DNA from: Flavobacteriales bacterium
GTDB lineage: Bacteria; Bacteroidota; Bacteroidia; CAIKAF01
Direction: 5' to 3'
Assembly: GCA_022402535.1 (NCBI GenBank)
Contig: JAKRSD010000019.1
Location: 14,224-78,223, forward strand
DNA: 64,000 nucleotides
This document shows, piece after piece, positions 1 to 64,000 of the stretch (within the stretch, counting starts at the first letter, position 1; each line of letters starts with the position of its first letter). Under the pieces are notes generated by a model. That model did not search any database and was not told the origin of the DNA. It saw nothing but the letters and a program-made list of their open reading frames with translations. Made by a program: the position numbers and the translations under genes.

Positions 1-604
1 TCCCTTCGGGAAGCATGTTGAGCATCAGGTAAGCGGCAAAAAACATTCCCGCCATAATAATCACCATCTGAATTTTTTGGGTTTCGGCCACGGCTTTGGT
101 GCCTCCGGTAACGGTGTATAAAATCACGATACTGCCTATGACAATATTGCACAACACGATATCCCAGCCCAATACCGCCGAGAGAACCAATGAAGGGGCA
201 AAAATGGTAAAACCCGCAGCCAGTCCACGGTGCAGAAGAAAAAGCAGTGCCGCCAATACACGAACTTTTACGTTGAACCGGTTTTCCAGGTATTCGTAGG
301 CTGTATAAACGTTGAGTTTTTTATAGAGCGGTACGGCCGTTTCGCTGATGATAATCATGGCAATGGGCAATCCGAGGTAAAACTGCACGAATCGCATGCC
401 GTCGGAAAAAGCTTGTCCCGGAGCAGAAAGAAAGGTAATGGCACTGGCCTGGGTAGCCATTACGCTGATACCCACGGTAAGCCAACCCATTCCCGAGCCT
501 TTGTAATAATCGCCTGTATTTGCGTTTTTTCGGCTTCTCCAGATTCCATATCCTACAATAAGGAGCTGGCTGGCGAACAATATAATCCAGTCTAAAGAAT
601 TCAT
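1..604 (-). CDS. Sodium:solute symporter (SSS/SLC5) family protein, N-terminal part; 3' end lies beyond the window edge
   Basis: Not in the ORF track. My translation from ATG 604 gives MNSLDWIILFASQLLIVGYGIWRSRK...WLTVGISVMATQASAITFLSAPGQAFSDGMRFVQFYLGLPIAM, containing the typical SSS motif SVMATQASAITFL. Confidence 0.9.
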   Translation of the reverse strand, partial: MNSLDWIILFASQLLIVGYGIWRSRKNANTGDYYKGSGMGWLTVGISVMATQASAITFLSAPGQAFSDGMRFVQFYLGLPIAMIIISETAVPLYKKLNVYTAYEYLENRFNVKVRVLAALLFLLHRGLAAGFTIFAPSLVLSAVLGWDIVLCNIVIGSIVILYTVTGGTKAVAETQKIQMVIIMAGMFFAAYLMLNMLPEG

Positions 605-720
605 GAAAATATTTCGGTAATAAGCGCAAAAAGCGCAATGAGCACGAGGAGTTCAACGAACACAAACCCGTATAACCACACGGGCGATTTATCCGGTTTG
701 GGGTCAGATGAATTTACCAA
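601..720 (-). CDS. Putative 39-aa single-TM membrane protein upstream of the SSS transporter
   Basis: The TTG at 720 abuts the TPM gene stop, and the TGA overlaps the SSS ATG (ATGA). Sequence (M)VNSSDPKPDKSPVWLYGFVFVELLVLIALFALITEIFS has one hydrophobic helix. Confidence 0.6.
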   Translation of the reverse strand: MVNSSDPKPDKSPVWLYGFVFVELLVLIALFALITEIFS

Positions 721-1475
721 CTTCCGCTTGCGCCTCCACCGCCCGAAAAACCACCGCCTCCGCCTGACCAGCCACCGCCACCGCCCGACCAGCTGCTTCC
801 GCCGCCCGACCAACCGCCGCCGTAATATCTGCGGCCACCATATTGTGGTACTCCTCCTATTCCTCCTCCTTTGCCGCCGCTTACTATGCGCAGAAATATA
901 GATATGATGACAAAAAATAAAATCATAAATACAGGAACCCAAATGGGAAGAGCGTTGCTTTTGGGTGGTGCTTCATATGTGCCTTGTATTGCTTGTAAAA
1001 TAGCATTGATGCCATTAAAAACTCCTGTATCAAAGTTACCGCTTTTAAAATGGGGTAATATTTCCGATTGAATTATCCTTCCGCAAAGAGCATCGGGCAA
1101 TGCGCCTTCTAATCCGTAGCCCACTTCTATATGCACCTTCCGTTCGTTGGGGGCAACCAATAATAAAACACCGTTATTAATGTCTTTTTGACCTAATTGA
1201 TAAAATTTGAATGCTTCGTTGGCATATTGCGAAACGGCATAGCCTTCCAGTGAACTTACGGTAACCACCATGACCTGATTGCCGGTAGTATCCTCGTGAT
1301 TCTGAATCAGATGTTCGATGGAGTTTTGGGTTTCCACAGAAAGAATGCCCGCCTCATCAATCACATGGGTGCGGTTTGTAGCCGGGAAATTGGGCTGGGC
1401 GAAAAGGTTTAATGGAAAAAACCATGGAATAGCCACCAAAAGAAAATATAACAGAATGCGTTTCATGAAATTCAA
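714..1475 (-). CDS. TPM-domain (YgcG-like) protein with TM helix and Gly-rich tail
   Basis: Signal peptide, V.D.AGILS, NGVLLLVA..ERKV.IEVGYGLEG.LPD motif, C-terminal GGGGFSGGGGASGSW. Confidence 0.9.
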   Translation of the reverse strand: MNFMKRILLYFLLVAIPWFFPLNLFAQPNFPATNRTHVIDEAGILSVETQNSIEHLIQNHEDTTGNQVMVVTVSSLEGYAVSQYANEAFKFYQLGQKDINNGVLLLVAPNERKVHIEVGYGLEGALPDALCGRIIQSEILPHFKSGNFDTGVFNGINAILQAIQGTYEAPPKSNALPIWVPVFMILFFVIISIFLRIVSGGKGGGIGGVPQYGGRRYYGGGWSGGGSSWSGGGGGWSGGGGGFSGGGGASGSW

Positions 1476-2128
1476 TGTCTTAAGTTATCAGGCAATTCGT
1501 TTGTATTATCTGCTTCGGCAGAAAACCCTTTTTCCAGCAATAAATCGCAGGTATGTTCAATGGCTTTACAGATTCCTTCAGCCTTTTGTTTGTTTTTAAG
1601 TCCCTGCAAAATGGGATTGAGCACATTTTCCCAATCTTTAGATTCTACTTTGGCCGAAATGCCGATATCGCCGAGTACTTCGGCCCGGTGTTCCAACAGA
1701 CTGATTAGTATCAGCACGCCGGTGCGGTGTTTGGTTTGAAACACATTTTCGCGAAGAAAGGCAAGCTGGGCTTCACGGTCAACCGATTCGGCCAGTTCGC
1801 GCCCGAGCATAAAACAAATGCGGAATCTGGGAATAAAAAGCGCCAGAAAAAATCCGGCACAAAATGCTATTGTCATCAACACCATAAGACTTTCGGGCGC
1901 ATAAATCCAATGTCCGCCCCAGAAAGAAGTGAACTCATAAAGAATCAGCCAAATCACAGCCACCACAATGGAAAAGGTGAGACCGGCCCGCAGGTTGCCT
2001 ACTTCATAGTCGTCCGATTGTTCGGTGAAAACGGGAACGATTTCTCCGGAAATCCGGTTTTCGGCCTGTTTCACGGCGGCTTCAATTTTTCGGAGATCGT
2101 CCTCACTGAAAAAATGGGATACCTTCAT
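1472..2128 (-). CDS. TPM-domain membrane protein (partner of the YgcG-like gene)
   Basis: I..AV..AE...SGEIV, T..RTGVLI.IS..EHRAEVLGD.GI and C-terminal NELPD motifs; two TM helices. Confidence 0.85.
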   Translation of the reverse strand: MKVSHFFSEDDLRKIEAAVKQAENRISGEIVPVFTEQSDDYEVGNLRAGLTFSIVVAVIWLILYEFTSFWGGHWIYAPESLMVLMTIAFCAGFFLALFIPRFRICFMLGRELAESVDREAQLAFLRENVFQTKHRTGVLILISLLEHRAEVLGDIGISAKVESKDWENVLNPILQGLKNKQKAEGICKAIEHTCDLLLEKGFSAEADNTNELPDNLRH

Positions 2129-2209
2129 GCTTCTGTTGTTTGTTTACAAAGTAAAGATTTTTTCCTTCGTGCCAAGTAGATTTTTAAAACCTCCGAAAAG
2201 CCATAAGGT

Positions 2210-2818
2210 TTATAAAGCCTTAAACTGATAACCCAATGCAGAGAATTGCACTAAAAAAGCCGGGAGGATTTGTAAGACTTTCTCGCGGGTTTTGTCTGAA
2301 TCGTGTAATACGATTACCGAACCGTTTCGGGTCTGTTTTTTTAATTTTGAAAGGCACTTTTCCCAGGAATAAGCGGGCTCATATTCTTCTGCAATCACAT
2401 CCCACATCACGATTCGGGTTTCGGTTTTCAGCGTTCGATACAGCGATAGGGTGATTTTTCCGTACGGTGGTCTGAAATAAGCGGAAGGAACACATGCCAT
2501 GCCTTTTCGGACATCGTTCAGATAATCCGTTTTTTCCGTTTTACAGGCATTCACATGCGAATAGGAGTGGCTTCCCAGCGTATGTCCGTCCTGTTTTATT
2601 TTTTCAACGATTTCCGGAAAGGTTTCCGCATTTTTTCCGATAAGAAAAAAGGTAGCTTGGGCTTCAAACTTCTTTAGTACACGTAAAATTTCTGCGGTAC
2701 CTGCTTCGGTGGGGCCGTCATCAAAAGTGAGGTAGAGGACTTTTTGGTCTCCCATTTTTTTTCTGAAAATAACCTCAGGAAAAAGCCGCGAGAGTATGCC
2801 CGGAGTTCTGGGAAGCAT
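2210..2818 (-). CDS. Polysaccharide deacetylase (NodB/CE4)
   Basis: LTFDDGP, HSYSH, FRPPYG and VLHD motifs. Confidence 0.93.
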   Translation of the reverse strand: MLPRTPGILSRLFPEVIFRKKMGDQKVLYLTFDDGPTEAGTAEILRVLKKFEAQATFFLIGKNAETFPEIVEKIKQDGHTLGSHSYSHVNACKTEKTDYLNDVRKGMACVPSAYFRPPYGKITLSLYRTLKTETRIVMWDVIAEEYEPAYSWEKCLSKLKKQTRNGSVIVLHDSDKTREKVLQILPAFLVQFSALGYQFKAL

Positions 2819-2821
2819 GAA

Positions 2822-3805
2822 TTAATATTTTCGGTCGGTGGTGAAATTCACCAGCCCGATCAATGAACTTTTATACGCAGAGTCAGGCAGTTCATCCAGC
2901 ATGCGGATGGCTTCATTTTTAATGGCCAGCATCTTCTCTTCCGCATAATTCAATCCGCCCGATTTTTTGACAAAATCAATCACTTCTGCCACCTTTTTGG
3001 GGTCATTGTTATTGTTTTTCACCGTGCTGATTATTCTTCTTTTTTCGGAAGCGGGCGCTTTGGAAAGTGCATAAATCAAGGGCAGGGTCATTTTCTGCTC
3101 TTTAATGTCTATGCCGGTGGGTTTTCCGATTAATGAGGAGTTTTCATAATCGAATAAATCATCTTTTATCTGAAAGGCAATGCCCACTTTTTCACCAAAA
3201 ATACGCATGTGTTCCACCCGGTTTTCATCCGAGCCCGAAGCATAGGCCCCACAGGCACAGCAGGAAGCTATAAGCGAAGCCGTTTTTCGGGTTATGATTT
3301 CAAAATAAACGTCTTCGGTAATATCGAGCCGGCGGGCTTTTTCAATCTGTAGTAATTCGCCTTCACTCATCAGTCGCACGGCATCGGAAGTTATCCTGAG
3401 CAGTTCAAAATCTTTGTTTTCAACCGATAATAACAGCCCTTTCGACAATAAAAAATCGCCTACCAATACGGCAATTTTATTTTTCCACAGGGCGTTGATG
3501 GAGAAAAAACCTCTTCTTTCCAGCGAATCGTCCACTACATCATCGTGCACAAGCGTAGCCGTGTGAAGCAATTCAATCAGTGAAGCGGCCCGGTAAACCG
3601 AATCATTGAAATTTCCAGTAGCGCCCGCCGTAAGAAATACAAACAGAGGACGAATCTGTTTTCCTTTCCTTTTTACAATGTACCGGGTAATCTTATCGAG
3701 CAGAGGAACAGAAGTACTCATGGATTTTTTGAACTTGGTTTCAAAAACATCCATGTGGTTTTTAACAGGCTCCTGTATCTCTTTCAGTGTTTTCAAGCGG
3801 CTCAA
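2822..3805 (-). CDS. ispB: Long-chain polyprenyl diphosphate synthase (IspB-like)
   Basis: GKQIRP, LVHDDVVD (FARM), FQIKDDLFD (SARM); TTG start. Confidence 0.9.
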   Translation of the reverse strand: MSRLKTLKEIQEPVKNHMDVFETKFKKSMSTSVPLLDKITRYIVKRKGKQIRPLFVFLTAGATGNFNDSVYRAASLIELLHTATLVHDDVVDDSLERRGFFSINALWKNKIAVLVGDFLLSKGLLLSVENKDFELLRITSDAVRLMSEGELLQIEKARRLDITEDVYFEIITRKTASLIASCCACGAYASGSDENRVEHMRIFGEKVGIAFQIKDDLFDYENSSLIGKPTGIDIKEQKMTLPLIYALSKAPASEKRRIISTVKNNNNDPKKVAEVIDFVKKSGGLNYAEEKMLAIKNEAIRMLDELPDSAYKSSLIGLVNFTTDRKY

Positions 3806-3920
3806 AGGTAATAAACCCTGTTTATGCAGAAAATGTTTGCAGAAAATATAGTCAGTATGGCTTTCGCCCGATTGTTTGGCCCATTTTTACACCTTTGTAC
3901 CCAACAAATCAGAACGGAAC

Positions 3921-4487
3921 ATGAAAAAGGTATGGATTTTTGCATCGGGAGGCGGAAGTAACGCCGAAAAATTATTTGCCCATTTCAAAAACCATACATC
4001 CATCAACATTACCGGATTGCTTTGCAACAATTCCGACGCGGGCGTTATTTCAAAGGCCCAAAAAGAAGCTATTCCTGTTTTTCAGCTGAGTAATGCAGCG
4101 TTGAATGAACATGGGAAACTGTTGGCTCTGCTGCACGAAAATGACGTGGATTATATTATTCTGGCCGGTTTTCTGCGCAAAATTCCAGACGAAGTGGTAA
4201 AAGCATTTCCAAACCGCATCATCAATATTCATCCGGCCCTTTTGCCTAAATACGGAGGAAAGGGAATGTACGGAATGCACGTGCACAAAGCGGTAAAAGC
4301 TGCCGGTGAAAAAATTTCGGGCATAACCATTCATCTGGTCAATGAACATTACGATGAGGGCAGGGTCCTTTTTCAGGAATCGGTTTCGCTGTCGGAATCT
4401 GATTCTGCCGAAGATATTGCCCGCAAAGTACTCGCTTTGGAACATGCTCATTTTCCGTCCGTTTGTGAAAAGTTTATCTTAGAATGA
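3921..4487 (+). CDS. purN: Phosphoribosylglycinamide formyltransferase
   Basis: IFASGGGSNA, LAGF, INIHPALLP and YDEG motifs; start moved to ATG 3921. Confidence 0.96.
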   Translation: MKKVWIFASGGGSNAEKLFAHFKNHTSINITGLLCNNSDAGVISKAQKEAIPVFQLSNAALNEHGKLLALLHENDVDYIILAGFLRKIPDEVVKAFPNRIINIHPALLPKYGGKGMYGMHVHKAVKAAGEKISGITIHLVNEHYDEGRVLFQESVSLSESDSAEDIARKVLALEHAHFPSVCEKFILE

Positions 4488-4572
4488 AAATTCATCGGAA
4501 ATCAAATCGCAGTTAGTCGAAAAATACACGCTACATAAAATTTGCACACCCATCTTTGAAAAAAGTTTAATT

Positions 4573-5298
4573 ATGAAAAAGTATACAATTGCATTTATCG
4601 CCTTTTTATCTGTTTTACATATTTCGGTTCAGGCCCAGTCGCTTGAGGAAGTGATTGAAAACTACACCAAAGTAAACGGCTCGCAGGAACAGTGGGACAA
4701 CATTAAAACCATGAAAATGGATGGCAAATTTTCGCAGCAGGGCATGGAGTTCCCGATTATTGCCCATATGAAACGCCCCAACAGTGTGCATACCAGCATT
4801 AAAGTGATGGGTATGGAAATTATTCAGGCGTATGATGGCAAAGATGCGTGGATGATAAATCCGCTGATGGGCAAAAAAGACGCTGAACTGATGGGCGAAG
4901 AAGACGCCAAACAAACCAAAAAACAAGGTAAATTTGAAGATCCGCTGCTTACCTACAAAACAAAAGGCCATAAAGTGCAGTTGGCGGGTAAAGAAGAAAT
5001 TGAAGGAACGGAGTGTTTTAAAATTGAAGTGGAAGAAGTAGATGGAGATAAATCAACCGTTTTTATTGATACCGAAAACTATCTGAAACTTATGGAACGT
5101 TCGGTTTTAACCAATGCACAGACGGAAGGTGCCGTGATTGAAGCCTTTTTCAGCGATTACAAAGAAGTGGAAAACGGCCTGTTGATGTGGCATGCCATGG
5201 ATAATAAAATCGGTGGACAATCTATGGGAACGATGATCATCACCAAATGGGAATTTAACCCCAAGGTAGATGACAAAATTTTCAAAATGCCTAAATAA
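4573..5298 (+). CDS. Secreted protein, LolA-like / outer-membrane lipoprotein-sorting family
   Basis: Signal peptide; YDGK.AW..NP..G, L.GKE.I.G..C.KI and F.DYK.V.G patterns; C-terminal F.MP. Confidence 0.65.
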   Translation: MKKYTIAFIAFLSVLHISVQAQSLEEVIENYTKVNGSQEQWDNIKTMKMDGKFSQQGMEFPIIAHMKRPNSVHTSIKVMGMEIIQAYDGKDAWMINPLMGKKDAELMGEEDAKQTKKQGKFEDPLLTYKTKGHKVQLAGKEEIEGTECFKIEVEEVDGDKSTVFIDTENYLKLMERSVLTNAQTEGAVIEAFFSDYKEVENGLLMWHAMDNKIGGQSMGTMIITKWEFNPKVDDKIFKMPK

Positions 5299-5426
5299 TA
5301 GGCATTCAGATTTTATAGAATAACATTGAATGAACATCCCGACGGTTCATACCCGTTGAAATCCTTGGATGTTTGCCTTAAATCATAACAACTTCCCCTT
5401 GGGGTGGAAATAAATTTAGATTACAG

Positions 5427-8400
5427 ATGAAAAAAGCGTTATCTGCTCTTTGTGGCTTTGTGCTGGCCATTCCTGTGGTTTTTTCACAAACCGCCGAACT
5501 TAAAGGAAGCGCCCTGTTCGGTTCGCTTCGTGCCCGTTCCATCGGTCCTGCATCCATGAGCGGTCGTGTTGCCGATTTGGCGGTAGTGAACAGAAGCCCC
5601 CATATTTTTTATGTGGGAGCCGCCGGGGGCGGAATCTGGAAAACCAAAAACGGAGGAGCCTCTTTTGAGCCCATTTTTGATAAATATCCGCAGGCTATCG
5701 GAAAAATAATGATAGATCAAAACCGCCCCGATACGGTTTGGGTTGGTACGGGAGAACCCTGGACCCGTAACAGTGTTTCGCACGGAAACGGAATTTATCT
5801 TTCTGTTAACGGTGGAAAAGACTGGGAACACAAAGGGCTCGAAAACTCTGAACGAATTGCCGATATCGCCATTCATCCCACCAAACCTTCTGTGGTTTTT
5901 GTAGCGGTGATGGGAAGCCTTTGGAAATCAAACGATGAAAGAGGGTTGTATAAAACCTCTGATTTCGGAAAAACTTGGGAAAAGGTGCTGTACATTGATG
6001 AAAACACCGGTTGCACCAATATCATCATTGATCCGCAGGAGCCCGAAATTATGTATGCCGCCACCTGGCAGTTCAGGCGTTCGGCACATTTCTTCACTTC
6101 GGGAGGAAAAGGAAGCGGAATGTACAAAACCACCGATGGGGGCAAAACCTGGAAACCCATAAGAAATGGACTTCCCAAAGGTGATTTGGGGCGAATTGCT
6201 ATCGCATTAAGTCCATCAAGAGCCGGAAATTTATATGCCACTGTAGAGGCTGACACCAACTCCTTATACAGAAGTACCGATTTTGGCGAAACCTGGAAAA
6301 AAATGAATGAGAGTTTTAACACTGGCGCCCGTCCGTTCTACTTTTCTTTGTTGGTAGCCGATCCTGCCGATCACCTTAAAATTTATAAACCGGGCTACAC
6401 GCTTACGGTAAGCCGCGACGGTGGGAAAACCTTTAATACCATCGGAGGGGCCACACACCCCGATCATCATGCATTATGGGTAAATCCATCCAATACACAG
6501 GAACTTTTACTGGGAACTGACGGTGGTGTGTACCGTTCGTTGGATGCCGGCGGCAGCTGGACCATGTTTCGCAATCTGCCTTTGTCGCAATTCTACAGAA
6601 TAAGTGTGGATGATGATAAGCCCTACAATGTATATGGCGGATTGCAGGACAATGGATCGTGGATGGGACCTTCGGAAAAACCGGGCGGAGTGCGCAACGG
6701 CGACTGGCGCAATGTGGGATTTGGAGACGGTTTCTGTACATTCCGTCATCCGACGGCAAAACATATCGTGTTCAGTGAATATCAGGGCGGACACCTGATG
6801 CGGGTGAATCTAAACGATAATTCAACCAAAGATATCCGTCCGTTCCCCGCAAAGGGAGAACCCGATTACCGTTTTCATTGGAATACGCCGGTGGCGTTAA
6901 GCCCCAACAATCCTTCAAAAATGTATCTGGGTGCCCAGTTTCTTTTTATGTCTACCGACATGGGCGAATCCTGGGTTAAAATCTCTCCCGATTTAACCAC
7001 CAATGACCCGTTAAAACAAAAACAGAAACAATCGGGCGGAATGACCCGTGACAATACTACGGCCGAAAATCATTGTACTATTTACACCATTGCGGAATCT
7101 CCGTTGGATGAAAATATTATATGGGCCGGCACAGATGACGGAAACCTACAGGTTACCACCGACGGAGGAAAAACCTGGACCAATACCACTCCGCAAATTC
7201 AGGGATTGCCCAAAAACACCTGGTGCAGCTTTGTGGAGCCGGGTACTACCGATAAAAACACGGTATTCGCCACGTTTGAGGGGCATACTTCGGGCGATTT
7301 TAAACCTTATATTTTCAAAAGTACCGATTTGGGAAAAACCTGGAAACCGCTGGCCACCGATGATATTAAAACCTTTGTATGGTGTATCCGTCAGGATACC
7401 AAAAACCCGGATTTGCTTTTTGCAGGAACGGAGTGGGGGCTTTATATTTCGATTGACGGAGGGCAGAAATGGCTGGAATTTGAAAATGGAATGCCCAAAG
7501 TGGGTATCCGAGATATGGTCATTCATCCCACAGCGGATGCACTGGTTATGGGCACCCACGGAAGAGGAGTGTTAATATTGGATGATATCTCACCCTTACG
7601 GGCCATTACTTCCGAACTGCTTAAGTCAAACTTTGCCTTTTTGCCTATTAAACCCCAGATTATTAAAAGCGGGGGAGGATTTCAGGATTTCTCTTCAGCG
7701 GGCGAGTTTGTTGGAGAAAATCCTTCTTCCAATGCGAAAATCATGTATTACATGAGCAAAAGGCATATGGTAGGCGATATGAAAATGTTTGTTTATGACG
7801 AAGCGGGCAAACAGGTTGCCGAGCTGAACCCAGGTAAACAAAAGGGAATTAATGTGGTGGATTGGATTACCCGGGGTAAGGCGCCTAAAGCCAAAATGGG
7901 AACCACCTTATCAGGCGGAGCCTTTATGGGGCCCTCATTGCCCGAAGGCAAGTACAAGGTGAAAGTGATTAAAGGAAAAGAAGAGTTTGAAACGGTGGTA
8001 GAACTCAAAGGCAATCCGGATTCCGAATACACAGCCGAGGAACGCAAACTTCAGCAAAATACGGCATTGAGATTACATGCTCTTACCGAAAAAATTGGTA
8101 ATCTCACCAACACCTTAGAATATTGGATTGACGAAACCAAAAAATCTGTTGAATCCAATAAAATTCCTGCCTCTAAGGCAAATCCGTTTATATCAAAATG
8201 GGAAGGATTCTTCAAAACGCTTATCAGCACTGATAAGGGTGGAATTTTTGCCGGAGATGAACAGCTTAACGAAAAAATTATTGAACTGTATGGGAATGTG
8301 AACAGTTTTCCGGGTAAGCCTTCCCAATCGCAGTTGGAACGTACGGCGTTGTTTGAAAACGAAGTAAAAGAGGCTGAACGCGTATTTACTTTAATGGTTG

Positions 8401-8546
8401 AAAAAGAGTTGCCTGCTATAAACAGCCTGCGCACCAAAGCCGGACTGGAGCCATTGATGAAGTCAAAAGAGCCTGAAGGCGGACAGGAAGTGGAAGGCAA
8501 AAAACAATTCCGAAAGTTTATGTTCAGAATGGGCTGGTTGCATTAA
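5427..8546 (+). CDS. VPS10/sortilin-like BNR-repeat beta-propeller protein (often labelled glycosyl hydrolase)
   Basis: Signal peptide, RSIGPA.MSGR, many SxDxGxTW Asp-box repeats, YGGLQDNGSW. Confidence 0.88.
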   Translation: MKKALSALCGFVLAIPVVFSQTAELKGSALFGSLRARSIGPASMSGRVADLAVVNRSPHIFYVGAAGGGIWKTKNGGASFEPIFDKYPQAIGKIMIDQNRPDTVWVGTGEPWTRNSVSHGNGIYLSVNGGKDWEHKGLENSERIADIAIHPTKPSVVFVAVMGSLWKSNDERGLYKTSDFGKTWEKVLYIDENTGCTNIIIDPQEPEIMYAATWQFRRSAHFFTSGGKGSGMYKTTDGGKTWKPIRNGLPKGDLGRIAIALSPSRAGNLYATVEADTNSLYRSTDFGETWKKMNESFNTGARPFYFSLLVADPADHLKIYKPGYTLTVSRDGGKTFNTIGGATHPDHHALWVNPSNTQELLLGTDGGVYRSLDAGGSWTMFRNLPLSQFYRISVDDDKPYNVYGGLQDNGSWMGPSEKPGGVRNGDWRNVGFGDGFCTFRHPTAKHIVFSEYQGGHLMRVNLNDNSTKDIRPFPAKGEPDYRFHWNTPVALSPNNPSKMYLGAQFLFMSTDMGESWVKISPDLTTNDPLKQKQKQSGGMTRDNTTAENHCTIYTIAESPLDENIIWAGTDDGNLQVTTDGGKTWTNTTPQIQGLPKNTWCSFVEPGTTDKNTVFATFEGHTSGDFKPYIFKSTDLGKTWKPLATDDIKTFVWCIRQDTKNPDLLFAGTEWGLYISIDGGQKWLEFENGMPKVGIRDMVIHPTADALVMGTHGRGVLILDDISPLRAITSELLKSNFAFLPIKPQIIKSGGGFQDFSSAGEFVGENPSSNAKIMYYMSKRHMVGDMKMFVYDEAGKQVAELNPGKQKGINVVDWITRGKAPKAKMGTTLSGGAFMGPSLPEGKYKVKVIKGKEEFETVVELKGNPDSEYTAEERKLQQNTALRLHALTEKIGNLTNTLEYWIDETKKSVESNKIPASKANPFISKWEGFFKTLISTDKGGIFAGDEQLNEKIIELYGNVNSFPGKPSQSQLERTALFENEVKEAERVFTLMVEKELPAINSLRTKAGLEPLMKSKEPEGGQEVEGKKQFRKFMFRMGWLH

Positions 8547-8572
8547 GCAGGCTTAAATATTGAGATTTTACA

Positions 8573-8610
8573 TAAAAACCTTCGGCAATTTGTCCGAAGG
8601 TTTTTTATTT
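8573..8610. terminator. Bidirectional intrinsic terminator after the VPS10 gene
   Basis: TAAAAACCTTCGG-caatttgt-CCGAAGGTTTTTTA. Confidence 0.8.
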
Positions 8611-8714
8611 GTGAATCATCAAACAAAATAGGGGTAATTTCAAACCAGAGCAAAAAAGAGGGTTGTAGTGAAGATTTTTGGAAATCGGTAGATTTCGGCA
8701 TTGAATTACTAGGC

Positions 8715-8744
8715 AAAAAAAAACCGCTCCCCAATGGGAAGCGG
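8715..8744 (-). terminator. Intrinsic terminator of rpsT
   Basis: Minus strand CCGCTTCCC-ATT-GGGGAGCGG followed by a T run. Confidence 0.8.
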
Positions 8745-8766
8745 CAAAAAAAAACAAAAATCCTTT

Positions 8767-9021
8767 TTATTTCAATCCTTTTAAAAACTTAGCCAATTTA
8801 CTTTTTACGTTGGCCGCTTTATTAGGATGAATAATATTTTTCTTAGCTAATTTATCCAGCATAGCCGTAAGCGTAGGAAGCATAGTTTCCCCTTCTTTTT
8901 TCTCGGTAACCGAGCGGAAACGCTTCATGTATGTACGCGCCGACTTGTGATAATAACGGTTACGGGCTCTTTTAGCGCCGTTAGCTCTGATTCTTTTGAT
9001 TGCTGACTTATGGTTTGCCAT
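8767..9021 (-). CDS. rpsT: 30S ribosomal protein S20
   Basis: MANHKSAIKRIR...IIHPNKAANVKSKL. Confidence 0.98.
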   Translation of the reverse strand: MANHKSAIKRIRANGAKRARNRYYHKSARTYMKRFRSVTEKKEGETMLPTLTAMLDKLAKKNIIHPNKAANVKSKLAKFLKGLK

Positions 9022-9069
9022 TGTCTTCTTCTGTTTAAAATAAAAAGGGTTTTTCAACCCTTTGTTTAG

Positions 9070-9141
9070 TAGCCCGTAGGGGAATCGAACCCCTGCTACA
9101 AGAATGAAAATCTTGCGTCCTAACCCCTAGACGAACGGGCC
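9070..9141 (-). tRNA. tRNA-Glu (TTC)
   Basis: GGCCCGTTCGTCTAGGGGTTAGGACGCAAGATTTTCATTCTTGTAGCAGGGGTTCGATTCCCCTACGGGCTA folds as a cloverleaf; CCA not encoded. Confidence 0.97.
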
Positions 9142-9161
9142 ATCTTTGTTCTTTCGGGCTG

Positions 9162-9192
9162 CAAATGTAAGTTCATTTTTTTAATCTCCAAA
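9162..9192 (-). promoter_or_regulatory. Bacteroidota primary-sigma promoter for tRNA-Glu-rpsT
   Basis: TTTG-N19-TACATTTG matches the -33/-7 consensus. Confidence 0.8.
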
Positions 9193-9337
9193 AATCCGGG
9201 ATATTTTTTTTCAGTTTTTCCTGCTCAAATTTCTCTTTAATCTGCCATACCGATAAAAAATGTTTCTTTGTTTTTTGCTTAGCAGCGCATGTTTAAGTGT
9301 CGTTGAGCAATTTGAACACAAAAAAAGAGAAAAAACG

Positions 9338-10582
9338 ATGGTTACTTTTCTGCCTTTTAAGGGAATTCTTCCCAAACCTGAATGTGCCGGTCAGGTGGTA
9401 ACCCGATCATTCGATTCCTATTCCAAAGAGGAGATAAAATCCATCTTGAATACTACTGATTTTAGTTTTTTGCATGTGATTGTTCCCGTGGCAGAAGAAA
9501 TTACCCGAAAAACACTCTCTCACGAAGAACGCCTGAAACTCGGGAAGTGTGAATTTGAAAAATTGGTGGAAAGGGGTGCTGTTTCTCGCTTGGCGCAGGA
9601 TGCCTATTACATTTACCGCCAGACCGACAAAGAAGGACGGGTTTTCACCGGAATTTTGGGAGCGGCTTCTGTGGCTGATTATGACTGCGGACTCATAAAA
9701 AAGCACGAAGAAACACTGGAATATAAAGAAGTGGTGCTGAAAGAATATCTTGAAGTAATTGATATTCATGCCGAGCCGGTGTACCTTACATTACCCGATA
9801 ATCCGGAACTTGTGCAGCTATTGCAAAAGTTGAGTTCGGAAAATCCACACATCCGGGTGGAGATGGAAGGAAAAACCCACGAAATATGGATTGTGTCTGA
9901 TAATGCGGAAATAGAAAAAATCAGGTCGGTTTTTCAGACCACACCGGCCATGTATATTGCCGACGGGCATCACCGTTGCGCTTCTTCATCGCTTTTTGGT
10001 AATGAGCGAAAAGAAAAAAATCCCGGTCATCAGGGAAACGAAGCTTACAATGGGTTTTTGGCGGTGGTTATTCCCGAGTCGGGAGCCCGTTTGTACGAAT
10101 TTTCAAGGCTGGTAAAAGATTTGGGAAATCATACGCCTGAAAGTTTTTTGCAAACTTTATCTGCTCAATTTTATGTGGAACCGGTAGAAACAAATGATAG
10201 CCCACCCAAAACTGTTCATGAGTTTGGATTGTATGTAGATGGGAAAGCTTACAGGCTGCGGCTGAAAGAAAATCCTAAAGGAGAATCTCCTTTAGATCAT
10301 TTAGATCCACTCATTATGAACAGGTTGATATTTGAACCGTTATTAGGCATTAAGGATTTGCGAAAAGATAAACGGGTGAAATTTATCGGGGGTAAAGCCG
10401 ATATGTCCTTATTATGTAAAGAAGTGGATTCCGGTAAGTACAAAGCGGCTTTTCTTTCCTATCCGGTTCCGTTCAGTCAGTTTAAACAGATTGCCGATGC
10501 GGGATGGGTTATGCCCCCCAAAAGCACCTGGTTTGAACCCAAATTTCCCAGTGCGCTGGTTATTTATCCACTGTTCGACTGA
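9338..10582 (+). CDS. DUF1015 family protein
   Basis: IKKHE.T, YIADGHHR and MPPKSTWFEPK motifs; start at ATG 9338. Confidence 0.9.
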   Translation: MVTFLPFKGILPKPECAGQVVTRSFDSYSKEEIKSILNTTDFSFLHVIVPVAEEITRKTLSHEERLKLGKCEFEKLVERGAVSRLAQDAYYIYRQTDKEGRVFTGILGAASVADYDCGLIKKHEETLEYKEVVLKEYLEVIDIHAEPVYLTLPDNPELVQLLQKLSSENPHIRVEMEGKTHEIWIVSDNAEIEKIRSVFQTTPAMYIADGHHRCASSSLFGNERKEKNPGHQGNEAYNGFLAVVIPESGARLYEFSRLVKDLGNHTPESFLQTLSAQFYVEPVETNDSPPKTVHEFGLYVDGKAYRLRLKENPKGESPLDHLDPLIMNRLIFEPLLGIKDLRKDKRVKFIGGKADMSLLCKEVDSGKYKAAFLSYPVPFSQFKQIADAGWVMPPKSTWFEPKFPSALVIYPLFD

Positions 10583-10587
10583 TAAGT

Positions 10588-11247
10588 ATGATTGCCAAAT
10601 CCATTCAACAAATTAAAACAAAATTGGGTGAAAGAGCCCGATTGATAGCCGTTTCCAAAACCAAACCGATTTCATCCATTATGGAGGCTTATGAAGCGGG
10701 GCATAAGATTTTTGGCGAAAATAAAGTGCAGGAACTTTGCGAAAAATACGAGTCGCTTCCCAAGGATATCGAATGGCACATGATCGGTCATCTTCAGACC
10801 AACAAAGTAAAATACATTGCCCCGTTTGTGCAGCTGATTCATGGTGTGGACAGTTTGAAACTGGCCGCGGAAATCAGCAAACAGGGAGAAAAAAATAACC
10901 GTAAAATCCCCTGCCTTTTTCAGATGCACATAGCTGCCGAAGAAACCAAATTCGGATTTTCGGAACATGAACTTTTGGAATTATTGCAACAGGGAGTTAT
11001 AAATGAATTGCCCGGCATTACATGGTGCGGAATGATGGGAATGGCCACATTTACCGATGATACAGGGAAAATCCGTCAGGAGTTTAAAAACCTGAAACAG
11101 ATATTTGATACGGTTAAAAAGGAATTCTTTTCTCACCAATCGGAGTTCAAAGAAGTGAGTATGGGTATGAGCGGGGATTGGCCCATAGCCGTGGAAGAAG
11201 GGGCAACGTTGGTTCGGATTGGAAGTGCTATATTTGGGGAACGCTAG
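10588..11247 (+). CDS. yggS: PLP homeostasis protein YggS/PLPBP
   Basis: LIAVSKTKP, FGENKVQE, WHMIGHLQTNK, SMGMSGD, VRIGSAIFG. Confidence 0.97.
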   Translation: MIAKSIQQIKTKLGERARLIAVSKTKPISSIMEAYEAGHKIFGENKVQELCEKYESLPKDIEWHMIGHLQTNKVKYIAPFVQLIHGVDSLKLAAEISKQGEKNNRKIPCLFQMHIAAEETKFGFSEHELLELLQQGVINELPGITWCGMMGMATFTDDTGKIRQEFKNLKQIFDTVKKEFFSHQSEFKEVSMGMSGDWPIAVEEGATLVRIGSAIFGER

Positions 11248-11249
11248 CT

Positions 11250-11768
11250 ATGGTACGTTTATTCATTTTTCTGTCGCTTTTATTATCGGGATGCATGGAG
11301 TTGATTCATGCACAAAATCCCTTTAACCGCTACGTGGCATTTGATCCGCCCGCCCGTAAAAGAGTGTATTACGGAATCGGGGATGAAATTCTTATTAAAC
11401 TGGATGATGATAAACATTTTACGCCATGGGTAATAACGGCCGTAACAGATAGCGGTTTTGTGGTGGAGGGTAAACATTTTGTCCATCCCGAACGGGTTTC
11501 GGCAATTAAAATGTATCCCAAACGAAGACTTGTAGGCTTAAAGCGGATTTTGATTTATGGAGGAGCCGCCCTCCCGGTGCTCATGCTTACCAATTATGCC
11601 CTGAACCCTTCGCAGTCGCAGATTTTTATTCCAACGGTAGCGGGTGTTTCGGGCGGAATGATTTTTACCTGGTTGATTCTAAAATCGTTTGATTGGGGTG
11701 GTATGCGCTATAAAGTGAATCAAAACCGTCCGTTGAAAATGTTGATATTGGATATGAAGGCTCCCTGA
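11250..11768 (+). CDS. Hypothetical membrane protein
   Basis: ATG 2 nt after the yggS stop; signal-like N-terminus and two hydrophobic segments. Confidence 0.7.
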   Translation: MVRLFIFLSLLLSGCMELIHAQNPFNRYVAFDPPARKRVYYGIGDEILIKLDDDKHFTPWVITAVTDSGFVVEGKHFVHPERVSAIKMYPKRRLVGLKRILIYGGAALPVLMLTNYALNPSQSQIFIPTVAGVSGGMIFTWLILKSFDWGGMRYKVNQNRPLKMLILDMKAP

Positions 11769-11827
11769 TTCTTTAAGGTTTTTATATTCTTTTCCTTTCT
11801 ATATTTACACTGTAAAGTAATTACACC

Positions 11828-12652
11828 ATGAAAAATGCATCCCTCTTAGTTCCTTATGATTTATCCGCTGCCGGCGATAAAGCCATTGTTTACGCCGGTT
11901 TTCTTGCATCCAATCTGGGTTGGGAAATTGAAATATTTCATCTGGATGATGAAGCCGACACCCGTGCGGTTGAAATCAGCGGACAGATTTCAGAAAGAAC
12001 CAAAGAGCTTCTTTCGTTATATAATTCTCCATTTCTGGTGCAGGTTCAGCATGGTTCCATTTTTTCGGATATTGCTCGCAAAGCAGATGAGGTTCAAGTA
12101 GCCATGGCAGTTATGGGAACGCATGGCGCGCGCGGTCTGCGTCAGAAATGGTTTGGTGCCGATATATTGAAAATTGTAAAAGAAATGCCTGTCCCTGTGC
12201 TGGTGGTACAGGAAGATACAGTTCTTCCTCAAGGCAATTCAATCCGTAAAATATTATTTCCGGTGGGGGGGCATGCTGCGTTTCAGAAATGTGCGGAAGC
12301 CGTATGTTTCATTGCTAAACAATTTCAAGCGGAAGTAATTCTGTATTCGATCGAACGGCCCGGATTTCCCTATTCGGACACGATGAAACATAATATTGAG
12401 CAGGCTCTCAATCTGTTCGCAAAGGAAGGGGTAACCTGTAACCGGGTTAAAGAGGAAGTTTCGGTGATTTCAATAGGATTTGCAAAACAAACGCTGGATT
12501 TTGCTAAAGCAAACCATGTAGATATGATTGCCGTGGTGTCTGAATCAACGCAGGAGAACTATTATTTCGCCCCCATTGATAAAGAAAACCTGTTGACCAA
12601 TCCTTTTAATATTCCCGTGCTTTGCACCAGTTCGGGCGAAAAAGAAATATAA
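11828..12652 (+). CDS. Universal stress protein (tandem USP domains)
   Basis: LVPYDLS, VMGTHG..G, PVPVLVV, and a second ILFPV domain. Confidence 0.9.
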   Translation: MKNASLLVPYDLSAAGDKAIVYAGFLASNLGWEIEIFHLDDEADTRAVEISGQISERTKELLSLYNSPFLVQVQHGSIFSDIARKADEVQVAMAVMGTHGARGLRQKWFGADILKIVKEMPVPVLVVQEDTVLPQGNSIRKILFPVGGHAAFQKCAEAVCFIAKQFQAEVILYSIERPGFPYSDTMKHNIEQALNLFAKEGVTCNRVKEEVSVISIGFAKQTLDFAKANHVDMIAVVSESTQENYYFAPIDKENLLTNPFNIPVLCTSSGEKEI

Positions 12653-12659
12653 CAGCTTT

Positions 12660-13607
12660 TTAGTTTTGATTTTTTAAAAACTGCAAAACAGGCTGGAGGC
12701 TCAGTTCGGGTATTTCTTCCATGGGAACGTGCCCGGCATTTTCAAATACAACCAGTTCCGAGTTTTTTATCATAGCATGAAGTTCCTCACCCGTGGAAAC
12801 CGGAATCCACCGGTCCTGTTTGCCCCATAAAATCAGCGTCGGACAATTAATCCCCGATATTTCAGCACCATTGTCTTTTCCTGTTTGCGAAAGCCTTTTG
12901 ATGGTCGCCTCACGATTTCCTTCCCTGCGCATCAGGTGGTAATAGCGCATCGTAAGTTCCTGCGTGATTTTATTCTCGTCATAAAATACCTGCTCCATAT
13001 TCATTCTGAAAAAGAACCGTGGAGTAAACCGCGTAAACAGCTTTGCCATGGCTTTATTTTCCAGCATTTTGAAAATAAACGGTTTTTCATCCCTTGAAAA
13101 ACGTTTAGCTCCCACGGCATCTATTAATATCATGCCGCGAATGCGGGAAGGTTGCTGAATGGCCATTTTCCAGCAGACGCCTCCCCCCATGGAGTTTCCG
13201 GCAACGTAAAAGGAATCGAGTTTAAGGGTATCCGCCAGCGCAAACAACAGGTCCGCATAATCATCCATTGTATATTTATTAGCAACAGAAGGTCCCGTAA
13301 GCCCATGTCCGGGAAGATCCATTGATATGGTTCGGTATGATTTACTTAGCTGGTTTTCCCAATCCTGCCAGGTATGCAGCGAACTGAAGCTGCCATGTAT
13401 AAGCATAATCGGGGTTCCGTTTCCCCGGATTCGCACATGCAGTTTTTCATTTTGAACTTCAATATATTCAGACTCCGGCGTCAGGTATTTTTGTTCAATA
13501 TCCGAAATGTTCATTTCGGGCGTATAAAGAGCGGCAATCCCCGAACCCAAAATCACAAATAAGACTAAAAAAATCCAGTGTTTTCTTTGCAATCTTCTCA
13601 TGAGCAT
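12660..13607 (-). CDS. Membrane-anchored alpha/beta hydrolase
   Basis: LIHG, DLPGHG, GNSMGG nucleophile elbow, WG..D, GHVPMEE; start trimmed to MLMRR. Confidence 0.9.
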   Translation of the reverse strand: MLMRRLQRKHWIFLVLFVILGSGIAALYTPEMNISDIEQKYLTPESEYIEVQNEKLHVRIRGNGTPIMLIHGSFSSLHTWQDWENQLSKSYRTISMDLPGHGLTGPSVANKYTMDDYADLLFALADTLKLDSFYVAGNSMGGGVCWKMAIQQPSRIRGMILIDAVGAKRFSRDEKPFIFKMLENKAMAKLFTRFTPRFFFRMNMEQVFYDENKITQELTMRYYHLMRREGNREATIKRLSQTGKDNGAEISGINCPTLILWGKQDRWIPVSTGEELHAMIKNSELVVFENAGHVPMEEIPELSLQPVLQFLKNQN

Positions 13608-13710
13608 ATTCTGATTTAGTTGTATGGGTATGCAAGTTGGAAAATATTTCTGTAAAAACGATTTAAAGTGAAAAGGTTTATTAATTTTAAGCGGCTCTAA
13701 TTTTTTTATC

Positions 13711-15690
13711 ATGGGTTTTCGTACGATACGTATTTTTTCGGCGATGGGCATTGCCTGTATGCTGTTTTTATATTTAGATGCGAAGGCTCAATATTCCATA
13801 GAGCAGCTTCAGTCTTTCTTAAAAAAGCCGATTACAGACAGCACCCGGGTCGAAATTTTAAATGAACTGAGTTGGGAATATCTGGTTATTTCGCCCGAGG
13901 AAGCCTTTAACTATGCCGAACAGGCAGAAAAGATTTCAAAAAATATTGGGTTTGTTCAGGGAGAAGCTACCTCCTACAACCGCAAAGCGGTGGCTCTCGA
14001 ACTTTTTGGAAGATATTCGGAAGCTATATCTTTTTACGAGAAAGCATTTGACCTGAGATTCAGTATGGCTGATACGATTGGTGCAGCTAATGTTTTACTC
14101 AATATCGGGGCTGCCTATTTTACACAGGGATATTTTGAACCGGCCCTGAAATATTATCTGCAATGTGTGCGTCTGAAAGAGATTTCTTCTCAAAAAAGCG
14201 ATAACACCATGGCCAAGGCATACAATAACATTGGTCTTGTATATAGGGCTAAAAGAGAAAACCGGGAAGCCGTTTCGTGGTATAAACGATCATTACGAAT
14301 CAAACAGAAAATTAATGATGTGGTCGGTGTTTCTAACACCATGATTAATATTTCTCTTGCCTTTCAAAATTTGAATTTGCCCGACAGTGCATTGTTATAC
14401 ACCGACAGTGCTTTTGCTATCGTGAAAGAAAATGGATTGGAAAAACAGATTGCGGGTATATTGGTAAATAAAGCCGCCTTTCTAAAAGATCAAAAAAAAT
14501 ATGAGGCTTCTGAGGCATTGCTCGCAGATGCCTTTGAATGGCTAAAAATATACCCTGATGAGCAGGTGATGATTTATGCCTTGAAACAACAGGCTGAAAA
14601 TTGGACTCGCGAAGAAAAATACTCAAGGGCAGTTGAAAATTTAAAACAGGCCATAGAAATCAGCTCCCGCTTAAATCTGCGCGAAATTTTGCAGGCTTCT
14701 TATGAGGAGTTGGCCGCGGTATATGAACAAAGCGGTGACCTAAAAAAAGCGCTTCAGACTTATAGGCTATCTTCTCAGCTTAAGGACAGTCTGTTTAACT
14801 CAGAAAGCGAGCGATCTTTAAATGAGTTACAGACCATCTATGCCACGTCTAAAAAAGAAGAAAGTATAGCCCGCCTTAATGATGAAAATAAAAATAAAGA
14901 TCTGCTTATCCGCCAAAGCCGGGAGCGCAACTTCTTTCTTTTTATAATCACGTTTATTACGTTTTTAGCGTTGCTGGCACTGCTTTATTCGCTCAGGACC
15001 AATAAGAAATACAATAAGCGGCTCGAAGCGCAGAATAAAATTATTGAAGACGCTCTGGCTGAAAAGGAGCTGCTGCTCAAAGAAATTCATCATCGGGTAA
15101 AGAACAATCTACAGGTGATTTCAGGGTTGTTATATCTGCAATCGAAAAACATTTCGGATGAAAAAATTGCTGACGTGGTTAATGAAGGGCGTAACCGGGT
15201 AAAATCCATGGCACTTATTCATCAGAAAATGTATCAGCAGGATAACCTTACGGGGGTTAATATGACCGAATACATCAATGAATTGGCCGGAAATGTGGTC
15301 AGTTCGCATCAGACCGGAGTACAAAATATTGAACTTATTGTCGATTCGGATCCCCTATTTTTAGATGTGGACACGGCAATTCCGTTAGGGTTAATTATCA
15401 ATGAGCTGTTAACCAATGCAACCAAATATGCCTTTAAGCTGGCAGAGGTTGAAAAGCCCAAAATTTCAATACGGCTAAAGTTATTGGATAACCTGTTAAA
15501 GCTTTCCGTTTCAGATAACGGAAGTGGAATTTCAGATGCTGAAGCGGTTTTCAAGACTAATAATTCGTTTGGGTTGAAGCTTATTGACTCATTGGCCAAA
15601 AAACTGAGAGCTGAGCTTGGTATTCAAACGAATAACGGGACTATGGTAACATTAGACATTTATAAATTCAAACTGTCAAAAAATGGATAG
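13711..15690 (+). CDS. TPR-sensor membrane histidine kinase (HisKA_2 type)
   Basis: Periplasmic TPRs, TM helix, EIHHRVKNNLQ H-box, NELLTNA.KYA, DNG.G, FGL. Confidence 0.93.
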   Translation: MGFRTIRIFSAMGIACMLFLYLDAKAQYSIEQLQSFLKKPITDSTRVEILNELSWEYLVISPEEAFNYAEQAEKISKNIGFVQGEATSYNRKAVALELFGRYSEAISFYEKAFDLRFSMADTIGAANVLLNIGAAYFTQGYFEPALKYYLQCVRLKEISSQKSDNTMAKAYNNIGLVYRAKRENREAVSWYKRSLRIKQKINDVVGVSNTMINISLAFQNLNLPDSALLYTDSAFAIVKENGLEKQIAGILVNKAAFLKDQKKYEASEALLADAFEWLKIYPDEQVMIYALKQQAENWTREEKYSRAVENLKQAIEISSRLNLREILQASYEELAAVYEQSGDLKKALQTYRLSSQLKDSLFNSESERSLNELQTIYATSKKEESIARLNDENKNKDLLIRQSRERNFFLFIITFITFLALLALLYSLRTNKKYNKRLEAQNKIIEDALAEKELLLKEIHHRVKNNLQVISGLLYLQSKNISDEKIADVVNEGRNRVKSMALIHQKMYQQDNLTGVNMTEYINELAGNVVSSHQTGVQNIELIVDSDPLFLDVDTAIPLGLIINELLTNATKYAFKLAEVEKPKISIRLKLLDNLLKLSVSDNGSGISDAEAVFKTNNSFGLKLIDSLAKKLRAELGIQTNNGTMVTLDIYKFKLSKNG

Positions 15691-16402
15691 ACTCATGAGG
15701 ATTTTGATTGTGGAAGACGATCCCATCATTTCATCAGAAATTGCCTCTATTTTGGAAGATGCAGGACACGAAGTGGCGGGGCAATGTTTTGCAGCCGAAG
15801 AAGCCATTCCTTTTTTTCACAAAGGGAATATAGACCTGGCCTTACTCGATATTCAGCTCGAAGGGGATTCCGACGGGGTTCAGTTAGCACATCTGATTAA
15901 TGAAAAATTCAAGGTTCCTTTTATTTTTCTGACTTCCTACGCTGATGCCATTACATTGGAAAGAATAAAACAATGCAATCCGGAGTCATATATTCATAAA
16001 CCTTTTGATGAGGCAGTATTAAAAACCAATATCGAGTTAGCCTTATCAAGAAGAGGGAAATACCCGTCTGACCACCCCGAAAAAACAGATGAAAATGTCT
16101 TTTTTGTAAAAACCAAAAAAGGACTCAGTAAACTGATACCTGACCAAATAATCTATGCAGAGGCAGTTGACAGTTATACCTGTCTGTTTACCGAGAATGA
16201 GCGTGTGGTAATTTCGGAATCATTAAAGAACGTGGAAGAGAAGTTGGTTAATGCGGGATTTGTGAGAGTGCATCGTTCATTTCTGATTAATTTCAGTCAT
16301 ATAACTTCAATAGTGGATGGGTATGTTTTGCTCGGAAAAGAAAAAGTACCCATCGGAAGGGCTTACAAAGACGACCTTTTTAGTTTAATAAAAACACTCT
16401 GA
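15683..16402 (+). CDS. Response regulator, REC-LytTR
   Basis: ILIVEDD, LLDI, FLT, KPF; LytTR FVRVHRSFLIN and PIGR.Y. Confidence 0.93.
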   Translation: MDRLMRILIVEDDPIISSEIASILEDAGHEVAGQCFAAEEAIPFFHKGNIDLALLDIQLEGDSDGVQLAHLINEKFKVPFIFLTSYADAITLERIKQCNPESYIHKPFDEAVLKTNIELALSRRGKYPSDHPEKTDENVFFVKTKKGLSKLIPDQIIYAEAVDSYTCLFTENERVVISESLKNVEEKLVNAGFVRVHRSFLINFSHITSIVDGYVLLGKEKVPIGRAYKDDLFSLIKTL

Positions 16403-16522
16403 TTCCTTGTTTTTAGAGTACCCCAAATTTTCAAGGGTGTTTTAGTGTCGTTTAATGGCAATTTTTTGCTGTTTGCTGATTTGGGCTTGCCCTAAGGCTG
16501 AATAAGTAAGACATTTACATCC

Positions 16523-16651
16523 GATAAGTGAGTTGTTAGAATTGTTTACTTGTTAAATCAACTCTTGTCTCTCTATCCTCTTCATCATCAGCCCTAAGGA
16601 TTTTTTGGTCCTTAAAAAATTGCCGGTCACCCCTGACCGGCATTTTCTTTT
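16523..16651 (+). ncRNA. Candidate structured small RNA (or long structured 3' UTR)
   Basis: Three consecutive hairpins ending in a perfect 9-bp stem plus U tract; no credible ORF. Confidence 0.35.
16621..16651 (+). terminator. Intrinsic terminator
   Basis: TGCCGGTCA-CCCC-TGACCGGCA-TTTTCTTTT. Confidence 0.85.
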
Positions 16652-16844
16652 GTATATGTTTCCTGTAATTATTTAAGATAGAATGCAAAAAAAGATTCCA
16701 CTTTGACGTAATCTTTTTTTTTGGAGGTGGGGGAACAACTGAATTGTTTTGTGATCTTGTATGAATAAGGTCAAAAATCACATGCCACGCTTTGAGTAAG
16801 CTTTATATTTTCTTCCCCTCGGATGCATGCTGCTTCTCGGGAAG

Positions 16845-16878
16845 AAAATAAAAACGCCTCCACCAAAGGTGAAGGCGT
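16845..16878 (-). terminator. Terminator of tRNA-Val
   Basis: Minus strand ACGCCTTCACC-TTT-GGTGGAGGCGT followed by TTTTATTTT. Confidence 0.8.
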
Positions 16879-16890
16879 GTGTTTCACTTG

Positions 16891-16965
16891 TGGGAGCAAC
16901 AGGATTCGAACCTGTGACCCTCTGCTTGTAAGGCAGATGCTCTGAACCAGCTGAGCTATGCTCCC
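16891..16965 (-). tRNA. tRNA-Val (TAC)
   Basis: GGGAGCATAGCTCAGCTGGTTCAGAGCATCTGCCTTACAAGCAGAGGGTCACAGGTTCGAATCCTGTTGCTCCCA folds as a cloverleaf. Confidence 0.97.
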
Positions 16966-17040
16966 TCTTTCGGTGAACAGAAAGAATCCATTGGTGATAG
17001 AGTGTCTTTCTGGTGATAGAGACCCGTTTGAAACGGAGTG

Positions 17041-17071
17041 CAAATGTATGGACTGTTTTTTATTCACCAAA
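17041..17071 (-). promoter_or_regulatory. Promoter for tRNA-Val
   Basis: TTTG-N19-TACATTTG. Confidence 0.78.
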
Positions 17072-17192
17072 AAAAATGAATAAAAAAAATAAAGCTAGAG
17101 TGTAACTGCCAGCAAATCAGGTATAAAAAAGACTAAATTGAGTACTTGGACATCGAAATTAACACCCTAAACAACTTGATTTGAAGTACATT

Positions 17193-17225
17193 TTTGAAAG
17201 TGTCATGTAAATTACGTTACCTTTG
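17193..17225 (+). promoter_or_regulatory. Promoter for fni (probably leaderless)
   Basis: TTTG-N21-TACCTTTG, then CGCC-ATG. Confidence 0.7.
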
Positions 17226-17229
17226 CGCC

Positions 17230-18279
17230 ATGGTCACATTGATAGCCTCCAATCAAGGACCCCATGCACAACCTTTGGAAGAGCGCAAATCTGCACATAT
17301 CGATTTGGCGTTTGCATCGCAGACAGAACATGCCCAGGCAGATTCACGATTCTATTATGAACCCGCTTTGTCAGGGCATCCCCGGTCAGAATTAGCTCCA
17401 CTATCTTTTCTGAAAAAAACATTCAGAACGCCAATCTGGGTATCCAGTATGACGGGCGGTACGGAAATGGCCAAAATTATCAATCAAAATCTGGCTCGCG
17501 CCTGCGCCGAATTCGGCATGGGAATGGGCTTGGGCTCCTGCCGTCCCTTATTAGAAGGAAATGAACGCTTTGAGGATTTTAATTTACGGCCCATCATCGG
17601 GAATGAACAACCTTTATATGCCAATTTGGGCGTAGCACAGCTCGAAGAACTTTTTGCTGCCAAACAAGGTCATCGAATCATCGAACTCGTTGAGTCCATT
17701 CAGGCTGATGGATTAATCGTACACATCAACCCGTTACAAGAGTGGTTTCAGCCCGAAGGCGATCGATACTTTCGTTCTCCGGTGGACATCGTTTCCGAAG
17801 TGCTCGACACCGTTTCTTTTCCGGTAATTGTGAAAGAAGTGGGGCAGGGAATGGGGCCCGAAAGTATTCGTGCATTTCTCAAAATGCCCATAGCAGCGTT
17901 GGATTTTGGCGCTTTTGGAGGAACGAATTTTTCTAAATTGGAAATGCTCCGCGATAAAAACGGAAGAGCTACCCGCTTTGAGCCTCTGATAACAGTGGGG
18001 CACACGGCATATGAAATGGTGCAGTTTGTAAATGAAATATACAGACAGGAGGGAGACAAACTGGCCTGCAAAGAAATTATCATTTCCGGGGGCGTCAATA
18101 CTTTCTTAGATGGATATTACCTCACGGAGTCCTGTCATTTATCTGCTGTTTATGGCCAGGCATCGGCATTCTTAAAACACGCTGCCGGTAATTACGAAGA
18201 TTTGCGCATCTATGTTCAGTCTCAGATTGATGGACTGCGTGTGGCGAAAGCCATGCTGAAGGTCAGAAATAATCAATAA
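17230..18279 (+). CDS. fni: Type 2 (FMN-dependent) isopentenyl-diphosphate isomerase
   Basis: RK..HI, SSMTGG, GLGS.R, ANLG, H.NPLQE, VKEVG.G, GGTNF. Confidence 0.93.
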   Translation: MVTLIASNQGPHAQPLEERKSAHIDLAFASQTEHAQADSRFYYEPALSGHPRSELAPLSFLKKTFRTPIWVSSMTGGTEMAKIINQNLARACAEFGMGMGLGSCRPLLEGNERFEDFNLRPIIGNEQPLYANLGVAQLEELFAAKQGHRIIELVESIQADGLIVHINPLQEWFQPEGDRYFRSPVDIVSEVLDTVSFPVIVKEVGQGMGPESIRAFLKMPIAALDFGAFGGTNFSKLEMLRDKNGRATRFEPLITVGHTAYEMVQFVNEIYRQEGDKLACKEIIISGGVNTFLDGYYLTESCHLSAVYGQASAFLKHAAGNYEDLRIYVQSQIDGLRVAKAMLKVRNNQ

Positions 18280-18356
18280 ATAATATATCAGAAAATCATT
18301 TTTAACGTTGAGTTGTTTCTTTCAGAAAGAGGCAATTTCACTCAAAAACAAATCAC

Positions 18357-19727
18357 ATGAGCGAGAAAAAAACAATCGGTTTTTCTAAACTTTCAAAAAT
18401 TGAAAAACTAAAAACCGTAGCCGAAAAATTTGCCGATTCTCAGGCGGTAGAGGCTGAATTTGTATCTTATTGGCATGCCGATCCAAACAAACAAAAAGTA
18501 TTTGATGAGTTTTCTGAAAATACCATCACCAACTTTTATTTTCCTTACGGAGTAGTGCCCAATTTTATGTTGAATGGGCGTGAGTTTATGATTCCTATGG
18601 TAATAGAAGAAAGTTCGGTAGTGGCTGCTGCTTCTAAAAGTGCAAAATTTTGGGCCGATAAAGGCGGTTTCCGTGCCGAAGTGATTTCAACCGAAAAAAT
18701 CGGACAGGTACATTTTATTTGGGAAGGCGATAAAAACAAGCTGTTCAACGCATTCCCTTCCCTGAAAAACGAACTGATTTCCCAAACCAAACATATTACC
18801 GCCAACATGGAAAAACGGGGTGGCGGGATTTTGGATATTGAACTGGTGGACATGACCGAGTTTGAACCCGGATATTACCAACTCAAAGCTTCGTTTGAAA
18901 CCTGTGATTCCATGGGGGCCAATTTCATCAATTCCTGTCTGGAAGATTTTGGTTCCATTCTGAAAGATTTCATACAGGAAAATCCCGGGTTCACGGAGTC
19001 CGAAAAGCAGGTAACCGTGATTATGGCCATTTTATCTAACTACACCCCGCGTTGTCTGGTAAAAACTTGGGTAGAATGCGATATCCAAGATTTAGGTCAG
19101 GTGGAAGAAGGAATGACTCCCGAAGTGTTTGCCGAAAAATTTGCCAAAGCCGTAAAAGTAGCTCAGGTGGATACCTTTCGTGCCACTACGCACAACAAAG
19201 GAATTTACAACGGAATTGATGCCATTGTATTGGCTACGGGGAATGACTTCAGGGCTGTGGAAGCCTGCGGACACGCCTATGCCGCACGTAATGGAAAATA
19301 TTCGAGCCTGAGCGAAATTGAACTGAAAGACGGAAAATTCAAATACAGAATCACGGTACCTATGGCTATGGGTGTTGTTGGCGGACTTACTGCGTTACAT
19401 CCCCTGGCGAAACGCTCTATTGAATTATTGGGTAATCCATCAGCATCTGAACTGATGATGATTGCTGCGGCAGTAGGACTGGCCAACAATTTTGGGGCGT
19501 TGAAATCGCTTACCACCACAGGTATTCAAAAAGGCCACATGAAAATGCACCTGCTGAATATTCTGAATCACTTTGAAGCCAGTGAACAGGAAAAAGAAGC
19601 GGCGGTGGAATATTTTAAAACCCATAAAGTATCCTTCAATTCGGTAAGAAGTTTCTTAATCGCCTATCGCGAAGAGCTGATTAAAACCGGTGCCAAAAAG
19701 GCTCATGAAGTAAAAGTGAATATTTAA
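18357..19727 (+). CDS. mvaA: HMG-CoA reductase, class II
   Basis: EN.I, PMVIEESSVVAAAS, DSMGAN, THNKGI.NG, GND.RA, GIQKGHMKMH. Confidence 0.95.
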   Translation: MSEKKTIGFSKLSKIEKLKTVAEKFADSQAVEAEFVSYWHADPNKQKVFDEFSENTITNFYFPYGVVPNFMLNGREFMIPMVIEESSVVAAASKSAKFWADKGGFRAEVISTEKIGQVHFIWEGDKNKLFNAFPSLKNELISQTKHITANMEKRGGGILDIELVDMTEFEPGYYQLKASFETCDSMGANFINSCLEDFGSILKDFIQENPGFTESEKQVTVIMAILSNYTPRCLVKTWVECDIQDLGQVEEGMTPEVFAEKFAKAVKVAQVDTFRATTHNKGIYNGIDAIVLATGNDFRAVEACGHAYAARNGKYSSLSEIELKDGKFKYRITVPMAMGVVGGLTALHPLAKRSIELLGNPSASELMMIAAAVGLANNFGALKSLTTTGIQKGHMKMHLLNILNHFEASEQEKEAAVEYFKTHKVSFNSVRSFLIAYREELIKTGAKKAHEVKVNI

Positions 19728-19735
19728 TATACTTG

Positions 19736-19802
19736 CTCCCGTTTTAAAACTTGACTTTTGAAATTCAGAAGTCTGTTTTTGAAACGGGAGTTTTTGTTTT
19801 TT
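19736..19802 (+). terminator. Long hairpin/terminator between mvaA and the GYDIA kinase
   Basis: CTCCCGTTTT...GAAACGGGAG outer stem, GACTTTTGA/TCAGAAGTC inner stem, then a T tract. Confidence 0.7.
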
Positions 19803-19816
19803 GTCCAGTCAGTTGC

Positions 19817-20731
19817 ATGAGAAAAGAATATCAAAAAAAGGCAAACGGAAAGTTTTTAATCACCGGGGAATATGTTGTACTCAGGGGAATAGAAGCGCTT
19901 GCCATTCCATTGAAACTGGGACAAAAAATATTGATGGTGCCCTACGAAGGGGAGGCTATTTATTGGGAGAGTTTTTCGCCCGAAGGAAAATGGTTTGAAT
20001 GTGCATTGGCCAATAATAACTTGGCGATTATTTCCGCTTCGGATGAAGGGAAAGCCCGGAAACTGGCTGAAATTTTATCGGAAATAAGAAAAGAAAATGC
20101 CCAATTTCTGGCCGATGGTGGCTGGTGGGTTAGAACAGATCTTGAATTTCATACCCAATACGGGATGGGAAGCAGCAGCACCCTGTTAGCTTTGCTTTGT
20201 GATGCGGCCTCTGTGAATCCTTACCGGGTGTTAAAGAACACGTTTGGCGGTTCAGGCTATGATATTGCCTGTGCATTTGCCGACGGTCCCATTTTATATT
20301 CTCTTCAGCATGGAAATTTAAATCCCGAAATCAAATCGGCCAAAATTGCGGAGGCGGTTAAAAATCATTTACTGTTTGTATACTCAGGCAATAAGATGGT
20401 TTCATCAGGTGAAGTAAAAAAATTTGCTTCAGTATCTGTTTCTCAAGCAGTGCTGAATCGATTGAGCGAAATCTCCCGAGAGGCATCAGATATAGAGGAT
20501 TACAAGGTTTTTGGCCTTTTGATGACTGAACACGAGCACCTGATGAGCGAAATATTGGCACGTCCTTGCATCGCAGATTCTTTTCGTGATTTTGACGGAA
20601 CGGTTAAATCTATGGGGGCTTGGGGCGGCGATTTTTTTATGGCAATTTGTGAAGAGGTAAATCAAGCCAAAAACTATTTCCACGAAAAAGGATTTCCCGT
20701 TGTTTTTGAGTACAGGGATATTGCTCTTTAA
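19817..20731 (+). CDS. GYDIA-family GHMP kinase (candidate phosphomevalonate kinase)
   Basis: GKFLITGEY.VL, GMGSSS, GSGYDIACA, KSMGAWGGDF. Confidence 0.88.
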   Translation: MRKEYQKKANGKFLITGEYVVLRGIEALAIPLKLGQKILMVPYEGEAIYWESFSPEGKWFECALANNNLAIISASDEGKARKLAEILSEIRKENAQFLADGGWWVRTDLEFHTQYGMGSSSTLLALLCDAASVNPYRVLKNTFGGSGYDIACAFADGPILYSLQHGNLNPEIKSAKIAEAVKNHLLFVYSGNKMVSSGEVKKFASVSVSQAVLNRLSEISREASDIEDYKVFGLLMTEHEHLMSEILARPCIADSFRDFDGTVKSMGAWGGDFFMAICEEVNQAKNYFHEKGFPVVFEYRDIAL

Positions 20732-20787
20732 TCTATCTAATTCAGCTATTTGTTGAATATCTTATCTTTGGAACATAATATTGAGTC

Positions 20788-21687
20788 ATGAAAACAAAAT
20801 TAACGTTGTTTGCCGCTGCTGTTGTGGCTTTATCATTCACTGCCTGTAAAAAAAATAAAGAGGATGGCCCTCGTCTGGTATTTAAATTTCAGTTTGATTC
20901 TACCCAGGCAAGGTTAAATAATGTGGGTCAACCCTCCGTGATTCCGGCAGGAAATGCAGCCCAGACTCCCATGTTTAATTTACTCAGCGGTCATTATATT
21001 GAACTGGCTCCTACAGCATTTACAGCCTTAGGCACAGGTGAAGTTATTTATCATGCTCCCGAAGTCAATGTATCGGGAGGCATGTTTAATACGGCGATAG
21101 ATCACAATAAATGCACGCCCGTAGGAAATGGACAAACCTTCTTTTCAATTCCAATTTCCGAAGTAAATGCCGGCACCTATGAGTGGCTCCGGGTTTCTTT
21201 GGCTTACCAGAATTACGATATCAAATATGCTTTTGATAATCCCTTAAATCCTGGACAAACACTTACCGCCACCGGAACAGTAGCGTCCTTTATCGGATAC
21301 AATACTTATATAGAGAATTATACGATTAAAAACCAATCCATCGCGGTGAACGGCCCTAAACTACAGGGATATTGGGGTTTTGAAACTACAGTGTTTAATA
21401 CGCCTTTTACCACTACGGGACAAGCCCCTCCGGGTGCAATTACTGTTCCTAATCCTTTGTTTAATTCATCGCCCATTCCTGCAGGTTCTTGTGTGGTTAC
21501 GGCCGCTTTCACACAGCCGCTGGTGATTACGGGTAACGAAACCCAGGATAAAGTAGTGACGGTTTCTATTTCCATTAACCGCAGTTTTGAATGGAAAGAG
21601 GAAGTTGAAGACGGACTATATCAGCCGGATGCCGGCGAAGTACCCGTAGACATGGGCGTACGCGGCATGATTCCTTCCTGGCAGTAA
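20788..21687 (+). CDS. Hypothetical lipoprotein
   Basis: Lipobox FTA-C followed by KKNKED; TATCTTTG -7 box at 20763-20770. Confidence 0.8.
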   Translation: MKTKLTLFAAAVVALSFTACKKNKEDGPRLVFKFQFDSTQARLNNVGQPSVIPAGNAAQTPMFNLLSGHYIELAPTAFTALGTGEVIYHAPEVNVSGGMFNTAIDHNKCTPVGNGQTFFSIPISEVNAGTYEWLRVSLAYQNYDIKYAFDNPLNPGQTLTATGTVASFIGYNTYIENYTIKNQSIAVNGPKLQGYWGFETTVFNTPFTTTGQAPPGAITVPNPLFNSSPIPAGSCVVTAAFTQPLVITGNETQDKVVTVSISINRSFEWKEEVEDGLYQPDAGEVPVDMGVRGMIPSWQ

Positions 21688-21691
21688 AATC

Positions 21692-23473
21692 TTAACTTTC
21701 TAAAAACTGAAGAGCGGCCAGATGTCTGTATAACCCGTCGGGGTTAGACATCAGTTCTTCGTGCGTGCCGAATTCTTTGATTTCGCCTTTGTCCATCACC
21801 AATATTTTATTGCAGTTTTTGATGGTGGCAAACCGGTGGGCGATTACAAATGAGGTACGGTTTTTCATCAGTTCATCCAAGGCGTCCTGCACCATTCGTT
21901 CACTTTCGCTGTCGAGCGAAGAGGTGGCTTCATCCAATATAAGAATGGCGGGATTTCTGAGTATGGCTCTGGCAATGGCAACCCGTTGTCTTTGTCCGCC
22001 CGAGAGTTTGGTGCCGCGTTCACCCACGAGGGTTTCATATCCTTGCGGAAACTGCGAAATAAATTCGTGGGCAAAGGCTCTTTTGGCGGCTTCCGTTACT
22101 TCTTCGTCCGTAGCCTCCGGATTGCCCTGCCTGATATTCTCGGCAATGGTGCCCCCAAACAGAATAATATCCTGCGGTACCACGGCAAAATGTTGCCTGT
22201 AACCGCTCAGTGGGTAGGCATCGGCGGGTTTATTGTCAATCAGAATCCGACCTTGGTCAGGCGAATAAAATCGAAGCAACAGATTGGTGAGCGTGGTTTT
22301 TCCGGCCCCACTCGGCCCCACAATGGCAATGCGGTCTCCGGGCATAGCTTTAAAGGAAAGGGAATGCAGTATTTGTTTTCCTTCGCGGTTGGGATAGGTA
22401 AAACAGACGCCCGAAAATTCCACTTCTCCGGTAAACCGGGGTATAGATTCGGTATCTAAAGGTTCTTCGGTTTCTTCTAAAATGCCGAGTACATTTTCGG
22501 TGGCACCCAACGCTTTTTGAATCGCAGACCAGCTGTTGGCCAATCCGCCGGCAGAAGCTGCCATGATTACCGAGAGAAAAAAGAATTTGAACAGTTCGCC
22601 ACTGGTAATGCCGGGTTGTCCCATTTCCTTTTGTCCCACCAGATAAGCGCCATACCAGATAATGGCAATGATGGCTCCAAACAAAATGACCGCCACCGAA
22701 GAAGCAAATACGGCTCGGTAACGAACATTTTTCAGTCCGATATTGACAATTTCTTCCGTTTTGCTGTTGTAGCGGGTAATTTCAAAAAATTCAACCGTGT
22801 AGGCTTTTACCGTGGCAATACCCTGCAGGGTTTCTTCTACTATGGTATTTCCTTCGGAAACGGCTTTCTGTGCTGCTTTGGAAAGTTTTCGTACCATTCT
22901 GCCGAAATACAATGCAAAAACAATCATCACAGGCAAAATGGCCAAAATGAAGATTACCAGTCGCGGCGAAGTAAGTGCCAACAGGATGATACTACCAATA
23001 ATGATGATGATTTCGCGGATAAACTCTGCCAGAATAGAGGTGAGTGTTTCTTTCACGGTGGATATATCTTCCGAAATGCGGCTGTTAAGTTCACCCACCC
23101 TTTTTTCTGAAAAGTAGCGCATAGGCAGTTTAATCAGCCGCTTGTAAACATCCTTACGGATTTGGGCAATGGCTTTTTCGGTTACATATCCAAAAAGTAC
23201 TACCCGGAAATAAGACGATACACCCTGTATCAGCAATACAGCCACCATAATCAGGGTAATGTCTTTGATTTTTTCAGAGAAATTAGATTCCTGAATATCG
23301 ATCATATCCCCCATAAAGTTGAATATGGCCAATGTGCTCAGGCTGGAAACCACCAAAAAAAGCATCCCAATGATAAAGCGGTATTTGTAAGGAGCAATAT
23401 ATCGGTAAAGTCCTATGGCCTTTTGAATCGATTCTTTTGAAATTTTTCTGCTTTTCTTTTCTTGCTCTTCCAT
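21692..23473 (-). CDS. ABC exporter, fused TMD-NBD (MsbA/ABCB-like)
   Basis: 6 TM; GPSGAGKT, LSGGQRQR, ILDEATS, IAHR; TATTTTTG -7 box at 23489-23496. Confidence 0.94.
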   Translation of the reverse strand: MEEQEKKSRKISKESIQKAIGLYRYIAPYKYRFIIGMLFLVVSSLSTLAIFNFMGDMIDIQESNFSEKIKDITLIMVAVLLIQGVSSYFRVVLFGYVTEKAIAQIRKDVYKRLIKLPMRYFSEKRVGELNSRISEDISTVKETLTSILAEFIREIIIIIGSIILLALTSPRLVIFILAILPVMIVFALYFGRMVRKLSKAAQKAVSEGNTIVEETLQGIATVKAYTVEFFEITRYNSKTEEIVNIGLKNVRYRAVFASSVAVILFGAIIAIIWYGAYLVGQKEMGQPGITSGELFKFFFLSVIMAASAGGLANSWSAIQKALGATENVLGILEETEEPLDTESIPRFTGEVEFSGVCFTYPNREGKQILHSLSFKAMPGDRIAIVGPSGAGKTTLTNLLLRFYSPDQGRILIDNKPADAYPLSGYRQHFAVVPQDIILFGGTIAENIRQGNPEATDEEVTEAAKRAFAHEFISQFPQGYETLVGERGTKLSGGQRQRVAIARAILRNPAILILDEATSSLDSESERMVQDALDELMKNRTSFVIAHRFATIKNCNKILVMDKGEIKEFGTHEELMSNPDGLYRHLAALQFLES

Positions 23474-23645
23474 CAGGTAATGTTGGCACAAAAATAGGTT
23501 GCCGGGGCATACAATAACTTCCCGTTTTCAAAAACATTTAAAAACAGAATCTGTTTTGCAGAAGTAATCAATACAAAACCGTTAAAAAGTATCGGGAGTT
23601 AAAAGCTGAATCACCTGCAATCCGGTATACTTTCGCTTCAGAAAA

Positions 23646-24536
23646 ATGGCTCAGGACGAAAAAAACATAAAAGCACTGATCACTCTTCTGGATGACGAAG
23701 ACCGTATGATTTTCGATCATGTACGGAGCACGTTGATAGAGCTGGGTATTGAAGTGGTTCCTCAGTTGGAAGCTGCCTGGGAAGAGTCATTTAACCCGCT
23801 GTTGCAGCAACGGATTGAAGAAATCGTTAACCAGATTCAGTTCAAGAAAATTTGTTCCGATTTAGAAAACTGGGTGAATTCGGGGGCAGAAAAGCTGATA
23901 GACGGATGGATGATTCTGACCAAATATCAGTATCCCGATGTGGACGAACAAAAGCTATTGCGCCAGATAGAGCTGATCAGAAAAGACATCTGGATAGAGT
24001 TAAATGACGAACGAACAGCCATGGAAACCGTAAAAGTGTTGAACCATATTTTGTTTAATACCCACGGCTTTTCGGGCAATACCACCAATTACCATGCGCC
24101 CGGCAACAATTTTTTAAATACGCTTTTAGAATCTAAAAAAGGGAATGCGGTTTCACTTTCAGCTCTTTACATTACCATTTGTCAGATTTTGGGAGTAACG
24201 GTATATGGGGTAAATCTTCCCGAACACTTTATTCTTGCCTACAAGGAAGAAAGTCCGACTGCCCTTTTATTTAAGCCGTTCAATGAAAATCCTGTTTTGT
24301 TTTACATGAACCCGCTGAACCGGGGCACTATTTTTGGCCGTCAGGAAATTGATGTGTTTTTGAAAAGGCTGAATCTGAAACCCGAGAAAAGTTATTTTGA
24401 GCCCTGCGGCAACACGGAAGTAGTATCCGTCCTGATACAAAATTTGATTAAGGCCTATCGGGAAGACAGGCGTAAAGAGAAAACGGCCGAACTGGAATAT
24501 CTTCTGAAAATTCTGAATCAAACGAACCGATTCTAA
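23646..24536 (+). CDS. SirB1/transglutaminase-like protein
   Basis: F.GN...Y..P.N.FL..LL....GN..SL..LY, GVNLPEHF, NP.N.G. Confidence 0.85.
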   Translation: MAQDEKNIKALITLLDDEDRMIFDHVRSTLIELGIEVVPQLEAAWEESFNPLLQQRIEEIVNQIQFKKICSDLENWVNSGAEKLIDGWMILTKYQYPDVDEQKLLRQIELIRKDIWIELNDERTAMETVKVLNHILFNTHGFSGNTTNYHAPGNNFLNTLLESKKGNAVSLSALYITICQILGVTVYGVNLPEHFILAYKEESPTALLFKPFNENPVLFYMNPLNRGTIFGRQEIDVFLKRLNLKPEKSYFEPCGNTEVVSVLIQNLIKAYREDRRKEKTAELEYLLKILNQTNRF

Positions 24537-24631
24537 GGCTTCGAATACGCAATCGGTAATTAAAAAGTTCGAATAGTTGTAATTTCATTTACGGCTGCTA
24601 AATTTGCATGTTGTTTTGACATAATTGGACC

Positions 24632-24922
24632 ATGAACGGGGTGGAAGTTATTTTAGCGAGCCTTAACTCTAAAGTTGAGAAACTGATATTGCTGCATAAA
24701 TCGGCTTTGGAAGAAAATAAAATGCTTGAAATCGAAATAGCTGACCTCAGAGTGGAAAATGAACAGTTAAGACAACAACTGACAGAAAACGATCATAAAC
24801 AAAAAAACGAACAGTTTACCGAAATAATTTCGGCGGGCGGTTTTGAAAAAAATGAACTGAAGGTACGTCTGGATGCGATGATCGGGGAAATTGATAAATG
24901 CCTGGCAATTTTAAATCAATAA
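24632..24922 (+). CDS. Coiled-coil ZapB-like protein
   Basis: Coiled coil ending EIDKCLA.L; directly upstream of zapA; TAAATTTG -7 box at 24599-24606. Confidence 0.75.
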   Translation: MNGVEVILASLNSKVEKLILLHKSALEENKMLEIEIADLRVENEQLRQQLTENDHKQKNEQFTEIISAGGFEKNELKVRLDAMIGEIDKCLAILNQ

Positions 24923-24926
24923 AAGA

Positions 24927-25226
24927 ATGAGTGAAAAATTGTCGATAAAAATACAGATAGGTGGCCGGCATTATCCCTTGAGCATTGCTCCGGAAAAAGA
25001 AGAAATTATTCGAAGGGCGGCTAAATTACTGAACGAACGAATGAAAAGTTACCAGGAAAATTTTGCCGTACAGGATACACAGGATCTGCTTTCGATGTGT
25101 GCGCTTGAATTTGGGGTGCGCATGTTGGAAACAGAACAAAATAAAACGGAAAACCATTCCGAAGAGCTCGTAAATCAGCTGACCCAAACGGAGCAGTTTA
25201 TTTCCGGGTATCTGAACAGTTTATAA
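24927..25226 (+). CDS. zapA: Cell division protein ZapA
   Basis: IKIQIGGRHYPL...EE.IRRAAKL...D.QDLL.M.AL. Confidence 0.9.
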   Translation: MSEKLSIKIQIGGRHYPLSIAPEKEEIIRRAAKLLNERMKSYQENFAVQDTQDLLSMCALEFGVRMLETEQNKTENHSEELVNQLTQTEQFISGYLNSL

Positions 25227-25278
25227 AACCTCTCTCCGTGTTTTTCGATAAAACGGTCGAAAAAACGTAAAAGAAAAA

Positions 25279-26829
25279 ATGGAAATAATGACAATCGGCG
25301 TGGCTATTGCCACGCTTCTCATTGGTTTGGCAATAGGCTTTTTTGTAGCCGGATCCATAGCCAAAAAAGTGAACAAAGAAAAGGCGGAACGCATCATTAA
25401 AGAAGCGGAATCAGAGGCCGAAGTAATTAAAAAAGACAAAATTTTACAGGCTAAAGAGAAGTTCCTGCAACTGAAAGCGGAACATGAAAAAGCCGTAAAC
25501 GAAAAAAACAAATCGTTAGCGGAGGCTGAAAACCGCATCAAACAGAAAGAAAATACGCTTTCTCAAAAAATTGAAGCCAACAGCCGCCAGTCTGCCGATA
25601 TGGAAAAGAAATCGACCAAACTGGATTCGCTTATCGAAATCAATGAAAAGAAAAAAGAAGATTTAGAAAAGCTCCACCGTCAGCAGGTTCAACAACTCGA
25701 AACCATTGCCGGACTCACCGCCGAAGAAGCCAAAAATCAATTGGTGGAAGCCCTTAAAGCCGAAGCCCGCACAGAGGCCATGAGCGCCCTGCAGACCATG
25801 GTGGAAGAGGCAAAAATTTCAGCAAATAAAGAAGCCAAACGGATTATTCTTCAAACCATTCAGCGTGTAGGAACCGAAACGGCTATTGAAAACGCCATTA
25901 CCGTGTTCAACCTTGACAGCGATGAGGTGAAAGGACGTATCATTGGCCGCGAAGGAAGGAATATCCGTGCATTGGAAGCTGCCACCGGAGTAGAAATTAT
26001 TATTGACGATACCCCCGAGGCTATCGTACTCAGTTGTTTTGATCCTATCCGCAGAGAAACAGCCCGTCTGGCCCTGCACCAGTTGGTTACCGATGGCCGT
26101 ATTCACCCGGCCCGCATTGAAGAAATTGTGGACAAGGTGAAAAAACAGATTGAAGAAGAAATTATCGAAATCGGAAAAAGAACCTGTATCGATTTAGGGA
26201 TTCACGGGCTTCATCCGGAACTGATTCGATACGTAGGTCGTATGAGATATCGTTCTTCTTACGGTCAGAATCTGCTTCAACACTCCCGCGAGGTGGCCAA
26301 TCTTTGCGGTATTATGGCTGCTGAACTTGGTCTGAATCCTAAACTGGCAAAACGAGCCGGATTACTCCACGATATAGGAAAAGTACCCGATGGCGAAACA
26401 GAATTGCCTCACGCCCTCTTTGGGATGAAGCTGGCCGAGAAATACAAAGAAAATCCGGAAGTATGTAATGCCATCGGTGCCCACCACGATGAGGTGGAAA
26501 TGACTTCACTATTAGCTCCGATTGTGCAGGTTTGTGATGCCATTTCAGGTGCCCGTCCCGGTGCCCGCCGCGAAATGACCGAGCAGTACATCCGCCGGAT
26601 TAAAGATCTGGAAGGACTGGCACAAAGCTTCCCCGGAGTGATGAAAAGCTATGCGATACAAGCCGGTAGAGAATTGCGTGTGATTGTGGAAAGTGAAAAA
26701 GTGTCCGATGCTGATTCCGATGCTCTTTCATTTGAAATTTCGCAGCGAATCCAGAACGAAATGACGTATCCGGGTCAGGTAAAAGTGACCGTGATCCGCG
26801 AAAAGCGTTCCGTGAATTATGCCCGTTAA
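25279..26829 (+). CDS. rny: Ribonuclease Y
   Basis: N-terminal TM, coiled coil, KH ([13 protein letters not shown]), HD (LLHDIGK), C-terminal YAIQAGRE. Confidence 0.97.
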
Positions 26830-26848
26830 ACTCATTTCATAACGCAAT

Positions 26849-28132
26849 ATGAAAGACAGGATTCGGCAATACAGGAACTCCGAATTCTTAAAAAATTCTT
26901 TTGTAACCGTTTCGGGAACGATTGCCGCGCAGGCAATCGTTTTGCTTTTGCAGCCCTTGCTTCGCCGCATTTACGAAGTGGAAACCTTCGGTTATTTTTC
27001 TGTATTTACTGCCCTGGCCGGAATTCCGGTGGTCATAGCCTGTTTCAGATACGAACTGGCCGTTATGCTTCCCCGTTCTCAAAAAGAAGCCGACAACCTT
27101 ATGGTAGGTGCCTTTTTTCTTAATGTCATTTTCAGTGTACTGCTGGGTATAGGCATTTGGTTTTCGGCAGATTGGCTAACGGTTTTTTTAAACATGGATG
27201 TAGGATTCAAAAGATGGCTTCCTGCCGTGGCTCCCGCTGTGTTTTTTTATGCCAATTTTACCCTGTGGAATAACTGGTTAGTGCGTAAAAAACAATTTGG
27301 CGCCGTAAACTGGCTTAAACTTTCGCGACGCACTTCAGAAGGTTTGGGGCAGGTTTCCATGGCTTCTTTATTTTCAGGTATGGGACTATTGTTGGGCGAG
27401 TTGTTGGGGCGTTTTATTTTCAATCTTACCGGAATTTATTTTCTGTTTAAACACGGTTTCACATTCAAATTTGTGAAGATTCCTACAGTGTTGAGACTGC
27501 TGAAAGAATACATCCGGTTTCCCAGATACAGTGTGTTGCCTACATTACTCAATTCTGCCGGCCTGCTGTTGCCGGCCATTATGTTTAACCGGCTTTTCGG
27601 AAAAGAGCAGACTGGCTATTTTGATTTGAGTCTGCAAATGCTGGGTGTGCCCGTAATGTTTGTGGTCAATTCACTTTCTACGGTTATCAACGAACAGCTT
27701 TCATCGGCATACAGAAACCGCGAATCCGTGAAACCGAAGGTGATGCGCATATTTAAAAATCTGGCCGCTTTGGGTATGGTGTTTTTTCTATTTTTTGTGT
27801 TGTTCGCTCCCGTAATTTTCAATTTTGTTTTTGGAGAGAAGTATGATGTTTCGGGCAGATATGCCCAAATTTTAGCGTTTACCTTTTCTCTTCGGATGAT
27901 GGTTTATCCTATGGCCGTTTCATTTGCCGCATTAGACCGCATCCGCGCCGGAAGTCTGGTGCAATACATCCATTTTTTCATGATTTTCGGGTATTTCTTC
28001 TTCCATACCTACGATGATATGGAATGGTTGGTCGGGTATGCAATTTTAGAAGCTTGCTTATCAGTGATTTATTTCTTTTTTATCCTTTGGGAAATCAGGA
28101 AGTATGAAGAGTCGTTAAAATCTGTAAATTAG
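26849..28132 (+). CDS. Wzx-like polysaccharide flippase (MOP superfamily)
   Basis: About 12 TM; GT..AQ, R.Y..E.FG, RYELA..LP, Y..FP patterns. Confidence 0.82.
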   Translation: MKDRIRQYRNSEFLKNSFVTVSGTIAAQAIVLLLQPLLRRIYEVETFGYFSVFTALAGIPVVIACFRYELAVMLPRSQKEADNLMVGAFFLNVIFSVLLGIGIWFSADWLTVFLNMDVGFKRWLPAVAPAVFFYANFTLWNNWLVRKKQFGAVNWLKLSRRTSEGLGQVSMASLFSGMGLLLGELLGRFIFNLTGIYFLFKHGFTFKFVKIPTVLRLLKEYIRFPRYSVLPTLLNSAGLLLPAIMFNRLFGKEQTGYFDLSLQMLGVPVMFVVNSLSTVINEQLSSAYRNRESVKPKVMRIFKNLAALGMVFFLFFVLFAPVIFNFVFGEKYDVSGRYAQILAFTFSLRMMVYPMAVSFAALDRIRAGSLVQYIHFFMIFGYFFFHTYDDMEWLVGYAILEACLSVIYFFFILWEIRKYEESLKSVN

Positions 28133-28156
28133 TTTCCAAATTCAGAGGGGAGGGCT

Positions 28157-29617
28157 GTGTTCCGATTTGCGGGAAATAATCTTGATTACAAAAGCATTCT
28201 TTTGCTGCTGGCAATAGGGTTAAATATCCCTTTTGTTTCAGCTCAGAAGGTTTGGGATTATTATGGTGAACCCGAAAAAGGCATTACGGTTACGGGAATT
28301 GTAAAAGGAGATGTGGGAAGCGCCTCTTCGGGAAGCATTAAAATATATCGAAACGGTTCGTTATTTCATGAGGTTTTCCCTGGTGCCGGAGGCCGGTATG
28401 AGGCCGATCTGCCATTTGACAGTGATTATGAGATGGAATTTATCATACCCGGTAATGTTACCAAACGAATCAAAGTAGAAACCAACGTTACTCAGGATTT
28501 ACAGGATTTTTATGATGAACCGCTCTCGTTCAACGTGGCATTGCCCAAAGCCACAGGCGGACCTCTGGACGAAGCGTATAAAATGCCCGTAACCCGGCTT
28601 TATTTTGACCGTACTTCGGATGTTTATACCCGAGATATGGTAACCGAAGATTTGTTCCGCAGTAACCTGAAAGCCAAACAGGCCGAACATAAGCGCTGGT
28701 TAGAGCAACAGAATAAAAAACAAGACGAAGAAGCCCTGAAAAAAGCCGAAGAAGAACGTCTTCGGAAAGAACGCGAAGCCCAACAGAAAAAAGAAGAAGC
28801 GGAAGCCCGAAAACGCGAAATGGAAGACCGCCGGCGTATGCAGGAGCAGGAATTCCTGAAAAAACAGGAGGACGAACGGTTGAAAAAAGAAGCATTGAAA
28901 CGGCAGCGCGAAATAGAAGACAGCCTTTACAAAGCCAATGAAAAACAGGTAGTGGAAAAAGTGCTAAAGGAAAAAGAAGAAATTAAACAACAGCAAGAAC
29001 AGGAAGACCAGTTGCTTTGGGAAAAAATAACAGATAACTCCGCCGAGTTGGCGGCAAAAAGAAAAAGAGAAATTTCCGATAGTGTTTTTGTAGCCAATCA
29101 GGCTAAAACGGCTTCATCCGGGCCAAACAAAGGAACGGCGGGTGGTGGTCCTTCGGTGTTTTTCAGTACTAAATTAACGGAGGTGGAAAAATCTAAAGAT
29201 TACAGCGCCGAAGAACGATACCTGAATTGGGTAAAAAAACGACAGGAAGCCGAACAAAAAAGAACCGACAGACTGGAAAGATTAAAAAACGAATCCAAAA
29301 AAGTTTCGTCACTGGACAATAAACGCCGTGAAGAAATTCTGTTGTTAAAAAAGCAATCAGAAGAAAGAAAACAGAAGCTGGCCCAGTTAGCGGCAGAAAA
29401 AGAAGCTGAAGCCGAAAGAGTCCGTAAAGAGGCTTTGGCAGAAGTGATGAACGAAAAGGTAATTTCTCTTGTGGCTTACTCTTCGGCAGGAAACAGTAAT
29501 TCCAAATACTTCGGATATGTGAACTACGGCAATGGAAAGGGGAGGGTAGAACTTACGGAAGAAGAATATAAAAGCTTATCGGCAAAGTATAAAGATATTT
29601 ACAGCAAAGAACCTTAA
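28157..29617 (+). CDS. Hypothetical secreted protein with long E/K/R-rich helical region
   Basis: Signal-like N-terminus, beta-rich domain, then about 270 aa of mostly charged helix. Confidence 0.8.
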   Translation: MFRFAGNNLDYKSILLLLAIGLNIPFVSAQKVWDYYGEPEKGITVTGIVKGDVGSASSGSIKIYRNGSLFHEVFPGAGGRYEADLPFDSDYEMEFIIPGNVTKRIKVETNVTQDLQDFYDEPLSFNVALPKATGGPLDEAYKMPVTRLYFDRTSDVYTRDMVTEDLFRSNLKAKQAEHKRWLEQQNKKQDEEALKKAEEERLRKEREAQQKKEEAEARKREMEDRRRMQEQEFLKKQEDERLKKEALKRQREIEDSLYKANEKQVVEKVLKEKEEIKQQQEQEDQLLWEKITDNSAELAAKRKREISDSVFVANQAKTASSGPNKGTAGGGPSVFFSTKLTEVEKSKDYSAEERYLNWVKKRQEAEQKRTDRLERLKNESKKVSSLDNKRREEILLLKKQSEERKQKLAQLAAEKEAEAERVRKEALAEVMNEKVISLVAYSSAGNSNSKYFGYVNYGNGKGRVELTEEEYKSLSAKYKDIYSKEP

Positions 29618-30018
29618 TGAAAAAAGATATAGAATTTCACGAAGTGAAAAACGTGGCCGTAGCCGTGGTGCGCGAAGGAGGCGAAGATTCTGAAGATTGG
29701 ACCGTGTATCTTGTGAACCTGAATGATTTTCCGCTTACGGGCGTGTTCATCACCAGCAAAGGCTACGGATCTGTAAATAATGAAGAACGTAAAACCTCAG
29801 AACTCCGTTGGTTTTTTGAGCTGGTTCCGCCTTCAGGGGTTGTAAAAGTAGAGGCCATAGTGGAAGATGTGTTTGCCCTGCACAACGAATATTGGGTAAG
29901 TTATTATGTAGGCCGCGAGATATACGATAAACGGTTTGTATTTCTGGCTGAAAGCATCAAGCCCGAAAACTTTACCACCATCCCCGTAATCAACGAAAAA
30001 GGGGTGATGATTAAGTAA
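29617..30018 (+). CDS. Conserved hypothetical protein
   Basis: Coupled by TAATG; W.VYLVN, SKGYG, NEYWVS motifs resemble a Bacteroidota-wide family (from memory). Confidence 0.8.
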   Translation: MKKDIEFHEVKNVAVAVVREGGEDSEDWTVYLVNLNDFPLTGVFITSKGYGSVNNEERKTSELRWFFELVPPSGVVKVEAIVEDVFALHNEYWVSYYVGREIYDKRFVFLAESIKPENFTTIPVINEKGVMIK

Positions 30019-30040
30019 ATTTACTTTACTGTTTAAAAAC

Positions 30041-30174
30041 AGAATCAAGAACCAAGAATCAAGACTGCGTGACTATGCCTAAATTTGGTTGACAGATAAC
30101 CGATAACCATTAACAACCGAACATGGAACAGTCAAACAACCGAACATTCAAACAACCGAACAATTAAACAATCA
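30041..30174. repeat. Mosaic of degenerate 7- and 8-nt tandem repeats
   Basis: AGAATCA-AGAACCA-AGAATCA; GATAACC x2; AACAACCG/AACATTCA/AACAACCG/AACAATTA/AACAATCA. Confidence 0.85.
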
Positions 30175-30182
30175 GAATTATC

Positions 30183-32750
30183 CTATTCTCCTGAGTCTAA
30201 ATCAATCACATTATTGAATACCCGGAAATCAACCCGGCGGTTTTTCTGACGTCCTTCCGGGTTATCGCTTCCATCCTCATTTTTATTGGGAGCCGCCGGT
30301 TTACTGAAACTGTAATTACTGTATGTAATCCGGTTTTTAGAAACACCGTTGGCAATTAACCAATTATAGGCCTGTTTGGCTCGATTGAGTGACAGGGTAA
30401 GGTTGTATTCGTACGAACCTCTTGAATCGGTGTGTCCGCTGATTTCTACTTTGGCATCGGGATATTGTCCCATGATTTTCACAATATTATTCAAATCGGT
30501 TAGCGATTCATTGCGGATGTTGAATTTGTCAAAATCAAAGTAAATACTGCGGATAGCCAATACATTTTCTTCGCTTTTTTCTACGTAAAAGTTTTTCTCT
30601 ACTTTTTCGGTTTTGGCAGGCACTTTTATTACCACCCGCTCATTAATGTCGGCATATCCCTCAGATTCTACAGTGAAATTATACACCGTATTGGTTTTAA
30701 TTTTGGTGCTGTATTTCTGTGTAGGCGAAGTGCTCAGCGTACTCAGCACTTTATTGTTTTGGTCTTTGATGATGATTTTGCCCGATTTTCTTTCATCATT
30801 GATTTTTTCAATAATGCTTCCTTCCAGCGTAATTTCTCTTACAATAGCCTTATCGCCTGTTTTGAGCAGGTAAAAGTCTTTTTCGAGCGTGTTTCCTTTA
30901 ACGCCGGCTTCATTCAGCGAAATAATATCTTCATAAGACTGATAACCGTTTGATGTAACTCGCACTTTGTAAACCCCCATACGGTCCAGTTTACTTTCAT
31001 ATCCGTTATCGCCGGATTTGGCTGTAATTTTACTATCGCCCATTACCGTTTCAAATACAATATCGGCCGGAATTACCTGCTCAGTATTTTCATCATAGAC
31101 TTTACCTTTCAATACTAAGAATTTAAGAGGTTTCAGGTAAAAGTCTTTTTTAATGGTGAAACTATCCGGATGTTCCATTTCGGCGGTGAAGAACTCGGTA
31201 AAGCTCTCATATCCTTCGGCACTCACTTCTGCTTTGTATGATTCCGTTGCCATTACGGTGCCTTTGTAACTCCCTTTTGAGGGATATTCTAGGTCGATGT
31301 TGGTTTTATTCTTGGCAATGGAAATGGCAGGCTCTGTGATGATTTCTTTTGTGTCGGCATCGTACACGGTTCCGGAAATCATAAGTTTAAGATCCTTCAG
31401 AAATAACATGGTGTAGATATCTTTTTCGCCGAATCCGCCTCTGCGGTTCGAGTCGAAATAAGCTCTCACCCCTCCGGGCATTACCACAAAAAATACGTCA
31501 TCGGCCGGTGTGTTGATGGGGTAACCCAGATTAACGGCAGGCCCGGGAACACCGTTTACGATTTCAGAACGGAAAATGTCATATCCTCCCATGGAGTTAT
31601 GTCCTTTGGAACTGAAATATAAATACTGACCTACGTTGTCAATAAATACGCCATCTTCATCAAAATCGGTATTTACATTTTCGGTAAGCCGTTCGGGCGA
31701 ACCCCATTTTTCGGTTTCCGAATCGTAATTCACCTTAAAGATATCTAGTCCTTTGGCCCCGATTTCGGGATTATTTGAGGTGAAATAAAGTGTTTTTCCG
31801 TCGGGCGAATAAGACGCATGACTTTCACGATATTTAGAGTTAACACCGGCAAGCGATTTAGGCAGCGACCAGGAACCGTCATCGCCCTGTTTGGATTCAA
31901 AAAGATCTCCTTCATTACGATAGCGGTAAATAATCATTCTTTTTCCGTCGGCAGTAATCGCAACGGTTCCTTCATGGTCTTTCGAGTTTATAAGGCCTTT
32001 CACTTGTTTTGCGGACGACCAGCGTCCGTCTTCTCCTTTTTGGGAATGATAAATGTCTTCAAAATAGAAAACATCACCCACCGGAATGCCGCCACCCGTG
32101 GTGTTTGGACGACGGGACGTGTAATAAATATTTTTTTCATCGGCGGTTACAATGGCCGAATAGTCAGGATATTTAGAATTAACTCCCTTGCCCAGGTTGA
32201 TGATGATGATCGGAACCGTATCTTTTAAAAGCACTTTACCATTCGCACACATCTGAATTTTACGGGTAGTGGTTTTAATATCAAGATCTATCTCCGCCTT
32301 TCTTTCGGGTTTGGCTGTAGGCAGCTCGGCTTCTAAAAGTTTGATGTATTCCCGGTATTCGGTTGAAGCTTTATCCCACTGCATGTCCAGATGATAGTTT
32401 TCGGCCGTAAGAATTTGTCCTTCCTTCTGAAATTTAGGATTCAGTGAAGCAGCTCTTTTAAAATATTCAGCAGCTTCTCCCTTCAGGTTAAGTGCATTAT
32501 ACACATATCCGATGGTGAAATTCAATTCTGAGTTATTCGGGTTGAATTCCTGGGCTTCCAAAAGATACTTTAATGAACGTTCAAAGAAACGGGGACCCGA
32601 GGCAAACATATCCTGCCCTTTTTTGAGGCTGGTAAATGCTTTATTAAAACCTTCCGGGTCGTTGGGAAAGTTCTGTTTTTTGAAGTCCACGTTTTGGGCC
32701 GCCAGTGCAAACGGCAAAATGAAGAATAAAACGGTAAGAAGTTTTTTCAT
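30183..32750 (-). CDS. OmpA-family protein, TPR + PD40 propeller + 3 carboxypeptidase-regulatory-like repeats + OmpA_C (PorE-like architecture)
   Basis: TPRs; YFSSKGHNSMGGYDIF, NLGYPINT; IYFDFDK, GHTDSRGS, LSLNRA, GRQKNRRVDF. Confidence 0.9.
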   Translation of the reverse strand: MKKLLTVLFFILPFALAAQNVDFKKQNFPNDPEGFNKAFTSLKKGQDMFASGPRFFERSLKYLLEAQEFNPNNSELNFTIGYVYNALNLKGEAAEYFKRAASLNPKFQKEGQILTAENYHLDMQWDKASTEYREYIKLLEAELPTAKPERKAEIDLDIKTTTRKIQMCANGKVLLKDTVPIIIINLGKGVNSKYPDYSAIVTADEKNIYYTSRRPNTTGGGIPVGDVFYFEDIYHSQKGEDGRWSSAKQVKGLINSKDHEGTVAITADGKRMIIYRYRNEGDLFESKQGDDGSWSLPKSLAGVNSKYRESHASYSPDGKTLYFTSNNPEIGAKGLDIFKVNYDSETEKWGSPERLTENVNTDFDEDGVFIDNVGQYLYFSSKGHNSMGGYDIFRSEIVNGVPGPAVNLGYPINTPADDVFFVVMPGGVRAYFDSNRRGGFGEKDIYTMLFLKDLKLMISGTVYDADTKEIITEPAISIAKNKTNIDLEYPSKGSYKGTVMATESYKAEVSAEGYESFTEFFTAEMEHPDSFTIKKDFYLKPLKFLVLKGKVYDENTEQVIPADIVFETVMGDSKITAKSGDNGYESKLDRMGVYKVRVTSNGYQSYEDIISLNEAGVKGNTLEKDFYLLKTGDKAIVREITLEGSIIEKINDERKSGKIIIKDQNNKVLSTLSTSPTQKYSTKIKTNTVYNFTVESEGYADINERVVIKVPAKTEKVEKNFYVEKSEENVLAIRSIYFDFDKFNIRNESLTDLNNIVKIMGQYPDAKVEISGHTDSRGSYEYNLTLSLNRAKQAYNWLIANGVSKNRITYSNYSFSKPAAPNKNEDGSDNPEGRQKNRRVDFRVFNNVIDLDSGE

Positions 32751-32829
32751 CTGAACTGAGTTATATCAAAGGTGCTAAGGAACAAATGTGTGAAAAAAAA
32801 AGCCAATTGCCAAAACGCAAGCTTTCAGG

Positions 32830-34023
32830 TTATTTCATTTGAATGCAATTTAAAATTTCCACAATGGTTTTTGCGGCTTTTTTAGCTTGTTTTTCGTTGA
32901 TTATCAAAGGGGGAGCAAGGCGCAAGGATTTGTCATTAAAGAGAAACCAATCGGTTACCAATCCTTTCTTCAGGCATTGACTTATCACTTCAAAATTCAG
33001 GGCTGCGTTTTCAAACTCTACAGAAAGCAACAGGCCTTTTCCGTTTACTTTTTTAATGAGCGGATGTTTCAGATTTTCCCTGAAAACCTGTTCCATATGT
33101 TGGGCGTTTTCCCAAAGTTTTTCTTGTAGAATGGTTTTAAGGGTTGCCAGCGTTGCTGCGGCAGAAACAGGATGCCCGCCGAATGTGGTGATATGCCCCA
33201 ACACCGGATTGTGCGAAAAAGCTTTCATGTTTTCGGCAGAAGATATCATGACGCCGATGGGCATTCCGCCGCCCAGGCCTTTGGCTAGCACCAGAATGTC
33301 GGGAACAACGCCAAAAGATTCGAACGCGAACAGGGTGCCCGTGCGTCCCATGCCGGCCTGAATTTCATCCAAAACCAGCAAAGTGCCCGTTTCATTACAT
33401 TTTTTGCGGAGTGCTTTGAGCCAGTTTGCCTCCGGAACCAAAGCCCCGGCTTCTCCCTGTATCGTTTCGCAGAATACGGCTGCCGTATTTCGGGTGATTT
33501 GATTTAAATCTTCTTCGTGATTGAAACGGATATGCGATATCCCGGGCAAAAGGGGTCTGTATGCATCGCGGAAATAGGGATTCCCCATCAGGCTCAGTGC
33601 TCCCTGTGTGCTTCCATGATAAGCGTTTTCCATAGCCACGAATTCGTAACGCCCGGTTACTCTTTTCGCCAGTTTCATGGCGGCTTCAATCGCCTCACTG
33701 CCCGAATTGGTAAAATACACCGAATGTAAGTTTTGGGGTAGTATATCGGCAAGCAGTTTGGCTGTTTTTACCTGCGGATGCTGCACATATTCCCCATACA
33801 CCATCAGATGCATATAGGTGCGGGCTTGTTTCTGCACGGCTCTAACCACTTTGGGATGCGCATGCCCCAATGCACTTACAGAAATGCCTGAAATCAAATC
33901 CATGTATTTCTTTTTATGCACATCGGTCATATACAGCCCCCTGGCTTTAATAATTTCCAGACCCATGGGCGCCGGGCTGGTTTGTGCACAATTTTCCAGA
34001 AAGAGTTTACGATGCGAATACAT
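32830..34023 (-). CDS. Class III PLP aminotransferase (ArgD-like)
   Basis: D.ISGI....LGH, NSGSEA.E, E.IQGE, DEIQAG.GRTG, AKGLGGG, TTFGG.P. Confidence 0.93.
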   Translation of the reverse strand: MYSHRKLFLENCAQTSPAPMGLEIIKARGLYMTDVHKKKYMDLISGISVSALGHAHPKVVRAVQKQARTYMHLMVYGEYVQHPQVKTAKLLADILPQNLHSVYFTNSGSEAIEAAMKLAKRVTGRYEFVAMENAYHGSTQGALSLMGNPYFRDAYRPLLPGISHIRFNHEEDLNQITRNTAAVFCETIQGEAGALVPEANWLKALRKKCNETGTLLVLDEIQAGMGRTGTLFAFESFGVVPDILVLAKGLGGGMPIGVMISSAENMKAFSHNPVLGHITTFGGHPVSAAATLATLKTILQEKLWENAQHMEQVFRENLKHPLIKKVNGKGLLLSVEFENAALNFEVISQCLKKGLVTDWFLFNDKSLRLAPPLIINEKQAKKAAKTIVEILNCIQMK

Positions 34024-34200
34024 GCCGTTTATTTGAATACAAATTTGCAGATGCTTATTGGTATAGCCAATTTTATTCTTGCCGCCGCGCAATATTATTT
34101 TTTTCGTAAGATTGGTATTTTCATGGGCACTCCAATACCTTTGAGCCCGATTACCTTTTAATTCAGACTACATTTCATTTCGTTTTTGATTGTTGAAAAT

Positions 34201-36270
34201 ATGCAATTAACACCCCCTTTATACAGCAATAATTTAAGTTGGCTTTCCTTTAATTTCAGAGTTTTACAGGAAGCGGCAGATGCCAAAACACCCTTGTTGG
34301 AGCGCTTGAAATTTCTGGCCATTTATTCTCAGAATTTAGATGAGTTTTTCAGGGTGAAAGTAGCGGCTATTCGTTCTCTTTCGGAGTCTAAAACAAACGG
34401 AAAACTCGATTTTGATCCCGAAGAACTGCTTTCCAAAATCATTGAAGAAGTAAGCCGGCAACAGGATATTTTTGGACAGACATACCGCAACGAAATCTTG
34501 CCCGGGCTAAGGAAAAACAACGTTTTTCTACTCAGTGAAGATGAGCTGAAGAATGAGTATAAGGAGTTCGTTACGGATTATTATGAAAAGAAGATAGAAC
34601 CCATTTTAAACGTTTCAAAACTCACGTTTTACAATAAACCCGTTTTTCTGGAAAACCGTAAGGGGTATTTGATTTTTAAAGGCAAAAAGAATCCGTTGAA
34701 AGAAACCTTAGTGGTGGAGATTCCCACATCACTTACCGGCCGCTTTGTAAAGCTCCCTTCAGAAAAAGGGGTGGTGAAAGTGTGTTTTGTGGATGATATC
34801 ATCCGCATCTGTTTCTCCAAAAAAAACAAAGCAGTCGTGCAGGAGACAGGGTATGCCGTGAAGCTTTCTAGAGATGCCGAATTAAATATTGAAGATGAAT
34901 TTTCGGGAAGCCTCATAAAAAAAATCCGAAGAAGTCTGAAAAATAGAAAAGATGGGGTGCCTGCCCGTTTTCTTTACGATGACAGAATGCCCAAAACGCT
35001 TCTGTCGCTTTTGAAAAAAGTGTGGGAATTTAAATCGAACGACTGTGTGGCGGGAGCCCGGTATCACAATTTCAATGATTTTTTTGAGTTCATTTCTTTG
35101 GTAAACCGTCCCGATTTGCTTTTAGAGCCTTTACCCAAAATTCCGGTGTTAAAACTTGATGGCCAAAGTTCTTATTTCAAAGTGCTAAACGAAACGGATA
35201 TCCTGCTCCATTTCCCATATCATTCCTACGAATACTTTTTGAAGTTTTTGGAAAAAGCGGCTGATGATGATTCGGTCACAGAAATTAAAATGACATTGTA
35301 CCGGGTAGCCAAGGAAAGTCGGGTGTGCAGAGCATTAATCAAAGCGGCTCGTTCCGGCAAAAAAGTGACGGCCTTTTTTGAAGTAAAAGCCCGTTTCGAC
35401 GAAGAGTCGAATTTATTTTGGGCCGAAGAACTTCAAAAATCAGGCTGTAAGATATTATACAGTTTCCCGGGTTTGAAAGTGCACGCTAAACTCTGTCTGA
35501 TTACCCGCCGGAAGAATAATCAGCTGAAGCGGTATGCCTATCTTTCTACCGGAAATTTCAATGAAAATACGGCCAATGTGTACACCGATTTCGGCCTGCT
35601 CACTTCGTCCAAGTCGCTAACCTTTGAAGCCGAACAGATTTTCTCCATGCTTACCGATATGCGTAAACGCTATGAGTTTAAGCATTTTCAGGTGGCCCCC
35701 GACCGTTTGCGTTCGGATATTTATCAGTTAATCGATAAAGAAATCATCAATCACCTTTCCGGGAAAAAATCGGGAATCATACTTAAAATGAATGGATTGG
35801 ATGATGCTGAAATGATAGCCAAACTCTATGAAGCTTCTTCTTATGGGGTGCCCGTTCGGATTATTAACAGGGGAATCTGCCGTTTGATTCCGGGCAAAAA
35901 AGGACTCAGCGAAAACATAAAAATTACCAGTATCGTCGATCGCTTTTTAGAACATCACCGTCTCTATTGGTTTATCAGCAACGACGAGAACAAAATTTAC
36001 CTTTCTTCGGCCGATTTTATGAACCGCAACCTGAGCCGTAGAATAGAAGTATCTTATCCGGTAAACGAACCCCGTTATAAAAAGAGGCTGATGGATTTTA
36101 TGAACTTTTATATGGCAGATAACACCAAATCGCGCCTTATTGATGAGTTTCATAAGAATGAATTTGTAAAGCCCAAAAAGGGTGAACCCCGATTGAATGC
36201 GCAAACCGCCGTGTGGCAGTATTATAAAGACAGGGTAGATTTTCCGGAGAAATACTTGAATGAACTCTGA
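34201..36270 (+). CDS. ppk1: Polyphosphate kinase 1
   Basis: LSWL.FN.RVL, H.PY.S, ARFDEE.N, KVHAK, TGNFN, DRFLEH, SSAD.M.RNL. Confidence 0.96.
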   Translation: MQLTPPLYSNNLSWLSFNFRVLQEAADAKTPLLERLKFLAIYSQNLDEFFRVKVAAIRSLSESKTNGKLDFDPEELLSKIIEEVSRQQDIFGQTYRNEILPGLRKNNVFLLSEDELKNEYKEFVTDYYEKKIEPILNVSKLTFYNKPVFLENRKGYLIFKGKKNPLKETLVVEIPTSLTGRFVKLPSEKGVVKVCFVDDIIRICFSKKNKAVVQETGYAVKLSRDAELNIEDEFSGSLIKKIRRSLKNRKDGVPARFLYDDRMPKTLLSLLKKVWEFKSNDCVAGARYHNFNDFFEFISLVNRPDLLLEPLPKIPVLKLDGQSSYFKVLNETDILLHFPYHSYEYFLKFLEKAADDDSVTEIKMTLYRVAKESRVCRALIKAARSGKKVTAFFEVKARFDEESNLFWAEELQKSGCKILYSFPGLKVHAKLCLITRRKNNQLKRYAYLSTGNFNENTANVYTDFGLLTSSKSLTFEAEQIFSMLTDMRKRYEFKHFQVAPDRLRSDIYQLIDKEIINHLSGKKSGIILKMNGLDDAEMIAKLYEASSYGVPVRIINRGICRLIPGKKGLSENIKITSIVDRFLEHHRLYWFISNDENKIYLSSADFMNRNLSRRIEVSYPVNEPRYKKRLMDFMNFYMADNTKSRLIDEFHKNEFVKPKKGEPRLNAQTAVWQYYKDRVDFPEKYLNEL

Positions 36271-36274
36271 GAGG

Positions 36275-36874
36275 CTATACAAATTTTGTATTGCAGTCTT
36301 CAATAAATTGCAATAACTCTTCTTTGCCCATGCCTGTTTCAGAGGAAGTAAGAAAACGTTGAGGAAGTACTTCCCAGGTTTTAAGCAGCTCTTTTTCTAT
36401 TTGGGCAATATTCTGCTGAATTTTTGTTTTACCCAGTTTATCGGCTTTGGTATATACAATACAGAACGGAATCTGATGTTCCCCGAGCCAGTCTATGAAT
36501 TCCCCATCAATTAATTGCAGCGGAAGCCTTGAGTCAATCAATACAAACAGACACATCAGATTTTCTCTTTTCAGAATATACTCTTCAATAAATGAAGCCC
36601 ATTTTCTTCGGTCCGTTTTTGCTTTTTTGGCAAACCCATAACCGGGTAAGTCAACCAGATACCATTCCTGGTTTACGATGAAGTGGTTAATGAGCTGCGT
36701 TTTTCCGGGAGTGGAAGAGGTTTTGGCTAAATTTTTTCGCGAAACCAAGGCATTAATCAGGCTCGATTTACCTACGTTACTTCTGCCAATGAAAGCATAT
36801 TCGGCTTTATCGGGTGCCGGACATTTAGCCGGGTCGGTGTTGCTGATGACGAATTCGGCATATTTAATATGCAT
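36275..36874 (-). CDS. engB: Ribosome biogenesis GTPase YihA/YsxC
   Basis: GRSNVGKSS, PGKT, DLPGYG, TKADK. Confidence 0.96.
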   Translation of the reverse strand: MHIKYAEFVISNTDPAKCPAPDKAEYAFIGRSNVGKSSLINALVSRKNLAKTSSTPGKTQLINHFIVNQEWYLVDLPGYGFAKKAKTDRRKWASFIEEYILKRENLMCLFVLIDSRLPLQLIDGEFIDWLGEHQIPFCIVYTKADKLGKTKIQQNIAQIEKELLKTWEVLPQRFLTSSETGMGKEELLQFIEDCNTKFV

Positions 36875-36884
36875 GCGTTTGGTT

Positions 36885-37640
36885 TTAGTGTCTGGAAAGC
36901 CAGCTTTCCAAAATAGAATTAAACTCCACACTATGTTCCATCATGGGCGCGTGACCGCACTTATCAATCCAGAACAACTCAGAGTTTACGATAAGTTTAT
37001 GAAAATCTTCCGCCACTTCAGGAGGTGTGATGGTATCATTTTTCCCCCAAATCAGGCAGGTGGGAACATGAATTTTATGCAGTTCATCGGCCATATTATG
37101 CCTGATGGCAGACTTGGCAATGGCAATAATACGGATCAGTTTGGCCCGGTCGTTAATCATATCAAACACTTCATCTACCAGTTCATCGGTGGCAATGGCC
37201 GGGTCATAAAAGGTAACTTCCACTTTTTTGCGGATAAACTCTTTATCTTCCCGTTTTGGGTATGAACCGCCGAAGGCGTTTTCGTATAATCCCGAACTGC
37301 CTGTGAGTATGAGATGGCGAAGTTTTTCCTGATGATTAACGGCATAAACCAAACCTACGTGCCCACCGAGCGAATTGCCCAGCATGGACACCTTATCGTA
37401 GCCCTTATGTTTTATAAAATCGCGGATGTATTTATACAATGGTTTAACCCCCGCATCTAAGAGAGGCATATCGAAAAGCGGCATAATGGGAACAACCACG
37501 GTGTGCGTTTTTTTAAAATGGTTGATGACCCCTTCAAAATTACTTAATGCACCCATCAGTCCATGAAGAAGCATTAACACAGGCCCTTCACCTTCTTCCA
37601 CATAGGTAAATTTTTTCTCCTCTTTTATGTTGAAACTCAT
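36885..37640 (-). CDS. Alpha/beta hydrolase
   Basis: LHGL.G, GNSLGG, WGKND, CGHAPMME. Confidence 0.9.
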   Translation of the reverse strand: MSFNIKEEKKFTYVEEGEGPVLMLLHGLMGALSNFEGVINHFKKTHTVVVPIMPLFDMPLLDAGVKPLYKYIRDFIKHKGYDKVSMLGNSLGGHVGLVYAVNHQEKLRHLILTGSSGLYENAFGGSYPKREDKEFIRKKVEVTFYDPAIATDELVDEVFDMINDRAKLIRIIAIAKSAIRHNMADELHKIHVPTCLIWGKNDTITPPEVAEDFHKLIVNSELFWIDKCGHAPMMEHSVEFNSILESWLSRH

Positions 37641-37927
37641 ACCGCTTTATGTCTAACCAAAAGTAGATAAAAATATACATTAAACAATTTGTGCCCCAAG
37701 AATTGATGTTGCCGCTCCGCAACTCGCTGTTTATGCACTTTGTAGCGCTATACTTATTTACAAATATTAACAGTCGATTTAAGGCATTCTTCAAATCCGG
37801 GTTTCCGGGTTGAAATCTCCATCCTTTTGTAAAATTCAGAAAATGAATAAGCTGCAAGATGAATGTCTCGCATTTTTTACAACGTCTGCACAATAAATGG
37901 GGCTGTTTTGACGTAAAGTTTTCAACA

Positions 37928-37967
37928 AAGTGGTAAAAAAGGGTAAATTGTGTCAAATAGTGGTAAA
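37928..37967 (+). promoter_or_regulatory. MraZ-binding direct repeats (10-bp period)
   Basis: AAGTGGTAAA-AAAGGGTAAA-TTGTGTCAAA-TAGTGGTAAA immediately upstream of mraZ. Confidence 0.75.
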
Positions 37968-38002
37968 ATTAGTCCTACTTTTACGACGTCAAACCAGAAA
38001 AA

Positions 38003-38470
38003 ATGCTCAACCTGATCGGAGAATATGACTGCAAAGTGGACGCCAAGGGGCGGTTCATGTTTCCGGCTGCCTTGAAAAAGCAGATTGGGGAGGCGTTTGA
38101 TAAAGGATTTGTGGTCAACAGGAATCTGCATCAAAAGTGCCTGGTGCTTTACACCTTAGATGAGTGGCAGAAGCTGAATAAAGGCTTAAGTAAGCTGAAC
38201 AGGCTGTTGCCTAAAAATGACATGCTCGTTCGCAAAATCATAGGCGGAGCCACCGGGGCCGAAGCAGATAATACCGGCCGGGTTTTGGTGCCCCGTTCTC
38301 TCGCCGATTATGCGGGTATTCAAACAGAAATCAAGGTGCTCGGAAGTAATAACGTGGTTGAAATATGGGATAAGGCCGCTTATGAGGCCTTTATGTCTCA
38401 GGAGATTAATCTGGAAGAATTGGCTGAAGATGTATTGGGTAACCTCAACTTCACCGATAACGATGAGTAG
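38003..38470 (+). CDS. mraZ: Division/cell-wall cluster repressor MraZ
   Basis: DAKGR and DNTGR repeats, VEIW. Confidence 0.95.
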   Translation: MLNLIGEYDCKVDAKGRFMFPAALKKQIGEAFDKGFVVNRNLHQKCLVLYTLDEWQKLNKGLSKLNRLLPKNDMLVRKIIGGATGAEADNTGRVLVPRSLADYAGIQTEIKVLGSNNVVEIWDKAAYEAFMSQEINLEELAEDVLGNLNFTDNDE

Positions 38471-39359
38471 CTACCATGTGCCCGTTCTTTTACATGAGTC
38501 TGTGGATGGACTCGCCGTTAAGCCTTCAGGAACCTATGTGGATTGTACCTTCGGAGGAGGCGGACATTCGGCACTGATACTTTCAAAGCTGGGGCCGGAA
38601 GGGCGTCTGATTGTGTTTGATAAAGATGAAGATGCTAAAAAGAACGCCCCCGAAGACAGTCGTCTTTACTTTGTCGCTTCTGATTTCCGCTTCATAAAAA
38701 ATTACCTCAAGTTTTTAAAAATCACTCAGGTGGATGGTATTCTGGCCGATTTGGGGGTTTCCTCTCATCAGTTCGATACGCCCGAAAGAGGGTTTTCGCT
38801 CCGGTTTGAATCGGCGCTGGATATGCGGATGGATCAGAATGCCGCCGTATCGGCAGGAGATATTATCAATACCTACGAGCAGGAAGAGCTGGCCCGCGTG
38901 CTTTATGAATATGGAGAGTTAAATAATTCGCGGAGGGTGGCAGCACAGGTGGTTTCAGCCCGCCCGATTCAAGATACCGTAAAGCTTAAAGAAGTGCTCT
39001 CTCCCTTTTTGAGAAGAGGGGAAGAACACAAGTTTCTGGCAAAATTTTATCAGGCTCTGCGCATTGAGGTGAACGATGAAATCGCGGCATTGAAGGATCT
39101 GCTTCACGCCTCGTTGGAATTGCTCGCTCTTGGTGGAAGACTTTCGGTGATTTCTTACCATTCGCTCGAAGACCGGCTGGTGAAGAATTTTATCCGTGCC
39201 GGAAATTTTTCCGGAGTGCCCGAAAAGGATTTTTTCGGCAATCCGCTGGTGAACATGAAGGCTGTGAACCGGCAGGTGATCATACCCACTGAAGAAGAAA
39301 TAAAACAAAATAACCGTGCCCGCAGTGCAAAGCTGCGGATAGCAGAAAAAATAGGATGA
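38463..39359 (+). CDS. rsmH: 16S rRNA m4C1402 methyltransferase
   Basis: YHVPVLL, DCTFGGGGHS, DLGVSS.Q, LDMRM, SYHSLEDR, RARSAKLR. Confidence 0.97.
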   Translation: MSSYHVPVLLHESVDGLAVKPSGTYVDCTFGGGGHSALILSKLGPEGRLIVFDKDEDAKKNAPEDSRLYFVASDFRFIKNYLKFLKITQVDGILADLGVSSHQFDTPERGFSLRFESALDMRMDQNAAVSAGDIINTYEQEELARVLYEYGELNNSRRVAAQVVSARPIQDTVKLKEVLSPFLRRGEEHKFLAKFYQALRIEVNDEIAALKDLLHASLELLALGGRLSVISYHSLEDRLVKNFIRAGNFSGVPEKDFFGNPLVNMKAVNRQVIIPTEEEIKQNNRARSAKLRIAEKIG

Positions 39360-39784
39360 ATAAAGAATTTACCATACCCAAAAATGAGCCCATACAGCCG
39401 TCGGCTGTAGAGAGTAATTCGGGTGCTTCTTCCCCCAAGAAGGGTAAGAAGGGATTCTTTTTTTCGCCCGCAAAAATTCTGAAGGGTGAGTTTTTGGCCG
39501 ATGAAAAGGTAATCAAGCATCTGCCTTTCGTCATTTTTTTAACAGGTATTGCCATGGTGTACATCGCCAATGCATACTACGTGGAACGTAAGGTGGTGAA
39601 AATTCAGGCGCTGAATAAAAGAGTAAAGGATTTGCATACCAACTATGTAAGCATTAAAGCCGAACTGATGTACAGCATGAAGCAGACGGAAATTGCCACC
39701 AAACTTGCTGAAACGGGATTGAAAGAGAGTGTGACACCTCCCAAAGTAATACGGATTAACGAAAAGGAAACCCTCATTTACTGA
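39356..39784 (+). CDS. ftsL: FtsL-like cell division protein
   Basis: Single TM plus coiled coil; lies between rsmH and ftsI. Confidence 0.85.
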   Translation: MNKEFTIPKNEPIQPSAVESNSGASSPKKGKKGFFFSPAKILKGEFLADEKVIKHLPFVIFLTGIAMVYIANAYYVERKVVKIQALNKRVKDLHTNYVSIKAELMYSMKQTEIATKLAETGLKESVTPPKVIRINEKETLIY

Positions 39785-39789
39785 TAAAC

Positions 39790-41901
39790 TTGAACAGAAA
39801 AGCTGACATAATACGCCGTGCATTACTCTTGTATGTTTTTACAGGAGTTTTTGCTCTTGCCATTTTGGCCAGGGTGGTATATATCCAGTTTTTTATCGGT
39901 CCCGAACTGCGTAAAAAAACCAAAGAATTAACGCTGGAATACCGCAATGTAGAAGCGCTGAGGGGTAATATTTTTTCATCCGACGGGAACTTTTTGGCCA
40001 TTTCCGTTCCGGTGTATGAACTCCGTATGGATACCAAAGCCAACGGACTCAAAGAAGAAAAATTCAACAATCAGGTAGATTCACTGGCCTGGTGCCTGTC
40101 CAATTTATTCCGCGATCGTACCAAAGCCGATTACAAATCTATTTTAACAGACGGACGTCGTCAGGCCAACCGGTATTTACTGCTCAGAAAAGGGGTATCC
40201 TTTTCGCAGTTGCAGAAAGCCTTAAAATTCCCCTTGTTCAGGGATGGCGCAAATGGTGGTGGTATAATCGCGGTTGCGTCAACAGAAAGGGTGAAACCCT
40301 ATAAAAATTTGGCGGCCCGTACTATCGGTAAAAACGACCCGACGGGAAAACCTTTCGGTATAGAAGGCGCATTTAACGAAGAGCTCACGGGTAAAGAAGG
40401 GGTAAGGTTGATGCAGAAACTTACCGGTGGTATGTGGAAACCCGTGGATGACAATTATGCCGTGGAACCCGAAAATGGTGCGGATATATACACCACCCTG
40501 GATGTAACGCTTCAGGATGTGGCCCATTCGGAATTATATCGTCAGCTGTCTACCCATAATGCCGATCATGGCTGTGTGGTGATGATGGAAGTGCAGACGG
40601 GCGAAGTGAAAGCCATCGCCAATCTGAAAAGAACTTCGGACGGTTCTTACATTGAAAATTATAATTACGCCGTGGGCGAAAGTGTGGAACCCGGTTCCAC
40701 ATTTAAACTGGCTTCTATGATGGCCCTTATGGAAGATGGTTATGTAAAACTTACTGACAGCGTAAATACAGGCAACGGACAGATGCGGTTCTACAGTCAG
40801 ATTATGAAAGATTCGCATGAAGGAGGATACGGCTGGCTGACCATGAAACAGGTGTTTGAGAAATCTTCCAATGTGGGCGTGTCCATGAAGGTGTGGGAAC
40901 ATTATAAAAACGACCCTGAAAAATTTATAAAACGTATCCGTCAGTTTCATCTCCATGAGCCATTGGGATTGCAGATTCCGGGTGAAGGCGATCCGCGAAT
41001 CAAAAATCCAAAAGACCGCGACTGGAGCGGGACTACTTTGCCTTGGATGTCGATTGGCTACGAAAGTAAATTAACCCCATTGCAGGTGCTTACTTTTTAT
41101 AATGCCGTGGCAAACAACGGTAAAATGGTCCGACCCATTTTTGTGAAAGAAATCCGCCGCCGTGGTGCCGTGGTGAAAACATTCGGTCCGGAGGTGATAG
41201 AAGAAAAAATCGCTTCAGAAAAAACCATTGCCCAGGCCCGCGAAATGATGGAAGGCGTGGTGAAAAACGGAACCGCCCGAAACCTGAACGGACTGATTTA
41301 CAAAATTGGCGGGAAAACCGGAACGGCTCAGATTGCCGGCGCCGGTGGATATAAAAACGAAGGAAAAGTAACTTACCGCGCCACATTTGTGGGATATTTT
41401 CCGGCCGATGAGCCTAAGTATTCCTGTATAGTGGTGGTAAGTGCACCGTCAAACAGTGTATACTACGGAAACCTGGTGGCCGGCCCTATTTTTAAAGCCG
41501 TTGCCGATAAAGTATATGCCGGAGCGTTAGATATTCACAAGCCTTATAACCGCAACTTACCGCTGATTTCAGATACCAATTTCCCCACCGTGAAAAAAGG
41601 GTTTGTGAAAGATGCCGCATTCACTCTGAATAAATTGAATATAACCAACGAAGTTGTGGGTATGCAATCCGGATTTTCGGTGGCAAAGCACCTGAATCAA
41701 AAATTTGTTTTCGAGCATCCCCGGTTCACTACGGGGTTATTGCCCGATGTGAAAGGCATGGGTGCCCGCGACGCCATTTTCATTTTGGAAAGTTTAGGAA
41801 TGAAAGTAAAAGTTAACGGAAAGGGTGCCGTGAGAGAGCAAACTCCGCAAGCCGGAAATCGAATCATTAAAGGTCAAACCGTAATCATTCAATTGGGATA
41901 A
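39790..41901 (+). CDS. ftsI: PBP3/FtsI transpeptidase with PASTA domain
   Basis: RGNI, EPGSTFK, SSN, KTGT, C-terminal PDVKGM PASTA. Confidence 0.95.
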   Translation: MNRKADIIRRALLLYVFTGVFALAILARVVYIQFFIGPELRKKTKELTLEYRNVEALRGNIFSSDGNFLAISVPVYELRMDTKANGLKEEKFNNQVDSLAWCLSNLFRDRTKADYKSILTDGRRQANRYLLLRKGVSFSQLQKALKFPLFRDGANGGGIIAVASTERVKPYKNLAARTIGKNDPTGKPFGIEGAFNEELTGKEGVRLMQKLTGGMWKPVDDNYAVEPENGADIYTTLDVTLQDVAHSELYRQLSTHNADHGCVVMMEVQTGEVKAIANLKRTSDGSYIENYNYAVGESVEPGSTFKLASMMALMEDGYVKLTDSVNTGNGQMRFYSQIMKDSHEGGYGWLTMKQVFEKSSNVGVSMKVWEHYKNDPEKFIKRIRQFHLHEPLGLQIPGEGDPRIKNPKDRDWSGTTLPWMSIGYESKLTPLQVLTFYNAVANNGKMVRPIFVKEIRRRGAVVKTFGPEVIEEKIASEKTIAQAREMMEGVVKNGTARNLNGLIYKIGGKTGTAQIAGAGGYKNEGKVTYRATFVGYFPADEPKYSCIVVVSAPSNSVYYGNLVAGPIFKAVADKVYAGALDIHKPYNRNLPLISDTNFPTVKKGFVKDAAFTLNKLNITNEVVGMQSGFSVAKHLNQKFVFEHPRFTTGLLPDVKGMGARDAIFILESLGMKVKVNGKGAVREQTPQAGNRIIKGQTVIIQLG

Positions 41902-43364
41902 TGAAACTGCTCAGAGACATATTATATGGTGTACGCATACTGGATGTGGCGGGCAATACCAATGTGGCTATTGACAGCATTACTATGGACTCGCGCAAGG
42001 GCGGAAACTTTTCGCTTTTTGTGGCGATTAAAGGCACCCAACACGATGGTCATCTTTTTATAGCCCAAGCCATAGAAAAGGGAGCTGTAGCGGTTATATG
42101 CGAAGAAATACCTAAAAATCACTACGAAAGAGCAACCTATGTTCGGGTGGCAGATTCTGCCGAGGCCTTGGGCATCGTGGCGTCCAATTTTTATGGCAAT
42201 CCTTCAGAGTCGCTCAAATTGGTAGGTATTACCGGTACAAACGGCAAAACCACCGTAGCCACGCTGTTATATGATTTATTTATGCTTACGGGCCATAAAT
42301 GCGGTCTGATCAGCACGGTAAAAAATAAAATTAACGGTGAGGTACAGCCTGCCACCTTAACCACGCCTGACGCCATTTCGCTCAACAGGCTCATGGCCGA
42401 GATGGTGAAAAAGGGATGTACACACTGTTTTATGGAAGTGAGTTCCATTGCCGTAGATCAAAAGCGGATTGCCGGATTGAAATTTGAAGGGGCGGTGTTC
42501 ACCAATTTAACACACGACCACCTCGATTATCACGGCACTTTCGAAAATTACCTGAAAGCCAAAAAAGCCTTTTTTGACGGATTGAAAGCTTCCGCATTCG
42601 CGCTTATCAATATTGATGATAAACATGCACGGGTGATGGTGCAGAATTGCAATGCCCGCAAGTTTACCTACTCGCTCACCTCCATGGCTGATTTTAAAGC
42701 GAAAATTATTGAGCGGGATATACGCGGTATGCTGCTCAACATCAATCACAAAGAAGTATGGACCAAACTTTCTGGGGTTTTTAATGCATCTAATGTGTTG
42801 GCTGTATTCGGTGTGGCTACCCGCTTAGGCATGGAAAGCGTGCAGGTGCTTACGGCAATCAGTAATCTGGAACCGGTAGAAGGTCGCTTTAATACTGTGA
42901 TTTCAAAACAGGGTGTGGTGGGAGTGATTGATTATGCCCATACGCCCGATGCATTACAAAATATTCTGGAAGCCATTCACGAAGCATCCGGCAGTAAAGC
43001 CAAGGTAATAACCGTAGTGGGATGTGGCGGTGACCGCGATAAAACCAAGCGCCCCGTGATGGGCAAAATTGCCTGCCGATTAAGCAGCCGGGCCATTTTC
43101 ACTTCCGATAATCCGCGCAGCGAAGAAGCAGTGGACATTATTGCAGATATGCAGTCGGATCTGACTAAAATGGAAAAAAGCAAAATGCTCTCTATCACAG
43201 ATAGAGAAGAAGCCATAAAAACCGCAGTAGCTCTTGCCGAAAAAGGAGATATTATACTGATTGCCGGCAAAGGGCACGAAAAATACCAGGAAATAAAAGG
43301 AGTTAAACATGATTTTGACGACCGTAAGGTGCTGCTCGAAATCTTTAAAAACGAGGAGGCCTGA
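41901..43364 (+). CDS. murE: UDP-MurNAc-tripeptide synthetase (meso-DAP type)
   Basis: GTNGKTT, DYAHTPD, DNPR (DAP specificity), GKGHE. Confidence 0.97.
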
Positions 43365-44599
43365 TGTTATATTATCTGTTTAAATATCTCGATCGTTATG
43401 TGGATTTTCCCGGTGCCGGAGTATTCCAATATATCTCTTTCCGCGCGGGAATGGCCATCATTTTGTCACTCATCATTTCGGCATTTTTTGGTAAGCGGCT
43501 AATTCAGATGCTTCGCCGTCTTCAGGTAGGCGAAAGTATCCGGGATTTGGGTTTGGAAGGTCAGCTTGAAAAAGCGGGCACTCCCACTATGGGCGGACTC
43601 ATTATTTTGGGGTCCATCCTGTTGCCCGTATTATTATTTGCCCGGTTAGATAATATCTACGTACTGCTGATGCTTATATCTACCGTGGGCTTAGGCCTCA
43701 TCGGATTTTTGGATGATTATATCAAAGTATTTAAAAAGAATAAAGAAGGACTCGCCGGCCGTTTTAAAATTGTAGGTCAGGTGGGCATAGGTCTGCTGGT
43801 AGGCACAGTGTTATATTTTCATCCGGATGTTACCATGCGCCGCAAGATTGTGGATACGGGGGTGCGTACCGAACAGACGCAGAATACTTCAACCACCGAT
43901 TCCAAATTTGTGGATGTAAATACGCAGGTAACTACCATTCCTTTTGTGAAAAACCATGAGTTCAATTATTCAAAATTGCTCTCCTTTATGGGAGACGGTT
44001 ATGAAAAATATGGCTGGCTGATTTTTATTCCGATCTGCATATTCATTATCACGGCAGTTTCAAACGGGGCGAATATAACAGACGGAATTGACGGATTGGC
44101 AACGGGCACTTCTGCTATTATCGGAACCGTGTTGGGCGTTTTTGCCTATATATCGGGTAATGCCATTTTCTCGGATTATCTCAATGTGATGTACATTCCC
44201 AATTCGGGTGAGTTGGTGGTATTTACGGCGGCTTTTGTGGGCGCCTGTATCGGATTTCTTTGGTATAACGCATATCCTGCCCAGGTTTTTATGGGCGATA
44301 CCGGAAGTCTGGCGCTCGGAGGAATCATTGCCACGTTGGCTATCTGCATCCGCAAGGAATTATTGATTCCTATACTCTGCGGAATTTTTCTGGTTGAAAA
44401 TCTGTCAGTAATGATGCAGGTTTCTTATTTCAAATACACCAAGAAAAAATATGGTGAAGGCCGCCGCATATTCAAAATGTCGCCGCTTCATCATCATTAT
44501 CAGAAACTCGGTATGCACGAATCCAAAATCGTAAGCAGATTCTGGATTGTAGGAATCGGGTTGGCCATATTCACCTTAATCACTTTGAAACTCAGATAA
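43364..44599 (+). CDS. mraY: Phospho-MurNAc-pentapeptide transferase
   Basis: [31 protein letters not shown]. Confidence 0.97.
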
Positions 44600-44600
44600 T

Positions 44601-45938
44601 ATGTCAAAACGGATTGTCATACTGGGAGGAGGCGAAAGCGGAGCAGGAGCTGCCGTTCTGGCTGCCGTGCGCGGTTATTCCGTGTTTCTGAGTGATGGCG
44701 GTTCTATTAAGCCCAAGTACAAGGAATGGTTAAAACAATACGACATTCCCTTTGAAGAAGGGGGGCATTCTGCAGATAAAATTCTTGCTGCCGACGAAAT
44801 GATTAAAAGTCCGGGTATTCCTGACAAAGCCCCGCTGGTGAAACAGCTGCGCGAAAAAGGGGTTCCGGTGATTTCCGAAATTGAATTTGCATTCCGATAT
44901 AACAAAGCCAAAATAGTGGGCATTACCGGAACAAACGGTAAAACCACCACCACGTTGCTTACCTATCATATTTTGAAAAACGGCGGATTCTCGGTCGGCT
45001 GCGCAGGAAACGTAGGACAATCATTTGCTTATTCGGTAGCCACCGAAAATCTCGATTATTATGTGTTGGAATTGAGCAGTTTTCAACTGGACGGAATCAT
45101 ACACTTTCGTCCTGATATTGCCATTCTGACGAATATAACCCCCGATCATTTAGACCGCTATGAATATGTATATCAGAATTATATCAATTCAAAATTTAAT
45201 CTGGTAAAAAATCAGCGGTCAACCGATCATTTTATCTATTGCGCCGATTCGCCCGATGTGGCTAAAGAAATTTCTATCCGCAATTTATCTATGAATCTGC
45301 ACCCGTTCAGTGTTATGCACGAACAACAGAATGGGGCTTTTATCCAATCCGAAAAACTGGTCATCAATATAAAAAACAAGGAGTTCGATATGAATATTTA
45401 TGAATTATCTCTACAAGGAAAACACAACACCTACAATGCCATGGCGGCAGGTATTGCGTCGCGTTTGCTCGAAATCAGAAAAGAAAGCATACGCGAAAGC
45501 CTGGCTGATTTCCAAAATGTGGAACATCGTATGGAGTTTGTGGCCAAAGTACGGGGCATGGACTTTATTAACGACAGTAAAGCCACCAATGTGAATTCCG
45601 CTTTTTATGCATTAGAAAGTATGAAAACACCTTTGGTTTGGATTGCCGGTGGTGTGGACAAAGGCAATGATTATGCAGAACTGCGCGATGTGGTGGAAGG
45701 TAAAGTGAAGGCTTTGGTGTGCCTGGGAACAGATAATGAAAAGTTGAAAGCCACATTTGCCGACATCATTCCCATGATTATCGAAGTGGGATCCATGGCC
45801 GAGGCCGTGCAGACTTCTTATCGTCTGGGTGCCAAAGGCGATACGGTTTTGTTGTCGCCCGCCTGTGCCAGTTTTGATTTATTTGAAAATTATGAAGACC
45901 GCGGACGCCAGTTTAAACAGTGGGTGCGTGAGTTATAA
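44601..45938 (+). CDS. murD: UDP-MurNAc-Ala:D-Glu ligase
   Basis: KSPGI, GTNGKTTT, ELSSFQL, NDSKATN, SPACASFD. Confidence 0.97.
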   Translation: MSKRIVILGGGESGAGAAVLAAVRGYSVFLSDGGSIKPKYKEWLKQYDIPFEEGGHSADKILAADEMIKSPGIPDKAPLVKQLREKGVPVISEIEFAFRYNKAKIVGITGTNGKTTTTLLTYHILKNGGFSVGCAGNVGQSFAYSVATENLDYYVLELSSFQLDGIIHFRPDIAILTNITPDHLDRYEYVYQNYINSKFNLVKNQRSTDHFIYCADSPDVAKEISIRNLSMNLHPFSVMHEQQNGAFIQSEKLVINIKNKEFDMNIYELSLQGKHNTYNAMAAGIASRLLEIRKESIRESLADFQNVEHRMEFVAKVRGMDFINDSKATNVNSAFYALESMKTPLVWIAGGVDKGNDYAELRDVVEGKVKALVCLGTDNEKLKATFADIIPMIIEVGSMAEAVQTSYRLGAKGDTVLLSPACASFDLFENYEDRGRQFKQWVREL

Positions 45939-45973
45939 TGATTTGATTTCAGACAGAAAATAGCAGAGACGAT

Positions 45974-47122
45974 ATGAATGCATTGACTAAACATTTGAAA
46001 GGAGATAAGGCCATTTGGTTTGTAGCCGGGGCTTTGTCTATCATTTCATTGCTTTCCGTGTATAGCACTACGGGGTCGCTTGCATTTAAATACAAAGGCG
46101 GCAATACCGAAGCCTATTTGGTTGAACGTCTTATTTTCATCGTGCTGGGATTTGTGATTATGTACCTGGTTCATAAAATCAAATACAACTACTTTTCTAA
46201 AATTGCCAAACTGTTGCTTGTTATCTCGATTCCACTCCTTTTGTTGACCTTATTCATGGGTTCGAGAATTAATGACGCCAGCAGATGGCTTACCATACCC
46301 GGACTTCCCATCAGTTTTCAGACCAGTGATCTGGCTAAACTCTCCCTAGTTACGTATGTAGCTTCTTTTTTAGCAACCCGTCAGGAGGATATTAAAGATT
46401 TCAAAAAAACATTTTTACCCGTAATTATACCCGTGGCGTTAGTCTGTATGCTCATTTTTCCGGCTAACTTTTCCACGGCAGCTATGTTATTTTTTATCTG
46501 TGTGTTATTAATGTTTGTTGCCGGTGTGCGCATCAAACATTTGGCATTGATGATTCTTACCATGGTAATTGTCGGAACAATTTCCATTCTTATTTTGGCT
46601 AACGTGCCCGGCAGCCGTGTACAGACTTGGAAAGCCCGTCTCGAAAATTTTTCAAAAGGAGAAGGTGGCGATAATTATCAGGCCGAACAGGCTAAAATGG
46701 CTATTGCCAACGGGCATTTCTTGGGCTCAGGTCCGGCCAATAATCCCAATAAATATTTTCTTCCCCAGAGCTACAGCGATTTTATTTTCGCTATGATCAT
46801 CGGGGAATACGGCATATTCGGCGGACTCGTCGTCATGTTGTTATACCTGATTTTGTTATATCGTTCATTCAGGATTGCCAGTAGCACCAATTATGGTTTT
46901 GCCATCTTGCTGTCTATAGGGCTTTGTCTGCTGCTTACCGTGCAGGCTTTCATTAATATGGCCGTATCGGTTAATCTGTTCCCCGTAACGGGGCAGCCAC
47001 TGCCATTGGTCAGTATGGGTGGAACGGGAACTTTATTTACCTGCCTTACATTGGGAATGTTGCTCAGTGTGAGCCGTTTTGCTTCAGAAAAAAGTGTTTC
47101 ACCTAAAACAGAAGAAGAATAA
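45974..47122 (+). CDS. ftsW: SEDS glycosyltransferase FtsW
   Basis: N.ASRW, Q.S, LP...SDFIF, PVTG.PLP.VS.GG. Confidence 0.95.
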   Translation: MNALTKHLKGDKAIWFVAGALSIISLLSVYSTTGSLAFKYKGGNTEAYLVERLIFIVLGFVIMYLVHKIKYNYFSKIAKLLLVISIPLLLLTLFMGSRINDASRWLTIPGLPISFQTSDLAKLSLVTYVASFLATRQEDIKDFKKTFLPVIIPVALVCMLIFPANFSTAAMLFFICVLLMFVAGVRIKHLALMILTMVIVGTISILILANVPGSRVQTWKARLENFSKGEGGDNYQAEQAKMAIANGHFLGSGPANNPNKYFLPQSYSDFIFAMIIGEYGIFGGLVVMLLYLILLYRSFRIASSTNYGFAILLSIGLCLLLTVQAFINMAVSVNLFPVTGQPLPLVSMGGTGTLFTCLTLGMLLSVSRFASEKSVSPKTEEE

Positions 47123-48219
47123 TGCTGAATAAGGTGATCATAAGCGGAGGAGGAACCGGCGGACATATATTTCCGGCCTTGGCTATTGCGGATGCCATCA
47201 AGGCATATAATCCGCAGGCCGAAATTCTTTTTGTGGGTGCTAACGGACGTATGGAAATGGAAAAAGTGCCTCAGGCGGGATATCGTATTGAGGGATTAAA
47301 CATAACCGGAATTCAGCGTTCGTTGTCGTTCTCGAATTTGTTATTTCCATTCAGATTACTCCACAGTCTGCTCAAAGCCCGCAGTATAGTAAAACAGTTT
47401 AAACCGCAGGTGGTGGTTGGTACGGGCGGTTTTGCCAGCGGTCCTACGTTGTTTGCGGCCTCCGGATTAAATATTCCAACCGTAATTCAGGAACAGAATT
47501 CTATACCCGGTATAACCAATTCACGTCTGGCGAAACGGGCCATCAAAGTATGTGTGGCGTATCCCGGACTGGAAAAATATTTTTCGCCTACAAAAATTGT
47601 GATGACCGGAAATCCTGTCAGAAAAGTAATTGAACATAACACGTATGCTAAGTCGGATGCTTTACAGGTTTTTGGATTGAATCCTGAGAAAAAAACAGTG
47701 TTTGTTTACGGAGGAAGTCAGGGAGCTTTGGCGGTTAATCAGGGTGTTTTGAATGCCTTGAATCTTTGGAAGAATAACAATATTCAGGTGATTTGGCAGA
47801 CAGGAAAATCGTTTTTTCCAAAGGCTCAGCAAGCCGTTTTGGAATCCGGAGCCGAAAATATCCGGGTGTTTGCATTCATCGAAAATATGCCGGCGGCTTA
47901 TGCCTGTTCCGATTTGGTGGTTTGCCGTGCCGGAGCCATTTCGATATCAGAAATTTGTGTGAGTGGCTTACCTTCTGTGTTGGTTCCGCTGCCTACCGCT
48001 GCCGAAGATCATCAGACCAAAAATGCACAGGCCTTGGTACAGGCAGGTGCGGCGGTTTTACTTTCCAATCAGGATGCACCTACGGCTATGGGAAGCAACG
48101 TGTTGGATATGATAGACAACCCCGAGTTGTTGAAAGCATTGGCTCAGGGCGCGCAAAAATTAGCGGTAAAAGATTCTGCCAATAAAATTGTGGATGTATT
48201 AAAAGAAATTGTGCATTGA
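47122..48219 (+). CDS. murG: Lipid I GlcNAc transferase
   Basis: GGGTGGHIFP, GGFAS, QEQN, GNPVR, GGSQG, HQTKNA. Confidence 0.97.
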   Translation: MLNKVIISGGGTGGHIFPALAIADAIKAYNPQAEILFVGANGRMEMEKVPQAGYRIEGLNITGIQRSLSFSNLLFPFRLLHSLLKARSIVKQFKPQVVVGTGGFASGPTLFAASGLNIPTVIQEQNSIPGITNSRLAKRAIKVCVAYPGLEKYFSPTKIVMTGNPVRKVIEHNTYAKSDALQVFGLNPEKKTVFVYGGSQGALAVNQGVLNALNLWKNNNIQVIWQTGKSFFPKAQQAVLESGAENIRVFAFIENMPAAYACSDLVVCRAGAISISEICVSGLPSVLVPLPTAAEDHQTKNAQALVQAGAAVLLSNQDAPTAMGSNVLDMIDNPELLKALAQGAQKLAVKDSANKIVDVLKEIVH

Positions 48220-49592
48220 AGGAATTGAATAACATACAGGCTGTTTATTTCCTCGGAATCGGGGGCATCGGAATGAGTGCCCTGGCCCGCTATTTTTTCT
48301 TACACGGAAAAATGGTGGCCGGTTATGACCGTACACCTTCTGACATAACCGAACAACTCGGCAGCTTGGGTATAGAGGTGCATTTTGATGATAACATCTC
48401 TTCCATTCCTGAACAAATTCTACGATTACCCAAAGAACAGGTATTGGTGGTAATAACTCCCGCCATTCCTCCACATCACACGGAACGGAATTATTTTATC
48501 CAGCACGGATACACTTTGGTAAAACGTGCGGAAGTACTCGGCATGATTACCCGAAATTCTAAAGGAATTGGAATTGCGGGTACGCACGGTAAAACCACCA
48601 CTTCGGCCATCACCTCGCATTTACTGCATGAATCGGGTATGTCGCCTTCGGCCTTTGTGGGTGGAATCATGGTGAACTACGACACTAATTTTTTAGCCGG
48701 AAACGGAGAAATATCGGTTATGGAAGCCGATGAATTTGACCGTTCCTTCCTTAAGTTGAGTCCTTCGGTAGCGGTAATTACCTCGGTAGATGCAGACCAT
48801 TTGGATATATACGGAAACGAAGAATCGTTCCGCGAGGGATTTTTATTGTATGCCCGTTGTCTCATTCCCGGCGGGAAACTGATTGTACAAGAATCGCTGA
48901 AATCATTATTTGAAAATCTTTCTCCTGTTACGTACGGATTTAATGCAGATGCCGATGTAAGGGCTGTAAACGTAAGGGTGTATAACGGACGTTTTGTTTT
49001 TGATGTGGAAGGGTTATTTACGCTTCCAAATCTTTCTCTCATGATGGCAGGACGTCACAACGTGTTGAATGCCTTGGCAGCCATTACGGCCTGTTATTTT
49101 TCCGGAACGGATATGAACAAAATTCCGTCGGCTTTATACGCTTTCAAAGGTGTGAAGCGCCGCTTTGAACGGGTGTATGAGTCTGATTCGGTTTGTTATA
49201 TTGATGATTATGCACACCATCCTAAAGAGTTGGAAGCCTGCATTGATGCTGTAAGGGAATTGTATCCCGGCAAAAAGGTGTATGGCGCTTTTCAGCCGCA
49301 TCTGTTTACCCGCACCCGCGATTTTGCACAAGGATTTTCCGAAAGTCTGAGTAAATTGGACTACCTGTTCCTGTTGCCTATTTATCCGGCCCGGGAATTA
49401 CCCATTGAAGGCGTTACTTCTGAAATGCTTTCGGCTGCCATTACCTGTCCACACAAAATTGTGCAGAAAGAAAATTTACCGGCCGAAGTAAAACAGATAA
49501 AATCGGAAATCGAAGTGTTTGTTACGATGGGTGCCGGGGATATAGACCGGGAAGTTGTTAATCTTAAAAAGGTATTTGCACATGAAGATTAA
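48216..49592 (+). CDS. murC: UDP-MurNAc:L-Ala ligase
   Basis: GIGGIGMSALA, GTHGKTTT, EADEFD, DDYAHHP, FQPH. Confidence 0.97.
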   Translation: MKELNNIQAVYFLGIGGIGMSALARYFFLHGKMVAGYDRTPSDITEQLGSLGIEVHFDDNISSIPEQILRLPKEQVLVVITPAIPPHHTERNYFIQHGYTLVKRAEVLGMITRNSKGIGIAGTHGKTTTSAITSHLLHESGMSPSAFVGGIMVNYDTNFLAGNGEISVMEADEFDRSFLKLSPSVAVITSVDADHLDIYGNEESFREGFLLYARCLIPGGKLIVQESLKSLFENLSPVTYGFNADADVRAVNVRVYNGRFVFDVEGLFTLPNLSLMMAGRHNVLNALAAITACYFSGTDMNKIPSALYAFKGVKRRFERVYESDSVCYIDDYAHHPKELEACIDAVRELYPGKKVYGAFQPHLFTRTRDFAQGFSESLSKLDYLFLLPIYPARELPIEGVTSEMLSAAITCPHKIVQKENLPAEVKQIKSEIEVFVTMGAGDIDREVVNLKKVFAHED

Positions 49593-50376
49593 CAAAGAAA
49601 AAATATTCCGCATTCTGATTCCGGCCGCTTCCGTGATTTCCATCCTGGTTGTGGTGGGTATATTGTTCTATGTAAATTCAGAACAGGATAAAATTTCATG
49701 TGGTGAACTTACCGTGCTCATTCAACTGAAAGGAAGCGGAAAACTGATTTCGGAAAAGGAAATTCGCGAAATGGTATCAACCCTTTGCGAAGAAAACGGA
49801 GGAAAAGCGTCGGCCTTGAGTACGGCTGAAATTGAAAATTCAATCGAACAGTTTCCTACGGTAAAAAATGCCGAGGTTTACAGAAGAGTAAGCGGTGAAT
49901 TGGTTATCGATATTGAAGAACGCACTCCCATCTGCCGCATTCAGGAATTAAGCGGAACCGATTATTATATGGACGATACGGGAGAATTATTCCCTTTAGT
50001 AAAAGGGTATGCGGCCCGTGTACCCTTGGTGAACGGAAATTTAAAGGAGCCATATGCCTACCGCAGAGGGATAATGAATTCAGATTCGTTAAAAACCGTT
50101 TCCATGCTGGATGATGTGTTCGCCTTATTTCGGGTAATCCGAAAAGATCCGTTTATGCATTCGCTTGTGGAGCAGGTATGGATCAGCGAATCGGGCGAGT
50201 TTGAACTGATTCCCAAAATTGATGATCATGTTATACTTTTTGGCGATACCACCCACATGGAAGGAAAGTGTAATAAACTCAAAATATTTTACGAAGAAGG
50301 GCTGAATACCAAAGGCTGGAACCTGTATCAGACCATAGATCTCAAATATCAAAATCAAATAATCTGTAAAAAATAA
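49582..50376 (+). CDS. ftsQ: Cell division protein FtsQ
   Basis: TM, POTRA-like region, ER.P, C-terminal IDLKY..QIIC; position in the cluster. Confidence 0.88.
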   Translation: MKINKEKIFRILIPAASVISILVVVGILFYVNSEQDKISCGELTVLIQLKGSGKLISEKEIREMVSTLCEENGGKASALSTAEIENSIEQFPTVKNAEVYRRVSGELVIDIEERTPICRIQELSGTDYYMDDTGELFPLVKGYAARVPLVNGNLKEPYAYRRGIMNSDSLKTVSMLDDVFALFRVIRKDPFMHSLVEQVWISESGEFELIPKIDDHVILFGDTTHMEGKCNKLKIFYEEGLNTKGWNLYQTIDLKYQNQIICKK

Positions 50377-50401
50377 TAAACTCGTAATAACGCACGTAGA
50401 T

Positions 50402-51715
50402 ATGGAAAAGTCAGAAATCATCGTAGGCCTCGACATCGGTACCACTAAAATTGTAGCCCTTGTGGGCCGGTTAAACGAACATGGCAAAGTAGAATTATTG
50501 GGCATGGGAAAAGCGCCCAGTGTAGGAGTACACAGAGGGGTGGTTACCCATATTTCCCAAACCACCGACAGCATTATTCAGGCCATTGCCGAAGCGTCAA
50601 AATCTGCCGGCGTGAATATCAATACCGTGAATGTGGGTATTGCCGGACAACATATAAAAAGCTATCAACACCGTGGCATTCATACCCGGGTAAACAGCGA
50701 AGATGATATTACCCAAAAAGATATCGATGAGCTGGTTTCCAACATGATGAAGCTGGCCATGCCTCCCGGCGAAGAAATTATTCATGCCCTACCCCAGGAA
50801 TATATTGTAGATAACCAGCCGGCTATCGGTAATCCCATCGGTATGATGGGTGCCCGTCTGGAGGCTAATTTTCATGTTATATCGGGACAGATGTCTGCGG
50901 CAAAAAATATTATACGTTGCGTGAACCGTGCGGGTCTCGAAGTGTCTGAGTTGATTCTGGAGCCCTTGGCTTCCAGTGAAGCGGTGCTTCATAACGAAGA
51001 AAAAGAAGCGGGTGTGGCCCTGGTGGATATAGGCGGCGGTACCACCGATCTGGCTATTTTTCATGAAGGAATCATTCGTCATACGGCGGTAATTCCACTG
51101 GGCGGTAACATTATTACGGAGGATATTAAAACCGGTCTGAACATTATTAAAAATTATGCGGAAGCCTTAAAAATTAAACATGGCTCGGCGTTGGTGTTGG
51201 ATAATATGGAGAATAAAATCATAACCATACCGGGCATTCATGGCCGTCCGGCCAAGGAAATCCAAATGAAAAACCTGGCAGGAATCATTCAGGCACGTAT
51301 GTCCGAAATTTTTGAATTTGTGGATTATGAAATTAAAAATTCAGGATTCAAGCATAAGCTGAGTGCCGGTATCGTGCTCACGGGTGGGGGTTCTTTATTG
51401 AAACATAGCCGTCAGTTAACGGAGTTTGTAACCGGGTTAGACGCGCGCATCGGTTTGCCCAACAGCCATTTGGCCGGAAGCCTCGCCGACAAAGTGGCCA
51501 ATCCGATTTATTCTACGGGTATCGGTTTGGTGATGATGGGGTTCGATAAATTCAAACACGAAGAACCTGCGGATGAAAATAAAGAACATAACAAAGACGC
51601 GAAAAAGAAAAGCCGCATCAAAGGCCCAAGCAAAATGGCGTTTGGCGATTATTTCTCCCGCTTAATAAAAACAGGCGTTGAGTTTTTTAATGAAGATGAA
51701 AGCGAACTGAAATAA
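50402..51715 (+). CDS. ftsA: Cell division protein FtsA
   Basis: LDIGTTK, DIGGGTTD, LTGGG. Confidence 0.97.
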   Translation: MEKSEIIVGLDIGTTKIVALVGRLNEHGKVELLGMGKAPSVGVHRGVVTHISQTTDSIIQAIAEASKSAGVNINTVNVGIAGQHIKSYQHRGIHTRVNSEDDITQKDIDELVSNMMKLAMPPGEEIIHALPQEYIVDNQPAIGNPIGMMGARLEANFHVISGQMSAAKNIIRCVNRAGLEVSELILEPLASSEAVLHNEEKEAGVALVDIGGGTTDLAIFHEGIIRHTAVIPLGGNIITEDIKTGLNIIKNYAEALKIKHGSALVLDNMENKIITIPGIHGRPAKEIQMKNLAGIIQARMSEIFEFVDYEIKNSGFKHKLSAGIVLTGGGSLLKHSRQLTEFVTGLDARIGLPNSHLAGSLADKVANPIYSTGIGLVMMGFDKFKHEEPADENKEHNKDAKKKSRIKGPSKMAFGDYFSRLIKTGVEFFNEDESELK

Positions 51716-51885
51716 ACAATTGTTTAAAAAGCTGTTCATAACAACAAAAATTCACACACCCCACACGGATATTAACTTTCCGCTATGAATAACTTTTGTA
51801 TATAACATAAAGTAGCGTGTAAAATATCTTGATTTTTGAAGTGTTCTTTTTAATATCAATTTGTTAATCTAAAATTACCCCCTAT

Positions 51886-53520
51886 ATGGAAAACACAACA
51901 TTCGGAAACTTAATGAATTTTGAGCTTCCTAAAGATAAAGGTTCCATTATCAAAGTGGTTGGTGTAGGCGGTGGCGGAAGCAACGCCGTGAATCACATGT
52001 TTAACCTGGGAATCCGCGAAGTGGATTTTGTGGTTTGTAATACCGATGAACAGGCTTTGATGGCCAGTCCGATTCCCATTAAAATACAATTGGGTGCCGA
52101 TCTTACCGAAGGCCGCGGAGCCGGCTCTATTCCTGAAGTGGGAAAAAATGCCGCCATTGAAAATTTGGAAGATGTGCGCACGGTGTTTTCTGAAAGCACC
52201 AAAATGATTTTCATCACCGCCGGAATGGGCGGAGGAACGGGAACAGGCGCTGCGCCGGTGATTGCCCAGGCTGCCCGCGAAATGGGCATCCTCACCGTGG
52301 GAATCGTTACCATGCCTTTTGCTTTTGAAGGTCGCAAGCGGAGAGATCAGGCCGAAAAAGGATTGAATGATTTACGTAAACATGTAGATACACTTCTGGT
52401 TATATCCAACGAAAAATTACGCGAAATTCATGGTAATCTCACCATGAGTGCCGCCTTTGCCAAAGCCGATGATGTATTGTCGGTAGCGGCCAAATCCATT
52501 GCCGAAATTATTACTGTTCCCGGTTTGGTGAACGTGGATTTTGCGGATGTGCGCACCGTAATGACCGACGGAGGAAATGCCATCATGGGATCTGCCGAAG
52601 CTTCGGGCGAGGGTAGAGCCATGCGTGCCGTTGAAAATGCCATGTCTTCTCCGTTGTTAAATGACAACTGCATCGTAGGTGCCCGTCACGTACTGTTATA
52701 TATTTCTTACGGCGATAAAGAAATGGGTATGGACGAAATGTCTGAAATTACCGATTTCGTGCAGGAAGAAGCCGGACAAACCGCTGAAATTATCTGGGGA
52801 ACCGGATTCGATTCTTCACTGGGCGATAATTTACGGGTAACCGTAATTGCCACCGGATTTACCTCTAATGAAAACACGGTGCAGGCGGTTGATAATAAAC
52901 TGTCTAAAGTGGTGTTGGATGTGGAAACCCCTGCGGTGGCTGAGATTACACCCGAGGTGACGCCTGTGGCTTCAACTAATGAGATTGTTTTTGAGGAGCG
53001 CACCGTGGAAGGACCGTTGGCCAATAATGCCATAGAAAACACTTTTGTTCCCGAAAACAAAACCGAAGTAGAATACCTGAATCTTACGGTTGAGGATCTG
53101 AATAATTCCGGAGCGGATGCATTGCCGGCGTTGGATTTATTCCAGCCCGAAAAAGGAGCTGAAGACATATTCACCCCGATTTCGGAGAATACCCCGGTTA
53201 ACGAAGATATTTTTACTCCGGTAACCGATAAGGTGCCGCTGGCTTCTTTTGATAACAAACCGGTTCCCGAGCCCGAAAAAACAAAAGAAGATTTATACCG
53301 TCAGAATGAGCGTATGCTCAGATTGAAAGAAATCAGCCACCGGCTTAAAAGTCCTTCCGGTTTGAAAGATCTGGAATCGGAGCCTGCATATATGCGCCGC
53401 AATATCAAATTGGAAGAAAACACCGATAACCACGCCATTTCGGGTTCTTCGGTTTCGTTTGAAGACGGCGAAGTAAAAATTGTAAAAGAGAACCGTTTCC
53501 TGCATGGAAACGTAGATTAA
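51886..53520 (+). CDS. ftsZ: Cell division protein FtsZ (long acidic linker)
   Basis: GVGGGGSNAV, GGGTGTG, NVDFADV, EPAY.RR, C-terminal FLHGNVD. Confidence 0.98.
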   Translation: MENTTFGNLMNFELPKDKGSIIKVVGVGGGGSNAVNHMFNLGIREVDFVVCNTDEQALMASPIPIKIQLGADLTEGRGAGSIPEVGKNAAIENLEDVRTVFSESTKMIFITAGMGGGTGTGAAPVIAQAAREMGILTVGIVTMPFAFEGRKRRDQAEKGLNDLRKHVDTLLVISNEKLREIHGNLTMSAAFAKADDVLSVAAKSIAEIITVPGLVNVDFADVRTVMTDGGNAIMGSAEASGEGRAMRAVENAMSSPLLNDNCIVGARHVLLYISYGDKEMGMDEMSEITDFVQEEAGQTAEIIWGTGFDSSLGDNLRVTVIATGFTSNENTVQAVDNKLSKVVLDVETPAVAEITPEVTPVASTNEIVFEERTVEGPLANNAIENTFVPENKTEVEYLNLTVEDLNNSGADALPALDLFQPEKGAEDIFTPISENTPVNEDIFTPVTDKVPLASFDNKPVPEPEKTKEDLYRQNERMLRLKEISHRLKSPSGLKDLESEPAYMRRNIKLEENTDNHAISGSSVSFEDGEVKIVKENRFLHGNVD

Positions 53521-53550
53521 TACGGTTTAGATTAACAACAAACAGAGAAC

Positions 53551-53590
53551 ATACAGGCGCCCCGCTCATACCGGGGCGTTTTGTATTTTT
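53551..53590 (+). terminator. ftsZ terminator
   Basis: ATACAGGCGCCCCG-loop-CGGGGCGTTTTGTATTTTT. Confidence 0.8.
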
Positions 53591-53594
53591 AGCC

Positions 53595-53732
53595 TTTTTT
53601 GCGCAGCGGCGGCATTTTTGCTGACTTTTTTTGCTGCAGAAAAAAGTCAGAGCCCGCCCGGCTTGAGGGCGACGAATCAGCGTGAGAGTGGAAGTGAGAG
53701 TGAGAACGAGAGTGAAAATGCAGGAATTGCTT
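53595..53732. repeat. Structured intergenic repeat, short copy
   Basis: Hairpin CTGACTTTTTT/AAAAAAGTCAG, then AGCCCGCCCGGCTTGAGGGC, GAATCAGCGTGAGAGTG and GAGAGT hexamers; homologous to modules in 57967-58424. Confidence 0.85.
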
Positions 53733-53833
53733 ATGTAAAAAGCCGCTTCCTGCATGGAAAAGTAGTTTATATACTACAAACCGAAAACAAACCGCCGCCC
53801 TGTATATTGCGGGGCGTTTTGTATTTTTGCGCC
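53733..53833 (+). repeat. Diverged direct duplication of the ftsZ 3' end and terminator (copy 1 at 53481-53594)
   Basis: TTCCTGCATGGAAA (14/14) and CGGGGCGTTTTGTATTTTT (19/19) are shared; translates VKSRFLHGKV versus VKENRFLHGNVD. Confidence 0.9.
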
Positions 53834-54019
53834 ATGAGTGATTTTAGTTCCGGATATCGCCCGCCTTTAGAGAAAGAAGACTTCTACTACTCGCCCGAGG
53901 GGTATATCATCTTTACGGAAAAATACCACCTGAAACGCGGCTATTGCTGCAAAAGCGGCTGCAAACACTGCCCCTACGGATACAACAAAAAAACGGGAAG
54001 AATAGAAGGGAAAAAGTAG
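53834..54019 (+). CDS. Small Cys-rich protein, DUF5522-like
   Basis: DFYY..EG..IFT..YHLKRGYCC.SGC.HCPY, 61 aa; the upstream part of the tracked ORF is repeat-derived. Confidence 0.85.
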   Translation: MSDFSSGYRPPLEKEDFYYSPEGYIIFTEKYHLKRGYCCKSGCKHCPYGYNKKTGRIEGKK

Positions 54020-54068
54020 GGGTAAAGATTTTTGAATATATTTATCCTTTACATTAACCCGCTTTTCT

Positions 54069-56102
54069 ATGTATTTGATTCAGAAATTAGAAAAAACTGA
54101 TAACATTCAAAATATTGTACATGATTTTCATGAAAACATATATCCAAGTGATTTATTTGATTTTTTTGAGTTTGGTCCGATAAAAAACATCAATATTTTT
54201 ATTGGAGAAAATAATTCAAGAAAAAGTAGACTTATTAGGCAGCTTTTTGCTAATCCCATTTATGTTTCTAAAAATATAATATCTCATGAGAATATCGAAT
54301 TTTTGAAATTCCTTAAACTTATTAAAGAAAATTTAATCGAAAATGTTTCAATTAATAATAATGATAGTAGTACAATTGATTTGGCATTACCTTCAGAAAT
54401 CGAGCCTAAACTGACAGAACTGAAATATTTAATTGGTAATTCTGGCATTAGTGTTTCAAAAAATAGTTTAGATACTTTTATTCAAAATGTAATAAACTTT
54501 ATTTTACCAGATACTGATACACAAAAAGCTGATTTATATGAAAATAAAATATTTAAGCTTTTAAGAGTTATTATTCTTCGTAATGAACTTAATTTGTTAT
54601 CGAAGCGAGTCTCATCAAGATTTAAATTAAATGGAATTCGAATAACATCTGATTTTGAAGTTGTTGATTTTGATAATGTTAAATCAGTGTTAGATCGAAT
54701 CGATTCAGGAAGTAAAATTTCAAGTGATTTAATGAATCCAAATTCTAAGATGTATTTCCCAGTATTTAGGTCATCTCATTCTTTTTTTCATAATGATGTC
54801 AAAATTACTGAAGATATACTTAAGGATACTACGGCAAATAATTTTTTTAAAAATCAAGAAAAAGCAAAACTTAATATATATACAGGTTTTGACTTTAGTG
54901 AAAAAATACTTGTTGCACGAACTGGAAGAAAAGACTCTAGAAATAAATTTAATGATTTCGAAAATTTTGTAAGTAAGCATTTTTTTGGGGGAAAGCCCAT
55001 TGACATTACAAGCACGTATTCTAATAAGAATGAAGAAAAATCTGTCAAAATCTATATAGATGGAGAGGATAAACATGATAGAACCATTAATGAATTAGGC
55101 GATGGGATTCAAGCATTATTGTTAATGCTCTATCCTATTTTCATGGCGGATGAGAATACCTGGTTTTTCATTGAAGAACCTGAGTTACATCTTCATCCTG
55201 GATACCAGAAATTGTTTATTAAAACAATACTCGAAAATGAGAATATATTTAACAAGAACCTAAAATTTTTCATCACTTCTCATTCTAATCATTTTTTAGA
55301 GTCAGCTATAGAGTATAAAAATGACATTTCGATATTTCGTTTGCAAAAAGTCATTAATGCTAATTATTCCAGAATATTACCAATTGCTGAGAATTATACG
55401 GATGTGTTGCGTTCAATCGGAGTGAATAATCTTTCCGTAGTTATGGCAAATTGCTCTATTTGGGTTGAAGGAAATAGCGACAGACTGATTATTCAGAAAT
55501 TTCTTGAAGTGTATTTAAATGAAGTATTGCAAAAGCGTTTTATAATTGGTTTACACTATACTTTTTTTGAGTATGGTGGTTCATTACTAGGCCATTATTT
55601 ATTTGATGAAACCAAAAATGAAGAAAATGAAAAAATCAAGGCAATGTTCCTTTCCAATAGAATATTTTTGCTTGCAGATTATGATAAAAAAAGACAATCT
55701 AAGCATAGTATTTATCAGTTAGTTTCTCAGAATAATAAAGAATTTAAATATCAAACAACTATTGGAGTTGAGATTGAAAATATCATACCTGCAAGTATTC
55801 TTTTAAAGTTTTCAGAAGAAGTTTTAAAAGCTGAGATTAAAGATTCAAATGCATTTATAAGTTATATCAAAAAAAATAATACTCATAAAAGAGTCGGTTC
55901 AATATTGAAAGAAGTACTACCAAATGTTAGATTGAAATTTTGTGCTGAAAATGGCACTTTAACTAATGATTACAAAAGAAAATTGTCAGAGTTTATTTCT
56001 AAGCAGCAGAAACTGGATTGGAACGCAATCAAAGAAAATAAATTTGCTAAAGAAATAATTGAAAAGATGGGAAGTTTTATAGAATCTAATAATCCTTCTT
56101 AA
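54069..56102 (+). CDS. OLD-family-like ABC ATPase + TOPRIM nuclease (AT-rich, likely horizontally acquired)
   Basis: FIGENNSRKS, LGDG, FFIEEPELHLHP, ITSHS; TOPRIM WVEG.SD and D.D (LADYD). Confidence 0.82.
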   Translation: MYLIQKLEKTDNIQNIVHDFHENIYPSDLFDFFEFGPIKNINIFIGENNSRKSRLIRQLFANPIYVSKNIISHENIEFLKFLKLIKENLIENVSINNNDSSTIDLALPSEIEPKLTELKYLIGNSGISVSKNSLDTFIQNVINFILPDTDTQKADLYENKIFKLLRVIILRNELNLLSKRVSSRFKLNGIRITSDFEVVDFDNVKSVLDRIDSGSKISSDLMNPNSKMYFPVFRSSHSFFHNDVKITEDILKDTTANNFFKNQEKAKLNIYTGFDFSEKILVARTGRKDSRNKFNDFENFVSKHFFGGKPIDITSTYSNKNEEKSVKIYIDGEDKHDRTINELGDGIQALLLMLYPIFMADENTWFFIEEPELHLHPGYQKLFIKTILENENIFNKNLKFFITSHSNHFLESAIEYKNDISIFRLQKVINANYSRILPIAENYTDVLRSIGVNNLSVVMANCSIWVEGNSDRLIIQKFLEVYLNEVLQKRFIIGLHYTFFEYGGSLLGHYLFDETKNEENEKIKAMFLSNRIFLLADYDKKRQSKHSIYQLVSQNNKEFKYQTTIGVEIENIIPASILLKFSEEVLKAEIKDSNAFISYIKKNNTHKRVGSILKEVLPNVRLKFCAENGTLTNDYKRKLSEFISKQQKLDWNAIKENKFAKEIIEKMGSFIESNNPS

Positions 56103-56221
56103 TACACCCTTATGGATTTTCATGCCTATGGTTAGTGTTATCCCCGCATATTCGTTAGATAAAAACATACCCACAAGGTGTAAATCTATCAAATTTATAT
56201 TCATTTCAACCGTTTAAGGAT

Positions 56222-57790
56222 TCAATATACCCTTCTGAATTTCCCCTGCGAAAAAATATAGCTTCTGTCGTCAATTTCAATTTTTCCGCCTTCTTCTATC
56301 TTGTGCAGGTCGGTTATATCCGAATACGGCGTATGCACCGTAGCTTTCAGTTGCCGGGCCAGGGTAAGCAGATCGGTGTTTAATCCGCCTTGCGAAGAGC
56401 AGAGAATAACCGATACGGGTTTGGTTACCTGTGCGGCCAATCGCGCATCCCGGGGAAAAGCATAGTTATCCGCAATCCAAATCAGCCGCTCGGCAAACGG
56501 AAAAATCTTTTCCGCCTCCAACAGGGCTTCCATATCATTTTCGGGCAAATCGCCACCAAAACCGTTTCGCATGGCCCGCAGCATTTCTTTTTCCACTACG
56601 TCGGAGTTGGACGAAGGCACAAGGTAAATGCCGCCCGTGTTGCCCACCTGTTTGCGGGCATCGGGTTGGGTGTCTCCATCGTTGAAAAACGTAAAATATT
56701 TAATGCGGCTCTGATTGCTTCTGAACCATCCCATCAAATCGCTCAGGTATGGGCCCATACTGCCCGTAACATCACACACCACCGAAAGGTTTTTCCACTG
56801 CGGATTCCGGATAAATACATCGCTCACCACGGTGCTGCGTTCGGTGTTATATTTTTCGGGCGAATACCCCTCCGGAACAATCAGAATCAACTCGCAGGAG
56901 CTTTCTGCCCCGGGCGGAAAAATCCCGTTGCTGATAAACCAGAACGAAAGGGTTACATAAGCGTTTACATTGCCGGCTTTGCTTTTGGCGGGTGTCCACC
57001 GGGGCATGCTTTTGAGGTAATTTTTAACGGCCTCATCGCAGCCGAATCCCAACCCGTTGGTAATGCGTATATCCTGCACGCCGCCTGCACGGTTCACGGT
57101 AATCTGGGCTTCCACCCGCCCCGAAATTTTTCTTTTCAGCGCTTCTTCCGGATAGGTGATATGGGCAGCCGCATCTTCGGGCAGTTCGCAGCGGTCTTTA
57201 CCAAATTCAGGGCCTTTGTCGTAGTACCTCACCGGGTCTGCATCGTAGGGCGTAGGTGTGGTTCTTTCTTTGAATTTTGAATCGGTAACGGTGCTTCCTT
57301 TTTTGCGTTCTTCCAGGTCTTTCATTAGGGTCGTAATTTCCGTTTCCCGCTCGGTTTTGCTCAGGTTTCCCGGTCGGGTTTTGAGAATAAATCCGTGGAA
57401 ATAGGTTTTCCCTTCCGCATAATCTTCCGCTCCGGTCTGTTCGGTAATTATCCATTCCACCCCGCCTGAATTAAATGCAAACGGAATCCTGTTTTTTAAT
57501 TGCTGAAGCCGCTGCAGATTCAGTTTTTTCTGGTTGAAGGCATCCGATCTTCGGTAGCGGGTATAGACCAATTCCACGGAAATGATTTCTTCATTTTTTC
57601 CGGGTTGGGCAGATTGGAATTGTAGGGCGGCATTGCCGTACAGAGCCGGCAGCATATAGGTGTATGGCGGCAGATTTTCGGTGTTTACCTGTTTTACCGT
57701 TTGCATTTTGTAATCCACAATGTCTTCGGGGCGGGTTTGGCCCATGGCCGTTAAGCCTATAAAAAGCAGGGGGAATAAGTATTTCATCAT
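56222..57790 (-). CDS. Secreted protein: unknown N-domain + TonB C-terminal domain + VWA-like domain
   Basis: Signal peptide; YP..A....ISGRV...ITV...G, GLG.GCD.A, W.PA; then VCDVTGSM, FNDGD, PEND.EA, IAD. Confidence 0.8.
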   Translation of the reverse strand: MMKYLFPLLFIGLTAMGQTRPEDIVDYKMQTVKQVNTENLPPYTYMLPALYGNAALQFQSAQPGKNEEIISVELVYTRYRRSDAFNQKKLNLQRLQQLKNRIPFAFNSGGVEWIITEQTGAEDYAEGKTYFHGFILKTRPGNLSKTERETEITTLMKDLEERKKGSTVTDSKFKERTTPTPYDADPVRYYDKGPEFGKDRCELPEDAAAHITYPEEALKRKISGRVEAQITVNRAGGVQDIRITNGLGFGCDEAVKNYLKSMPRWTPAKSKAGNVNAYVTLSFWFISNGIFPPGAESSCELILIVPEGYSPEKYNTERSTVVSDVFIRNPQWKNLSVVCDVTGSMGPYLSDLMGWFRSNQSRIKYFTFFNDGDTQPDARKQVGNTGGIYLVPSSNSDVVEKEMLRAMRNGFGGDLPENDMEALLEAEKIFPFAERLIWIADNYAFPRDARLAAQVTKPVSVILCSSQGGLNTDLLTLARQLKATVHTPYSDITDLHKIEEGGKIEIDDRSYIFSQGKFRRVY

Positions 57791-57800
57791 ACTGCGGAGT

Positions 57801-57894
57801 GTTTTCAAATGTAAGTTAATTTCATGCGTTTTGGTCTCGATTTAACGAAAAATAGGGATTAGGATATTGTTTTCCGGCTGTCATGATTTTAACC
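57801..57894. repeat. Left copy of the duplicated divergent-promoter segment (right copy at 58522-58621)
   Basis: 57820-57857 versus 58543-58580 identical at 36/38; the flanks align with more divergence. Confidence 0.9.
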
Positions 57895-57966
57895 CCTTCT
57901 GTCCGGGCTTGTCGCACCACCCTATTTATTGTATAACATACAGAGAAATCAGTAGTGAATCTTTTG

Positions 57967-58424
57967 TCTGCTCGCCGCAGGGCAACGAATCAGAGTGAGA
58001 ACGAGAGTGAGAATGAAAAAGGAGTAATTGTTTTTTTTTCTGCTCGCCGCAAGGCAACGAATCAGCGTGAGAGTGGGGAGCGAAAGCGGGGAATAATTTT
58101 ACCCAAACATATACGGAAATATTACCGTCCGGATAAGAAAGCCCTGCTTTCGGCAGCGTAGGAAGAAAAAGGCGTTAAGAAACGGCGAAGCCTTGGAGGC
58201 GTTTTAGCCTTTTTCTTCCGGTGCTCTGCAACGCCTCCGGAAGCAGTGCCTTTTCTTTGTTTACTTTCTTTGGGCAGTTCAAAGAAAGTAAAAGCCTGCC
58301 CGGCTTGAGGGCAACACTAGATTGAGAGTGAGAAAGAGAGAGAAAATGCAATAATCGTTTCTTTTTTCTGCTCGCCGCAGGGCGATGAATCAGCGTGAGA
58401 GTGGGGAGCGAAAGTGGAGTGAAT
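57967..58424. repeat. Structured modular repeat cluster (candidate non-autonomous mobile element)
   Basis: TCTGCTCGCCGCA(G/A)GGC..GAATCAG at 57967, 58039 and 58367; 13-bp perfect IR 58161-58173/58207-58219; hairpin 58260-58292; GAGAGT tails. Confidence 0.85.
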
Positions 58425-58604
58425 TTCAAGTTTTCTGCTATATGACGCAGGCTCCTGGTGCCCTTAATTGTCTTTACTTTTATTGTAACCGCCTTTGAGT
58501 ACAAAATTACTTAGAACTTTAGTATTTAAATTTACGCTTAGCTTTCATGCGTTTTGGCCCCGATTTAACGAAAAATAGGGTTTGATACATTCCGAAATCC
58601 GGGC

Positions 58605-58645
58605 TGACATTATGTCAAACCGGAGGGTATTGGTACAAAATTCGA
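58605..58645 (+). promoter_or_regulatory. Palindrome TGACAT-T-ATGTCA plus possible -24/-12-like element upstream of grpE
   Basis: Perfect palindrome at 58605-58617; TGGTAC-N4-TTCGA at 58631-58645. Confidence 0.5.
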
Positions 58646-58703
58646 TTCCAAGGCATGAAAGGTTTAAAACAGGTAAATAAACCGCGATTCAATTTTTAAA
58701 GTC

Positions 58704-59267
58704 ATGAGCGAAACGCACGAAATGAACGAAGAGCCAATTACTCCTGAAAGCATTCAGGAAAATGAACAAAATGAGGGCGTACAGGGAGAAAACAATGCAG
58801 AAACTGCCGAAACGGATTCCCAAAATAACTTCGAACAGAAGTATAACGAAACTTACGACCGGTATGTGAGACTGATTGCCGAATTTGAAAATTATAAAAA
58901 ACGGACGGTAAAGGAGCGCATGGATCTTGTCAAAACGGCAGGTGCCGATGTGGTTTCTGCCATATTGCCCGTGGCCGATGATTTTAACCGGGCGTTCAAA
59001 TCGTTTGAAACCGCCACCGAGCTCGACGCCGTGAAGGAAGGCCTCGAACTGATTTATAAAAAATTCTGGAAAGTGCTTTCCGACAAAGGGTTGGAAGAAA
59101 TGATGCCGGCTACCGGCGAGGTTTTCGATGCCGATATTCATGAAGCCATTACCCAGATTCCGGCCCCTTCGGAAGCGTTAAAAGGAAAAATTCTGGATGT
59201 GGTGGAAAAAGGTTTTTCACTCAACGGAAAAATATTGCGTTACCCCAAAGTGGTGGTAGGCGCGTAA
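58704..59267 (+). CDS. grpE: Nucleotide exchange factor GrpE
   Basis: R..AEFENYKKR, LPV.D, FD...HEA, KG..L..K.LR..KVVV. Confidence 0.97.
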   Translation: MSETHEMNEEPITPESIQENEQNEGVQGENNAETAETDSQNNFEQKYNETYDRYVRLIAEFENYKKRTVKERMDLVKTAGADVVSAILPVADDFNRAFKSFETATELDAVKEGLELIYKKFWKVLSDKGLEEMMPATGEVFDADIHEAITQIPAPSEALKGKILDVVEKGFSLNGKILRYPKVVVGA

Positions 59268-59279
59268 ACCAATCAGAAC

Positions 59280-60434
59280 ATGGCAAAAAGAGATTTTTAC
59301 GAGATATTGGAAGTGCCCAAAACGGCTTCCGCGGATGAAATTAAAAAGGCGTACCGCAAAAAAGCCATTCAATTCCATCCCGACAAAAACCCGGGCGATA
59401 AAGCGGCTGAAGAAAAATTTAAGGAAGCGGCCGAGGCATACGAAGTGCTGAGCGATGCCGACAAAAAGGCCCGTTACGACCGTTTTGGTCATGCGGGTGT
59501 GGGCGGAGCAGCCGGGGGCGGAGGCGGGTATTCCGGCGGCATGAACATGGAAGATATTTTCGATCAGTTCGGCGATATTTTCGGGGAAGCTTTCGGATTC
59601 GGTGGCGGCGGACGTTCGCGCGGCGGGGGCGGACAAAGGCCCGTGCACCGCGGTTCCAATATACGCATCAAGGTAAAACTCACCCTGGAAGAAATTGCCA
59701 CGGGTGTAACCAAAAAAATCAAAGTCAACAAATACATTTCCTGCGATACCTGCAAAGGCTCGGGCGCCAAAGGCGGAAATTATAAAAACTGTACCACCTG
59801 CAACGGTTCGGGACAGGTTACCCGCGTTACCGATACGTTTCTGGGCAGAATGCAGACCCGTCAGACCTGCCCAACCTGTGGCGGAGAAGGCAGAACCATT
59901 ACCGATAAGTGCACCAAATGTTATGGCGACGGTGTGGTGCGCAGCGAAGAAGTGTTGGAACTGAAAATACCCGCCGGGGTGGCAGAAGGTATGCAGCTTA
60001 CCGTGCAGGGAAAGGGAAATGCAGGCCCGCGAAACGGACATCCCGGCGATTTGCTGGTGGTGATTGAAGAGCAGGAACACGAGCACTTTGTACGCGACAA
60101 CGAAAATATTTATTACAACCTCAACGTAAATTTTGCGGATGCGGCCATGGGCGCCGAAGTGGAAGTGCCCACGTTGTCCGGAAGGGCTAAAATTAAAATT
60201 GCCCCCGGCACCCAATCGGGAAAGGTGTTGAAACTGAAAGGAAAAGGATTGCCTTCCGTACAGGGATATCAAACCGGCGATTTGCTGGTTACCGTGTATG
60301 TGTGGACACCGCAAAATCTGACCAAAGAAGAAAAACAACTGCTGGAAAAACTGCGCACGATGCCCAATTTTTCACCGGGAGAAGGAGAGCAGGGGAGAGG
60401 ATTTTTCAGCCGTATGAAAGATATGTTTGAGTAG
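59280..60434 (+). CDS. dnaJ: Chaperone DnaJ
   Basis: J-domain HPD, G/F region, four CxxCxGxG repeats. Confidence 0.98.
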
Positions 60435-60518
60435 AAAAGTCGATATATTTCATGCGTTGGGCGAAGCATTGACGTTTCCTTTTTTGTTTAAATAGTACAT
60501 TTATCCAAAATTAACGGG

Positions 60519-61472
60519 TTGACTCCTCTTTTTAAAGCTGAACAGATTGTAAAACGCTTCGGGAAGCACATCGCTTTGGACAATGTATCCATTGAAGTTC
60601 CCACGCAGCGTATATTCGGGTTGTTGGGGCCTAACGGCGCCGGAAAAACCACGCTCATCCGGATTATGAACCGCATCATTGCGCCCGATTCGGGCACATG
60701 TTATTTCAACGGTAAAGTAATGACCGATGCCGATACCGACCGCATCGGGTATATGCCCGAAGAACGAGGCCTGTATAAAAAAATGTCCGTTTCGGAGCAT
60801 GTGTTATACCTGGCACAACTCAAGGGAATGACCCAATCCGATGCCCGTAAATCGTGGGCAGAATGGGTGGAAAAATTCAATATGCAGGCCTGGAAAAACA
60901 AAAAGGTGGAAGACCTTTCCAAGGGCATGCAGCAAAAGGTGCAGTTTGTATGCACCGTGATACATAAACCGCTGTTTCTTATTCTGGATGAACCCTTCAG
61001 CGGTTTCGACCCCGTGAATGCCGATCTGGTAAAAAATGAGATTCTGGAACTCAAAAAAAACGGAACCACCATCGTGCTCAGCACACACAGCATGGCTTCT
61101 GTGGAAGAACTTTGCGATGATATTGCCATGATTCATAAAGGTCAATGTGTGCTGAACGGCTCGGTGCAGCAGATTCGTAAACAATTCAAAACGGGCGAAT
61201 ACGAAATTGTATTTGCCGGCAATATGGTCACCTTTACCACGGCCCTGTGGGCAGGAGGAAAAATCATCAGCCAGACAAACCTCGGCACCGATTTGTGGAA
61301 AGTGCGTCTGGTGCTTAATCCGCAGGCTAATATCAATGGTCTGCTGCACGAACTCATTCAAAAAGTAGAAATCAAAAGCCTGCACGAATATCTTCCGGGT
61401 ATGCACGAAATATTTGTCAGTCATGTAAAAGAAGGCGAAAAATCGCCGGTTTCGGAGGGCTATACCGAATGA
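60519..61472 (+). CDS. ABC transporter ATP-binding protein (NatA/YhaQ-like)
   Basis: GPNGAGKTT, GYMPEERGLY, LSKGMQQK, LDEPFSG; TTG start. Confidence 0.93.
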   Translation: MTPLFKAEQIVKRFGKHIALDNVSIEVPTQRIFGLLGPNGAGKTTLIRIMNRIIAPDSGTCYFNGKVMTDADTDRIGYMPEERGLYKKMSVSEHVLYLAQLKGMTQSDARKSWAEWVEKFNMQAWKNKKVEDLSKGMQQKVQFVCTVIHKPLFLILDEPFSGFDPVNADLVKNEILELKKNGTTIVLSTHSMASVEELCDDIAMIHKGQCVLNGSVQQIRKQFKTGEYEIVFAGNMVTFTTALWAGGKIISQTNLGTDLWKVRLVLNPQANINGLLHELIQKVEIKSLHEYLPGMHEIFVSHVKEGEKSPVSEGYTE

Positions 61473-62806
61473 AAAAGGTACTGTTAATCATAAAACGCGA
61501 ATACATGACCCGGGTGCGTAAGCGCTCCTTTCTGGTTATGACCTTATTGGGGCCCATGCTTGCCGCTTTGTTATACGGGCTGTTTATCTGGATTGCCGTT
61601 TCAGAAGAAACCCCGTCCGTGCGTATCGGCCTCTGCGATCAGAGCGAACTGTTTATCGGCGACGAAATCATCAGCCAGAATACCCACCTCAACATTTCGT
61701 ATCCGCAGGCACCCAAAATTGTGGACGATGCCAAAGACAGCCTGCGTGCCGGGAAATACGATGCCATTCTCTTTATCCCCCGCGATCCCATCAATTCCTT
61801 CTCCAAAAGTTTTGTGCTTTTTTATGTGGATCGGCTTCCCGTTTCCACGATTAAATACACCGAAGAACTCACCAGCCGTATTCTTGAAGATTATAAACTC
61901 AAGATGAATAACATGAGCAGGCCCGAGTTTGAAATGGTGCGCACCCGCATTACCCTGGAGCAGACCAAGGTGTTTACCGACCCCAAAAAAGAAGACCAGC
62001 GCACCAATGATGCCGCCTTTGTGATAGCCTTTATCAACGGTTTTTTGGTGTATATTCTCATTTTGGTGTATGGCACGCAGGTATTACGCGGGGTGATGGA
62101 AGAAAAACAGAGCCGTATCGTGGAAGTGATTATTTCCAGCGTGAAACCCATTCAGCTTATGGCGGGTAAAATTTTGGGCATAGCCGCCGTGGGACTTACC
62201 CAGTTCACCATTTGGATTGTGTTTTCAGGCATTTGTTTTATGGTGATTTCGCAGATTGTGATGGGCTTTTCCGACCCGGCCCAAATCCGCGAACAGTTGG
62301 AAACCATGGGGCAGTTTACGGCCAATGAAGGCATTGCCGACAAAGCCAATCTGGAGCTTATGGCCGGTATTCTGGGCACTAACCTGTGGGTGGTGTTGCC
62401 CGTGGTATTCTTTTTCTTTGTGGGCGGTTACCTGTTATATTCTTCGCTTTTTGCTGCCGTGGGCGCTTTGGTAGATACCGATTCCGATACCCAGCAGTTT
62501 ATGCTTCCCGTTACGCTTCCGCTTATTTTTTCCATCGCGTTGGCCCAGGTGGCCCTCAAAAATCCGGATGGTAACCTGGCCCTGTTTTTATCCATTTTTC
62601 CGCTTACCAGCCCCATCGTATTTCCGGTGAAGGCCGCTTTTGAATTCGAAGTATCGCACCTGTTGATTTCTATGGGCGTGTTGCTGCTCTCCATTGTATT
62701 GGTGGCCTGGATGGCCGGGAAAATTTACCGCACGGGCATTCTGATGTATGGAAAACGCATCACTTGGAGCGAAGTGTTCCGCTGGCTGTTTTATAGGAAT
62801 GGGTAG
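61469..62806 (+). CDS. ABC-2 permease (NatB/YhaP-like)
   Basis: REY..RVRK.SF, V.EEK.SRI.E, GKI.G, KIYR.GILMYG. Confidence 0.92.
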   Translation: MKKVLLIIKREYMTRVRKRSFLVMTLLGPMLAALLYGLFIWIAVSEETPSVRIGLCDQSELFIGDEIISQNTHLNISYPQAPKIVDDAKDSLRAGKYDAILFIPRDPINSFSKSFVLFYVDRLPVSTIKYTEELTSRILEDYKLKMNNMSRPEFEMVRTRITLEQTKVFTDPKKEDQRTNDAAFVIAFINGFLVYILILVYGTQVLRGVMEEKQSRIVEVIISSVKPIQLMAGKILGIAAVGLTQFTIWIVFSGICFMVISQIVMGFSDPAQIREQLETMGQFTANEGIADKANLELMAGILGTNLWVVLPVVFFFFVGGYLLYSSLFAAVGALVDTDSDTQQFMLPVTLPLIFSIALAQVALKNPDGNLALFLSIFPLTSPIVFPVKAAFEFEVSHLLISMGVLLLSIVLVAWMAGKIYRTGILMYGKRITWSEVFRWLFYRNG

Positions 62807-62813
62807 GGGAGTT

Positions 62814-63098
62814 TTACTTGGTAAATATTATATATTCTTCAACTGGTAAAAGCTCAATCAAGTCAGGATAAATTAAAGCATGATGATCTTTATTATTCAA
62901 AAGTTCAATTTGATATAATTTAGGTGTTTTAATTGAATCACCGCTTTTAAGTAAGAAATGGTTAGAATTTACAATATCAACAATTCTGCAAATTTCTCCA
63001 TCTTTAATTGCAAGTGCGTTGTCGATATAATGTAAGTCTTGTCTCATCGTATTATATGCACTATCCTTAATTTTATAATTATAAATTATTTTTTTCAT
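62814..63098 (-). CDS. Small hypothetical protein, AT-rich, coupled to the RM gene
   Basis: 94 aa; ATGA overlap with the upstream stop. Confidence 0.6.
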   Translation of the reverse strand: MKKIIYNYKIKDSAYNTMRQDLHYIDNALAIKDGEICRIVDIVNSNHFLLKSGDSIKTPKLYQIELLNNKDHHALIYPDLIELLPVEEYIIFTK

Positions 63099-64000
63099 TT
63101 CTTCTTTTCTTTCTCCTTTGTAAATATATCAGCTGTATATTTTTCATAAAGCCCGAATAAAAACTCCACTCTTTGAGCTTCGTTTGAAAACGCTTGTGGC
63201 CTGTAAGCTAAGTCAACGGCTTTGTCTAACTCATTATGCGCTTTAACTAATGCAGAAGGCATTGCTAATGAATCGTAAAGGTCAGCAAGAGAACTATTAG
63301 GGAATAACATCCTTACTTCCAATACTTTTTGGGCTGCTAATTCTATGGCTTTTATATGTTTGTTGCTTGGGTTTTCGGGCCAAGGGAAATTATTGTAAAC
63401 AATTGTATTAGAATAGCTATAATCACTTTTCATTCTTCCGCATGTATATCTCATCCAAGTCATATGCATAGCCGATGTAAGAATTCCGAAATGAAAATTT
63501 GTAGTATAGGGAACAATGAATGTTTTATCAGAAACAATATAATCTTTGGTCAAATAGGCAATCGGTATATATTTTCTGTTTTCAGAAGATACCTTTGGAA
63601 TTACTAAAAAATCAGTTTCAGGTTGCCGCTCTTCAGCAAATAAATAGGGTAGATTGCTCATTTTTTTTGTACCGGCTCTAGTGCTTTCTTCTCTAAATTT
63701 TTTAACTAATTTGAATCGCTCCTGAAACTCTTGGATATTTCTAAATTCTGATGGGTCAATATCTTTAAGCCATATACACCATCTTATAGTATTGTTAATG
63801 AAATCGTCACCACTTATAAAGCGCTTGAAAAATATATCTGCTTTTGGCTCTTTTTTAGTTATCAGATTTTTTTCTTCATCTTTAAGTATTAAAAATCCTC
63901 CATCTCTTGCCGCGCTTCCTGATTGCATTTTGGGGACCTTACATATAGGGTTGTTTACTGATAGCAGTACAATATCTTTGCTTTCTACTAAATAGGGGTT
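63095..64000 (-). CDS. MmeI/YeeA-like type IIL restriction-modification enzyme, C-terminal (TRD) part; start lies beyond the window
   Basis: Frame open to the edge (NPYLV...PIC.VP.M); DGG, RWC.WL, P.VSSE.R.YIP, S.MH..W....GR.KSD..YS...VYN.FPWP, LADLYD...MP, AH..LD.AVD..Y. Confidence 0.9.
   Translation of the reverse strand, partial: NPYLVESKDIVLLSVNNPICKVPKMQSGSAARDGGFLILKDEEKNLITKKEPKADIFFKRFISGDDFINNTIRWCIWLKDIDPSEFRNIQEFQERFKLVKKFREESTRAGTKKMSNLPYLFAEERQPETDFLVIPKVSSENRKYIPIAYLTKDYIVSDKTFIVPYTTNFHFGILTSAMHMTWMRYTCGRMKSDYSYSNTIVYNNFPWPENPSNKHIKAIELAAQKVLEVRMLFPNSSLADLYDSLAMPSALVKAHNELDKAVDLAYRPQAFSNEAQRVEFLFGLYEKYTADIFTKEKEKKK

Follow-up and report, generated by a model that had tools for sequence, protein, structure and literature searches.

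Several known routes leave a duplicated host segment beside inserted DNA. Single crossover of a circle (Campbell-type integration) duplicates the homologous segment, and homology-facilitated illegitimate recombination can leave duplications as well; evidence for both comes chiefly from transformation in the laboratory and from suicide vectors. Phage 21 is among the elements that insert in icd of Escherichia coli with a substitute 3' gene end. REP/BIME repeats, with their RAYT (Y1) transposases, are short hairpin modules in mosaic, nested intergenic arrays, and MITEs are bounded by inverted ends and duplicate a short target stretch of fixed length. The e14 element lies between icd and icdC, a 3'-fragment pseudogene, and its excision is reported to give parallel synonymous changes (PMC13626634). 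IS1549 and IS1634 generate direct repeats of 8-514 bp, for which no mechanism is proposed (PMC2266710).

In the window analyzed here, a 64,000-nt stretch of a 3.41 Mb Flavobacteriales genome (G000), two inserts each lie between diverged direct copies of about 100 bp, as the initial annotation had stated. At locus 1, copy A (53481..53590, plus strand, delimited by alignment with its partner A') comprises the final 40 bp of ftsZ (51886..53520, plus strand; Pfam Tubulin and FtsZ_C), a spacer and a terminator with a terminator-like hairpin (53555-53581) and a T-run. It is the working copy of the ftsZ end. A 143-bp insert (53591..53733, plus strand) separates it from A' (53734..53828, plus strand), a decayed relic of the same gene end that aligns with A at 71.8% across 110 columns (BLAST E value 5.5e-10), has lost the stop codon and has a net deletion of 3 nt relative to A. 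The terminator-like hairpin of the relic (53796-53816) is intact, followed by a T-run, and lies just 5' of a DUF5522 gene (53834..54019, plus strand; Pfam DUF5522 on 53846-54019), whose start we read as the ATG at 53834. The 143 bp between the copies are a member of a repeat family, arranged as a diverged head, one hairpin, a gcccgcccggcttgagggc box and a GA-rich tail.

Locus 2 lies between grpE (58704..59267, plus strand; Pfam GrpE) and a gene on the minus strand (56222..57790) that had been named 'VWA', a name we replace with TonB_C-domain protein, since TonB_C is its only Pfam match. Copy B (57801..57894, plus strand), the region upstream of the TonB_C gene, aligns with B' (58522..58621, plus strand), and a core of the alignment (57820-57860 and 58543-58583) is 92.7% identical over 41 nt. 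Between them, a 627-bp insert (57895..58521, plus strand) combines repeat modules with sequence particular to this locus, about 130 bp in all (57895-57927 and 58424-58521). The modules are three units of about 59 nt (57959-58017, 58031-58089, and 58359-58417) and a core of about 190 nt with a tail; the core module (58125..58312, plus strand), defined by genome matches and hairpin folding, forms nested hairpins. The core is common to locus 1 and other contigs, confirming that the two inserts are homologous members of one family. The duplicated segments are locus-specific, and both the A/A' and the B/B' sequence occur in two places only in the genome. Both neighbors keep their signals at each locus, as had been proposed: A and A' each have a hairpin and a T-run, and in comparison with the same-genus genome G002 the portion of B closest to the TonB_C gene and the portion of B' closest to grpE are conserved.

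The duplications far exceed what random placement produces. When the best local alignment was taken between the 300-bp left flank and the right flank of each repeat island, locus 1 scored 73 and locus 2 scored 71, compared to a 99th percentile of 31 and a maximum of 48 among 600 random placements. Single-copy empty sites, which had been anticipated in relatives, occur for the ftsZ locus in G002 and two metagenome contigs (L135 and L155), in all three of which ftsZ adjoins the DUF5522 gene, and for the grpE locus in G002. The insert and its duplication are therefore the derived state. For two further family loci, empty sites were sought in G001, G002, G008, and G014 and none were found, the flanking genes of the C16 locus being missing from the matches and the neighbors of the C32 locus lying on separate contigs there. 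A metagenome scan with a 19-mer returned 40 loci, two of which are the ftsZ locus and the others unrelated matches, and a scan of genome contigs with FtsZ returned distant named relatives only (best-segment identity 43-68%, with 55% for the top-ranked).

The repeat family is multi-copy and built of modular arrays, with nested hairpins in the core; the core measures about 190 nt, and a complete composite about 500 nt. The core module has about 10 genome matches at 86-96%, those on C12 and C16 being split or partial. Like MITEs, the family is small, non-coding, structured and intergenic; unlike MITEs, it lacks inverted ends, and unique flank duplications (43-110 bp) occur at 5 of 15 testable islands and are absent at the other 10. 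The duplication-free islands lie within non-coding intervals of 382-2488 bp (the genome median gap is 74 bp). This count excludes the flank pairs with high scores at C7:106466, C15:27329/28463, and C13:1126/1957, each of which is itself a multi-copy repeat module or sits in a repeat array that contains a scaffold gap, and C12:103976, which scored 41 with 1200-bp flanks on a 28-bp match 470-950 bp off the island. Across positions 53000-59200, the Rfam 15 covariance models gave 0 matches at E values up to 1.

A genome-wide search for six enzyme families (Y1 transposase, tyrosine integrase, reverse transcriptase, DDE_Tnp_1, rve, and TnpB) yielded no match on the contig of the window, in agreement with the initial annotation. 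TnpB has no match in the whole genome. The same is true of RVT_1 in a genome rated 100% complete, which makes RNA-templated repair, one of three insertion routes suggested earlier, unlikely. A reading of the ftsZ pair as a diversity-generating retroelement (DGR) was discarded too, since in addition to the missing RVT_1 the differences are of all kinds, including indels, and not adenine-specific. Like REP/BIME repeats, the hairpin modules occur in nested intergenic arrays, and the genome has two Y1_Tnp genes flanked by hairpin arrays. However, these arrays belong to other families and seeds of the repeat family have no match at either Y1_Tnp locus at an E value of 1e-4; the core and composite are also longer than classical REPs. 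REP-like hairpins of the Y1-flanking types are present beside some islands of the family, whose modules are probably moved in trans by a putative enzyme.

Duplications of this kind are not confined to the repeat family. We curated 16 inserts in this genome that lie between unique direct duplications of 42-219 bp, comprising 13 of 34 unique two-copy pairs, one pair from the flank test, and two of five unique long-range pairs. Five hold the repeat family and 11 hold unrelated cargo, including AAA_14/DUF4143, PemK/MazF, Fic, deaminase with HATPase_c_4, and Por_Secre_tail proteins, as well as AraC, S1, MopE, peptidases, and HTH. The inserts range from 143 bp to 3.4 kb, and those with a scanned cargo gene have a GC content of 0.30-0.42 (8 of 9 at 0.30-0.38), compared to a genome value of about 0.43. 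The different targets that are duplicated number at least 16, among them promoters and convergent gene ends, and one pair begins inside tRNA-Asn. No recombinase was found in the Pfam-scanned ORFs (at least 90-100 aa) of 10 curated inserts. In the 14 inserts tested for termini, the ends differ and none are shared, and the first 25 nt match the reverse-complemented last 25 nt at 8-14 positions at best. For the locus-specific parts of inserts, no donor copy was found in the genome. A related mazEF cassette in G018 and G042 is without flank duplication. The recurrence of one pattern around unrelated inserts points to recombination of a general kind as the route for foreign DNA, and not to a new jumping element. 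The 21 two-copy pairs left out are mostly those in which copies and interval lie inside long ORFs (internal repeats and tandem paralogues); they also include two at N-runs, one in a REP array at C28, and C7:35029, C25:95594, and C16:67182. Three long-range pairs were likewise left out (C7 62828/148992, C19 30754/34724, and C29 172819/262218), and pairs exactly 100 bp apart were dropped as scaffold-gap artefacts around N-runs.

At three gene ends the copies differ in the manner of alleles. The coding differences are synonymous in all 11 cases (5/0 synonymous to non-synonymous in mutS, 4/0 in groEL, and 2/0 in queG), while in-place duplication followed by relic decay would be expected to give about 42% synonymous changes (P about 5e-4 for the first nine differences). 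Outside the coding part, the queG copies differ at about 10 of 34 positions. The groEL end of G002, whose 3' flank contains a module of the repeat family, is identical to the G000 relic at 4 of 4 sites, indicating that the working copy in G000 is the diverged, incoming one. Together, the synonymous-only differences and the native groEL relic suggest that one copy arrived with DNA and not via staggered nicks, the second of the suggested routes, which fits poorly. Copies from different lineages, with the working one incoming, are thus indicated at groEL, and mutS and queG are consistent with this. The mutS end is duplicated in G002 as well, with a different left boundary (51 bp, compared to 98 bp in G000) and different cargo, and the duplication ends exactly at the stop codon in both genomes; at the mutS end of G001 only a decayed trace of the relic is left. 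The gene-internal boundary of the groEL pair has only 4 identical nucleotides. Among pairs around the repeat family, C16 has one non-synonymous difference and the Y-end of C32 has one synonymous and one non-synonymous difference. The loci in the window are old, with decay seen in A' and in the far half of each of B and B'.

The duplications represent a derived state and are a general feature of this genome; they enclose no recombinase genes in the inserts scanned, and at three loci their copies are allele-like. Most likely, one copy arrived with the incoming DNA by homology-assisted integration. We tentatively favor reading the duplications as scars of such uptake and the repeats as REP/MITE-like modules in the spacers that resulted. 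DNA from a related lineage would bring, beside its cargo, a homologous version of the target, be it a gene end, a terminator or a promoter. It could enter as a circular or 'ends-in' molecule through one homologous crossover with the resident copy (Campbell type), or as a linear piece with a homology anchor on one side and illegitimate joining on the other. The incoming copy would become the working gene end and the resident copy a relic on the far side of the insert; survivors would be limited to events leaving complete signals to both neighbors, and only duplications as short and diverged as those seen here would escape recombinational deletion. No element-encoded enzyme would be required for uptake, and a structure once formed may pass between strains by ordinary homologous recombination. 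The repeat family, with its nested hairpin modules, would occupy and turn over in the non-functional spacers so created.

The crossover itself we infer, and for the two loci in the window homology-assisted integration is suggested by analogy with the gene-end pairs; with that restriction, the remaining suggested route, single-crossover integration of a circle carrying flank, is the best fit of the three. The comparison with homology-facilitated and Campbell integration is close, in that foreign DNA enters, homology is limited to one side or one segment, and no element enzyme is involved. Our literature search turned up no account of recombinase-free insertions in nature that are flanked by long duplications of gene ends. 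Some observations count against uptake, including the non-synonymous differences at C16 and C32 and the mazEF cassette without flank duplication described above. The relic A' is nearest to A (0.77, compared to 0.63-0.70 to relatives), which in-place duplication explains as readily as a close donor does, and the locus 1 insert is almost all repeat element, with no other cargo remnant. The C16 and C32 duplications span both convergent gene ends, so that a donor would need that structure or a truncated neighbor. Later homologous spread, with a crossover inside the relic, could erase the signature of any first event, and within a population neither a circle nor a loop-out nor an empty allele was observed. 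If uptake of this kind is correct, short diverged duplications of promoters, terminators and gene ends would mark recombinase-free entry of foreign DNA into a compact genome and the side from which it came, would provide a simple sequence mark by which insertion hotspots, with their cargo, can be found in metagenome-assembled genomes, and would account for hairpin repeats piling up at certain gene boundaries. The cargo here, including toxin-antitoxin, Fic and ATPase genes, looks defense-related. The case also cautions that a long 'target duplication' beside a repeat is by itself no evidence for new transposition chemistry.

An integrase-mediated origin of the e14/icd kind, in which elements carry a substitute gene end and each small insert is either a decayed remnant or a satellite that lacks an integrase and is moved in trans, is unlikely but shares much of the anatomy. 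In e14, too, a housekeeping-gene 3' end lies on both sides of the insert, the working end is the incoming one, the native end is a pseudogene fragment and the differences are mostly synonymous (PMC13626634). The exact stop of the mutS duplication at the stop codon in two genomes, the synonymous-only differences, the native relic at groEL and the pair starting inside tRNA-Asn are all consistent with this, and three of the five Phage_integrase genes in the genome are of non-Xer size. However, none of the five is enclosed by a direct-repeat pair, and e14 is about 15 kb with its own site-specific integrase, whereas the inserts here are far smaller and recombinase-free in those scanned, including the five scanned ORFs of a 5.7-kb insert that G002 carries at its mutS end. 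The number of targets would also demand many specificities, and the shifted left boundary at mutS and the mere 4 identical nucleotides at the gene-internal groEL boundary count against it too. We also consider it rather improbable that the gene cassettes and repeat blocks are themselves recombinase-free mobile units with host gene-end arms of 40-220 bp. In that case the ends of ftsZ, groEL, mutS, queG and tRNA-Asn would serve as attachment arms, RecA-dependent loop-out between the two copies would release a small circle or fragment, and a single homologous crossover into a naive relative would regenerate an intact gene and a relic, with RecA and the conservation of housekeeping genes replacing integrase and att site.

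The initial annotation had proposed that insertion of the repeat family itself duplicates about 100 bp of target. In the form of a non-autonomous element served by a trans enzyme with widely staggered cuts, this is quite unlikely. It gains from the five islands with duplications far above controls, from the locus 1 insert, which is almost exactly one element between copies, and from the single DDE_Tnp_1 gene in the genome (C20:2592), near which there is no repeat pair. The duplications are also long and variable, at 42-219 bp across 16 loci, as in the IS1634 family, with IS1549 and IS1634 at 8-514 bp and without a proposed mechanism (PMC2266710). IS1549 and IS1634 are nevertheless autonomous DDE elements with inverted ends, unlike the inserts here, which have neither such ends nor a transposase, enclose unrelated cargo, and lie between copies that are allele-like rather than identical at birth, contradicting a staggered cut at the gene-end pairs. 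Duplications are missing from two-thirds of the islands and present around 11 unrelated inserts, locus-specific sequence separates modules from duplications at 4 of 5 family loci, and between A and A', which persist, the modules vary from strain to strain. The proposal is not supported.

An in-place replication error, in which a fork stalls, changes over to a hairpin-rich repeat or a different molecule as its template, and comes back at a point upstream of its exit, is very doubtful. Such an error would insert templated sequence and duplicate the flank over a length that varies, as seen, with no enzyme and no element ends, and the hairpin-rich inserts, the terminator hairpins within many duplications, and the closeness of A' to A are in keeping with it. 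It leaves unexplained the foreign GC-poor gene cargo, the synonymous-only differences with the native groEL relic, and the locus-specific insert parts, for which no donor copy was found in the genome.

It is extremely improbable that two strains' versions of one locus were joined via a repeat during assembly: the genome is probably metagenome-derived and pairs spaced exactly 100 bp are indeed artefacts, but a 41-kb Logan contig from the probable source run, made by a second assembler, spans 53300-58167 with zero differences and includes A, insert and A', contigs from runs X2 and X3 (two other studies) extend over both A and A' at about 97-99%, and the mutS end of G002, a different species assembled independently, is built in the same way. 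The junction sequences, moreover, must be present in reads. The chimera raised in the initial annotation is therefore rejected for the window loci. Among the contigs listed for run X7 (a third study), part of A' only is covered (53786-53966). In X2 and X3, positions 53593-53688 are replaced by other module sequence, with A and A' both kept. The stretch 58354-58700 has 0 differences in X2, X3 and X7, and X2 has 31 differences in 57210-58000, a pattern that marks a recombination break inside the locus 2 insert. An AAA_15/AAA_21 ATPase gene between the two loci (54069..56102, plus strand; Pfam) is not part of the repeat family and is strain-variable: the interval in G002 is too short for the gene, and it is without cover in X2, where, as gaps in X2, X3 and X7 are not read as absence, 54.2-56.0 kb serves as a hint only.

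Direct duplications of host DNA surround inserts at both window loci. At locus 1, copy A (window 53481-53590) comprises the final 40 bp of ftsZ together with a spacer and the terminator, and is separated by 143 bp from a diverged copy, A' (53734-53828). At locus 2, between a TonB_C gene and grpE, the upstream/promoter copies B (57801-57894) and B' (58522-58621) enclose 627 bp. BLAST searches against the whole 3.41 Mb genome showed that each pair is unique, with 71.8% identity over 110 columns for A/A' (E 5.5e-10) and 92.7% across a 41-nt core for B/B'. The two inserts share modules: besides a GA-rich tail, both hold a ~59-nt unit, which occurs three times at locus 2, and the 3' portion of a ~190-nt core. 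Pfam searches confirmed the neighboring FtsZ, DUF5522 and GrpE genes; the gene at 56222-57790, described as VWA in the initial annotation, has TonB_C as its sole match (E up to 0.001).

Empty, single-copy sites of the kind proposed in that annotation occur in relatives at both loci, which makes insert plus duplication the derived condition. In the same-genus genome G002 and the metagenome contigs L135 and L155, ftsZ leads through a single terminator copy to DUF5522, and in G002 a single ~140-bp spacer that mixes features of B and B' connects the TonB_C gene to grpE. A, A', G002, L135 and L155 share without a mismatch the 19-mer cggggcgttttgtattttt (53572-53590 in A and 53810-53828 in A'), which forms the 3' half of the ftsZ terminator and its T-run; the remainder of the segment is 60-79% identical. 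Both neighbors retain their signals, with a terminator-like hairpin, a T-run and this 19-mer in A and A' alike. The 19-mer ends in tatttttg (A' and G002), which we take to resemble the Bacteroidetes -7 promoter box, and it may serve as terminator and promoter in one.

The flank-duplication pattern is not confined to the repeat family. A genome scan for unique two-copy direct pairs of 35-260 bp, 100-2500 bp apart, returned 34 pairs, and in 13 of these non-coding or gene-end copies surround an insert, as at the window loci. The other 21 were left out as internal protein repeats, tandem paralogues, scaffold gaps, part of a REP array or pairs that were not pursued. Adding two longer-range pairs and C12:92989, which emerged from the flank test described below, brings the total to 16 inserts, five containing the repeat family and 11 carrying unrelated cargo (in one of the 11, none identified). 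These 11 are an AAA_14/DUF4143 ATPase after mutS (98-bp duplication, 95% identical), PemK/MazF after groEL (95 bp, 90.5%), a Fic gene (112 bp, 94.6%), a deaminase with an HATPase_c_4 protein, a Por_Secre_tail protein with an AraC regulator, an S1-domain protein, a MopE-motif protein, a 169-aa protein with no Pfam match, a 3.4-kb insert after queG (121 bp, 88%), a 3.2-kb insert on C19 (219 bp, 92%), and a 246-bp insert that begins within tRNA-Asn and includes the 5' part of a small ORF that by eye resembles GIY-YIG. Inserts with a scanned cargo gene have GC contents of 0.30-0.42, eight of the nine falling at 0.30-0.38; the genome is at ~0.43. The 14 inserts tested lack terminal inverted repeats (8-14 matches in 25 nt at best) and have no termini in common. 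At the tRNA-Asn site (G000 C12:446300-447800, positions 400-990), the 3' part of the tRNA, the terminator and the first ~25 codons of the small ORF recur 386 bp downstream, and the relic tRNA fragment has an 18-nt palindrome (ccccgaaagctttcgggg) within its T-arm.

Homology-assisted integration of DNA with its own target copy is the most likely mechanism. Incoming DNA of a related lineage would bring its own copy of the target segment next to the cargo, and the incoming and resident copies would recombine by homology: either a circular or ends-in molecule would undergo one crossover, or a homologous anchor would be combined with one illegitimate joint. The incoming copy would become the working end, and the resident copy would be pushed aside as a relic. 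Survivors would be those events in which both neighbors keep full signals, and, as a second filter, only short, diverged duplications would withstand deletion. Hairpin modules would afterwards settle and turn over in the non-functional spacers thus formed. The first of three routes suggested in the initial annotation, single crossover of a circle that had picked up flank, matches this mechanism; for the two window loci, where the relics are old, we infer it. C16:43194/44027, mutS, groEL, queG and C12:446761/447147 count as young loci.

Under duplication in place followed by drift of the relic, ~42% synonymous-looking differences would be expected by our own estimate. For pairs overlapping the end of an intact gene, differences were classed by script as synonymous or non-synonymous. 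All differences are synonymous at mutS (five) and groEL (four), and nine of nine has a probability of ~5e-4 against that expectation. The queG pair has two synonymous and no non-synonymous differences in 86 coding bp, and ~10 of 34 adjacent non-coding positions differ. The remaining pairs, given as synonymous and non-synonymous counts, are C32 X end (0 and 0, the four differences of the pair all lying in the last 20 bp), C32 Y end (1 and 1), C16 (0 and 1), C1 (2 and 2), ftsZ (1 and 2, plus three gapped codons) and C12:92989 (2 and 4, plus one gapped codon). At groEL, G002 agrees with the relic at all four differing sites; the relic is therefore the native allele and the working copy the diverged one. 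Together with the synonymous-only differences, this indicates that one copy arrived with the inserted DNA at these loci. At locus 1, A' is nearest to A (0.77, versus 0.63-0.70 to relatives), which fits a close donor and in-place duplication alike and does not separate them.

Landing sites are also re-used. The mutS end is duplicated in G002 as well (51 bp, 90%), around 5.7 kb of different cargo, in which none of five scanned insert ORFs is a recombinase, and in G001, also of the same genus, an orthologous ATPase directly follows mutS and the relic is reduced to a decayed trace. The duplication ends at the stop codon in both G000 (the window's genome) and G002, and its inner boundary differs. 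Each of the three genomes in the genus carries an AAA_14/DUF4143 ATPase gene immediately past mutS (G000 C12:518150-519537; 4378-5526 of L177, from G002 contig C60; ~2266-3516 of L178, from G001 contig C212). The G000 ATPase shares only 25% identity with its two counterparts and has the opposite orientation. The mutS 3' end looks like a recurrent landing site for this ATPase family. In G002, a module of the repeat family sits at a contig end ~115 bp past the groEL terminator. The duplication is not tied to the cargo, since a mazEF cassette 76% identical to that of G000 is found at a different locus in the genomes G018 and G042 with no flank duplication.

The gene-end inserts have the same anatomy as the e14 prophage, where icd leads into the prophage, a 3' fragment (icdC) lies at the far end, and excision results in synonymous changes (PMC13626634). 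Unlike e14, the inserts described here are very small, and Pfam searches of the scanned insert ORFs found no integrase or other recombinase and no transposase. Long, variable target duplications (8-514 bp) are reported for IS1549 and IS1634, for which no model has been proposed (PMC2266710); these are DDE elements with inverted ends, in contrast to the 14 inserts tested here. Our literature search turned up no account of a set of natural inserts that lack a recombinase and have long duplications of gene ends. The remaining interest lies in a general signature of insertion, apparently free of recombinases, that one 3.4 Mb genome carries at 16 sites.

An alternative put forward in the initial annotation is that the repeat family is a new element whose own insertion duplicates ~100 bp of target. 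Merged BLAST matches of the composite repeats defined 16 islands, 15 of which allowed alignment of left versus right 300-bp flanks. Six of the 15 scored 41-105 (600 random placements: 99th percentile 31, maximum 48); one of them, C7:106466, was dropped because it belongs to another hairpin array next to a scaffold gap. Flank duplications are therefore present at five of 15 islands: both window loci, C12:92989/93521, C16:43194/44027 and C32:13455/13874. Flanks of 1200 bp at the nine remaining islands gave no additional unique pair, high scores on C15 and C13 being discounted as multi-copy modules. The duplication-free islands occupy non-coding intervals of 382-2488 bp (genome median gap between long ORFs, 74 bp). 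The observation of repeat inserts between flank duplications is confirmed and extended, but an element that duplicates its target is not supported as stated, given the same pattern around 11 unrelated inserts.

The repeats apparently represent a hairpin family without prior description that gathers at these insertion sites; no Rfam family matched in window 53000-59200 (E up to 1). A core of 175-234 bp, which folds into nested hairpins, occurs at ~10 places in the genome at 86-96% identity. Full composites (~500 bp) open with gctcgccgcagggc and close with cttgagggc followed by a tail, and a short unit fuses this head directly to the tail. The core is present in another genus of the family (G008, G014) and was undetected in G001 and G002; another module occurs at no fewer than seven places in G001 (88-92%) and at contig ends of G002. 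Some copies or strains of the core carry palindromes of ~19-24 nt (taccgatggctatcggta and ccccgacattcatcgtcgggg types) that others lack, resembling very small hairpin insertions. These palindromes were seen in core copies at C16 and C12:93k and at loose contig ends at window 58189, 58193, 53659 and 58302 (runs X2, X3 and X7).

An assembly artefact at the window loci was rejected, since a 41-kb Logan contig from X1, a freshwater metagenome and the probable source run, spans 53300-58167 with zero differences, and contigs from two other studies (X2, X3) carry A (53300-53592) and A' (53689 or 53696 to ~54030) at ~97-99%. The listed contig from a third study (X7) spans 53786-53966 only, part of A'. 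Between A and A', X2 and X3 depart from the window path at 53592 and rejoin at ~53690, with small palindromes present or absent at the loose ends. At locus 2, 31 differences separate X2 from the window in 57210-58000 and none in 58354-58700, indicating a recombination break inside the insert. Direct repeats exactly 100 bp apart around 100-N runs (C11:187890-188075, C12:219645-219840, C7:106815-107024, C21:81460-81806 and C12:130820-132647) were rejected as overlapping contig ends joined in scaffolding.

Two Y1_Tnp genes (IS200/RAYT-like) lie outside the window, at C28:2950-4500 and C29:250350-252150, between short GC-rich REP-like hairpin arrays (gcccctacggggc and ccgaccccgctggggtcg types), a layout like the classic RAYT-REP arrangement; the C29 array holds a scaffold gap. 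Seeds of the repeat family gave no match at either locus, the arrays there being other hairpin families. No RVT_1 or TnpB was found in the genome, and none of its five Phage_integrase, one DDE_Tnp_1 and one rve genes is on the window's contig. No direct-repeat pair encloses any of the five Phage_integrase genes, including a 373-aa one (C32:17794-18279) that has a repeat-family island ~670 bp upstream (C32:16806-17125), itself ~3 kb from the duplication-flanked insert C32:13455-13932. Between the two window loci lies a gene for a 677-aa AAA_15/AAA_21 (AbiEii/OLD-like) ATPase (54069-56102) without flank duplication. Run X2 gives it no cover, and in G002 the DUF5522 and TonB_C genes lie too close together to accommodate it. 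The gene has the look of an accessory gene that varies between strains.
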